A stretch of DNA of 64,000 nucleotides, from the NCBI GenBank assembly GCA_964016885.1, contig OZ024743.1, forward strand, positions 341,434,001-341,498,000, in the 5' to 3' direction. This DNA comes from Eledone cirrhosa (Eukaryota). Below the pieces are notes generated by a model, which worked only from the letters and a program-made list of their open reading frames with translations, ran no database searches and was not told the origin of the DNA. The position numbers and the translations under genes were made by a program. Shown one piece after another: positions 1-64,000 of this stretch (position 1 is the first letter of the stretch; every line of letters starts with the position of its first letter).

Positions 1-32
1 AATCATTATTATTATTATTATTATTATTATTA

Positions 33-1990
33 CAGTTGCATTTATCTTGCTTTATGTTCATACGAGTTATCACCAAGTCACAACCAGTGACCTCAAGAGA
101 CAACAAGGTCCGCCATGTTCAAGAAAGAACATACATATTCACACATGCATCTTTAGTGTTTAGACTTGTGATGTACTTATATTGACAGAATCTTCCTTAG
201 TATATGGGCAGTTCCCATTAGTACTATCTTTTGTATTTCTCCTATACGCGGGTTTCCTGGGATTTGCGATAAGTAATCATTAGACCCCTTAGGTATCATT
301 GCTAGAGCGCCTACAATCACTGGTATTGTTTTAGTTCTCAATTTCCACATTTTTCCAATTTGTATCTCCAGGTCCTTATACTTGCTCAATTTTTCAAATG
401 TTTTTATAGATACATTCTTGTCTATTGGAACAGACATATCAATTAGCAGGCATACCCTCTTTTGAAAGTCCTTCAATATTATATCAGGTCTATTTGCATC
501 TATTTTTCGGTCTGTTTGGATGCTAAAGTTCCACAAGATTGAGATGTGATCTTTTTCAAGTATGGGAGGTGGTTGATGCTCCCACCAATTCTTTTGATGG
601 GGCAGGTCAAAATGCTTACACATTATCCAATGTATGTATTGTGCAGCTCTGTCACGCCTGTTTAGGTATTCGGTTGGAGCTATAGGACTGCACATTGAAA
701 TTATATGGTCAATGGTCTCTGGTTGTTTTTTGCATACACGGCATAATGGGCTGCATCCATTTTTTATTATGTTGGCTTGGTAATTTTTTGTTGGCAGACA
801 CTGATCTTGTGCTGATATAATCAGTCCTTCAGTCTCCGATTTCAGTCCAGAGGATGCCAACCACTGATGGGTTAAAGTTTTGTCAACATCAGGATTGTTA
901 GCTCGCTCTGGGTATTTTCCATATAGAGGCTTTTCTTGCCATTTCTTAGCCAGTTTCTGTAGCAGGTCTTTCTTTGCAGTTACTTTTACCTGCTTTGCTT
1001 TTTCTGTGTTTTCCATTTCAGCAGTAAATGCGACTTCTGAAATGTGTAGTCCATTACTGTATCTTTGTGCATCTTTTGTAATGGAATATGATCTTTTGAT
1101 GCTTTCGTGTTTCAAAACGAGTTTGATCATCCAATCATGTGATTCCCTTAGATATGTAGATAATCCAATTGTTGCAGTTTTCAACGCAATGTCTAACTGG
1201 ATTAACCCACGTCCTCCTTCTTTTCTAGGGAGATATATTCTATCTATATCTGCCTGAGGGTGATGCATTCTGTGCATGGTTAAGAATTTTCGAATTTTTG
1301 TATCGAGCCTACGGATCTCTGTGCTTGACCAGTTGATGACATTGTAACTGTAGGTTACTACTGGTATGGAAAGCGTGTTTATGGCATCGATCCTATTCCT
1401 CGCATTCAATTCCGTTCTTAAGATCGCTCTTACTCTGCGGTAACATTCCTTCCTTATCCTTTCCCTCATTGTCGAGTGCTTGATTCCGTCTCCTTCACAA
1501 ACACCTAGATATTTGTAAGTTTTTTCTTGATCATGTTCTCTTATCACGTTCCCCCGATCAAGATTAATGTCTGAACTCTTCAGTAGCTTTCCTCTGGTGA
1601 ACGTTGCTTTGGCGCATTTATCTAGTCCAAACTCCATTTTAATGTCATCACTGAACTGCTTCACAGTCGATAATAGCCCTTGCAATTGTTCATCATTTTT
1701 TGCAAATTGTTTCAGGTCATCGATGTAGAACAGGTGATTAATGGTTTTGTCATAGACTTTATATCCATGTTTTGTTTCATTGAGCATTTTACTTAATGGT
1801 ATAAGAGCGATGCAGAATAAAAGCGGTGATAAAGAGTCACCCTGAAAAATTCCACAATTAATATTAACTTCTCCAGCTTCCATTGATTTTGTCTCACTAT
1901 TCAAAAGGAGTGTCGTTTTCCATGTCTTCATACTGAATGACAAAAACCTCCTGACAACGGGGGATATTTTGAAAATCTCTAAACATTTTT
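33..1990 (-). mobile_element. R4/Dong-like non-LTR retrotransposon (RT + CCHC + restriction-like endonuclease), 5'-truncated copy 1
   Basis: ORF 177..2093 has GIFQGDSLSP, HLFYIDDLK, GGRGL, CRVC..H..C and NRPDII..IDMSVP..K..KY (PD-D/ExK). The 3'UTR is at 33-176. (ATT)n flanks both sides. Confidence 0.92.
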
Positions 1991-2018
1991 CATTATTATT
2001 ATTATTATTATTATTATT

Positions 2019-5000
2019 ACAGTTGCATTTATCTTGCTTTATGTTCATACGAGTTATCACCAAGTCACAACCAGTGACCTCAAGAGACAACAAGGTCCGC
2101 CATGTTCAAGAAAGAACATACATATTCACACATGCATCTTTAGTGTTTAGACTTGTGATGTACTTATATTGACAGAATCTTCCTTAGTATATGGGCAGTT
2201 CCCATTAGTACTATCTTTTAGTACCACTGGTATTGTTTTAGTTCTCAATTTCCACATTTTTCCAATTTCTATCTCCAGGTCCTTATACTTGCTCAATTTT
2301 TCAAATGTTTTTATAGATACATTCTTGTCTATTGGAACAGGCATATCAATTAGCAGGCATACCCTCTTTTTGAAGTCCTTCAATATTATATCAGGTCTAT
2401 TTGCATCTATTTTTCGGTCTGTTTGGATGCTAAAGTTCCACAAGATTGAGATGTGATCATTTTCAAGTATGGGAGGTGGTTGATGCTCCCACCAATTCTT
2501 TTGATGGGGCAGGTCAAAATGCTTACACATTATCCAATGTATGTATTGTGCAGCTCTGTCATGCCTGTTTAGGTATTCGGTTGGAGCTATAGGACTGCAC
2601 ATTGAAATTATATGGTCAATGGTCTCTGGTTGTTTTTTGAATTACACGGCATAATGGGCTGCACCCATTTTTGATTATGTTGGCTTGGTAATTTTTTGTT
2701 GGCAGACACTGATCTTGTGCCGATATAATCAGTCCTTCAGTCTCCGATTTCAGTCCAGAGGATGCCAACCACTGATGGGTTAAAGTTTTGTCAACATCAG
2801 GATTGTTAGCTCGCTCTGGGTATTTTCCATACAGAGGCTTTTCTTGCCATTTCTTAGCCAGTTTCTGTAGCAGTTCTTTCTTTGCAGTTACTTTTACCTG
2901 CTTTGCTTTTTCTGTGTTTTCCATTTCAGCAGTAAATGGGACTTCTGAAATTTGTAGTCCGTTACTGTATCTTTGTGCATATTTTGTAATGGAATATGAT
3001 CTTTTGATGCTTTCGTGTTTCAAAACGAGTTTGATCATCCAATCATGTGATTCCCTTAGATATGTAGATAATCCAATTGTTGCAGTTTTCAACGCAAATA
3101 GTTTTAGGTCATCGATGTAGAACAGGTGATTAATGGTTTTGTCATAGACTTTATATCCATGTTTTGTTTCATTGAGCATTTTACTTAATGGTATAAGTGC
3201 GATGCAGAATAAAAGCGGTGATAAAGAGTCACCCTGAAAAATTCCACAATTAATATTAACTTCTCCAGCTTCCAGTGATTTTGTTTCACTATTCAAAAGG
3301 AGTGTCGTTTTCCATGTCTTCATACTGAATGACAAAAACCTCCTGACATCGGGGGATACTTTGAAAATCTCTAAATATTTTTCAATCCAACTGTGTGGCA
3401 AACTATCAAATGCTTTTTTATAATCTATCCAAGCAATCGACAGATTTTTGTGTCTATTATGACAATCTTCCAGTATCATTTTGTTAACCAGAAGCTGATC
3501 CTTACAGCCATATGAGCCTCGTTTACACCCTTTATGCTCAATGGGAAATAGATCGTTTGTTATCAGGTGGTCATATGTGTATTCAGTTAGGACTGATGTT
3601 AAAATTTTATACATTGTGGTCAAGCAAGTTATCGGTCTGTAATTTTTGGGATTGTTTGTCTCATCATTCTTCGGAAGCAGGAATGTAATGCCGTTAACTA
3701 GCCATGAAGGTATCTTTTCTGGCTCCTTAACTATTTCATTGTAAAGTTGGGCTAACAGCTCATGAGACTCTGTGAAGGCATTTATACAAAAGTTTTGTAT
3801 TTTGTCTTTTCCTGGGGATTTCCATTTGCTGGTTTTTCTTAGAGCCAAGCGCAACTGTTCAACTGTTATATTTTCCCATGTTTGTTCCTCAAGGTGAGCT
3901 GTATCTTTCATTTGTCTGTCTATCAATGGGGCATGTATGTTATGAACTTTTTCTTCGGCCCAGATCTTTTGCCAGAATTCTTGCACTTCCTCCTTGGGTG
4001 GTATTGATTTAGCAGTTATTGTGGACTTACCAATTTTTCTGTAGAAGTTTCTTTGGTTGTTTTTGAACATATTATTGTCCTTATAGAATCTAGATCGTTT
4101 TTCAAAGCGCCTTATACGAGCAGCTTTGGCCGACACTTTTTGCTTGATTATTTCTATCAGCATGTCTATGTCACATGTTGATTTTATACTGTACTTTTTT
4201 TTCAATTTTCTAAGTTTAGTTTGTTTAACATGTTCACCTACTTTATAGTTTGTTAACATTTCTATGTCAGATCGGAGAAGGTTTATTTGGCGATTGATGT
4301 TCTCTTGCCAAGTAGATTTCTTGTGGGAATTCCTTTGTTTTTTCATCTTCACTCCACATAAGTGAGTGGTGACTTTAGCCGATGCATAATAGAGATGATT
4401 TATATCAGTAATGTTTAGTTTGTTTGTGATGATAATGTTTTTGAGAATTATGTTAGTCTTGTGTATTATCTTTTGGTTCTGTTTGGAGTTCTGGATCTTA
4501 GGGAGGGTGTCTCGTTCCCCCATGTCAGATTCTTTCATTTTCATCCATTCGATCATAATTTCATCCTTCAAGTTGGCAAGTTCGTTCTCATTCATTTCTT
4601 TATCATTTACGATCTCATTATTTTCATTTGGAGTTTCATCCTGAGCATGCACTCCCTCCACTTTTTCGATCCTTTCTTTAATTTGTTCTGTTGCCAGTGA
4701 TTTCGCCCCAAACCTGGGATTCGAAGTGTTACAGTTTACCTCGTTTTCACTGACACATGTTTCATTTTCCCTTCGCTGACTTTGTGCTAATAGCTTGATC
4801 TGATCAATTTCTATCTCAGTTAGTAACTTTTTTCTTACAATATTTCTTCGTATATTGGCTAGTTTTTTTACTGTCAATATAGCCTCTGTTTTCGGGATGT
4901 TTTTTTCCAGTTGATATATGTCTGTTCTGTATTCGATGTATTTGATGGGTAGTACATGGCAGTGTAGAAAGCCTCAAGGACTTCTTTATTATCTTCCCTT
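2019..5000 (-). mobile_element. R4/Dong-like LINE, longer copy 2 with internal deletions and frameshift
   Basis: ORFs 2616..4877 (KSPGKD, NYRPITCL, WIDYKKAFDS, QGDSLSP, YIDD) and 2147..2602 (RLE). The 3'UTR is the same as copy 1. It is bounded by (ATT)n at ~1991-2018 and ~5005-5051. Confidence 0.92.
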
Positions 5001-5429
5001 GACTTATTATTATTATTATTGTGCCTTATTATTATTATTATTATTATTATTGGCGACCTACGTAGTAAATCGTAACATCGTGAGCTCCGCAAAGTTTTGT
5101 TATTTCCGTTTGTTAAAAATTGCCATTTATGGAAAATTTTATTGTTAACTGTTTATAAGCACACATACATTGTTTTCCGAAAAGGACACCCAAAAAGATT
5201 GGGGCCTTGTGCCCAAAATTTTAACTTTTATTATTATCCAAAAATTTCTTTGAAAAAAAATGGCTAATTCCCCTCTGCACGAAGCAGCTGAAAGCCTTCC
5301 TCACAAAATAACACCTCACACCGACACCACCATTGTAAATGTTACTACGTTTGCCAACACAAAAAAAATATAAGCAGTAGCAATATTTTAAATTTGTCTC
5401 AGGCAGACATTCATTTCCCGCCATTACCA

Positions 5430-7244
5430 ATGACTGGAGGTGTTAAACACTCCACCACCACCACCACCGCGACAACCACCACCACCACCACCGCGACAAC
5501 AGAAACAAAAGAAGAAAAAAATAAATTAACTCGTGACGTCGAAATGAAATCAAGCAAAATGGACTCTTCCCCACCAAAGACGACTGACGTCACCACCACC
5601 ACAACTGAAAATAAAATTAATATTAACGATAGCAACAACAACAACAATGACATTATAAAACCGACCCTCAGTTTCGCCATCGTAGCAAAACAATTCGAAG
5701 CGTTCACGGTAACTCAAGAAGATTTAGAAAATGCCAAACAAATGGTAAAGAAAGATGGGTACAGGGTCAGCCTCACCCCCCCCCCCACCTAATAAAATGG
5801 AGCATCGGCGCCTGTGCATCGTGTCGTATAGAACAATAAATGTAAAATCGCGCCGAGTGGAACGGGCATCCGACTCCCAAATCCAAAAAGCTTTGGGACT
5901 AGTGTGGGCAAGAAAAACCCACATCAGACGTGGGCAAAAGTATGGAACCGTGGATGTGTTCTTTGAAACACCAGAGGAGGCTAGAGAACACTCCATGGCC
6001 CCATTAAAAAGTGACGACTTCACACTCGTCCCAAGCTATTGTGGCCAGAGACTCGTAAAGATCAGGGTGACCCACGTTCCACCGGCCATCGAAATTCCCT
6101 GGCTAATAGCGGCTGTCCTCGCCGGCATCGAAGCCAACACGAAAATAATAGCAGTAGCAAAAGAAAAGCAGGAAAACTGGTCCGGATCTGGGATGGAGCT
6201 CCTGATCCAAGCGGACCAAAAAAGCATTGAGGAGATCACAGAGGTAATAGACCTCACTGACGGCAGCCACCTCACGGTAATTGTCGAGGGCAGAAGACCT
6301 AGGTGTGTCGTTTGTGGTGAAGGAACCCACCTAAGGGCTTTCTGCCCTCAGGTTAAAAGGTTGAGGCCACTTCTCCTACCCACCCCAGTGACACAACCAT
6401 CAACACCACCAGTAGCAGAGATGGCAGCAACAACTGTAGCAGCAACAACAGAAGCAACTATAACAGCAACAACCCCAGCAACAGTAGCAAAACCAACACC
6501 ACTACCACCACCAGCAAAACCAACACCACCACCACCCAACGCTTCAGAACTAGCACCAGCACCTACACCATCCACCACACCACAACCAAAACTAACGGCT
6601 GTGGAGGATTTTCCACTCCCCGGCCTATCACAACTGGAGACAGATTGTGACGACGAGGAGTGGGAAACGATATCCGGAAAAATAAAAGAAACCAAAAAAG
6701 AAAAAATTCTCTTCCTTCCCCCTCCAAAAACAAAATACAGAGGGAAACAAATAAACTAAGAAACAAAAAAGTTAGGACAGATATGCCACCATCCACACCA
6801 GCATCACCAACCCCATCAACCCAAACACCAACACCATCACCATCATTAACCCCAGCACCACCATCACCTACACCACAAAAGTCACCAAAATGCGAAACAG
6901 AAACAAACCCACAACAAGCGCAAACAAAACAAAACAACCAAAACGATACACACTACACAGCATTAAATTTGAATAACAAGCAATTATTACACTACATCCA
7001 ACACAACACCAGCATCACAGAAAAAGACTACACAACAACCCCAAAATTCACACCACCTCCACACATACAAATCACTCGCATCACACAGAAAACGTACATG
7101 ACACTAAAACAAAAATTCCCCAAAGACATCGGATACTTCCGACAAGCACTCTCCAGGAGGATTTATAAGGACATCCTTCCTGAGGAGGCCACAAACAGTG
7201 AAAAGGATGGAAAAGCCGTCCTTCCCCTACGAGAAGTAAGGTAA
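5430..7244 (+). pseudogene. Tx1-like ORF1 (gag-like, CCHC knuckle, Pro/Thr-rich tail), frameshifted
   Basis: ORFs 5394..5792, 5755..6759 and 6660..7244, with CVVCGEGTHLRAFC. One apparent frameshift coincides with the C-run at ~5776-5787. Confidence 0.7.
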
Positions 7245-7278
7245 GTGGTCTTTCCCATCTTTTCCACTCCTTTTCAAC

Positions 7279-10200
7279 ATGACCTCACTCAGAATAGGCA
7301 GCATAAATGCGCGTGGCTTGGGGTCGTCATGGAAGCAGGGCCACCTGCTCAACGACCTCAGGTCACTAAACATAGATGTAGTGGCCATCAGCGAGACCAG
7401 AATCTCCGAAGCACAGTCTTTCGCACCGATCTTCGGCGGCTACGATGTGTACGCATCTCCCAACCGTCCGGGATCGGGGGGAGGAGTTGCTGTGCTTTTT
7501 CGGAGAGGTTTGGATCTTGCCATACAGGCCATCTTCCTGGACCCAGAAGGTAAGTTGGTAGGGAAGGAGGGTGCAAGAGTCACACCAACCTGCTCAGACG
7601 TTTTGAACTGTCTGACAGGTACCGAATGGATTTCCCGAATGTACCAATGTGGACTTGGACAAATCGCATAGGGTCATCCAGATCATATCTAGATAGAGTA
7701 TTTTGTAGGGAAATAGATAGGTCTAGCATAGGCTGTCCACAATTCAAGATAGTCAGCTACACGGACCACAAATTCGTGATCTGTGTGCTTGACTTAGATA
7801 GGCTTCATAGACGAGGACCCGGCTACTGGAAGTTAAACGCGTCCTTACCAGCGCGCAAGGCCTACAGAGACCGGATTAGCGAACTAGTTAAGCGGGCGTT
7901 GACGGGGGCCATCGTCAACAACAAGTGGTGGTTTGCTCTGAAAAGAGCAATTAGAATAGAGTCCATTAGGTTTAGTAAGACTTTAGCAATAGAGAAAAAT
8001 AGAGCAGAGGGAGAATTAGTTAGAAAATTAGATGAGGTGCTTAGCAAAGGCATCGCGACCGACGTACTTGCGGCGAAATTGGCCCTTGACCAATTATTCA
8101 ATGCAAAGCACGAAGGCTGCGTTGTCAGAGCTAGGGTGCGTGCTCTCAGACACGAGGGGACGAAAGCCGTTCAATGGGCCCGAGTGGCGGAGGCGCGTCG
8201 TGGCCACGATCCGGTCTTTGGTGGACAACGACGGGCGCATGCTACTCGATCCCGGGCAAATGTGTGAAGCTTTTCAGCGACACTTCGCTCAACTGTTCGG
8301 GGGCAGTGGCGGGCCGGATCGAGGGATGGACTTTAGTGTCTACCTCGACGGACTGCCGCGGCTTTCGGCCACTGAGGCGGAGTGTTGCGAAAATCCGATA
8401 ACAGGAGCGGTGGCGCTGCTGAGAAAGGATCCGAACAAGGGGGATAACATAGATAATTTTAGGCCCATAACTCTGCTAAACACAGAGTTCAAGATTTTGG
8501 CCAGGGTGCTAGCAAAGAGGTTGGCGCTTGTCGTTGGTGGTCTGGTGGGAGAGGCACAGACATGCGCCATTCCCGACAGATCCATCCACGACAACCTCCA
8601 CCTCATGCGATACATCGTAGAGAGGGTAGCTAGGGAACCTGGCACGGGTGGGTCTTTGATCAATTTAGATCAGTCGAAAGCCTTCGATAGGGCCGACCAT
8701 CGTTACCTAGCGGCAGTCCTGAGGGCGGCTGGCTTTGGGCCCGTCTTCAGAGGCTGGATCGCTGCCATGCACAGCGACATCTGCTCTGTAGTGAGAGTGA
8801 ACGGTCACCTTTCGGAACCGTTCAACATCATGCGCTCGGTCCGCCAAGGATGTCCCCTCTCGTCCCTATTGTACGTATTGACTCTCGAGCCATTACTGCA
8901 CAAACTGGAGACGTTGAGGGGGGTCCCGCGCGAACTAGGATGCGGAAGATCCGTGTCAGCATATGCCGACGATGTCACGTATTGGTGTCGAACGCCAAAC
9001 ACATCGAGGCGATCGGCACTACACTAAGAGAATACGAAGCGGTGACAGGAGCAATGATCAACCAGGAAAAGTCAGTGGGCCTGCAGCTCGGCACCTGGAG
9101 AGGCAGGTCCATGCCGTCCAACAGCGTCGTCGGGCGCTGGACGGACGGACCGGTTAAATTGCTAGGGGTCTGGTTCGGTCCAGACCTCCAGACGGACAAA
9201 AACTGGGACGAGGTGACGAGCAGGGTGGCTTCTCTCATCCAGAAATGGGCCGAGAGGAAGCTATCCCTGAAAGGTCGAGCGGAGGTGGCGAATGCGTACA
9301 TCGCATCCGTCATCTACTACCGCCTGACCGTCGTACCTTGTCCGAAGCCCCGCCTGACTGCGCTGGAGCGTTTTCTCTTTCGCTTCTTGTGGAAGGGACG
9401 AGCTCCGATGGTCAGGCGGTCCATCTGCTGTCAACACCCGCTACGTGGAGGGCTGGGCATGCCGTGGCTGATGATGCGCAGACACGCGCTCAGGCTACGA
9501 CATCTCCACCTCTTCCTCGACGGTGATTAGGTGTGGTCGCCGTTTGCAAGACACGTTTTTCCCCAGCTCGTCTCCTTGACGGAGCTGCAGTCCTGGGTCA
9601 AGCGGAGACCGAGAGGGAGCGCTTGGAGACTGGAATGTCTTCAGGCGCTCACAGCCCTCGACCAATCGGGCAATGTGATCGGTGGAAACTCCACCTTGGC
9701 GTTCTATAGGGGATTAGTGGAGGGGAAGAGCGACGACGTACTTGGAGAAACTCTAGGCGTCGACGAAAATCAACTAGCCAATCTCTTCGGAAGGACTTTC
9801 GGGCCGGGGCCTATGGACAACTTCCAGAAATCCCTGGCCTGGCAGTGCTACCGAGGAGCTTTGCCAGTTCGGGATAAACTCTACAGGCATGGAGGTGCCG
9901 TTACCCGGGCATGTCTGAGATGCGCGCAGGGCGACGAAACCGTCCTGCACGTACTCGTCGAGTGTCCGAGCATTGCTGACTTGTGGGTTTATGTCGAACA
10001 CCTGCTGTCACGTGTAGGACGGATCCAGCTATCAGCTGAGTCCATCGTGAGGATTGCCCCGCCCCCTTCCTTTAGCCTGGAAGGGCAGGCAGTTTTTATC
10101 TGTCTGGTGGCCATGGCGAAAGAGATAGTATGGTGGACACGTTTGAAAGGGCTGAAGACGAGCACTTACCTCTTCGGTGATGCCCTGATTAACTTTTTCA

Positions 10201-10328
10201 AATTTCATTTGAAAAGGAAAATCAGGGTAGAGAGGGAAGTGCTCTCTTCCCAGCATTTTGTTGAAAGATGGGTGAGAGAAGCAAGTATGGCCCGAATGAA
10301 TGGGCCTTCTCTGAGTATGTGTCTGTAA
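7279..10328 (+). pseudogene. Tx1-like ORF2 (APE endonuclease + reverse transcriptase + zinc finger), fragmented
   Basis: Motifs SINARGL, ISET, SYLDRVF, TDHK, GPGYWKLN, NFRPITLLN, LDQSKAFDR, VRQGCPLS, AYADDV, GGLG and CLRC..ET..H..C are spread over successive ORFs. Confidence 0.92.
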
Positions 10329-10572
10329 ATTAAAGGTGGAAAACTGGGAGAGGGCACTTGCCCTGGTGGTCAGGGCCACTGTGGTCTTTTAATGGGCTTT
10401 CTCCACAAATGTCCCTCGGAAGTCTCCCCCCTATTGGGGAATTTTTCTTTGTTATTTTATTTCAACCTCTGTTTTTTTTTACACGCAGAAATGCCCATTT
10501 GTACCGTCCTGTATTGTCCTGTACTGTCCTTAATGTCTACTTTATGTGAACCCTTGTGGTTAATAAAGAAAA

Positions 10573-10638
<66 letters not shown>

Positions 10639-10763
10639 GTTTTATTTCTCGTGCAATGGCCATACTCGATAACGAGGGGGCAGCCATCATATATATTTAT
10701 ACATATATATATGTATACATACATATATATATATGGATGCATATATATATAAAATATATATGT

Positions 10764-10823
<60 letters not shown>

Positions 10824-11318
10824 ATATCGAAAGAGTGAAGAATAACATGGTCAACAGTACAAAAAGAGGTTTTATTTACAGTATTATCAATTGTTTCACT
10901 AATTAAGTTGGCTAAAAATTGCTGAACACTTGAAGCTGTGCCACTCAATTTTAAATACGATGTTAGCTTAACCAGATCATCAGAAAGGACTGTTAAATAT
11001 ATACTCAGCGTTTACGAATTTAAATTACAACATCATTAATAAAGAAAAAGAGAGAAATAAAAAGAGAGAAAAAAGAAAAAGATATAGAGAATAAAGAGAG
11101 TGAGAAAAAAGATAGAAGACAAAAGGATGAAGAAAAAAAGATAAAAGATAAAAAAAAGAAAAATAGAAAGAAAAAAGTAGACATAAAACGCGAAATTCGA
11201 TAATTCGCGAAATTCGATAATTCGATAATTTCAGACTTAATTCATCCCATCTATGCCATAATTCAAATTGTACCACCTGAATATATTATAATAACCTACT
11301 ATCATTATTATTATTATT

Positions 11319-11860
11319 AAGGGCGGTAGATTGGCAGTATCGGTAGAGAGACGGACGCCATGCTTTCCAGCATAGTTACGTCCCTTTACGATCTGAGTTC
11401 AAATCCCGCCGAGGTTGACTTAGCCTTTCATCCTTACGAGGTCGATAAAATAAAGTACCAGTAATGCACTGGGTAATTGCTGGCCTTGTGCCTAAAGTAG
11501 AAACAATTATTATTATTATTAAGTTACGGACTTTACGATCTGAATTCAAATCCCGCCGAGGTTAACTTTGCCTTTCATTCTTATGGGGTCGATAAAATAA
11601 AGTAGCAGTAATGCACTGGGATAATTGCTGGCCTTGTGCCAAATGTAGAAACAATTATTATTATTAAGGGCGGTGAATTGGCAGTATCGGTAGAGGGTCG
11701 GACGCCATGCTGTGACGCTTAGAGTTACGGCTCTTGCCATTCTGAGTTCAAATCCCGCCGAGGTTAACTTTGCCTTTCATCCTTACGGGTTCGATAAAAT
11801 AAAGTACTGAGTAATTTGCTGGCCTTGTGCCAATAGTAGAAACAATTATTATTATTATTG
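11319..11860 (+). mobile_element. Three tandem tRNA-derived SINEs with Meta-like core and (ATT)n tails
   Basis: A box TGGCAGTATCGG, B box GAGTTCAAATCCC, core GCCTTTCATCCTTACGGGGTCGATAAAATAAAGTACC and tail GTAGAAACAATTATT. Copies are at ~11319, ~11521 (5'-truncated) and ~11666. Confidence 0.85.
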
Positions 11861-12431
11861 TCATTAACTGTTAATGAACCAACATAACCTCTTATATTTT
11901 CTCTTTTACTTTCTATCTTTCTATTTCTTTCCCTAAATTTATTTCATCTCTTACATCATATCTTATCGTATTATTTTCACTTCTAATATAACTTACAATT
12001 AATTAATTAATTAATTAAGTATTTAATTAATTTATTAATGTAACTAATACATATATGAATATATTTAACATTTTCAAGTTCATGCCATCATATCTCTATA
12101 TTTTAACCACCAACAACCCTCAATAATCATACTATGTTTACTTTTCTTCGCACACATATTACATTTTTTTTTTATCATATGTTGTATTATTTTTTATCAT
12201 CTTCGTTATAACTTATTTATTAACATTTATTCATTTATTATTATTATCTTTATTATTTTTACTCTCTATTTTTCTTTTTCTTTATCTTTTATCTTTTTTC
12301 TTCATCCTTTTCTCTTCTTTCTTTTTTTCTCTCTATCTCTTTTCTCTATATCTTTTTCTTTTTTTCTTTTGTCTCTCTTTCTTTATTAATGATGTTGTAA
12401 ATTGAATTCGTAAACGCTGAGTATATTTTTA

Positions 12432-12545
12432 ACAATCCTTTCTGATGATCTGGTTAAGCTAACATCGTATTTAAAATTGAGTGGCACAGCTTCAAGTGTT
12501 CAGCAATTGAGACAACTTAATCAGTGAAACAATTGTTAATACTGT
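12432..12545 (+). ncRNA. Decayed type I hammerhead ribozyme with long helix II (inverted copy at 10878-10993)
   Basis: CTGATGA at 12442, helix II CTGGTTAAG/CTTAATCAG and GAAACAATTGT at 12526. Stem I is imperfect. Confidence 0.5.
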
Positions 12546-12746
12546 AAATAAAACCCCTTTTTTGTACTGTTAATCATGTTATTTTTACTCTTTCAATATT
12601 ATTACTCCAAGATAAACTTACATAGGAATTCCCGAGAAATCACAAACTCGCCACCTACGGAAACCTCTTGTTGAGTCAAACAACGCCGCACGCTAAAACT
12701 ATCCACAATGCGGAGCATTAACAACCTATAACGATATTTTGTTATC

Positions 12747-12853
<107 letters not shown>

Positions 12854-12865
12854 TATATATATATA

Positions 12866-13575
12866 TAAAAATTAGCGAAGCAAGCGGTTATTAAACAATT
12901 CTCTAAATAAATAAAAAAAATGATTAAATAATCACCTGTTCAGACGCTGTTACCAACGGTTTCATCATTCCGAAAGATTGGAAATTCAGAGAATTTCCAA
13001 TGGAAAGAAATGAATCTTCAGACAGCCCTATTTCCATGTCCATAAGGTTGCAAGCCTCATAGCAAGTAAATATTATGCTCCCTGCCTAACGCATGCGGTC
13101 AAGCCGTTAAAATGACACAAATGCAAAATCAGGTCGCTGATAATAGCTATATATTATAAACATGTTGATATTGCCACTAAAATTAGCAGCATTATTCAAC
13201 GTTTTGTTCTCTACATAAGGAGAAAAATTATAGAAGTGGATGAATACCTCAACGGGTACAATGTACTCGTAGAAATATTCAAGTTGTTTATAATACTTGT
13301 GGTTCGATGGTACTAATTTGAGATACCAGAACAATTCCGTTGGAAATTCTGTGAATTTCCAATTTTTCGGAATGATGAAACCGTCGGTTACAGCGACTGA
13401 ACAGGTGATTATTTAATCATTTTTAAATTTATTTAGAGAAATGTTTAATAACCGCTTGCTTCGCTAATTTTTATATTGTTCTGGTATCTCGAATTAGTAC
13501 CATCGAACCACAAGTATTATAAACAACTTGAATATTTCTACGAGTACATTGTACTCGTTGAGGTATTCATACACT
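12866..13575. mobile_element. Non-coding Penelope-like element with nested inversions
   Basis: 12866-13003 is inverted at ~13335-13475, and ~13235-13334 is inverted at ~13476-13575. It lies in a (TA)n tract. Confidence 0.6.
12946..13026 (-). ncRNA. Type I hammerhead ribozyme
   Basis: Minus strand reads GCTGT-CTGAAGA-(long hairpin TCATT..ATTGGAAATTC/GAATTTCCAAT..AATGA)-GAAACC-GTT-GGTA-ACAGC. Stem I is 5 bp and the triplet is GUA. Confidence 0.8.
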
Positions 13576-13639
13576 TATATATATATATATATATATATAT
13601 GTCTGTGTGTGTGTATGTGTGTATGTGTATAAATATATA

Positions 13640-13693
<54 letters not shown>

Positions 13694-13855
13694 ACTAGAA
13701 ATTGATTGACATATATATATATATATATCTAAAATAAACATATGAAACAATCACAGGGAATACTTTGTAAAAGTGTGTAAGCACACATAGCTATGTAGGT
13801 AACTAATTAAAGTTTATCTAGAACTTTAAAAATAGATATCTTATAAATGGATTAA

Positions 13856-13945
13856 TCTTCCTTGTATATATTTCATTAAAGAAATATATTTCACCTTCAA
13901 TCGGTAAACCACAGTAGCCAGGTTTCGGATTTTCAACAAGGAAGA
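13856..13945 (-). ncRNA. Type I hammerhead ribozyme, U3-A8 core variant (UUGAAAA)
   Basis: TCTTCCTTG-TTGAAAA-TCC...GGT-GAAATATATTTC-TTTAAT-GAAATATATA-CAAGGAAGA gives a 9-bp stem I and an AUA triplet. A partial inverted copy lies at ~14085-14122. Confidence 0.72.
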
Positions 13946-14387
13946 AGACATAACTATCTGTGTTTACATAGCAAATTCAAATTTGCGAATGTCTAGTAGC
14001 ACGTGTTGCACTTTTCAAAAATACACACATTGTACCAGCTTCATCTCAGTGGCGTGAGTAGGGTTATCGACAACTAGATTGATGGTGAAATATATTTCTC
14101 TAAGGAAATCTATACAAGGAAGATTAATCCATTTATAAGGTGTCTATTTTTAAAGTTCTAGTTAAACTTTGATTAGTTACCTACATAGCTATGTCTGCTT
14201 TCACACTTTTACAAATTATTCCCTGTGATTGTTTCATTTGTTTATTTTATATATATATATGTCAATCAACTTCTAGTTGATATAAAATGGTCGGATCTAT
14301 TCATTGGAATCTTAGAGCATATTCTACAGTGGATATGGCGCATGTCTCTCTGACATGACACCCTTAATTTCATTTAATTTAATTTTG

Positions 14388-14425
<38 letters not shown>

Positions 14426-14427
14426 TA

Positions 14428-17679
<3,252 letters not shown>

Positions 17680-17733
17680 AAAAAAGATGAAATCGAAAAT
17701 GCAACTGGAGTCTTTTTAAGAATCTTTATTTGG

Positions 17734-17777
17734 TTCCTTTACTGGTTTCGCAGTTCTTGTGCTTTTCAAAAGTAGAA
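17734..17777 (-). ncRNA. Minimal hammerhead ribozyme, U3-A8 variant
   Basis: CTT-TTGAAAA-GCA-CAAGAAC-TGC-GAAAC-CA-GTA-AAG, followed by AATAAA. Confidence 0.55.
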
Positions 17778-17948
17778 TTGAGATGGAGGGTTTGTGGTTT
17801 TTCTCGCATCTGGTTGGTGTTCGAATGTTACGTCTGTTTTATCTGGGGAAAAAGTTGCTCGAATGCTAGGTCTTTAGATATATATATGTATCTATGTATA
17901 TATATATATATAACAACAAGTTAAAATTAACTACGTTTATTCATATTC

Positions 17949-17996
17949 ACTGAAATATATATTTCGGTGATAACAAGTATGACCTCATCAGGCAGT
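17949..17996 (-). ncRNA. Decayed hammerhead ribozyme (same family as 46207-46261)
   Basis: ACTGC-CTGATGA-GGT..ACC-GAAATATATAT..CAGT. Confidence 0.55.
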
Positions 17997-18025
17997 TAGA
18001 ACTTGAACAGAAAAAAAGGGAGACA

Positions 18026-18210
18026 TAATTGTTTCTACTTTAGGCACAAGACCAGCAATTACCCAGTGCATTAATGGTACTTTATTTTATCGACCCCTTA
18101 AGGATGAAAGGTAAAGTTAACTTCGGCGGGATTTGAACTCAGACCGTAAAGGGACGTAACTATGCTGGAAAGCATGGCGTCCGACTCTCTACCGATACTG
18201 CAAATCCACA
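18026..18210 (-). mobile_element. tRNA-derived SINE
   Basis: Reverse complement of the 11319 family. Confidence 0.85.
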
Positions 18211-18610
18211 ATAATAATGATGGAATAAAGTTTACCTTGTTAATTCGAAAAATGGTGTTCTTAATCCAACGAACTGGCAGCATATGGACTAAAATAAACG
18301 AATTCTGGCATCTTCTCATTGGTCAGATACCATCCTAACAGGTCAGTAGTCGTTGAAGCAGGTTATCCTGCGAATAGTTCATTTTAACATTCAACTATAA
18401 TATCTGCATGTAGGGGTGTTTCGGTTCAGTTGACCTATTTTACTGTGGTGGCAGTTGTATAGGCAACTCAGCGGCCATCTCTCACTTGCGGTAATATTCT
18501 AGCGTGTAACCTGATATCGGTACAACTGGGAGCGTTAGTGTTTATCCATATAATGGTAGTAGGAGATTTTAGAATTATAACTGTAGCTGTTAAAACCTAT
18601 ATATATATAT

Positions 18611-18642
<32 letters not shown>

Positions 18643-18646
<4 letters not shown>

Positions 18647-19450
18647 TATGAAGAGAGAAGAAACATTTAGATATAATTAGTAATAAAATGTATCATACCT
18701 AAACTGCTCCTTGATTCCTCGACTACGTAGTTTCGTGGCATAAACAAAAACAATTTGCGAGGTCTGCCGACTTATCAAGAGGATACCTCATTTTACTAGC
18801 CTCAAGAACGCGTCTACACGACGTGAGAAAGAATCCCAAAAGGCGGAGGGGGAGATAGTCACGCGATATAACGGTCGAGAAACAGAGCTAAGCCTCTTAT
18901 AACCCCGAAGAAAATACCACGGAGACGGAGGGGGTATTCATATCGAAGCCGTAGAAGAGGTGGTGAAGGAGGCGAGTAGTATGAGTAATGGCTGCCTTCC
19001 AGCAGTAACCACACTTCAAAGATTGCTCGACCAGAGGGAGTTATTAACAATATATTTAGAAACACACAGATACATGCGGACACACACATACATGCGGACA
19101 CACCCAACCGTGAGTTAAGGGTGCCAACCTCACCGATGTTGCTCAATGAATGACTGGGACAGACCAATCCGGTTGAACCAGACTGAACCAGTATCAGAGT
19201 TAAAAATACATTATGAAGAGAGAAGAAACATTTAGATATAATTAGTAATAAAATGTATCATACCTAAACTGCTCCTAGATTCCTCGACTACGTAGTTTCG
19301 TGGCATAAACAAAAACAATTTGCGAGGTCTGCCGACTTATCAAGAGGATACCTCATTTTACTAGCCTCAAGAACGCGTCTACACGACGTGAGAAAGAATC
19401 CCAAAAGGCGGAGGGGGAGATAGTCACGCGATATAACGGTCGAGAAACAG
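18643..19450 (-). repeat. Partial tandem (565-bp period) of a non-coding ribozyme-bearing element
   Basis: 18643-18884 is repeated at 19208-19449. A diverged opposite-orientation relative lies at 26426-27106. Confidence 0.8.
18716..18783 (-). ncRNA. Hammerhead ribozyme, U3-A8 variant (UUGAUAA); second copy at 19281-19348
   Basis: TCCTC-TTGATAA-GTCGGCA...TGCCAC-GAAACTACGTAGTC-GAGGA has a palindromic helix III and a GUC triplet. Confidence 0.75.
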
Positions 19451-19513
19451 TATATATATATATATATATATATATTTGAACTCGCGAATTTTATATTCTC
19501 CGAGTGAAAAGAT

Positions 19514-19595
19514 CCCTCTGACGAGAGTTTTTCTTTGCAACGGATGACGTATGGACTCCGTTTATTTTTGAGACTCGAAACCGATTCGGTAAAGG
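19514..19595 (+). ncRNA. Type I hammerhead ribozyme; second copy at 19781-19862 (267-bp period)
   Basis: CCCT-CTGACGA-GAGTTTT...GAGACTC-GAAACCG-ATT-CGGTA-AAGG. Stem I has one mismatch. Confidence 0.75.
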
Positions 19596-19684
19596 TAACC
19601 ATAGTAAGTAAAGTTAATTTTTAAAAATTTATTTTGAAACTTTTTCTTATTTGCTAAACCTTGATTATATATATATATATGTTT

Positions 19685-19745
<61 letters not shown>

Positions 19746-19951
19746 AATTCGCGAATTTTATATTCTCCGAGTGAAAAGATCCCTCTGACGAGAGTTTTTC
19801 TTTGCAACGGATGACGTATGGACTCCGTTTATTTTTGAGACTCGAAACCGATTCGGTAAAGGTAACCATAGTAAGTAAAGTTAATTTTTAAAAATTTATT
19901 TTGAAACTTTTTCTTATTTGCTAAACCTTGATTATATATATATATATGTTT

Positions 19952-20066
<115 letters not shown>

Positions 20067-20095
20067 TAAAATTATATATATATATATATATATTT

Positions 20096-20279
20096 AAATT
20101 ATTTAGCCTGATAGTGGGGTTAAGAACCCTGGGAGAAATGGAAAAAGATGCGTTGGTGTAAATGGTAGCACAGTGGTCCAGATAACCAAATATGTGTGTT
20201 CGACTCCTATGTACGTCAATACTCATATTTTTCCATTTCTCCGAGGGTTCTTAACCCAACTATCAGGCTAAATAATTTC
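20096..20279. repeat. Fold-back element (~55-bp arms) enclosing a tRNA-like Pol III A/B box segment
   Basis: Arms are AAATTATTTAGCCTGATAG..GGAGAAATGGAAAAA and its complement. The loop has TGGTGTAAATGG and GTTCGACTCC. Confidence 0.6.
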
Positions 20280-20389
20280 TTTAGTCAAAATATGGCGATA
20301 GCTTACATTTCTAATAAATATATATATATATATATATATATATTAAAGAAAACAAAACACTATATATATATATAGTTTTAATATAGATG

Positions 20390-20440
20390 AGATTCTACAG
20401 GACTAGAACTGATTCATTCTTGAGAAATCATCAGGAATCT
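20390..20440 (-). ncRNA. Hammerhead ribozyme (GAAA mutated to GAAT); sister copy at 28821-28875
   Basis: AGATTC-CTGATGA-TTTC-TCAA-GAAT-GAATCAG..CTGTA-GAATCT. Confidence 0.65.
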
Positions 20441-20955
20441 GACTGTCCAAATAAATGTGGTGATATTTATATCTTTTCTGATGGTAAGAGAGGTTTGGGA
20501 GTGGGATGGGGGGAGGTCATTTGTTGAAAGAAAAGGGAATTCATTATTCGCCAATGGCCCGCTACTGAACAAACTCTTTGAACACTGCCCGAACTGCATG
20601 CACAAAGACTTTTCAACTTTCAAATACCTTAAGCCAGTGTTAATGCCCGATGGCTAAACAAGATCTCCCCTTTTCTTTTTTTTTTGAAACCCCACTCGAC
20701 AAAATACCCCCTCTACGTCGTTCCCACCCTACCCCTACCCGTTCTCGTCCTGAAACACGGCACTATGGTTATGTAAGTACCTCTTATCTATCCGCATTTT
20801 CTGCTTGTAGAGCTGTATTTATGTGCTTGTGTATATGCGTATATTTATGAGTACATGTATGTATGTACTTGTATGAGTGGCCGTTCGTTTGTATGCGTAT
20901 GGTTGTGTGTACGTGCATTCATATGTTGCTGCATATGGGCATGTATGTGTATATT

Positions 20956-21006
<51 letters not shown>

Positions 21007-21162
21007 ATGTATGCATGTGTATGTATGTGTATGTGTGTATATATGTATATGTATATGTATGTATATATATATATATATATATCTAACGAAGGAAATGTGG
21101 TAAGGAACCAGATGGACCATAACGAACCAAAGTACTCAATACTTAGGGTAGGAGAGTGGGTA

Positions 21163-21280
21163 ATAGGAACGAGTAGGACCCCGACGGCTGAGCTCAAGCC
21201 GTTTCGACGGCCAATTCTGACTCCAGAATTAGCCGTCGAAACGGCTTGAGCTCAGCCGTCGGGGTCCTACTCGTTCCTAT
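21163..21280. repeat. 118-bp near-perfect palindrome built from the 3' half of a hammerhead
   Basis: Centred on ~21221. It contains GCCGTC-GAAACGGCT-TGAGCTC-AGCCGTC. Confidence 0.85.
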
Positions 21281-21300
21281 ATATATATATATATATATAT

Positions 21301-22563
<1,263 letters not shown>

Positions 22564-22593
22564 ATATATATATATATATTTATATATATATGT

Positions 22594-22682
<89 letters not shown>

Positions 22683-22784
22683 TATATGTATATATGCATA
22701 TATGTGTGTATATGTGTATATATATATATGTATGTGTATGTATATGTATGTATATGTATGTATATGTGAATATATACATGTATG

Positions 22785-22815
<31 letters not shown>

Positions 22816-22864
22816 GCATACATATGTGTATATGTATATGTGTATATATATGTATGTATATATG

Positions 22865-22949
<85 letters not shown>

Positions 22950-22961
22950 ATGTGTGTGTGT

Positions 22962-25363
22962 AGAAAAGATGAATATAAAATAAAAATGCTTTTATAAAGG
23001 AATTTATTAGGTATTGACATATCTTTCCGGAACAGACGGAATACCTATGTATCGCTGCTTGTGTAATCATATAATATTAGCACGTAATCGATAGCAAATG
23101 TATAATCAGTTGTCACTTCTTCAGAGATATTGGATAAATTGGAAATAATCAGAAAAAATCAAAGTATTTATATTAGTCGTAAGAAAGGAAGAAGAGTGGG
23201 GAAAGTATATGACAGATGGCAACTCAATTTGCTGGTAAACAAGTGTATAGAAGGTTTTTAATGAGAATACAATATGTATATGGCTTATTTTATCTAAATA
23301 AGAACTTTTGGGAGTGCCGATTTTAATTAATATTTGACCAGTTGAACAATGAACAGGGCTGGTGGCTTGGTGTGGTCGTATTAATACAGATATAAGGTGT
23401 CAAGTAAGGAAGAGAGATTTTCACTGCTACTGTAAAACAACAATGCTGGTAGCCTGTTGGTATATGCTTTAGGGGATTAAATTGAGAAACTTATTTTATC
23501 TATAGCATTTTATATTAAATGATAAAGAATAGAAGTGTTGATAGAATTAAAACTAATAGAGATAATGTTAATATGTCTTTTGACAATCAAACGGGAATGG
23601 GGACAGGCGTTCAATCCTGGTAGCGTTTGTAATATGAAAATGTCGATTTCAAGCGATCGTTACAGTATAACGATCACTCTATTCTGTTATTTAATAAAAT
23701 ATTTTTGGATTTCATAATACAAAACATTTCAATATTACACAATGCACAACATTTCTGTCCTTGGGATTACGCCTGGGCGGATATAATTTAATCCCATTTT
23801 AGGTAAAATTGTTGGTTATTTTCGTGCAGTTGCCAGCCTTATCTGCGAGTTTTGTTACATAACGCTGGTTTTCATGGTCGACGATCACCAAAACACTCAA
23901 AATAAATCTCATAGAGGTAGAAATAGCAGAGAATCACCACCATACACACACTACCGCAATAGACACACTAATAGTCGCACACCACCAAACAGAAGGCGAT
24001 GTAAAGAGTATATATGGTAAAACCCGGTCTATAACAACTCTATTAACACCAATCGACCCTCACAATTCTTTCGATTAGTTAAAAAACATTTTCCAGCATC
24101 ACATAAATATAATAAAATCTTAAACCCTAACACTGTTCGACTTTTATATTCAACCGCCTCTAATATTGAACAACATATAAAAAAGCTTAACGCAAAAAGC
24201 TTAACGCAAAATAAATGGCTTCCAACACATAAGAAAACATCACAAAAAAACAAACAACATCCCGACATGCCTAAGCAACCTCATCAACCCATCCATGAGC
24301 ATAATTATAACTGTAACTGTGTCCAACCAGGAATGTGTCCGTTGAATAATCAATGTCTTGAAAGCAACGTCATATACACATGTACTATCGAATCGGGTCG
24401 CCAGAAGTGCTACTATGTTGAGTCTACTGCTACCTCCTTCAAATCTCGCCTTTATAGACATCGCTACTCGATAAAACATGAAAACCAGCGTTATGTAACT
24501 TGGCAGCTGCGCGAAAATAACCAACAATTTAACCTAAAATGGGATAAAATTACCGCCGCCCGGTGTATTTCCATGGACAGAAAATTTGTGGATTGTGTAA
24601 TATGGAAATGTTTTGTATTATGAAATCCAAAATATTTTATTAAATAACAGAATAGAGCGATCGTTATACTGTAACCATCGCTTAAAATCGACATTTTCAT
24701 ATTACAAACGCTACCAGGATTGAACGCCGCCTGTCTCCATTCCCTTTATTTTGTCAAAATACATATTACCATTATCTCTATTAGTTTCCATTCTATCAAC
24801 ACTTCTATTCTTTATCATTTAATATAAAATGCTATAGATAAAATAAGATTTCTCAATTCAAATCCCTAAAGCATATACCAACAAGCTACCAGCATTGTTG
24901 TTATACAGTAGCAGTGAAAATATCTCTTCCTTACCTGACACCTTAATAATACTACCACACCAAGCCACCAGTCCTGTCCATTGTTCAACTGGTCAAATAT
25001 AAATTAAAATCGGTACTCCCAAAAATTGTTATCTAGATAAAATAAGCCATATACACATTGTATTTTCATTAAAAACCTTCTATACACTGGTTTACCAGCA
25101 AATTGAATTGTCATCTGTCATATACTTTCCCCTCTTCCTTTCTTACGACTAATATAAATACTTTGATTTTTCTGATTTTTTCCAATTTATCCAATATCTC
25201 CGAAGAAGTGACAACTGATTATACATTTGCTATCGATTACGTGCTAATATTATATGATTACGCAAGCAGCGATACCTAGGTATTCCGTCTGTTACAGAAA
25301 CATATGTTAAAACCTAAAAAGTTCCTTTATAAAAGCACTTTCATTATATATTCATGTTTTCTA
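22962..25363 (+). mobile_element. Penelope-like element remnant with ~900-bp inverted arms and decayed hammerheads
   Basis: Arms are ~22962-23875 and ~24477-25363. C(T/C)GAAGA..GTGACA/TGTT(A/C)C..GAAA(C/G)ATATGT(C/T) occurs at 23011-23130(-) and 25193-25315(+). Confidence 0.8.
24040..24700 (+). pseudogene. Penelope-like thumb/linker + GIY-YIG endonuclease, decayed
   Basis: FFRLVKKHFPASHKYNKILNPNTVRLLYS, then CNC..CPLNNQCLESNVIY..YYVES T..FKSRLYRH..WQL..LKW. Confidence 0.85.
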
Positions 25364-25467
25364 CATTTTATCCAGAATATAATTTATACTCGTTGAGCAA
25401 ACCTACACGTACGCTGTTCATCGTTAATGTGACGATATATTATCACTACATTATTGATAACTTGAAA

Positions 25468-25516
25468 TTTTATATATATATATTTATATATATATATGTA
25501 CGTATGTGTACGTATG

Positions 25517-25547
<31 letters not shown>

Positions 25548-25662
25548 GTGTGTATATATGTATATATATATATATATGTATATGTGTGTATGTGGGTATG
25601 TGTATGTATGTGTATATGTATATATATATGTATATATGTGTATATGTATGTACGTATGTATG

Positions 25663-25699
<37 letters not shown>

Positions 25700-25706
25700 A
25701 AGTGTG

Positions 25707-25737
<31 letters not shown>

Positions 25738-25798
25738 GTATATATATATGTATGTATGTATATATCTGTATGTGTGTGTATGTGTATATATGTATATA

Positions 25799-25849
<51 letters not shown>

Positions 25850-25911
25850 GTGTATATGTTTGTGTGTGTGTGTATGTATATACGTGTATATATGGGTGTG
25901 TATATATATAT

Positions 25912-25943
<32 letters not shown>

Positions 25944-26012
25944 GTGTTTATGTATATATATATATGTGTACATACACATATACGTACATTTACACACACA
26001 AATGAATATATA

Positions 26013-26074
<62 letters not shown>

Positions 26075-26119
26075 CATACATACACATATGCATACATACA
26101 AACACATATATATATACAC

Positions 26120-26194
<75 letters not shown>

Positions 26195-26311
26195 CACATA
26201 TACATACATTTACTCACACACACAAATAAATATATATGTATATACATATATATATACATATATATATATATATATGCATACATACATACACATATGCATA
26301 CAAACATACAC

Positions 26312-26404
<93 letters not shown>

Positions 26405-26425
26405 ATATAGAGAGAAACACACACG
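25468..26425. repeat. Compound (TA)n/(TG)n/(CA)n microsatellite
   Basis: Seen directly. Similar tracts lie at 12750, 17566, 19960, 22320-22960, 28037, 36229 and 62255-63060. Confidence 0.95.
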
Positions 26426-27105
26426 GGGACTATAGAATCAGCTTAGGTATGATATATCTTATTACTAATTATATCTAATGTTTCTTCTCTCTTCATAATG
26501 TATTATATAGCTCTGATACTGAATCAGTCTAATCAAATTTGGATTGGTTTGTCCCAGTTATTCATAGAGCAACATCGGTTGAGGTTGGTACCACTAACTC
26601 AGGGATATATGTGGATATATTCATGTGTATGTATGTGTCCGCATGTATCTGTGTGTTTCTCTCTATATATTGTTTATAACTCCCTTTGGTCGAGTAACCT
26701 TTGAAATGTAAAGACTGCTGGATAGCTACCATTACTCATACTTCTCGCCTCCTCAAACCACCTCTTCTTCGGCTTTGATATAAATACTCCCTCCGCCTCC
26801 GTTGTATTTGTTTTAAGGTTATAAGGAGCTTAGCTCTGTTTCTTGACCGCTGTATCACGTGATTGACTCCCCGTCCGCCTTTTCGAGATTCTATCTCGCG
26901 CATCACAGACGTGTTTTGAAACCCTTAATGAGGTATCCTCTTGATAAGTCGCCAGAACCTCACACAAACTCTATATCTCTATGATGTAGTGTTTTTGCAT
27001 AATATGCCATGAAATTACGTGGTCAGGGACTATAGAAGCAGTTTGGGTATGATATATCTTATTACTAATTATATCTAATGTTTCTTCTCTCTTCATAATG
27101 TATTA

Positions 27106-27106
<1 letters not shown>
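26426..27106 (+). mobile_element. Monomer-plus copy of the 565-bp-period family with a U3-A8 hammerhead at 26936-27029
   Basis: TCCTC-TTGATAA..TGCCAT-GAAATTACGTGGTC-AGGGA. An ~80-bp terminal direct repeat occupies 26427-26506 and 27026-27106. Confidence 0.7.
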
Positions 27107-27174
<68 letters not shown>

Positions 27175-27287
27175 ACTAGAAATTGATTAACATATAAATA
27201 TACATGAATGATCACAGGAGATAATTTTAGCCCGCGTGTAACCACGCATAGCTAGTATAGGTAATATTTACCTTTAAGTATGATTAA

Positions 27288-27385
27288 CCTTCCTTGTATA
27301 TATCCCATTAAAGAAATATATTTCACCAATTCATCAGATGGTAAGTCACGGAAAGTGGACATTATTGGATTGTCAACAAGGAAAG
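27288..27385 (-). ncRNA. Hammerhead ribozyme, U3-A8 variant (UUGACAA)
   Basis: CTTTCCTTG-TTGACAA-TCCAAT...ATTGGT-GAAATATATTTC-TTTAAT-GGGATATATA-CAAGGAAGG. Confidence 0.78.
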
Positions 27386-27705
27386 TGTAACAATGTCCAG
27401 CCATCCTTCTTTACAGGACGAGCCAAAATCTTCAACTAGCCATCACCACGTGTTGCGTCTACACAACATAGCGGTTTCGCAATTTCGATTTAGATTAAAT
27501 TCATTTAATTTATCTTAATTTTGGATATAGATATATATATATTGCTCCTTAACTGTAGAGCTATTTCTGTTGAAGAAAATTTAACTGCTATTTCTAGTTG
27601 GCAAATACCTATTCACGCCACTGAAACGAAACCGCTATCTTGTGTAGACGGCTAGTTGAAGATGTTGGCTCGTCCTGTAAGGACGGATGGCTGGACATTG
27701 TTACA

Positions 27706-27803
27706 CTTTCCTTGTTGACAATCCAATAATGTCCACTTTCCGTGACTTACCATCTGATTAATTGGTGAAATATATTTCTTTAATGGGATATATACAAGGA
27801 AGG
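27706..27803 (+). ncRNA. Hammerhead ribozyme, U3-A8 variant (inverted partner of 27288-27385)
   Basis: The same motif on the + strand, within the inverted element ~27170-27990. Confidence 0.78.
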
Positions 27804-28034
27804 TTAATCATACTTAAAGGTAAATATTGCCTATACTAGCTATGCGTGGTTACACGCGGGCTAAAATTATCTCCTGTGATTATTCATATATATTTATATG
27901 TTAATCAATTTCTAGTTATTATTGTATACTCAGACTTATCTTAGAGCTTAATTTACAGGATGTATGGCGCATGTTTATGACATGACACCCACAATTTCGA
28001 TTTAGATTAAATTCATTTAATTTATCTTAATTTT

Positions 28035-28071
<37 letters not shown>

Positions 28072-28211
28072 CACATACACATACACACACATATACATAT
28101 ATACATACACATATATATATATATGTGTGTGTATGTAAATGTGTATATGTGTATATGTATGAATGTGTGTATATATATATATATAAATACATATATATAT
28201 ATATACATATA

Positions 28212-28260
<49 letters not shown>

Positions 28261-28820
28261 TCACACACATACACACACACACATATATACATATATATAT
28301 AGATATATGTATATATATATGTGTATATGTGTTCGTATATGTTTGTATATGTTTATATTTATATATATGTGTGTTTGTGTATGTGAATGTGTCTGTAGAC
28401 ACCTGAAATATAGCTTAAGAGAAACATGACAATAAGGACAGGCACCCAATGTTTGTACTTGTTTATGGAATTCTCTCTGCCTTTGTCACTCTAAGTAGAG
28501 CTTTAAAGAATTAGCTTTTAAAGAATTTCCCTTTTCTTTAAACCCATCAACCATGACTGACCCCCAACCATCTTATAGACACCTGAAATATAGGCATTGT
28601 TAGCTTAAGAGAAACTTAAACATAAGGAGCGACACCCCAATTTGAAGTTGTTTATAGAATTCTTTCTGCCTTTGTCACCCCTAAATATAAATTATAGCTT
28701 TAAAGAATTAGCTTTTAATGAATTCCCTTTTCTTTCAACCAATGACCTCTACCCATCCCACTCTCCCAGACTCTCCTACCACCAGAAAAGATATAAATAC
28801 CACCACATTTATTTGTACAG

Positions 28821-28875
28821 TCAGATTCCTTATGATTTCTCAAGAATGAAACAGTTCGAGTCCTGTAGAATCTGA
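28821..28875 (+). ncRNA. Hammerhead ribozyme (core mutated to CTTATGA)
   Basis: TCAGATTC-CTTATGA-TTTC-TCAA-GAAT-GAAACAG..CTGTA-GAATCTGA, with an 8-bp stem I. Confidence 0.65.
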
Positions 28876-28959
28876 TCTATATTAAAACTGTTATACTCTG
28901 CTATGTATTGAGTACCTTACTTACTGTAGTTACCTCCGATTCAAACCCGGAATAACTTA

Positions 28960-29021
<62 letters not shown>

Positions 29022-31207
29022 TGACTGTATTACTAAATAGAGAATCGGAAATCTTTGCATCCTGTCCGCATGCTATCTCTAATTCCTCCTTCTATTATAA
29101 ACCTATAATCTCAGGTAGTTGATTTTTCGGAATCTCACTTTACTATTCTGGTTTAGGCGTCTTGTCTTGATATTTTTTATATTTTATATATTTTTTTTTT
29201 ATTTTTATATTCTTTATGTTTCTTAATTTACCACTTACTCTTTTCTGTGAGTTATGGTGTCTATACAGGGTGGGGTCTTCTATAGCTGGACGTAGATACT
29301 TCATCATCATTGGTGAATTGATACACCCACTCTCTTGAGCTGGTTGGTATGTGAAAGTTTAGCACATGAGTGGTTCTGTGGGTATAGGGTTTTGTATCTG
29401 TGGGTATATTTGTAGATATATATTTTGTGTGGATGTTTAGTTATATGTATAACACAATTGTTTGTGGCGTATTCGGATTCAATAGCTGTTTGGATTCCTT
29501 ATCATTTTAGTTTTTTTTAGTTTATTATTATTATTATTAGTTTTCTTCGGTTTATTGTTTTTTGTTTTCTAGTTTTTTTAGCTTATTTAGCCTATTTAGT
29601 CCTTTGTCCATTATTATATCTCTATCTTTATACTCATCCTTTGTCGACTAATATATTTCTATCTTTATATTCATCCCCAGTTGGAGTGTATCTTACTATC
29701 TCCTTGACTAACTAATAGTTTAATTTTAGTCTTCTACATCTACGGTTAATGAACTTCATTTTTTCTACACTTAATCTTTGCCTTATTGAATATATATATT
29801 ATATCTTTATGTTCCTTCTTGTCCTCCATAGTTTTACTTCTTTCTGTTCATTTTTGTCCCCCATAGTTTTTATTAGAATCTTTACTTTGGATAACGTCAG
29901 TCGTCATAACGGAAATTAAATATATATTCGATGAATGTATTCGCTCATTTATTGGAATATCTTAATTTCTATCGGCATTAGTGACTTAAACTTTGTTCCA
30001 AATGGAGTGTACCATAATGTGTATTTAACTTTTAATAAATTAATTAAAATTAAAAAGGGTTTCGATTCAGTTATTTGACTTTGAATAGTTGTATCATTAA
30101 TTTTCACCTAACAGTTTGTTGTGCCTCCGCGTTTTTGTTCTTGTTTTGTTTTGCTATAATATATTTTGTTGCTTCTGTCTGTCTTTCCTATCCTTTGTCA
30201 CTTGTGTGGATGAATATATTGAGTAAATATGATTTAAATCTTTCTCCCTTGCAATTATATGTTTGGTGTTGAAATATTAATATGTAATATTACATTGCTG
30301 TATGTATTTGAATTGCCTATATCTCTATACATCTTATCGTATATTTGCTATACGCTCATTTATTTTTATTTTATTTTATCGGTATTTATCGGTAAATATT
30401 TACCTGTTATATTTTATTATTTATTGTCTATTATATATTCTTTACTATATATATATTTTTTTACCATACTTTATTTTATTTTATGGTATTATGTTTTACC
30501 CTGTGGTATACGTTATATTTTTATACATGTTATGTTGACTTTGCATGGTACGTTGGAAGTATTTATGTTTTTTAATGTCAATATTTCTTTGATTTTAGTA
30601 TTGTTTAATCACACCGTCAGGGTGATTATTCTATTATAGTGCATATATATATATTTGTGTTAATATGTGTATGTGTAAATGTGTATATGTGTGTATATAT
30701 ATATGTGTGTGAGTGTGTGTGTATATATATATTAAATTTTATTTCTGTATTATATACTGCATTGTATTGTATATTATATTATATTTTTTATATCTTATTT
30801 CTCGTATTTTATTACTATGTTGTATTTCGAGTATTGGACATATATTGTACTTTTAACGTGGCTTTTTTAATGTTTGCTTGCTCTCTTGCCCTATAGTTTT
30901 TATGTACCAATGTACCCTATTAGGTTTGACACGTCTTTCCTGGATAATTTTCTGAAATATCCTTCCTTACATATTATCGGGTGTATATTTAAATATTATA
31001 AATTTTTACCGATTAGTAATTAAGTGCCCTTTCTTAGTTACCTGAAATCTAAATATGTCGCAACTTCCTAGACCCTACCTCCCTATCCTGTTTTTATATT
31101 ACCTGCATATTATATCTTTTAATGTAACATTTAAATTTCTATTTTTCTATTTCTCTATTCTTCTGAATTTTGGCTTGTTCTAGCCGTTGATATGTTTTGT
31201 CTTTTCC

Positions 31208-31252
31208 TTGCTCTGAAGAGACCTAATTACCGGGACGAAACATTGTCAGCGA
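31208..31252 (+). ncRNA. Minimal hammerhead ribozyme at the 3' end of a T-rich element
   Basis: TTGCT-CTGAAGA-GACC..GGGAC-GAAAC-ATT-GTC-AGCGA, then AATAAA and (TA)n. Confidence 0.7.
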
Positions 31253-31293
31253 ATAAAGATGTTTAATGTATTAAAGGCTTCTTTGTTGATTTA

Positions 31294-31358
<65 letters not shown>

Positions 31359-32194
31359 TGTTTTGTTTTCTTTAATAACTAGTTTTTTTTAATGGTATAT
31401 GTTATTGTTGCTTAAATCTAGTTTGGTTAGATCATGAACATCATACCTTTTTCTTAAAAATTGTGGTTTGATATAGCTTTTATTGCTACGTCTAGCTGTG
31501 CTGCTACATTAATGTTCCCTCTATGTAAACACGAATTGGTGGCAGCCATGGCAGAGTTGTTCAATATATTTCTCTCTTCTTATCTATATTAGTTCTCCGT
31601 TATATTTACTTTTTGGGACTATGTTTGTGAAATTTCGGCCATAATTTAGTTGATCCTAAGACTAATGAAAAAAATGTCCCACATGCAATCAAACCATTTC
31701 TTTATAAACAGGAGACTACAATTTAAAGACGGGGAGGTTTTATTGGACAGGAATCTGACTTGTATTTCTATCATATTTTCCGACTAAGTACATTATCTGC
31801 AGCTGGCTTATAGTAATAATATTTGCTGTAAGAACGAATGCATATGTAATAGCAGACTGTAAAGTTGGTTACTGCAATACATTCTGTTTTTTCCACATCC
31901 AGGTGATCTTCCCGTTTGAGTATTTTGGTGTTTGCTCATATTTATCACATCGTAGGCCTTGACTAGATAGACTGACGTACAGTTGCAATTGAAACATGAC
32001 AATTCCACCCAAAGACCCTGAATTATATTAGCCAATGTGTCGTTCGATTTTTAAGCCTGTTATTTTATCTTGAGTAGATTTAGCTGTTTTTTGCTGTTTC
32101 ACGCAAAAACACCGGCTGTCTTTGGTACATCGAGTGTATTGTTCAATATACGGTATATTTGCTAACAAGGATTTGATAATATTTATAATTGTTT

Positions 32195-32366
32195 CTACTA
32201 TTGGAACAAGGCCAGTAATTACCCAGTACATTACTGGTACTTTATTTTATCGACACCGTAAGGATGAAAGGCAAAGTTAACCTCGACGGGATTTGAACTC
32301 AGAATGGCAAGGGCCGTAACTCTATGCGTCAAAGCATGGCGTCCGATCCTCTACCGATACTGCCAA
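32195..32366 (-). mobile_element. tRNA-derived SINE
   Basis: Same family as 11319. More diverged copies lie at ~34077-34265 and ~35020-35152. Confidence 0.8.
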
Positions 32367-32689
32367 TAATATTTATAATATACGCATTCCAGTCAGCAAG
32401 AAATATTTATTTTAAGATAATTTTCTTTGTCCGTTTCACCAAAATGAAAAGCAAACAAGGTATTCTAGTTGTGAAAACCTTGTTTGTTAGACACACTGTA
32501 TCTGTGTTTACATTACTCAATATCTTTTTTTTTCTTTTTGATGACAACTACGTGGGATTGAATGGAAATGTGGTTGCTGTTTCTAGCAGAAACAATGAAT
32601 GCTCAAAGTCTACTTCGTTGGCTTGTGATGTTGTAGATGCTACTAATTACTTTGCATATTTTCCTTGTATTTTCTGTTTTTGCCTCCTG

Positions 32690-33230
32690 AATAGAAATAT
32701 TTGCCAGTTTTCTATTTGTCGGTAGCTAATTTTCTTTATTATTTCCTTGTTTGCTTTGCTTGACGTTGAATTATATTTCTCTTATGTGAAACGTTGATGT
32801 GCTGTATTAGATGTTATTCATTACTTTCATCAGGTTAGTTCTGTAATTTGCGTAATATATTTTATTGTACTATTTTTTCGTCATCTTGATAATAAATATT
32901 TGCCAGTTTTCCATTTTTCCTTTTGCTTCTTTTCTTTCCGTTCCCCTTATTTATTTTCTTGATGTCGAGTTGTGTTTGACTTATATTAAATGTTTGTGTG
33001 ATGTGTTAGGTGTTATTCATAATTTTCATCAGGTCAGCTATTTCACTTCTGTAATTTGGGTTATTTCTTTTATTGGTGGAGTTTTTTGTCTGATAGATAA
33101 TAAATATTTACCATTTTCCTGTTTTTCGTTGGCCTTATTTTCTTGTTTAGTTGCTTCATGTTGCATTTTAAAAATTATGTGAAACGCTGACGTACTGTAT
33201 TAGATGCCATTCATTAATTTCATAAGGAAT
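32690..33230. repeat. Old diverged ~200-bp tandem repeat (3 units)
   Basis: Recurring AATATTTGCCAGTTTTC...TTAGATGTTATTCAT..TTTCATCAGG. Confidence 0.55.
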
Positions 33231-35358
33231 CTATTTGAGTGGTATATATTACGCTGTTGGATATATTTTATGGAATGTATTTTGAAGATATGCGCTGGAT
33301 GGTTTATACTAGCGATTAAGGTTGCAGTGCACTGTTGTTCTTGTCCGTTATCTCCATATTTACATTGATTGATCAAACACAGACCTGTCAACTCTCCTCG
33401 TCCGACGGGGAGATCTCCCACCCACTTTATGGTGGGTGAGAGATGTGGTCTTATGTGGAAATGGTTATAGCTTTCCTTATGTTAAAACCTCCCCGTTTCG
33501 CCTCATTTATCCCCGTTTTGGGGCGCTTCTTTTCATGGTACTCCCCGCTTGGGTTTCTAGATATTTGCAGGCCTGCAATCACATTATCAGTGTCTCTAGA
33601 TCCGTTACAATTCTGTCTTTAGATCACGTATAGTGTATCAAGGTATACATTATCCTATATGTGTAAATCCCTTTAAAAGAAAGTAAGAATTATTTAAGTG
33701 AGAATTTTCTAATATTTAAATTAACTTAAGCGATCCCATAGATGCTTATTAATTCGTTCGTGTGAACATTGGTCGCTAAAGTATTTAAACGACTGTTAGA
33801 TATAAGATGTGCGTATGCCTGATGCTGATTTTCATGATGTCCCGAGCACTGTCCAACACACGTTAGAAACAATAAATTTAACCAATGTAAAGACAATACT
33901 ATCAAATCCAAATAGCATATAGAAGAACCAGAATAGTCAAAATAAAAAAAAAATAAAGATTGTTTAGATTCTAGATCAAATTGATATGACGCATGTATTA
34001 CCTTAAGCAAAACAAATAAACACAAGGAAAATTAAAGACAACTTTTGAATAGCCGTGCTGTGGAATGATTTTTAATTTAGGCACAAATCCAGCAATTTCT
34101 GGTGAAGGGAATGCGACCATATGGTACTATATTTTATTGACCTTAGATGGATGAAAGACAAAGTTTACCTCGGCGTGATCTGAACCCAGAATATAAACAG
34201 CCGTATCTAAATGATGCAAAGCCTTTTGTTCCATTCTCTAACGATTCTACCAATTCACCGCCCTGCTGTTGTAGAATAATAGCAAGGTTGTTTTAGATTG
34301 AAATGCACACCATGAAATCAGATTCGAAAGACATTTCCAAGTTTATAACCTATGGAGAAATCATGAGACATTAACTAAAATATTTTGATACTATGACTAC
34401 AAGCATTAAACGTTTGGGAAAATAATCAATATTCGGGATGGTGAACGGAAAACAAAAAAGGAGAGAGGAGGAAGTAGATGGAGAGGTGGAATAAAATGTT
34501 TTACGAAGAGGAAATTTGGACAGACGATGCGAGCGAGTCTAATGAAGGATAAAGAGTCAGTTATCTAGCTACGATGCGTCGATCCTAACGTTCTCGTCCT
34601 TTATGTCATATTCCTATTCTACGTCGTAATTCCTTTGCCCGAGGAATTATTGATAAATGTGCTTTCTTAATATTGTGATGTACACCACATTATAATACAT
34701 CTATATTCATTAACTATAGTACTGCTATTAAATAAAGTCGATATAATTAGTATATTATAATTCATTTCATTATGGCAGCAAATAGAAACAAGGCCGTAAT
34801 CATAACAAATTCAACTATGCAAACCATTGATCACTTAAATGCATACTGTATTATGCATGCATGTTCCTGTAACAGCCGAGGCATACGGCATTTCTGGGGA
34901 AATTTTAATATCTAGCGGAGCCTCATACCCCTCAAAGCCTGAATATCGCAGATTTATCCCAGAGAAGGATAGAGAGTGAAGGAATGAAATCGAAAAAGAG
35001 ATATAGAGGAGGAATCAATCGCAGTAATTTACTGCTACTATTTTATTGACTTCAATTGAATAAATGGCAACGTTGACCTCGGCGGGATTTGAAATGAGAG
35101 AGGCGAGAGAGGGAGCAAATACTGCAAAGCATTCTAGGCAACGATTCTGCCAATACATATATGCATTTTCAAATGACTTGACTGCATGATAAAGTTGTTC
35201 ACTTCACAGCAATATAATTCTGTAATTTATGGCTGGAGGTACTAAAAGGAGCATGAATATACTATCATGGCTATCTTTTAACAATACCATGCAATTGAAA
35301 TTTGATAGACGAAAGGTGTGTCAAAGTCAATCGCATACACAGACACAGTCACATTCAG

Positions 35359-35429
<71 letters not shown>

Positions 35430-35430
<1 letters not shown>

Positions 35431-35830
35431 TACAAACGAAACGAAATTTAATTTCGTTTCGTTATTTGTTTTTATCGTCTCCGTTGAACCGGTACGTACT
35501 CACACTCTATGCAAATTAGTCTGCCCACTACTAATTTTCATAGAAAAAGCATATAACGATATGTGCTTTTACGATTCTCCAGAAAGGCCGGAAGATAGGT
35601 AAATATTGCGGATGAGTTGTAACAACAACGAAACTAGTTCAATATTCCTTGTCTGGCTTTCTGGAGAATAGAGGAAAGGTGTTTCCTCAAAAACCAGTAT
35701 GACTCTAAAAACCGGTTTGTCTGTGTGTTTACATACAGAATAGCTGGACACTCACAGTAAAGTGACCAGTGAAAAACTTGGTACATCTACATATGTATAC
35801 GTGTGTGTATTCATATGCATACTAGTATTT
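35430..35830 (+). repeat. Distant member of the 422-bp family: octamer 35509, TATA-like 35551, hammerhead 35602-35646
   Basis: AATATTG-CGGATGA-GTTGT-AACA-ACAAC-GAAACTAGTT-CAATATT. The core carries two substitutions. Confidence 0.65.
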
Positions 35831-35868
35831 CAGTATACATATGTGGATGTACATTTTTAACTTAATTG

Positions 35869-35925
<57 letters not shown>

Positions 35926-36227
35926 GGCGTAGACATACAACACAACAGGAGGAACAATGAATATAACACCACTGACGATGTTGCAGATGTGCAACGAAAG
36001 ATTGATGTAAATTATGTAAACTATATATATGTGTTTGTGTCTATATTGTATCTGTATTGTTTTTGACTGCCGGTCAGTCAATGGCAACATGGAGGACCGA
36101 GTAAGTTAGATCGCAGATATATATATATATAAAAGACAGCGAGAAGCGAAAACCAACCAAACAGTGAGTGTGTTCTGTTATTAATTCTGGCAATATTACG
36201 CAAATATGACCCTCCCCAAATATAACA

Positions 36228-36493
<266 letters not shown>

Positions 36494-36539
36494 TTATATA
36501 TATATATATATGTATATATATATGTGTGTGTGTATGTCA

Positions 36540-38018
36540 CATTCAAATATTCAAAACAAAAACAAACAACAACACCGAAACACATTCAGAAACACACACA
36601 CATATACACTAAACACACACCCTACTACCACCACTAACCCTCACCCCCACACCTCTCACCCCCACACCTCCATCCCACCACCCCGCAACTAACCTCACTA
36701 ACACACCCTAACCCCAAGCACACGAACACACGCACCCACTTACACCACCCACCCCACACGCACCTAACATCACTAACACCCCCCAACCCTACGCATACGT
36801 ACCCACAAACCCTCGTACACCACCAACTCTGCACACCCTACCACCACTAACCCCCACTCACACCTGCATTCAACCCCTCCCCACCTCCCGTATACTAACA
36901 CCCACTAACACCTCTTCATCAAACTACACACACACCAGTACACCACACTCCCTCCATAGAACCACACACACCCTTCTCTCCCCGCTCCACCCACACCCTC
37001 GCTCCACACTCACTCATCCCACTAACACCCCTACTAATACACACACACACACACACAAACCCTCCTCACTCCAACTTTCACACCTACCCATCCTCGCCCC
37101 CTTGCCATTCCACTGACTGCTGTTATGCCCTCTGACCACCTCCCAGCACTAACAGACCACAGCACTCCCACTGCTGACCACTTCCTGTTGCGCGCGCACC
37201 CCACATCTCTCCTCTTCCGACCACCGCTTCATGGATTACCCACACGCAGAAATTCACCTACAACCAATCCACTAAACATCTTTCGAATTTACCAACTTTT
37301 CAACCATCCTCTTACGTAATCACCTATATAACTCACCCACACACACACCCCAAAAAAACATTTTTCTCCACACGCCACCCACACCCACAACACGCCTAAA
37401 CCCCACACACACGTGCTTTCGACCACATATTTACACCCTCAGCCTCCTGATTCCTCTCCCCCCACCCCTCTATTCACACATGCACATACACTCCGACCCC
37501 CTCCCCATACACACCTCTTCCTGAACATGCAACCCCGTTCTTCCCCCAACCCTTACTTTCACATACACACACGCACACACACGCACACCTACACACACAC
37601 ACCACCTTCAGCCCTCCCCGCTCGGACACCCCGTCTCCCTCTCCCCACTCCATCCGCCACCACCCCTACACACCCCACATCCTTCCACCACCTGTTTACC
37701 CCCCTTTTAATTTCAGTTTATTTTGATCATGCCTTTATTTTTAAATTTATCTCCTTCCTTGTATTTTGATCATGCTTTATTTTTATTTTTATTTTTATCT
37801 TTACTTGTTATTTTTTCATTCGCACCGTTTCCTTTCGCTATATGTCTCTCCACCACTCCCCTACACACCCTTTGAACTCTGTTCCCACACACTTCTCACC
37901 TGAGGAAGGGCTTATGCCCGAAACGTCGTCCCCCACCTACACCCACTCTCCAGAGCGTGAAATTAATAAACATTTGTTGTACTGCCTCACTGTTTTGTCC
38001 CTGTTCAAATGTTTCCAT

Positions 38019-38020
<2 letters not shown>
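36540..38020 (+). mobile_element. C/A-rich non-coding element ending in a minimal hammerhead (37895-37930) and AATAAA
   Basis: AC-CTGAGGA-AGGGC-TTAT-GCCC-GAAACGTC-GT. A related decayed 3' end lies at ~63910-63990. Confidence 0.55.
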
Positions 38021-38049
<29 letters not shown>

Positions 38050-38312
38050 GGAAAAAATGAAACGATATTTCATTTCCCACTCTTAGTACGGCTGTTACTT
38101 AAATATAAGTATGTACACGTACATACATATATGTATACCGACGTACAGTAGTATGTATATATATATATACATACATGCACACATATATATATGCACGTAT
38201 GGATTCACCGAACATTTATTATAATGCTCGGTGTGTTTGTAAACAAACATCCCGTATTAAGCCGTAGTGTCTAGCAACCACCGTTGCTCGTTTGTTCAAC
38301 ACTGACAAAGGA

Positions 38313-38355
38313 ACGCTGTACTAGTTTCAAGCTTGTTAGCTATCGTCAGCAACGT
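38313..38355 (-). ncRNA. Minimal type I hammerhead ribozyme of the array (also at 38735, 39157, 39579, 40003, 40425, 40847, 41269)
   Basis: ACGTTG-CTGACGA-TAGCT-AACA-AGCTT-GAAACTAGTA-CAGCGT gives a 6-bp stem I, palindromic ACTAGT and a GUA triplet. Confidence 0.85.
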
Positions 38356-38381
38356 ATACCTTCCTGCCAGATTGTTGAACG

Positions 38382-38429
38382 TATATACTTACCTTATGCA
38401 TATTAACGGCTGAGTAGCCCAATTTGCAT
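38382..38429 (-). promoter_or_regulatory. Putative snRNA-type promoter (octamer - PSE-like - TATA) in each array unit
   Basis: ATGCAAAT-34 nt-TATATA ends ~26 nt before hammerhead stem I. The spacing is conserved at 22043-22090 and 35509-35556. Confidence 0.5.
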
Positions 38430-41400
38430 ATCGAGTGGGTTAATCGGCCGGGTGCACCGAAAACGATAAACGGAAAAAATGAAACGATATTTCATTTCCC
38501 ACTCTTAGTACGGCTGTTACTTAAATATAAGTATGTACACGTACATACATATATGTATACCGACGTACAGTAGTATGTATATATATATATACATACATGC
38601 ACACATATATATATGCACGTATGGATTCACCGAACATTTATTATAATGCTCGGTGTGTTTGTAAACAAACATCCCGTATTAAGCCGTAGTGTCTAGCAAC
38701 CACCGTTGTTCGTTTGTTCAACACTGACAAAGGAACGCTGTACTAGTTTCAAGCTTGTTAGCTATCGTCAGCAACGTATACCTTCCTGCCAGATTGTTGA
38801 ACGTATATACTTACCTTATGCATATTAACGGCTGAGTAGCCCAATTTGCATATCGAGTGGGTTAATCGGCCGGGTGCACCGAAAACGATAAACGGAAAAA
38901 ATGAAACGATATTTCATTTCCCACTCTTAGTACGGCTGTTACTTAAATATAAGTATGTACACGTACATACATATATGTATACCGACGTACAGTAGTATGT
39001 ATATATATATATACATACATGCACACATATATATATGCACGTATGGATTCACCGAACATTTATTATAATGCTCGGTGTGTTTGTAAACAAACATCCCGTA
39101 TTAAGCCGTAGTGTCTAGCAACCACCGTTGCTCGTTTGTTCAACACTGACAAAGGAACGCTGTACTAGTTTCAAGCTTGTTAGCTATCGTCAGCAACGTA
39201 TACCTTCCTGCCAGATTGTTGAACGTATATACTTACCTTATGCATATTAACGGCTGAGTAGCCCAATTTGCATATCGAGTGGGTTAATCGGCCGGGTGCA
39301 CCGAAAACGATAAACGGAAAAAATGAAACGATATTTCATTTCCCACTCTTAGTACGGCTGTTACTTAAATATAAGTATGTACACGTACATACATATATGT
39401 ATACCGACGTACAGTAGTATGTATATATATATATACATACATGCACACATATATATATGCACGTATGGATTCACCGAACATTTATTATAATGCTCGGTGT
39501 GTTTGTAAACAAACATCCCGTATTAAGCCGTAGTGTCTAGCAACCACCGTTGCTCGTTTGTTCAACACTGACAAAGGAACGCTGTACTAGTTTCAAGCTT
39601 GTTAGCTATCGTCAGCAACGTATACCTTCCTGCCAGATTGTTGAACGTATATACTTACCTTATGCATATTAACGGCTGAGTAGCCCAATTTGCATATCGA
39701 GTGGTTTAATCGGCCGGGTGCACCGAAAACGATAAACGGAAAAAATGAAACGATATTTCATTTCCCACTCTTAGTACGGCTGTTACTTAAATATAAGTAT
39801 GTACACGTACATACATATATGTATACCGACGTACAGTAGTATGTATATATATATATATACATACATGCACACATATATATATGCACGTATGGATTCACCG
39901 AACATTTATTATAATGCTCGGTGTGTTTGTAAACAAACATCCCGTATTAAGCCGTAGTGTCTAGCAACCACCGTTGCTCGTTTGTTCAACACTGACAAAG
40001 GAACGCTGTACTAGTTTCAAGCTTGTTAGCTATCGTCAGCAACGTATACCTTCCTGCCAGATTGTTGAACGTATATACTTACCTTATGCATATTAACGGC
40101 TGAGTAGCCCAATTTGCATATCGAGTGGGTTAATCGGCCGGGTGCACCGAAAACGATAAACGGAAAAAATGAAACGATATTTCATTTCCCACTCTTAGTA
40201 CGGCTGTTACTTAAATATAAGTATGTACACGTACATACATATATGTATACCGACGTACAGTAGTATGTATATATATATATACATACATGCACACATATAT
40301 ATATGCACGTATGGATTCACCGAACATTTATTATAATGCTCGGTGTGTTTGTAAACAAACATCCCGTATTAAGCCGTAGTGTCTAGCAACCACCGTTGCT
40401 CGTTTGTTCAACACTGACAAAGGAACGCTGTACTAGTTTCAAGCTTGTTAGCTATCGTCAGCAACGTATACCTTCCTGCCAGATTGTTGAACGTATATAC
40501 TTACCTTATGCATATTAACGGCTGAGTAGCCCAATTTGCATATCGAGTGGGTTAATCGGCCGGGTGCACCGAAAACGATAAACGGAAAAAATGAAACGAT
40601 ATTTCATTTCCCACTCTTAGTACGGCTGTTACTTAAATATAAGTATGTACACGTACATACATATATGTATACCGACGTACAGTAGTATGTATATATATAT
40701 ATACATACATGCACACATATATATATGCACGTATGGATTCACCGAACATTTATTATAATGCTCGGTGTGTTTGTAAACAAACATCCCGTATTAAGCCGTA
40801 GTGTCTAGCAACCACCGTTGCTCGTTTGTTCAACACTGACAAAGGAACGCTGTACTAGTTTCAAGCTTGTTAGCTATCGTCAGCAACGTATACCTTCCTG
40901 CCAGATTGTTGAACGTATATACTTACCTTATGCATATTAACGGCTGAGTAGCCCAATTTGCATATCGAGTGGGTTAATCGGCCGGGTGCACCGAAAACGA
41001 TAAACGGAAAAAATGAAACGATATTTCATTTCCCACTCTTAGTACGGCTGTTACTTAAATATAAGTATGTACACGTACATACATATATGTATACCGACGT
41101 ACAGTAGTATGTATATATATATATACATACATGCACACATATATATATGCACGTATGGATTCACCGAACATTTATTATAATGCTCGGTGTGTTTGTAAAC
41201 AAACATCCCGTATTAAGCCGTAGTGTCTAGCAACCACCGTTGCTCGTTTGTTCAACACTGACAAAGGAACGCTGTACTAGTTTCAAGCTTGTTAGCTATC
41301 GTCAGCAACGTATACCTTCCTGCCAGATTGTTGAACGTATATACTTACCTTATGCATATTAACGGCTGAGTAGCCCAATTTGCATATCGAGTGGGTTAAT

Positions 41401-41556
41401 CGGCCGGGTGCACCGAAAACGATAAACGGAAAAAATGAAACGATATTTCATTTCCCACTCTTAGTACGGCTGTTACTTAAATATAAGTATGTACACGTAC
41501 ATACATATATGTATACCGACGTACAGTAGTATGTATATATATATATACATATGTGT

Positions 41557-41595
<39 letters not shown>

Positions 41596-41607
41596 TGTGT
41601 GTGTGTA

Positions 41608-41641
<34 letters not shown>

Positions 41642-42054
41642 CACATATATTTATAATGCTTGTAAAAAGGAAGTTTGTTTTTTATCGACCGCTCATAACA
41701 CAAATAAGCGACGTGAGTGGGCACCTCGGATTTTCCCAGCCTCGGAAATTTCTTCTGTGCAAATGTATTTTCTTTTATAGGTTATCTCGTTTGGTTTCAA
41801 ACGATCTGACATTGACTCACTCGCCATCGACTCCTATCTTTGAAAACGGAGGCGAAGAAGATTGGGCCCCTTGGTGTTACAGATAACAGATAAGCACCTC
41901 TCAGTCGTTTAAATTTATAGAAAAGCACCTGTTCGGGACCGAGATTAATTTTCTTCCTAGGTTTTTTCGTGTGCTTTCAACTCATCGGACCTCCGAGATG
42001 ATCACAATTGCCTTTTTCCCGAAAATGGAATTAGGGGCGGGGGCTATAATGTAA

Positions 42055-44430
42055 GTGTGCAAATACGTAAAAAAGGGTTCCGATGCTACCATGCACGACA
42101 ACAAAGAGATTCTGTCTGGCAAGGTCTCCAACTTCCAACACGGCCAATACATCAGCAGTAACGAAACAATTGGATTCTCATTTCAGGCCCATTATCCACC
42201 GGTGCAAAAGCTTGATGTCCATATTCCAAATGATGAGCGAATATATCTTACAGCCCATAATGCAGCCCCAAAATTCATATCGCCCAGAAAGACGACTCCG
42301 CTAGCATTTTTTGAACATTGTAGAACTGACAATTTTGCATGAACTCTACTATAGGGAGAAATACCATCCTACTACACCTTTCATAAACAGAGAGGAAAAT
42401 GGAATCAACGAAAACAAGGAAGATCAGTAGAAAACCATCCTGAAATTCGTAAAGCAGAAACACTACGTATGGTTTACACCATGCATCCAGGACAGCGTGA
42501 ATGCTTCCATTTAAGGATGCTGCTTAATGACGTTAAAAGCCCTGAAGTGTTTGATGAAATCTTCAAAGTGAATATCGCTGTTTATGACACCTACCAAGAG
42601 GCTTCCTTGCGGAGATGTCTGTTGGAATATGACCATCAAAGAGACACAATATCTACAGAAGCGTCTCTTTCTCAGACCGCCAAAGTATTCGACAATTGTC
42701 GAATTAATAAATTCGTCATTAATAAATTGAAACCTAACCAATCCGTGGGCGCTTGAAAACCAATGGTATAGATACATTTTTTAGACGAACATAATTACAC
42801 CGAATTGGCTGAGATGGAAAACAAACTGGTGACAAAGAATGGACCTGATCTGCATTTATTAGGCCTTCCTCTCATCGATGGATCTAATTTTTATAGACTC
42901 GTGTTCTGAATGATCAACAAAATCCCAGACCTCTTTCGCTTGTCAAGTGGGGTGGTCCTCATTAAATCTTACCAAGGAAACAATTTTTTCCTTGGTCTTT
43001 CCGTTGCTGATACTATCTACCAGTTGCAACTCTTAGCAGAAGAAGCAAAGTGAAATAATGTGTCTTGCTCAAGAAAACATCGCACCATCCGCTCTGAGAT
43101 TTGAACTCGCAAACTTTACGATTGAAAATCCAACTCTGAAACTATTAAACTACATGCCTTCACATTTTATGGACTAAGGAGAGAAATTATGATAGAAATG
43201 TTATACAACGTAGAGTACATCATCTCCCATGCTAACGAAAACCTGCCAAGACTATCTGATGATCAAATAGCAGTATATAACATTGTACTTGAGTCAATTA
43301 CGTACTAGAATGGTGGCCTATTTTTTATCGATGCCCCACGTCGGACAGCTCATTTTGCTTTCAATTTAGACTTGGACATCTGTTTCAATGAAATGTTCTT
43401 CTGTCATATAACGTAGGACTCGGAGCCTACCCATGTGTTGCAATGATGTGTGGTAATTTTGGGTGTTGAATGCACAATGGCTCACACTTATGTATTGGAA
43501 GCCTTGAATAGAATACTGAATGGTATCCGGAGCCATACAACAATCATGGGAGGAATCATTGTTGTTTTATCAGGGGACGCCCGACAAACTGTACATGTAA
43601 TATAAAAAGGGACGCGTGACGATCACGTTCGAGCTTGTCTAAAATTTAAGAACCAGAATACGAGCACAAATTCACGGTGATAACATTTTTGCGGAGGTTA
43701 CTCAAATGGTTCTGAAACACTGTGGAGGGAAATTATCCCTTGATACTGAAGAATGTTTAGCTTCTTCATTATGTTGTACTGTTGTGGAAAGCGTTGGTAG
43801 CTTAATAATCAAGTGTTCCCCAATTGCCAAATCCATTATTCCAACGAAGAGTGACTATGTGAAAGAGCATTCGTTGCCATCGAATACCATCAACAAAAAT
43901 ATCTCATAAATGATCGCTGGAGGAGGCCATAACTATAAATCTATCCACAAAGGTGTTGACGGGGACGACGCTGTTCATTATCGCATTAAACAGTCTGGAG
44001 TCATCCGGTATCCCGCCACTCAAACGTGAATTGAAGATGGACGCAGTCATCATACTTCTCAGAAACCTGGATCAGCCACGATTAAATAATGTTACACGTT
44101 TGGACTACAACGTCACATTATCGAAGCCCAAACCATCATAGGATAGGGTAAGGAAGACAGCATATTCATACCTGGAATACCGCTAATACCAACAAATGAA
44201 CATTTTCGTTTCCATTGACTGCAACTCCCAGTGAGAGTCATTTACGGAATTTCCACCAACAAGCCCCAAGGTCAAACGCTGCAGGTTGCGGTCTCCATCT
44301 AGAAAGGGTTGTTTCTCGCATGGTGAATTGTATGTAGGTTGTTCCAGAGTAACATCCCCTTACAAACTCTTCATATATGCTCCAAGGAAAAAAGTTTAAA
44401 ACCTTCTATTAGTTGAGGTTCTGTAAATGT
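42055..44430 (+). pseudogene. Helitron Rep/PIF1-helicase remnant
   Basis: CKYVKKGSD, YISSNE, VYTMHPGQRECFHLRMLL, LFFIDAP, GDARQT, LNSLESSGIPP..IILLRNL..PRL, NKPQGQTL and FSHGELYVGCSRV, with many stops and frameshifts. Confidence 0.88.
43080..43160 (-). mobile_element. Decayed tRNA-derived SINE head inside the Helitron remnant
   Basis: Minus-strand A-box-like TAGTTTAATAG and B box GAGTTCAAATC. A similar head lies at ~53745-53805. Confidence 0.45.
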
Positions 44431-44669
44431 TTTATAATTTTCATACAAAACATTTTACTCTTAGTTTATTTACTACATATTGTATTTAGATATTCTAAAT
44501 AAACTTTTAAAATTATGTTATGCAGTATTTGAATACCTTTCCCCACCTCTTTTTATGTTAAGGAAAATGAGTATTATGATAGATGCTAATATAAGACTTA
44601 TGAATAGATTTGAGCACAGTACAGAACGGCAGGTGAATCAGGATGCCTTCTAATATATATTTATATAAA

Positions 44670-45690
44670 TATAACGATAAATTAACGGAGTCATAGACTC
44701 TCTCCATTCCCTGTAAATAATGTGCTCAAAGGAGAGGAAACCTGAGCTCTTTAAAATACAATATGTTGAAAAGGTAACACACTAGAGAGAGAGATACAGT
44801 TCACTATCAATAAAACAGGGAAAAACCACCAGTGTATGGAATCTATAACCTACGAAAGGCAGACTATAGACACGATAATTAAAAATATAAATTAAAGCGT
44901 AAATAAATACCTCTATAACTATATAACACACGTACAAATCCAAAGAGATCTGTTTCGCTAGTAAGTTGTTGACAGAAATGAAATAACCCCGGTTCATCAG
45001 CGTGTGTAAGGCTATACATTTCAGACTACACTAAGAGAATTTTAAAGTGACTGTCCAGCTACACCTGGGAGAGAGAAAGCACAGCATGTTTAAGGGCAGT
45101 GAACCAGTGGCCTCTCAGGGACGAGCTGCTAGAAAGGGCAGCCCAAAACCACTCAGAGAAGTGTGCTCAACCAAACAGAGAGAGAGGAAAGACTGTTATA
45201 AGGAGCGAAATATCACGATAAATTAACGGAGCGATAGACTCTCACCATTCCCTGTAAATAATGTGCTCAAAGGAGAGGAAATCCTGAGCTCTTTAAAATA
45301 CAATATGTTGAGAAGGTAACACACTAGAGAGAGAGATACAGTGCGCCATCAATAAAACAGGGAAAAACCACCAGTGTATGGAATCTATAACCTATGAAAG
45401 GTAGACTATAGACACGATAATTAAAAATATAAATTAAAGCGTAAATAAATACCTCTATAACTATATAACACACGTACAAATCTAAAGAGATCTGTTTCGG
45501 CAGTAAGTTGTTTTGTACGTGTGTTATATAGTTATAGAGGTATTTATTTACGCTTTAATTTATATTTTTAATTATCGTGTCTATAGTCTACCTTTCATAG
45601 GTTATAGATTCCATACACTGGTGGTTTTTCCCTGTTTTATTGATAGCGCATTGTATCTCTCTCTAGTGTGTTACCTTTTCAATATTTTGT
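44670..45690 (-). mobile_element. Non-coding Penelope-like element: direct partial tandem plus inverted tail
   Basis: 44674-44970 is repeated at 45215-45512, and 45513-45685 is an inversion of ~45305-45479. Confidence 0.75.
44926..45007 (-). ncRNA. Type I hammerhead ribozyme with full helix III
   Basis: ACACACG-CTGATGA-(imperfect helix II)-GAAACAGATC-TCTTTG-GATTTGTA-CGTGTGT gives a 7-bp stem I and a GUA triplet. Confidence 0.72.
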
Positions 45691-45839
45691 ATAAATATAT
45701 ATATGTTCATTTTTGGCATTTGTATACATTTTTGAGACGGTAGAGGAATTATCTTAGACGATAGGAGAAGTAATATATGTATGTTTCTATGTATGTTTCT
45801 ATGTATACATGTATATATTTATACATACATATATAAATA

Positions 45840-45957
45840 TAATTGTTTCTACTTTTGGCACAAGGCCAGCAATTATTCCAGTGTATTACTGGTACTTTAT
45901 TTTATCGACCCGTTAAGGATGAAAGGCAAAGTTAACCTCGGCGGGTCTTGAACTCAG
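45840..45957 (-). mobile_element. 5'-truncated SINE
   Basis: Same family as 11319. Confidence 0.8.
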
Positions 45958-46112
45958 TAAATATAATACTAATGAAGACGATTTGTTATGTCTTCATTAC
46001 GTTTATTACTCTCCTGTGGTAATGACAAAATGAACTTGTAGGGCGTAGAAAGGTCTATAACGAGATTCAGATTCATTTATGGTGTTCAGTTAATGTTACT
46101 AGTCTTGCATCA

Positions 46113-46160
<48 letters not shown>

Positions 46161-46206
46161 AAGTAAAATAAATAAGTCAAATGTTTAAAATTTAGCTTCG
46201 TTTATT

Positions 46207-46261
46207 ACTGCTATATATATTTCGGTGACAGCCATCTTTGGCTGCAACCTCTTCAGGCAGT
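46207..46261 (-). ncRNA. Minimal type I hammerhead ribozyme
   Basis: ACTGC-CTGAAGA-GGTTGCAGCC-AAAGAT-GGCTGTCACC-GAAATATATATA-GCAGT, followed by AATAAA. Confidence 0.82.
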
Positions 46262-46544
46262 CCGAATTAGTGTGGTATAGACAAGTACATATCTTGTTGA
46301 GGTGTATAATTTTGTCAATACTCTGATATGCCCAGTTCCTGGTTGGGTTGTTATTTCACTGAGCAACTGGAATCATATGAATTCAAACAAACACATTTCA
46401 GTGTCAAAGGGCCTCTTCTCCTCTCATTGGTCAGTTGTTAGAACATTCCTCATTCAAAAGTCTATAGAAATTCGTTCTGAGGCAAGCCAATCTGTTGTTC
46501 TTGTTATTGTTAGGTACATCTGACCTCAATTCTACATATACTCA

Positions 46545-46585
<41 letters not shown>

Positions 46586-47154
46586 ATGGAAAACGGAAAA
46601 TCAGTAATGCATCGGAACTCAGTTTATTGTGTGTTACAATTGTTTTCCCGGCGAACAGCTCGAGGTGCGATCCGTGTGAGGATCTACCTGACTCTTAATA
46701 TATGTATATATTAAATGGAACGTTGAATGCTCAGCTATATCGGAAATGAAATTACCCCGCTCCATCAGTGTTGTGTTTCTTCAGGATACACATTTTCCAA
46801 ACGATTCCGCTCAGTATCATACAGCCATATCCAGTATAAAATGGTTGAAACAACATATAGGAAACAAACATCTGAAAGCAAGGACATTGATCCGATAGAA
46901 AAGTTATGGTTAAGAGGTAAAAGACTGATATCAGTTTTCAATACTCAATTAATTGAAGCAATCTTCAATTCGTTGGTTAGAGACATAAATCCTGAGAATT
47001 TAAAGCATATTATTATTTTCATGAAATGCATGCGGTTGTCAAAGCAAAAGGTTATCCTTCTAAATACTAATATAAACCGTCACGCTAAATAAAATATAAC
47101 CTAAATGAAATACTCCTTTGTTATGTGGTTGTTTCATATACCTCTGATTTTGAC

Positions 47155-48275
47155 GGATGTACATGTATTTTAATGTACATTCTCAGGATAAATAACATCA
47201 ATCTGAAAGTAGCATGTGTCGTAGAACAGTCAAATATACTTTGAAGTTAACTATAAAAATAAGAGGTGTAAAGACAACAAGCAAAATCAAGGGAAGAAAG
47301 TTCCATGATAATGGCTACTGTTAAGTCGAGTCAAAGAATTCTGTAATGGATATGATACAATTTTATGCTGATGAAATCTAAAGCAATGTGCGTATATTTA
47401 GAAGAATTCTCGTGTATCAGAGAGGGTAATGGATTACAAATGCAAGTAATGTTATATTATAATACAAAATTTGCGTGAACAAAGATAGGGTGTGAGCATG
47501 ACAACGTTGTCACATAAAGTATTGAAGAAGGAAAATGTCATTTACACCATAGAAAAGTCTAGTATCAAAATTGCTAGCGTAATATTTGGGCTAAATTTAA
47601 TATATATGTCCAAGCGGAAATTTAGCCAGTTACAGAATTTTATGTAATTATGCAGTTACTCGTGGGTTAATATAATATAATATAATATAATATAATATAA
47701 TATAATATTATGTAATATAATTTAGGCAATTACTGAACTGTAGATAATTAGGCAATTACCCGTGGGTTAATATATAATATAATATAATATAATATAATAC
47801 AATATATAATTTCTATCCATTATACTAAATTTTCAATTACACATATACATTGAATGTAACCCAAATATTACACTAGCAATTGTTATACTAGACTTTGCAA
47901 TAATTTATTTAACCCCAGTGTGTTATACTCACATCCTATCATTTATGAGAATCTTGTATTATAATACAACATTATTTTCCTTTTTAACCCAGCATCCTCT
48001 CTGATACTCGGGAATTCTTTTAAATCTACGTACATATGTTTAGATTTCACCTGTATAAAATTATTTTATACCCATTACAGAATTGTTTGAGTCGACTCAA
48101 CATTGAATGTACCAGTAGCCATTATCATGGAACTATCTTCCATGGATATTGCTTGTTGTCGTTACACCTCTTATTTTTATAGTTAACTTCAAAGTATATT
48201 TTACTGTTTTATGACACATGCTACTTTAAGACTGATGTTGGTTACCCAATAAATATGCATTAACATACTTGTACA
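47155..48275. mobile_element. Long fold-back element (~480-bp imperfect inverted arms, (ATATA)n core)
   Basis: For example, AAATATACTTTGAAGTTAACTATAAAAATAAGAGGTGTAA at ~47232 is inverted at ~48161-48200. Confidence 0.75.
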
Positions 48276-48582
48276 TCGATCTAAATTGAATATTTAATAC
48301 CCGAATTGGTAGACATTACTTATCGCCTATATGTATGTAATAAGTGATTTCTAGCTTTTCGGGTATTAAATGTTTTGAAATGCTGAAATGTCCAAACGAT
48401 TTATGTCTTCTGTGGACAAGATGAAATACGTTCTGAGTGGCGTGTAACAAGAAATGCTTTACCCATGATAATTTGCTAGCTCTCCGTTGAACATTCAGTA
48501 ATGTTAATTTATTGCATGATGTCACCACAGCAAGGAACTGCTTAAGCATTGTCTTGGTTTGTTTTGTATTTTTTCTTGATAC

Positions 48583-51273
48583 CGTAGCAAGATGAAGCCA
48601 CCTGGCGGCTGGCTTTAAAAACAGACTATTAACTGCCCTTAGATCTGACGTCACGTTCTGACGTCATTAGCTAAAGGCTGTCTCTTCTGATATTGACTTT
48701 CATGCTAACAAGCCGCGTATGTTTGCCTGTCGCATTAATAATGCACCATGCGGTCACCGATACATTTCAATGCATTCCCTTGTGATAATATCTGACACGA
48801 AGTCAAGGAGTAACATATGTATTAACCTGTCTCGTTGGGAGAGCCGAACGCTACTCGTTACAATGCTTTTGTCCATTCTTTATTTCAGTGATAAAAATGC
48901 CTATATATATATAACTCATCGAGGTATGTCTTTAATGAACTGTTTATCGTGCATACACCTTACAAAAAACCTATGTATCAACATGTACAAAGACATATTG
49001 TAAATACCTGGAGTCATGAAACTATTCATTTAGTATGAATCCATTTTTTGTACTCAATGTTTCATTGTTAAATTCTTCCCAATACAAAAAATAGCGAGAT
49101 GTTCATTTAACCAAACTAAGGAAGAGAACACCCCTTCTAAATTGGTTGACCCCCAACGTTGAACACTTTTAAATGGCAACCTTCTGATAACACATTTGAC
49201 TTTTATTTTTTTTAACAAGCAGTTATCTTAGCGAAACTTATTAAAAAAAAAATATATGTCTATATTGAAAGCTATAGCGGTAATCAACATTATTGAACAT
49301 TTACAGTCAAAAACAAACAAACAAAAAATTATATGTTCTGTTACGTTATTCTCTGTGCAGTGAATATAAAAAAAAAATTAATAAGCAACATTTTTGAATA
49401 TTTTAAAACAGACAAGACAGAGGAAATTTATTTTTTGTAATGGCCGATGATTTTCCCGCCAATTGTCTTTCTTCTCCGAAATGCAGCCATCTGATTAGCT
49501 GAGACGCATCATGTGGTGCCATCTCCTTCTCCAATTCAAAAACAGAAAAACAAACATTCAATTTTTCTGCCTTAAATTATTGTGACTTGTCGATTTCGGA
49601 TTTTGCATTTCTTCTTTCTTCATGGAAGATGAGGGAAATTTCTGTTGTTTTTCCGTTGTTCCAAACATCTAACACGCGTTGCATTTCTTTACTTGGATAT
49701 CATTTAGTATTTTTTATGTGGAACTGATATATGCTAATGATGAGTAGTCCTAAATTACCTGCGTTCTCCGGTGAGCCCAAGCTCTGGTTTGAGCAACTGG
49801 ATGCATATTTTGCTGCAAATGGAATTAAAACAGAGCAGAAACTCAATGTTTTGATTAGTGGTATACCTTCGTCACTCGCCATCACGGTGAAGAATTTAAT
49901 AACGGACCCGGCAACCGGTACTTTGTATGATTCGTTGAGGACGGAAATATTAAGGAGAAACTGCTGTTTTGCTGAAAGCAGGTTTCGTGCATTATTGGAG
50001 GACGAGTGTTTAGGCGACAGGTCGCCGTCCGAATTTTACGCCACATTCGGGACCTCAGTGAATCGCAGTCCCAAGGGATATTGCCTCGTGGACCCATGTG
50101 TTCGTAAGAAACGATGCTGTGAGACCACCTCTCACACAACCGTACTCTGGACCCTACCGTGTATTAGCTCGTTCTGATAAATATTTCACTGTAGACATTA
50201 AGGGATCCAGAGAGACCATTGCGGTTGATAGACTTAAACGGGTCCACACAGATGCGCACACACCTGAGCCACATACAACCCCTCCCACTCTTTTGCACAC
50301 ACACCTGTTTCTTTGCCCCCCCCCCCCCCCCCCATCACCAAGATACAAGACCACGACCCGTTCCGGTCGAAGAGTCCACTGGCCCAAATAAATCTTCCAC
50401 ACTGTTATTATAGGAACAAGGCCACTGGAGCCTTTTTGGAAACAAACTGCGTCAAACTGTATAGCACTGTATATTTTTAAGCTGCTATTGTGCGGCTCTT
50501 TAATCCTGTATTTACTATTTGAACTATTTGAACTTTTAAAAATTCTATTTACATTTTCTTTTCTCGTTCTTACATGCTTGTTTCATATATTTTTGAAATT
50601 TGATATACCTTTCATGCTTAGTTGGGCTGATTGCTCCTTGTTTTAAATGTTGTGCTAGTGGCTCATCATCTGCCTACATACATGGTCCATTGAACCGAAT
50701 TTTATTTTTTTTTAAATCTGGTGGGAGGCCATGTAGTAAGATGGCGCCACCTGGCGTCTGGCTTTAAAAACAGACTATTAACTGCCCTTAGTTCTGACGT
50801 CCTTAGTTAAAGGCTGTCTCTTCTGACATTGACTTTCATGCTAACAAGCCGCGTTTGTTTGCCTGTCGCATCAATAATGCACCATGCGGTCACCGATACA
50901 TTTCAATGCATTCCCTTGTGATAATATCTGACACGAAGTCAAGGAGTAACATATGTATTAACCTGTCTCGTTGGGAGAGCCGAACGCTACTCGTTACAAT
51001 GCTTTTGTCCATTCTTTATTTCAGTGATAAAAATTCCTATATATATATAACTCATCGAGGTATGTCTTTAATGAACTGTTTATCGTGCATACACCTTACA
51101 AAAAACCTATGTATCAACATGTACAAAGACATATTGTAAACTATTCATTGAAACTATTCATTTAGTATGAATCCATTTTTTGTACTCAATGTTTCATTGT
51201 TAAATACTTCCAAATACAAAAAATAGAGAGATGTTCATTTAACCAAACTAACGAAGTGAACGCCCCTTCTAAA
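48583..51273 (+). mobile_element. Internally deleted Gypsy LTR retrotransposon
   Basis: LTRs are 48583-49141 and 50732-51273. There is a PBS-like TGGTTGACCCC at ~49143 and a PPT-like GGTGGGAGG before the 3' LTR. A gag fragment (PKLPAF..LWFEQLDAYF..LGDRSPSEF) is joined to an integrase tail (PYSGPYRV..VDRLK..TRSGR). Confidence 0.88.
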
Positions 51274-51779
51274 TTCTATACAATTTGTGTTAAGTACTTA
51301 TTAGAACTCATTGTTGGTGTGTTTAGCATGTTTGTATGTTTATATTTAGTACGTGGATATTATGTTTTCCCCGGAACTTATTGCCATAGGTACTGGTTAT
51401 GTAATAACTCGGGATTTGGTCCATCCTTCTCTCCAAATTTCTATATCTAGAAAATTTATCTATTTCTCTTAAAGATAAAGTGCCGTCTGTTAAGATTAAT
51501 CCTTCGATTGGGAGATACACTCTTTTCTGGAAAACAACGTCTCGCTGATTAATCTAAATCACTGTGTCTCAGGAGATTAGCATATACATAATATGGTTAT
51601 ATTGTCATTCGTCCTGTCATTCTCTAACGTGTGATTATGTCAATCCTTTGCTTTTTGTAATTCCTAATGCTTGCACACTTTCCCACCAATGATAAACTTA
51701 TCTCTCTATTAACCATACACCAATTCTTTCTTTAATACTGTATGATCTATTGATTATTCTCAAGTTCTATGTATTCTGT

Positions 51780-52450
51780 AATTATTTATTGCATTTTGCT
51801 CCATTTACAAAATCTAGTGGTTTCTGATGAGGGCGCCTTGATCCTATGATACCACGAAGAATACGTCAATATTAGCGCCTGTCCATCTCAGTAATGTGAC
51901 TTTTTCTTTGTCTATTTACACCCAGTTCAGTTTTTTCCCTTTTTTTCTTCATATTTTCGCCGTGTCTTTTTTATATATAAAGCTAATGCTAATTTTCCCT
52001 ACACGTTGTTTATCAAGTGACCAAGCAATAACGATTATTCAACACACCCTACATCCTTTTACTGAGTATAACATTCGTTTGGTTCATCATGTCCCATAAT
52101 AATTTGATGTGGATGTTTACAAAGACACTTTCTGGTTTGCGATCATACTACTTCTTCGTATGTTCAAATTCAAACGTTTTACACATGGCAAGATTGTCAT
52201 GTCTCCAGTTCTTATGTGTTTGAGCAAGCATTTTTTACATGCAGAAATCCCATGTACCAATGTTTCATCTATCTCTTTCACTACATATTCTGTGTGCAAC
52301 TGGGATATATTTTTCTGATATATTTCGTTCTGATTGTCTGATCTTGCATGGCCTCGATTAAGGTTTCTGTACAATTACTTCTCATTTCGATGCTATTATG
52401 TATATCGGAAAACGTTTCCCGTGTAAGTATTTTCTGCTCATATCGTTGCG
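51780..52450 (-). pseudogene. Possible heavily decayed Ginger/Gypsy-like integrase
   Basis: Weak HHCC-like (DIHNS..GHARSD..CKKC) and GSRRPHQ-like remnants. Confidence 0.25.
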
Positions 52451-52619
52451 TTCTAGTTTTAAGGATTTCGCAGGCCCATTCACAATTAGAACTGTGCATT
52501 TTATCTCGATTCATTTGATGTTAAACATGCCTTACCACATGCTTTCATATTCAGGGTAAAACATATCACTATACCACACCTCTGTACGCAGAGGCGCGAG
52601 ACAGGAACTACAGTTCAAA

Positions 52620-52980
52620 TTAGACGACATTCAATAGATAACAAGAATGTGGATCCGTTTAATACCTTGTTGCTTAAGAAATATCGTGTGCATATTAATG
52701 TAGAAGTTTTCTCTTCGCTAAAAACCATCAAGTACAATTTCGAATATATTTACAAGGGACATCTTTGTGCGTCTATTTAAATAACCGATAACTCATTACT
52801 TAATGATGATGAGAACCAACACAACCACAATGCAATAAGAAATTATCTTGTTTGGTAGTATGTGTCTCCGCAGAAGCAATGTCGTGTCTCACTGAATTTA
52901 GGCTTCACAATATATATCACATACAGTGTACAGGCTAGCTATACACATAGAGAACCAAATGAGTTTACTTTCTAAGACGC
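52620..52980 (+). pseudogene. Helitron Rep-domain fragment
   Basis: DNKNVDPFNTLLLKKYRVHINVEVFSSLKTIKY..EYIYKG and VYRLAIH.EN. Confidence 0.75.
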
Positions 52981-53016
52981 AATGCTCAGGTCACGGTAAA
53001 AATACATGGACATTAT

Positions 53017-53210
53017 GGGTGGATTGGCAGTATCGATAGAAGATCGGAAGCCATGCTTTGCAGCATAGAGTTACGGTCCTTTACGATTTGACTTTAAAAG
53101 CCTCCGAGATTAACTTTGGCTTTCGTCCTTACGGGGTCGATAAAATAAAGTTCCAGTGTTGCACTCGGATAATTGCTGGCCTTGTGCCAAAAGTAGAAAT
53201 AATTATTATT
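53017..53210 (+). mobile_element. tRNA-derived SINE
   Basis: Same family as 11319. A truncated copy lies at ~54612-54722. Confidence 0.8.
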
Positions 53211-55532
53211 GATCCTGGTTTTAATTGGACTTTGTGAGGTTCCATGCTGATTATGGCTAAGGATAGCGTTAATGGTATGTGTGGCACTGGAACAGTCAGC
53301 CACATACACGTTTATTCAAAGAAAATGTCCAGTTGATCGAATAACTGAAGACTCGTCGTCGAAAACACGATTTACATTAATTTCCTCTGTATATATTGGT
53401 ATGTAAAATTAGGTTTTTCATATTGTAATCAACTTCTTTCTCCGATTATATTACAACATCTGCTACAAAAACAAGTTTACTTTTTATTATCTCCTTCCTT
53501 ATAATTCACTAACATCATAATTCGTTGTTTACATCTTATTTTTATCAATCACGTTATCCAGCACATATAATGATCAGCTCATTTCTCTCCGACAACGGGT
53601 TCCAACTTAATGATAAACAGCTCTCTTCCTCGCAGCAGAAACATTTATAGCAACATTTATTCCAATATCTGAAAACGTTACACATACTTAGCGAAACTAA
53701 TCATTAATACATACCACAGAAAGAAAAGAAAATGCTTTCTACTGCGACTGAATGTGTGATCGAACCCGGAACCTAGTGATTGTGAACTGAAACATTCAAC
53801 CACATGTGACAATTGTCGACCATGTGATCAATATGCAAAGTGTTGTGTTATTGGTGTAATTAATTTAATTAACATATATTATATATGAGACTCGTATACT
53901 AATATGTTTGCTAGACTGCTAAGCATTTCCTGTCTACCGAAATAGTAAAACTACACACACGCTCACACACAGATAAATACATGCATACATACATATGTAT
54001 ATTGTACATAATTACATACACATTCACATACCCACACATATATTATATTATACTAACAGAGGTCCTCAGTGTTACTCGGGTATTAAATAGCAGTTATGCA
54101 TAGCATTTATGTCAATAAATCAGTGCTGCTTCGAAAACTATACTTTTACAAACTCATCTGCTTTTTTCAACTGGTCCCCTACTCAATATGTGCCTATTCT
54201 GGGAGTTCACATTCATCTGTAGAACAAACGTAGCCCATGTGTCAAGGTTTGTGAAAATCGGTTGCGAACTCCAGAAGTTATGACGTTTTGTTGCATTGCA
54301 CTGCAGTGCTTCAGTCGACTCCAAGGAAGTGGTTAAAGGGGTTATCTGCCGGGAGGCTTATAATTAATATCTGGAAAAATGAAAGAGCCCATGACCATCC
54401 GTAGTACATAAGTAACCTATGTCTTAAGTTTGGTGAAAATACTGTAGAAATGCATAAGGTTTACACACACACACGCGCGCGCGTGTGTGTGTTTGTGCGT
54501 GTGTATGTATTTGTGTGTGCGTATCTATATGTATGTGTATGTCCGTCGGCGCATACGTAAGTACTGGCCTAAATCTTCACTATTTACTTTTACTATTTTA
54601 AGGCAAAGTTAAAATCCTGTCGAGGTTAACTTTGCCTTTCATCCTTACGGGATCGATAAAATAAAGTACCAGTAATGTACTGGGTATTTGCTGGCCTTGT
54701 GCTAATGGTAGAAACAACTATTTTAATAAACTCTGTCATTTTCGTTTACAATTTTATTTACATCATTCTTAAACTCAGGCCTGGAAATCATTCGGTTATT
54801 TTAAATAGAATATTAGTCTAACGACTCCATTAACACCATATACTTGGTCTTGTCTTTGCATGAAATTGTTCTTCTCGATCCACATAACGACGTATTGTCC
54901 TCGCTTTTCTTCCGTTCATTACCTGGGAACGTTATCACGAACCAAAATATCGTCTCCTGTTTTCCTTTGGTTGCAACGTTTCTCGAAATATTTAATTCTG
55001 CGTTCACAGATTGAATTTATTAGTTTAAGAAGATGCCGTTAATGTTGAACGATTCCTTTCTTTCTTTCTTAACCACTCTCCCTTTGTTTCTAATACCCTC
55101 TCTCTCTCTTTCTCTCTCTCACTCATAACCCCTCTCTCTCTCTTTCTCTCCCCCACTCATAACCCCTCTCTCTCTCTCTCTCTCTTCCTCTACAGAATGG
55201 AGAACAATAAAGAACGCGCAGATCTCTCTCTCTCTCTCTGTCTTTATATATATATGTGTTTGTGTGTGTATGTGTGTGTGAACCAACGTTCGTCGCCATT
55301 CTCTCTCTCTCTCGCTGTCTCTATCTGATTATCTTGTACCTCTCTCTGTATAACGACCTATCTAACTCTCTCTCTCTCTACATCTCCCTTTCTCTCTTTA
55401 GATGTGTGTGTGTGTGATATATATAGAGAGAGAGAGTTGCAACATGTATGTAGTTTCATAGATTTTTGAGGGTAGTGAGAATAAAAATATAAACAGAGCA
55501 TATAAACAAATTTACAGTAGAATAACATAACA

Positions 55533-55579
<47 letters not shown>

Positions 55580-55581
<2 letters not shown>

Positions 55582-56160
55582 CTTTCTTTATTAACCACAG
55601 GGGTTTACACAAAGTAGACATTAAGGACAGTACAGGACAATACAGGACGGTACAAAAGGGCACTTCTGCGTGTAAAAAACAAAAAAAAACAGAGGATGTA
55701 ATAATAGAACAATGAAAAAATTCCCCAATAGGGGGGAAACTTCCGAGGGCCATCAATTGTCCTCTCCCAGTTTTCCACCTTCAATTTACAGGCATATACT
55801 CAGAGTAGGTCCACTCACTCGGGCCATTCTTGCCTCTCTCACCCATCTTTCAACAAAAAGCTGGGAAGAGAGCACCTCCCTCTCTACCCTGATTTTCCTT
55901 TCCAAATGAAATTGGAAAAAGTTAATCAGGGCATCATCGAAGAGGTAAGTGATCGTCTTCAGCTCTTTCATACGTGGCCACCATGCTATCTCTTTCGCCA
56001 TGGCCACTAGACAGATAAAAACTGTCTGCCCTTCCCGGCTAAAGGAAGAAGGCGGGGCAATCCTCACGATGGACTCAGCTGATAGTCGGATCCGTTCTAC
56101 GCGCGACAGCAGGTGTTCGACATAAACCCACAAGTCAGCAATGCTCGGACACTGGACGTG
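55580..56160 (-). mobile_element. Tx1-like LINE 3' fragment
   Basis: Homologous to ~9955-10573, with a (TAA)n tail on the plus strand. Confidence 0.9.
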
Positions 56161-56179
56161 TGCAGCAGGAAATAATAAT

Positions 56180-56356
56180 CATTATTATTATTTCTACTTT
56201 TGGCACAAGGCCAGCATTTATACCAGTACATTACTGGTACTTTAATTTATCGACCCCGTAAGGATGAAAGGCAAAGTTAACCTCGGCGGGATTTGAACTC
56301 AGACCACAAAGGGCCGTAACTCTCTGCTGAAAAGCATGGCGTCCGACCCTCTACCA
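56180..56356 (-). mobile_element. tRNA-derived SINE
   Basis: Same family as 11319, lying between ATT/AAT tracts. Confidence 0.85.
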
Positions 56357-56382
56357 TAATAATAATAATAATAATAATAATA

Positions 56383-58540
56383 AAGATTAGTAAACAGGCA
56401 CACTATCAACCTGATTTGAGTATCACAGGTGAAACTCTTAAAGGGCAGGCCAAAAACTAACCAACTGGAAATCACCAAGCCCAGATGGTGTGCAAGGGTA
56501 TTGGATTAAAAACATAACATCCCTCCACCCGAAACTGACAACCATGTTCAATGACGGCTTGATGTCGGGTGAGGTATCAGACTGGTTGACAAAAGGTACC
56601 ACAGTTCTGGTAATGAAAGACCGAATCAAAGGTAATGATGTTACCAAATATAGGCTCATCACATGTCTGTCCGTAATATGGAAAGTGTTCACAAGCATTG
56701 TGTCTGAGGAAATCTAACATCACCTCCACGTAAACAACTTGCTACCGGCCGAACAGAAAGGATGCCGAAAGAAGTCTCGTGGTACAAAAGACCAGTTACT
56801 TATTGATAAGATGTTAATGAGGAATTTCAAGAGGAGGCACACTGGTCTTGCCATGGGATGGATAGACTACAACAAGGCATTCGACATGGTACCTCATTCT
56901 TTGATAACCAAAGGCCTAGAGATCTTCAAGGTGACAGATAACATCAGACAGTTGTTGAGCAAAAGTATGAAGTCCTGGGAAACAGAGTTAACATCGGGTG
57001 GAGAATTCTTGGGAGGCGTGAAAATCAAGAGCGGTATCTTCCAGGGCGATTGTTTGTCACTCTGCATTTTTTATTTGCCCTGATACTCCTGACCGTTATA
57101 TTGCGAAAGTTGAGAGCAGGATACAAGTTGGGAAAAGGAGAGCTTACCATCAATCACCTCCTCTTCATGGACGATCTTAAACATTTTGGGAAGAGTGAGA
57201 AGGAGTTGGATGTACTTGTTGACACTGTCCGTATTTTCAGCAATGATATATGTATGGAATTTGGTATTAATAAGTGTGGATTCCTAGTGATGAGGGGTAA
57301 ATTGAGCACAAACAACGGAATCAACGTACCAACAGGTGAGATGATAAAGAAAATGACACTGATGAGGGATACAAATATTTAGGTGTTCTGGAAGCAGATG
57401 ACATCAAGAACAAAAAATGAAGGAATTGATAAGATCTGAGTATATAAGGAGAGTAAGGAGCGTATTAAAATCACATCTAAATAGTAGGAATGTAATAAGT
57501 GCAGTGAATTTCCGAGCTGTGTCTATTATTAGGTACAGTGCGGGAATTCTGAGATGGAATGTTGCTGAACAAAAAGAAATGGATATGAAGACTAAGAAGC
57601 TATTGACTATCTACAACATGTTCCACAAGAGGAGTGATGTCGATAGACTCTACTTAAAGAGATCTGAAGGTGGAAGAGGTCTTATCAGCATAGACGACTA
57701 TGTTAAGATGGAGAAAAACAACCTACACAAATACGTGACTGATAGTAGGGAGCCAATAATCAAAATTGTACTGAAGGAGAAGACAATATACCAGGGGATG
57801 TCCAAGGAGGAAATAACAACAGGGAGGAAGAGCAACTTTGATGAAAAATCCCTTCATAGTACCTTCTTTAGGAAAACTGAATTTAGAGATCCAGACATTG
57901 AACTGGTTAAAAGGAGGAGACCTTAAAAAAAGCTACAGAAGGAATGCTAATGGCTGCGCAAGAGCAAGCCCTCAGAATGAAGTGGGTGAAACACCATATT
58001 TATAAGGAAGAGGCTAGTTCACTGTGTTGGATATGTGGAGAGAAGTGGTATGAGCATAAGCCAGAGTCGGTGATAGAAAACGATCAGGTGAATGTGCTGT
58101 GGGACTTTAGGATACAGACGGACAAGAAATTAGAACACAATAGACCTGACCTGGAGATTTTGGACAAGGAAAAAAGATCGTGCCTGATTGTAGATGTAGC
58201 CTGCCCATTTGACACGAGAGTTCAAGAAAAGGAGAGGGAGAAAATTGATCGATACCAGGACTTAAAGTGGGAGGTAAAAGTATTTGGAACTGCCATGAAG
58301 TCAAGGTCGTCTCGATTGTCATAGGCGCACTAGGTACTATCTCAAAGAGCTTACAAGGATGGTTAAAGAAGATTAGTCCAGCCCACTTTTTGGAACACTT
58401 GAAAAGGCATGCTTGCTGGGAACAGCAAGAACCCTCCGATACGTCCTGAATATCCGAGGCTGCAGGTAGCGGCTTGATATTCATTTCAACAAACTTTCCA
58501 GTTAACTAACATCAATGACTGAGACTCAAAGAGTAATAAC

Positions 58541-58598
<58 letters not shown>

Positions 58599-58874
58599 GG
58601 AGGTGAAAAGGATTTGGAACTGCCATGAAGTCAAAGTGATCCCGATTGTCATAGGCGCACTGGGGACTATCTCCAAAAGTTTCCAGGGATGGTTAAAGAA
58701 AATCGGCCCCTTCACGCTTTTTGGAACGCTTCAAAAGGCATGCTTGCTTGGAATAGCAAGAACCCTCCGATACGTCCTGAATATCTGAGGCTGCAGGTAG
58801 TGGCTTGATATTCAATCCAACGGACTTTCCAGTTAACCAACATCAATGACTGAGATTCAAGGAATAACAACAAC

Positions 58875-58921
<47 letters not shown>

Positions 58922-59402
58922 GAGCATAGGCCAGAGGCGGTGATGGAGAACAATCAGGTGAAGGTGCTGTGGGATTTTAGGATACAGACGGACAAAAAAC
59001 TGGAACACAATAGACCTGACCTGGTGGTTGTGGACAAAGAAAAAAGATCGTGCCTGATTGTGGATGTGGCCTGCCCGTTCGACACGAGAGTGCAAGAGAA
59101 GGAGAGGGAGAAAATTAACCGATACCAGGACCTAAAGTGGGAGGTGAAAAGGATTTGGAACTGCCATGAAGTCAAAGTGATCCCGATTGTCATAGGCGCA
59201 CTGGGGACTATCTCCAAAAGTTTCCAGGGATGGTTAAAGAAAATCGGCCCTTTCACGCTTTTTGGAACGCTTCAAAAGGCATGTTTGCTTGGAACAGCAA
59301 GAACCCTCCGATACGTCCTGAATATCTGAGGCTGCAGGTAGTGGCTTGATATTCATTCAAACGGACTTTCCAGTTAACCAACATCAATGACTGAGATTCA
59401 AG
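56383..59402 (+). mobile_element. Second R4/Dong-like family: decayed copy 56383-58532 plus 3' fragments 58597-58862 and 58921-59402
   Basis: [42 protein letters not shown] and HNRPD..VDVACP. Units are separated by (AAT)n. Confidence 0.9.
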
Positions 59403-59412
59403 GAATAACAAC

Positions 59413-59447
<35 letters not shown>

Positions 59448-59449
<2 letters not shown>

Positions 59450-59545
59450 TTTTCTTTATTAACCACAAGGGTTTACATAAAGTAGACAGTACAGGACAAT
59501 ACAGGAGGGTACAAATGGCCATTTCTGCGTGTAAAAAAAAAAAAA
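59448..59545 (-). mobile_element. Tx1-like LINE extreme 3' fragment
   Basis: Matches ~10470-10573. Confidence 0.8.
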
Positions 59546-59564
59546 TAATAATAATAATAATAAA

Positions 59565-60787
59565 AAATAGAAAACTCTTAACCATGCACAGAATGCAACA
59601 CCCTAAGGTAGATACAGATAGAATATATCTCCCTAGGAAAGAAGGAGGGCGTCGATTAATCCAGTTAGATATCGCTTTGAAAATTGCAACAATTAGATTA
59701 TCTACATATCTAAGGGAATCAAAATTATTGGATGATCAAACTCGTTTTGAAACATGAAACCATTACAAAAGATGCACAAAAATACAGTAATTATCTACAA
59801 ATTTCAGAAGTTTAATTTACTGCTGAAATGAAAAACACAGAAAAAGCAAAGCAGGTAAAAGTAACTGCAAAGGAAGAACTGCTACAGAAACTGGCTAGGA
59901 AATGGCAAGAAAAGCCTCTGTATGGAAAATACCCAGAAAGAAGTAACAATCCTCATGTTGACAAAACTTTAACCCATCTGTGGTTGGCATCCTCTGGACT
60001 GAAAGCGGAGACTGAAGGACTGATTATATCAGCACAAGATCAGTGTCTGCCAACAACAAATTACCAAGGCAACATAATAAAAAATGGATGCAGCCCATTA
60101 TGCCGTGTATGTAAAAAACAACCAGAGACCATTGATCATATAATTTCAATGTGCAGTCCTATAGCTCCAACCGAATACCTAAACAAGCACGACAGAGCTG
60201 CACAATACATACATTGGATAATGTGTAAGCCTTTTGACCTGCCCCATCAAAAGAATTGGTGGGACAATCAACGACCTCCCGTAATTGAAAAAGATCACAT
60301 TTCAATCTTGTGAAAATTTAGCATCCAAACTGACCGAAAAATAGATGCAAATACTGAAGGACTTTAAAAAGAGGGTATGCCTGCTAATTGATATGTCCGT
60401 TCCAATAGACAAGAATGTATCTATAAAAACATTTGAAAAACTGAGCAAGTATAAAGACCTGGAGATAGAAATTGGAAAAATGTGGAAGTTGTGAACTAAA
60501 ACAATACCAGTGGTTGTAGGCGCTCTAGGAATGATACCTAAGGGGTCTAATGATTACTTATCCCAAAATCCCAGGAAAGCCACGTGGAGAAGAAATTCCT
60601 AAGATATTACTAATGGGAATTGCCCATATATTATGGAAGATTCTATCAATATAAATACATCACAAGTCTAAACACCTAAAGATTCATGTGTGTGTATGTA
60701 TGTTCTTTCTTGAACATGGCGGACCTTGTTGTCTCTTGAGGTCACTTTGTGATAACTCGTATGAACATAAAGCAAGATAAATGCAAA
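59565..60787 (+). mobile_element. R4/Dong-like family 1, 3' fragment
   Basis: Homologous to 33-1290, including the 3'UTR. Confidence 0.9.
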
Positions 60788-60789
60788 TA

Positions 60790-61098
60790 ATAATAATTGT
60801 TTCTACTTTTGGCACAAGGCCAGCAAATACCCAGTGTATTACTGGTACTTTATTTTATCGACCCCGTAAGGATGAAAGGCAAAGTTAGCCTCGGCGGGAT
60901 TTGAACTCAGAACATAAAGGGACGTAACTCTATGCTTCAAATCATCGTGTCCGACCCTCTACCTATACTGCCACTCTACCGCCTTCAAATAATAATAATA
61001 ATAATAATTGTTTCTACTTTTGGCACAAGGCCAGCAATTACCCAGTGCATTACTGGTACTTTATTCTATCGACCCCGGAAGGATGAAAGGCAAAGTGA
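60790..61098 (-). mobile_element. Two SINE copies (one truncated)
   Basis: Same family as 11319. Confidence 0.85.
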
Positions 61099-61344
61099 AG
61101 ACTAAACCTGTTAAGTGTGAATGCAGCGATTCTTTGCTTAAACTTTAATCTGTTATTTTAATATATATATATATATATAGTAATAATAATAAATTTGAAG
61201 ACTAAAATCCAAAGAGGGCTCGATAAGGATAAATATATATCAAATATATAAGAACCATAGAGCAAATATTTATTAAAATATATACGTATTTGAATGTATG
61301 TAAGCACGTGTGTGTTGTCAGATATATATATATAATACGTGAAT

Positions 61345-61865
61345 ATATATAATATCTGGCGACATACGGTATGTTTATAAATAAACATTTTGAAAGCCTT
61401 CCGCTATGTATTTGAAAACTGATAGCATAGCACCATCTAGTGTGTTCCGCCAGAAGCTAAGTACGGCATCTAGTGTTGATGACGTCATCATTTCTGACTT
61501 TGGTCGTTATCAAACTAGTACTGCCCACCGCGTAGTCCTGGAACACAATATAAGCTAAAACATAGTATAGCATATTTACATTGACGCATATTTACATTGA
61601 CTGATCAGCCAAATTTGCATATAGATTTACGGCTGGCTCAGCCGCAAATAAAGTAGGGGCATTAACACTAACATAGTTTTTGAAATAAGTAAAGTTGTAT
61701 ATCTGGCGACACATGGTATGTTTATAAATAAACATATTGAAAGCCTTCCGCTATGAACTTGAAAACAGATAGCAGAGCGCCATCTGGTGTGTTCCACCAG
61801 AAGCTAAGTACGGGCAGTCAGTGATGATGACGTCATCATTTCCGACTTAGGTCGTTTTAAACTAT
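61345..61865 (+). repeat. Old ~347-bp partial tandem with octamer and decayed hammerhead
   Basis: ~61350-61520 is repeated at ~61698-61864. It shows GGGCAG...TGATGACG/CGTTATCA-AACTAGTA-CTGCCC and ATTTGCAT at 61613. Confidence 0.5.
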
Positions 61866-62155
61866 ATATATATATATATATAAGCAAAGGGATATTTAAT
61901 TTGTTGGTAATTCAACAAAGATATATATTTATAACAGATTGGAAGCACTCGACAGTTTTCTGGAGTATAAGAACAATGATATTAATAAATGAAAACTATA
62001 TTTACAAAACCATATTTATTCTATTATATATATTTCAAGGGTACCAAAACTTTGGTACCCTTGAGACCATAACGATTCAAGTCTATCCAGGTAAAACTTG
62101 AACCGTTAAGGTCTCATTCCTGGATATGTCAATATTTATAAAACAAACTTTGTAT

Positions 62156-62209
62156 TTTATCTGATGAGGCGTACCAAAATTTTGGTACCCTTGAAATATA
62201 TATAATAGA
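62156..62209 (+). ncRNA. Minimal type I hammerhead ribozyme
   Basis: TTTAT-CTGATGA-GGCGTACCA-AAATTT-TGGTACCCTT-GAAATATATATA-ATAGA, overlapping AATAAA. An inverted partial copy lies at ~61974-62064. Confidence 0.75.
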
Positions 62210-62252
62210 ATAAATGTGTTTTATAAATATAGTTTCCATTTATTAATATCAT

Positions 62253-62345
<93 letters not shown>

Positions 62346-62362
62346 CACACATATATATATAC

Positions 62363-62432
<70 letters not shown>

Positions 62433-62671
62433 TCTTTTACTTTTTTACCTTTTCCAGCTATCCGACTGAGGCCATGCTTGCGCACCGCCCTTGAGATTAC
62501 CATATATATATTAATCTAATTGCAAGACACATTCGATGTTTCAGATGAATGCTTTAAGATCTACACAGAAGTAGTCCAATAATATAATGTAAAAATATAA
62601 CCTTTACTTCATCTATGGGTACTTTGCCTTAATTGTGGTTCTTTCTGCACCCAATGGGAGTATTAACAACA

Positions 62672-62784
<113 letters not shown>

Positions 62785-63019
62785 TATATATGTATATATA
62801 TATATAAATATATATACGTACGTATATATATATAAATATATATATATATATTTATATATATATATATGTATATATGTGTGTGTATGTGTGTGTGTGCGTG
62901 TGTGCGTGTGTGTGTGTGTCTATATATATTTTGTATTCCATATACAACGTGAAACTAATAAGACTTTTTCCATCTTTGTTTGTTGTTTCCTTGAAATATA
63001 TATATATATATGTGTGTTC

Positions 63020-63050
<31 letters not shown>

Positions 63051-64000
63051 CGTGTGTGTGTGTGTGGGGGGGGGTGTCTGTGTCTGTGTATACTTATTGT
63101 GGAGTTTGTATTCAATTCTTAATGAAATTGAAACAAATATATATATATTACTCTTGTGTCAGATAATGAGAAAAACTATGATTACAAAAAGTCTTAAGTG
63201 TTTAAGTTGTATATAAAAGAAAAGCTACCGATATATCTTTCCCGACAAAGATTATCTTTATTGATAAATATATATAATGATAACTATACACAGAGTCGTT
63301 AAATTTTACATGGTCCTTAGGGAGACATATTGGAACGTGAGAAATAATGGATAGCTTAATATATTATATCTTTCAATGATGTGTTGTGCTTATATCTAGA
63401 TTCTTTTTAAATGCGGGACTTTATGATTACTTTCTATTGATTTTTCTCGTTTTGGAAATATCTGTTGCTATTCTTAGCAGTGATATATACTCTCAACAAT
63501 GTTACTTTTTAAAATATAATCTTTGAAGTGATATTTCACAATATTTGAGATATTAATATAAACTGTATTATTAATAGGTTTATTACTTTATTATACATAA
63601 ACTTACATATGTTCAGCTGTTAATTTGGTTGAGTCAGGAAGTTAAATAAACACAGTTTTGCCAAGCCACGACATCGTTGATTTATCTTTTGTTAGTTCCA
63701 TTAACGGAAATATTAAAGGTTACCAGATGGTCTTGCATCATTACGTGCTAGACTATTGTTAGAAATAGGAGGTACATTTACGTTTAAAAGCGACATGCGC
63801 GTCGTCTTTAAAAAAGGAAAGTATACAAATACAACACTCCACATAACTAACTTCCTTTTCTAAACCTCACACACTACTCATACATATTCCTATTCTCTCC
63901 CTATCCGGACATTACTGGTGAAGGACTTCTGTTGGAAACGTTGAATCTCTTCCACCACTACCTCCAAGCGTGAACCTAATATAACTGTGTATATTTCCAA

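Follow-up and report, generated by a model that had tools for sequence, protein, structure and literature searches.

Introduction

Internal promoters are already known from hammerhead repeats, with two precedents from the 1990s, newt satellite 2 and the schistosome repeats. The newt satellite 2 promoter reportedly consists of an octamer and a PSE, with no TATA box. The Schistosoma Sm-alpha and Sj-alpha repeats have an internal tRNA-type promoter.

Newt satellite 2 is a hammerhead tandem repeat with an internal promoter of the snRNA type, reported to be used by Pol II (Coats, Zhang and Epstein 1994, as described in PMC2220036 and PMC6765202, partial texts). The SINE-like hammerhead repeats Sm-alpha and Sj-alpha are apparently transcribed by Pol III; cleavage leaves their promoter 3'-terminal in the unit, which makes tandem copies necessary, each unit being driven by the one upstream (PMC6765202, partial text). 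Non-LTR retrozymes have type I hammerheads, dispersed and tandem AT-rich units of 170-400 nt, thousands of copies, a self-paired monomer and circular RNA, and axolotl ribozymes have a weak palindromic stem III and a U-U pair at the base of stem II (PMC7229834, partial text). No promoter is named for retrozymes in the partial texts of PMC7229834, where 'promoter' refers to T7 only, and bioRxiv 10.64898/2026.07.22.740005. In Penelope-like elements reverse transcription begins at two internal sites with a tail between them, uses AT-rich targets and does not need ribozyme cleavage (PMC11167929). A 5-bp change of the spacer between PSE and TATA box abolishes U6 transcription by Pol III (PMC7949045, partial text), and spacing is conserved in insects (PMC1761439, partial text).

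Here a module of octamer box, middle element and TATA box was analysed in a hammerhead repeat of Eledone cirrhosa, in a stretch of 64,000 nucleotides (the window; assembly GCA_964016885.1, contig OZ024743.1, positions 341,434,001 to 341,498,000). The repeats resemble the non-LTR retrozymes and axolotl ribozymes in all the features listed above except unit length, which is 422-502 nt, and circular RNA, the Eledone repeats being known here from DNA. They resemble newt satellite 2 in being a hammerhead tandem repeat with snRNA-type elements, but the upstream box is that of host Pol III genes, there is a TATA box, and the layout is shared by at least four divergent families of one genome. The module has the position in the cleaved unit that the schistosome promoters have, with the inheritance logic that had been proposed originally, whereas its elements belong to the upstream snRNA type. 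The host's type-3 Pol III promoters, considered next to the compact human H1 promoter (PMC7949045, partial text), differ in spacing (45-47, against 40-42 in families A, B and D), and, unlike those host promoters, the module is located inside the propagated RNA. Two fixed start sites of reverse transcription, AT-rich or (TA)n targets, 5' truncation, and tandem and inverted insertions are shared with Penelope-like elements (PMC11167929; PMC8557442, partial text), from which the repeats differ in having no ORF in the unit, a tail of 56-69 nt instead of 30-40, and arms of inverted insertions that differ in the site used (11/11 pairs with full assignment). A literature search, mostly of non-subscription papers, gave no paper on a promoter of this kind from invertebrate retrozymes, nor on the present layout. 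As read from the sequence, what is new is that elements of the host itself are matched, that the make-up is mixed and that the module is retained across four to five families.

Materials and methods

Repeat abundance was counted by pattern search of the 3.0-Gb genome. Host Pol III promoters were taken from the best-scoring U6 genes (loci L001 and L002 and the array on contig C19), the best of the 8 U6atac hits read, the single RNase MRP hit and the two best tRNA-Sec hits; the +1 of the MRP gene was taken from the Rfam boundary. Twenty U6 loci were inspected, with the box in place in 5, displaced by an insertion in 1 and absent from 14; these 14, many of them 5'-damaged or repeat-flanked, were excluded as presumed pseudogenes. 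PWMs were built from 7 and 14 promoters. Insertion ends were obtained from 101 BLAST runs, of which 75 were kept (ribozyme or octamer included, and 3' end inside the fetched DNA) and 26 were dropped.

Results and discussion

The repeat unit, its ribozyme and its copies

The predicted layout was found in the last unit of the array, as ATGCAAAT at 38429-38422 (-), 33 nt with CTCAGCCGTTAAT (38414-38402), and GTATATA at 38388-38382. Stem I begins at 38355, 26 nt past the TATA box, in agreement with the ~26 nt given originally. Features of the window are collected in Table 1. The module is present in 8/8 units of the 422-bp array (further octamer starts at 38851, 39273, 39695, 40119, 40541, 40963 and 41385), and the copies claimed for the array units, 22043(+), 21688(-) and 35509(+) were all recovered, the last one diverged. 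Ribozyme cores are mutated in the copies at 22043 (CTGATCA) and 35509 (CGGATGA). The octamer has 16 matches in the window (5.3 expected): 11 are the copies just named, 4 sit in other repeats without a module, and 1 (61620, -) belongs to a hammerhead family that the original prediction missed.

Table 1. Positions of the module, ribozyme, array and related copies in the window
Feature	Position	Strand	Remarks
Type I hammerhead, extended stem I	38294..38380	-	Core CUGACGA 38349-38343; U-U at stem II base
Octamer box, 12-mer TATGCAAATT(G/A)G	38419..38430	-	Element of host U6, U6atac, MRP and tRNA-Sec genes; also 5' arm of hairpin
Middle element CTCAGCCGTTAAT	38402..38414	-	TCAG core, positioned like the host U1/U2/U5 element; match weak; 3' arm of hairpin
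TATA box GTATATAC	38381..38388	-	41 nt from octamer start (host Pol III genes: 45-47)
Predicted transcription start	38357	-	By the host rule, 31 nt after TATA G
T6 run, possible Pol III terminator	38052..38057	-	~45 nt ahead of next unit's octamer; copied RNA probably continues beyond
Tail bounded by two fixed insertion 3' ends	38044..38100	-	Site 1 ~38100; site 2 = 38044, array/(AT)n junction
Tandem array, family A1, 8.3 units x 422 bp	38044..41551	-	
Module, family A2 copy	21641..21688	-	Ribozyme core intact (21600); left arm of head-to-head inverted insertion
Module, family A2 copy	22043..22090	+	Ribozyme G8 changed to C; right arm of the inverted insertion shared with 21641..21688
Module, family B copy	35509..35556	+	Spacing 40; no TCAG; mutated ribozyme core
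Octamer and strong U1/U2/U5-type element ATCAGTCAATGT	61595..61621	-	Degenerate hammerhead family E; this copy lacks a clear TATA box

The hammerhead of the array unit (minus strand) has stem I ACGTTG/CAGCGT, a stem II of four pairs above a U-U mismatch, then GAAA, a palindromic stem III of minimal length, and the triplet GUA, after which a cut is predicted between 38319 and 38318. The fold of the ribozyme region was better than that of 200/200 shuffles (z -3.8). At gathering level Rfam gave no hammerhead in the window, and none in the A1 unit even at E up to 10; the family B unit matched Hammerhead_HH9 with E 1.1e-5, under the gathering score. No ORF of at least 180 aa lies within the array. 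The family A repeat has the features of a non-LTR retrozyme that were looked for in the DNA, namely a type I core with three stems and short, non-coding, dispersed tandem units in high copy number.

Genome-wide, 36,037 matches were obtained with the ribozyme pattern (control 0) and 31,211 with the module pattern (reversed control 0). The module is not found in every family member, as had been claimed: among 56 distinct copies chosen by ribozyme alone from the first 14 Mb of contig C1, only 35 have the exact octamer in place. The other 21, read by eye, are 5'-truncated or rearranged (12), changed at single points (8, 4 of them in one array) or shifted by a deletion (1).

Promoters of host small RNA genes

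Host U6, U6atac, RNase MRP and tRNA-Sec genes have a 12-mer, TATGCAAAT(T/G)AG, at -76 to -79 and GTATA at -31/-32. The box can be written TATG(C/G)(A/T)AAT(T/G)AG, and its spacing to the TATA box is 45-47 in 10/10 of the host Pol III promoters listed. In all 17 host U1, U2 and U5 genes shown, AATTA lies at -88 to -91 and (T/C)CA(G/A)T at -55 to -58; they also have a TATA-like box at about -32, and a 3' box of the AAAATCAGAC type follows downstream. By our own count (T/C)CA(G/A)T, the U1/U2/U5 element, stands 25-26 nt before the TATA G in several of these genes. The Pol III box was not found in host U1/U2/U5 genes, the best score being at most 2.2 bits among 14 non-redundant promoters.

Both layouts are unusual, with the octamer box directly at -77 in the Pol III genes and, in the Pol II genes, with AATTA at -89 and TCAGT at -56 ahead of a TATA-like box at about -32. 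Long tandem arrays are formed by U6 (C19:31.78-31.84 Mb), U2 (C3:307.35-307.45 Mb), U1 (C2:180.97-180.99 Mb) and U5 (C9:32.79-32.83 Mb), and several copies of the U6 array are split by an insertion between TATA box and gene (L007, L008). More host-type modules of octamer and TATA box (L003:152, L009:148, L016:1922; L222-L224) precede sequence without an Rfam match, and one of them recurs in the U6 array spacer; these may be unannotated Pol III genes or promoter duplicates.

Comparison of the module with host elements

On the Pol III box the 12-mer scores 15.3 bits in A1 and 19.9 bits in A2 and B (p <=7e-6 per position), and representatives of five hammerhead families score 11-20 bits (p <=2.3e-5 per position, 220 kb of genomic background). 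Over the 7 nt that follow the 12-mer, agreement with the host box is poor. The TATA box, GTATATAC in family A and GCATATAA in family B, fits host GTATA(T/A)A. The alignment to host snRNA upstream regions that had been proposed gave matches for the 12-mer and the TATA box and none for a U6-type PSE. CTCAGCCGTTAAT, which had been named as that PSE, was rejected in this role because host Pol III genes have no counterpart; it is instead a weak match to the U1/U2/U5 element, and it pairs with the octamer in an RNA hairpin.

TCAG in family A lies 25 nt before the TATA G, where the U1/U2/U5 element lies in host genes (p 0.005 and 0.015, a placement noticed after the fact). The score of the element in family A is 1.1 and -1.3 bits, against a leave-one-out host range of 3.6-19.8. 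The full element is absent from the family B and C representatives, B having no TCAG either, and AATTA was not seen by eye 33 nt before the TCAG element in the repeat representatives. The best scores for an snRNA 3' box in the units are -0.1 (A1), 0.9 (A2) and 6.1 bits (B), against 8-20 bits in the host; its absence from A units fits read-through. One family D copy has a 3' box score of 14.5 bits and a second D copy has no such box.

The spacing from octamer to TATA box is 41 in A, 40 in B, 42 in D and 46 in C, so that the host 45-47 is matched only by C. It bears on the possibility that the module is a U6-type (type 3) Pol III promoter, most of whose transcripts, of ~300 nt, would stop at T6 while leaky read-through gives multimers. 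The octamer box occurs only at Pol III genes among the host genes examined, the TATA box is identical to theirs, the predicted +1 of A1, like that of host genes, is a purine preceded by T, and the exact host spacing is found in family C. The schistosome hammerhead repeats, too, are apparently Pol III products (PMC6765202, partial text). The TATA box does not reveal the polymerase, because a TATA-like box is found in host Pol II snRNA genes as well, and the spacing in A and B falls 5-6 nt short of that in the ten host Pol III promoters, which makes a plain U6/7SK-type promoter doubtful for family A. Taken with the insertion ends described below, a Pol III promoter of this type is considered unlikely.

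Its spacing keeps the module out of the host U6-type class, and it is not clearly of the host U1 type, the element being weak and AATTA and the 3' box absent. The original view that the repeat carries its own snRNA-type promoter is therefore upheld in that octamer and TATA box match host type-3 Pol III genes and the octamer is kept in unrelated families; middle element and spacing do not support it. A more specific proposal, possible but somewhat doubtful, is that retrozymes have built a chimeric snRNA promoter unlike that of any host gene examined, in which a Pol III octamer is combined with a Pol II proximal element and a TATA box and a spacing shift of half a helical turn would let Pol II read through T runs and so produce the multimers required by the ribozyme.

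The octamer in other hammerhead families

A pattern with host spacing gave 211 genome matches (control 1). Thirty of these loci were inspected, of which 3 are family A variants, 1 is an apparent chance match and the remainder are mostly family C, an older hammerhead family with the host Pol III geometry (spacing 46; L123-L151, L227-L241). TCAG alone is found 25-26 nt before the TATA-like box in 26/42 C-like loci, and a T6-7 run lies ~15 nt past the family C cut. Family D (among the loci listed, L192-L221) is a hammerhead with intact core and a triplicated 33-nt octamer unit, followed by a full U1/U2/U5 element at octamer+16 and GCATATA at 42. The element at octamer+16 scores 13-16 bits in D and E, in the same place as TCAG in A; in families A and D the element of this type stands 25-26 nt before the TATA G. 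Family E (window 61354-61870, minus strand) is a degenerate tandem hammerhead with a period of ~347 and a longer palindromic stem III, and the pattern derived from its element at 61620 gave 3,169 genome matches, up to two per copy, those displayed belonging to family D. When whole units were compared by blastn (A-C, A-D, A-E, B-C, C-E and D-E), the octamer(-TCAG) block was the only or best match.

Since families C, D and E were found via the octamer, these comparisons establish that the box recurs with hammerheads and do not give the share of hammerhead families that carry it. In an arbitrary 220 kb plus the window (284 kb) no further octamer-bearing hammerhead family was found, the minimal hammerheads there being without the octamer. 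Five minimal hammerheads of the Penelope-like terminal-repeat kind lie in the window, at 17991(-), 31213(+), 37900(+), 46256(-) and 62161(+); none has an upstream octamer, and several end in GAAATATATA.

The octamer might also work alone, as a POU-factor enhancer that raises dispersed Pol II initiation, with no SNAPc-type promoter and an incidental TATA-like box. The triplicated octamer unit of family D is enhancer-like, the spacing to the TATA box varies by family (40, 41, 42, 46), and between A and B only the 12-mer clearly exceeds flank conservation. Such an enhancer is nevertheless very improbable, as G(T/C)ATATA recurs 40-46 nt after the octamer in A, B, C and D despite unrelated spacers, and D and E carry the full U1/U2/U5 element.

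Conservation and RNA hairpin

When the A1, A2 and B units are aligned three ways, identity is 92% in the 12-mer, 68% in the ribozyme, 62% in the TATA box, 54% in the middle element and 42-57% in the flanks. That the motifs are better conserved than their flanks is thus borne out between A and B for the 12-mer, which is clearly above them, but the middle element and the TATA box are little or no better. In family A, 0/9 columns of TATGCAAAT have a variant shared by three loci, against ~20% in the flanks (22/27 loci reaching the upstream flank; alone not significant). Three family A loci share a change of the TATA box to GTAAATAC. Conservation across families is read as selection on master elements and says nothing of the activity of this array.

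A hairpin over the module has z -2.0 in A1, -2.1 in A2 and -4.4 in B, with compensating changes; no significant fold was found in two host promoters or in family D, and in family C the octamer lies in the loop and 3' arm of a different, weak hairpin (z -1.6). As judged from these predicted folds, the hairpin is a second reason for keeping part of the module. It is also the basis of a further alternative, in which the family A module is a relic of an ancestral promoter that persists mainly as a hairpin in the circular RNA, and transcripts of the copies come from host genes by read-through. The compensated hairpin, which is missing from host promoters, the degenerate middle element and the short spacing are in keeping with a relic, and newt satellite 2 is also read-through transcribed on lampbrush loops (PMC2114352, partial text). 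However, the octamer arm is constant while its partner arm varies, with a C-U mismatch left in A2 and B, which points to a constraint at the DNA level. The 12-mer is found in differing fold contexts in A/B, C and D, so that sequence and not structure was retained, and the 31,211 exact module matches are in young families. A relic of this kind is given a low probability.

Insertion ends and polymerase

Among the 75 runs kept, 58 have their end no more than 3 nt from one of two homologous sites, and in 50 of these 58 it lies against (AT)n. Site 2 lies 8 nt beyond the T6/T7 run and 37 nt ahead of the next octamer. The two fixed 3' ends are likely priming sites and would be a signature of Penelope-like reverse transcription. 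Insertion of linear cut monomers primed at their end was rejected, as only 1/75 runs ends at the ribozyme cut. The 5' ends are evenly spread and were rejected as marks of the start site (0/74 within 3 nt of the predicted +1). Nineteen head-to-head inverted insertions were found, 11 with one arm per site, 8 with one arm unassigned and 0 with both arms at the same site, which suggests that the two strands of one target break were primed at different template sites. Family D copies also end against (AT)n, apparently at two places ~40 nt apart, and D-type sequence was seen upstream of a U6atac-like copy (L055).

A T run precedes the next module in A1 (T6, ~45 nt before the octamer), A2 (T7) and B (T5); in A, B and D a run of T5-T7 lies 40-70 nt ahead of it, as a Pol III terminator might. 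Significance of this placement was rejected, the runs being expected from composition: by an estimate from base composition, about one in two AT-rich units of 420 nt should contain T5. A Pol III promoter is further opposed by the insertion ends located past the T run and by family C, in which termination at the T6-7 run past the cut would leave almost no RNA. Because the likely priming sites are past the T run, the copied template probably extended beyond it; it may have been circular or a multimer left uncut. Stem I also takes in sequence from upstream of the predicted start, the paired sequences differing between A and B, and this pairing needs RNA that came through the promoter. Since the copied RNA passes T6 and the 3' box is absent, Pol II or a mixed Pol II/Pol III use is likelier than pure Pol III, and transcription probably reads through T6, by Pol II.

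From sequence comparison the module is judged to be real and probably functional. The reading given somewhat better than even chances is that it is an internal snRNA-type promoter within each unit of a non-autonomous hammerhead retroelement, a non-LTR retrozyme. Its parts would be the octamer box as the host U6-type upstream element, a degenerate U1/U2-type element and the TATA box. A POU/Oct factor would bind the 12-mer, SNAPc would bind the TCAG element weakly, and TBP would bind the TATA box. Transcription would start ~31 nt past the TATA G, at 38357, a position that is contained in the range 38355-38362 of the original prediction. The transcript would pass T6 and, having no snRNA 3' box, run on through the unit that follows. 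Such multimers would be cut into 422-nt monomers by the hammerhead, which probably works as a dimer, and the monomers could be circularised. These monomers would hold the promoter of the next unit, as had been foreseen; the segment from cut to cut does contain the next module. A Penelope-like reverse transcriptase would then begin at either of the two internal sites and insert copies into (AT)n. With site 2 placed 37 nt before the octamer, a full turn would put the promoter at the front of the new copy.

If the chimeric promoter is true, then, with newt satellite 2 as the other case, animal retrozymes would as a general rule have captured the snRNA promoter machinery, and families A to D would form a natural series on how spacing selects the polymerase. 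With the elements named from host genes, the start predicted to the base and four families that differ in the features that choose the polymerase, retrozyme transcription is directly testable. The host U6-type and U1-type elements are now defined and would be useful for small-RNA expression tools. The paired 3' ends tie hammerhead repeats to Penelope-type reverse transcription. No GIY-YIG domain was found in the ORFs of the window. Pieces of reverse transcriptase ORFs (RVT_1, zf-RVT) of retrotransposons lie at window positions 177-4973(-) and 8032-10328(+).
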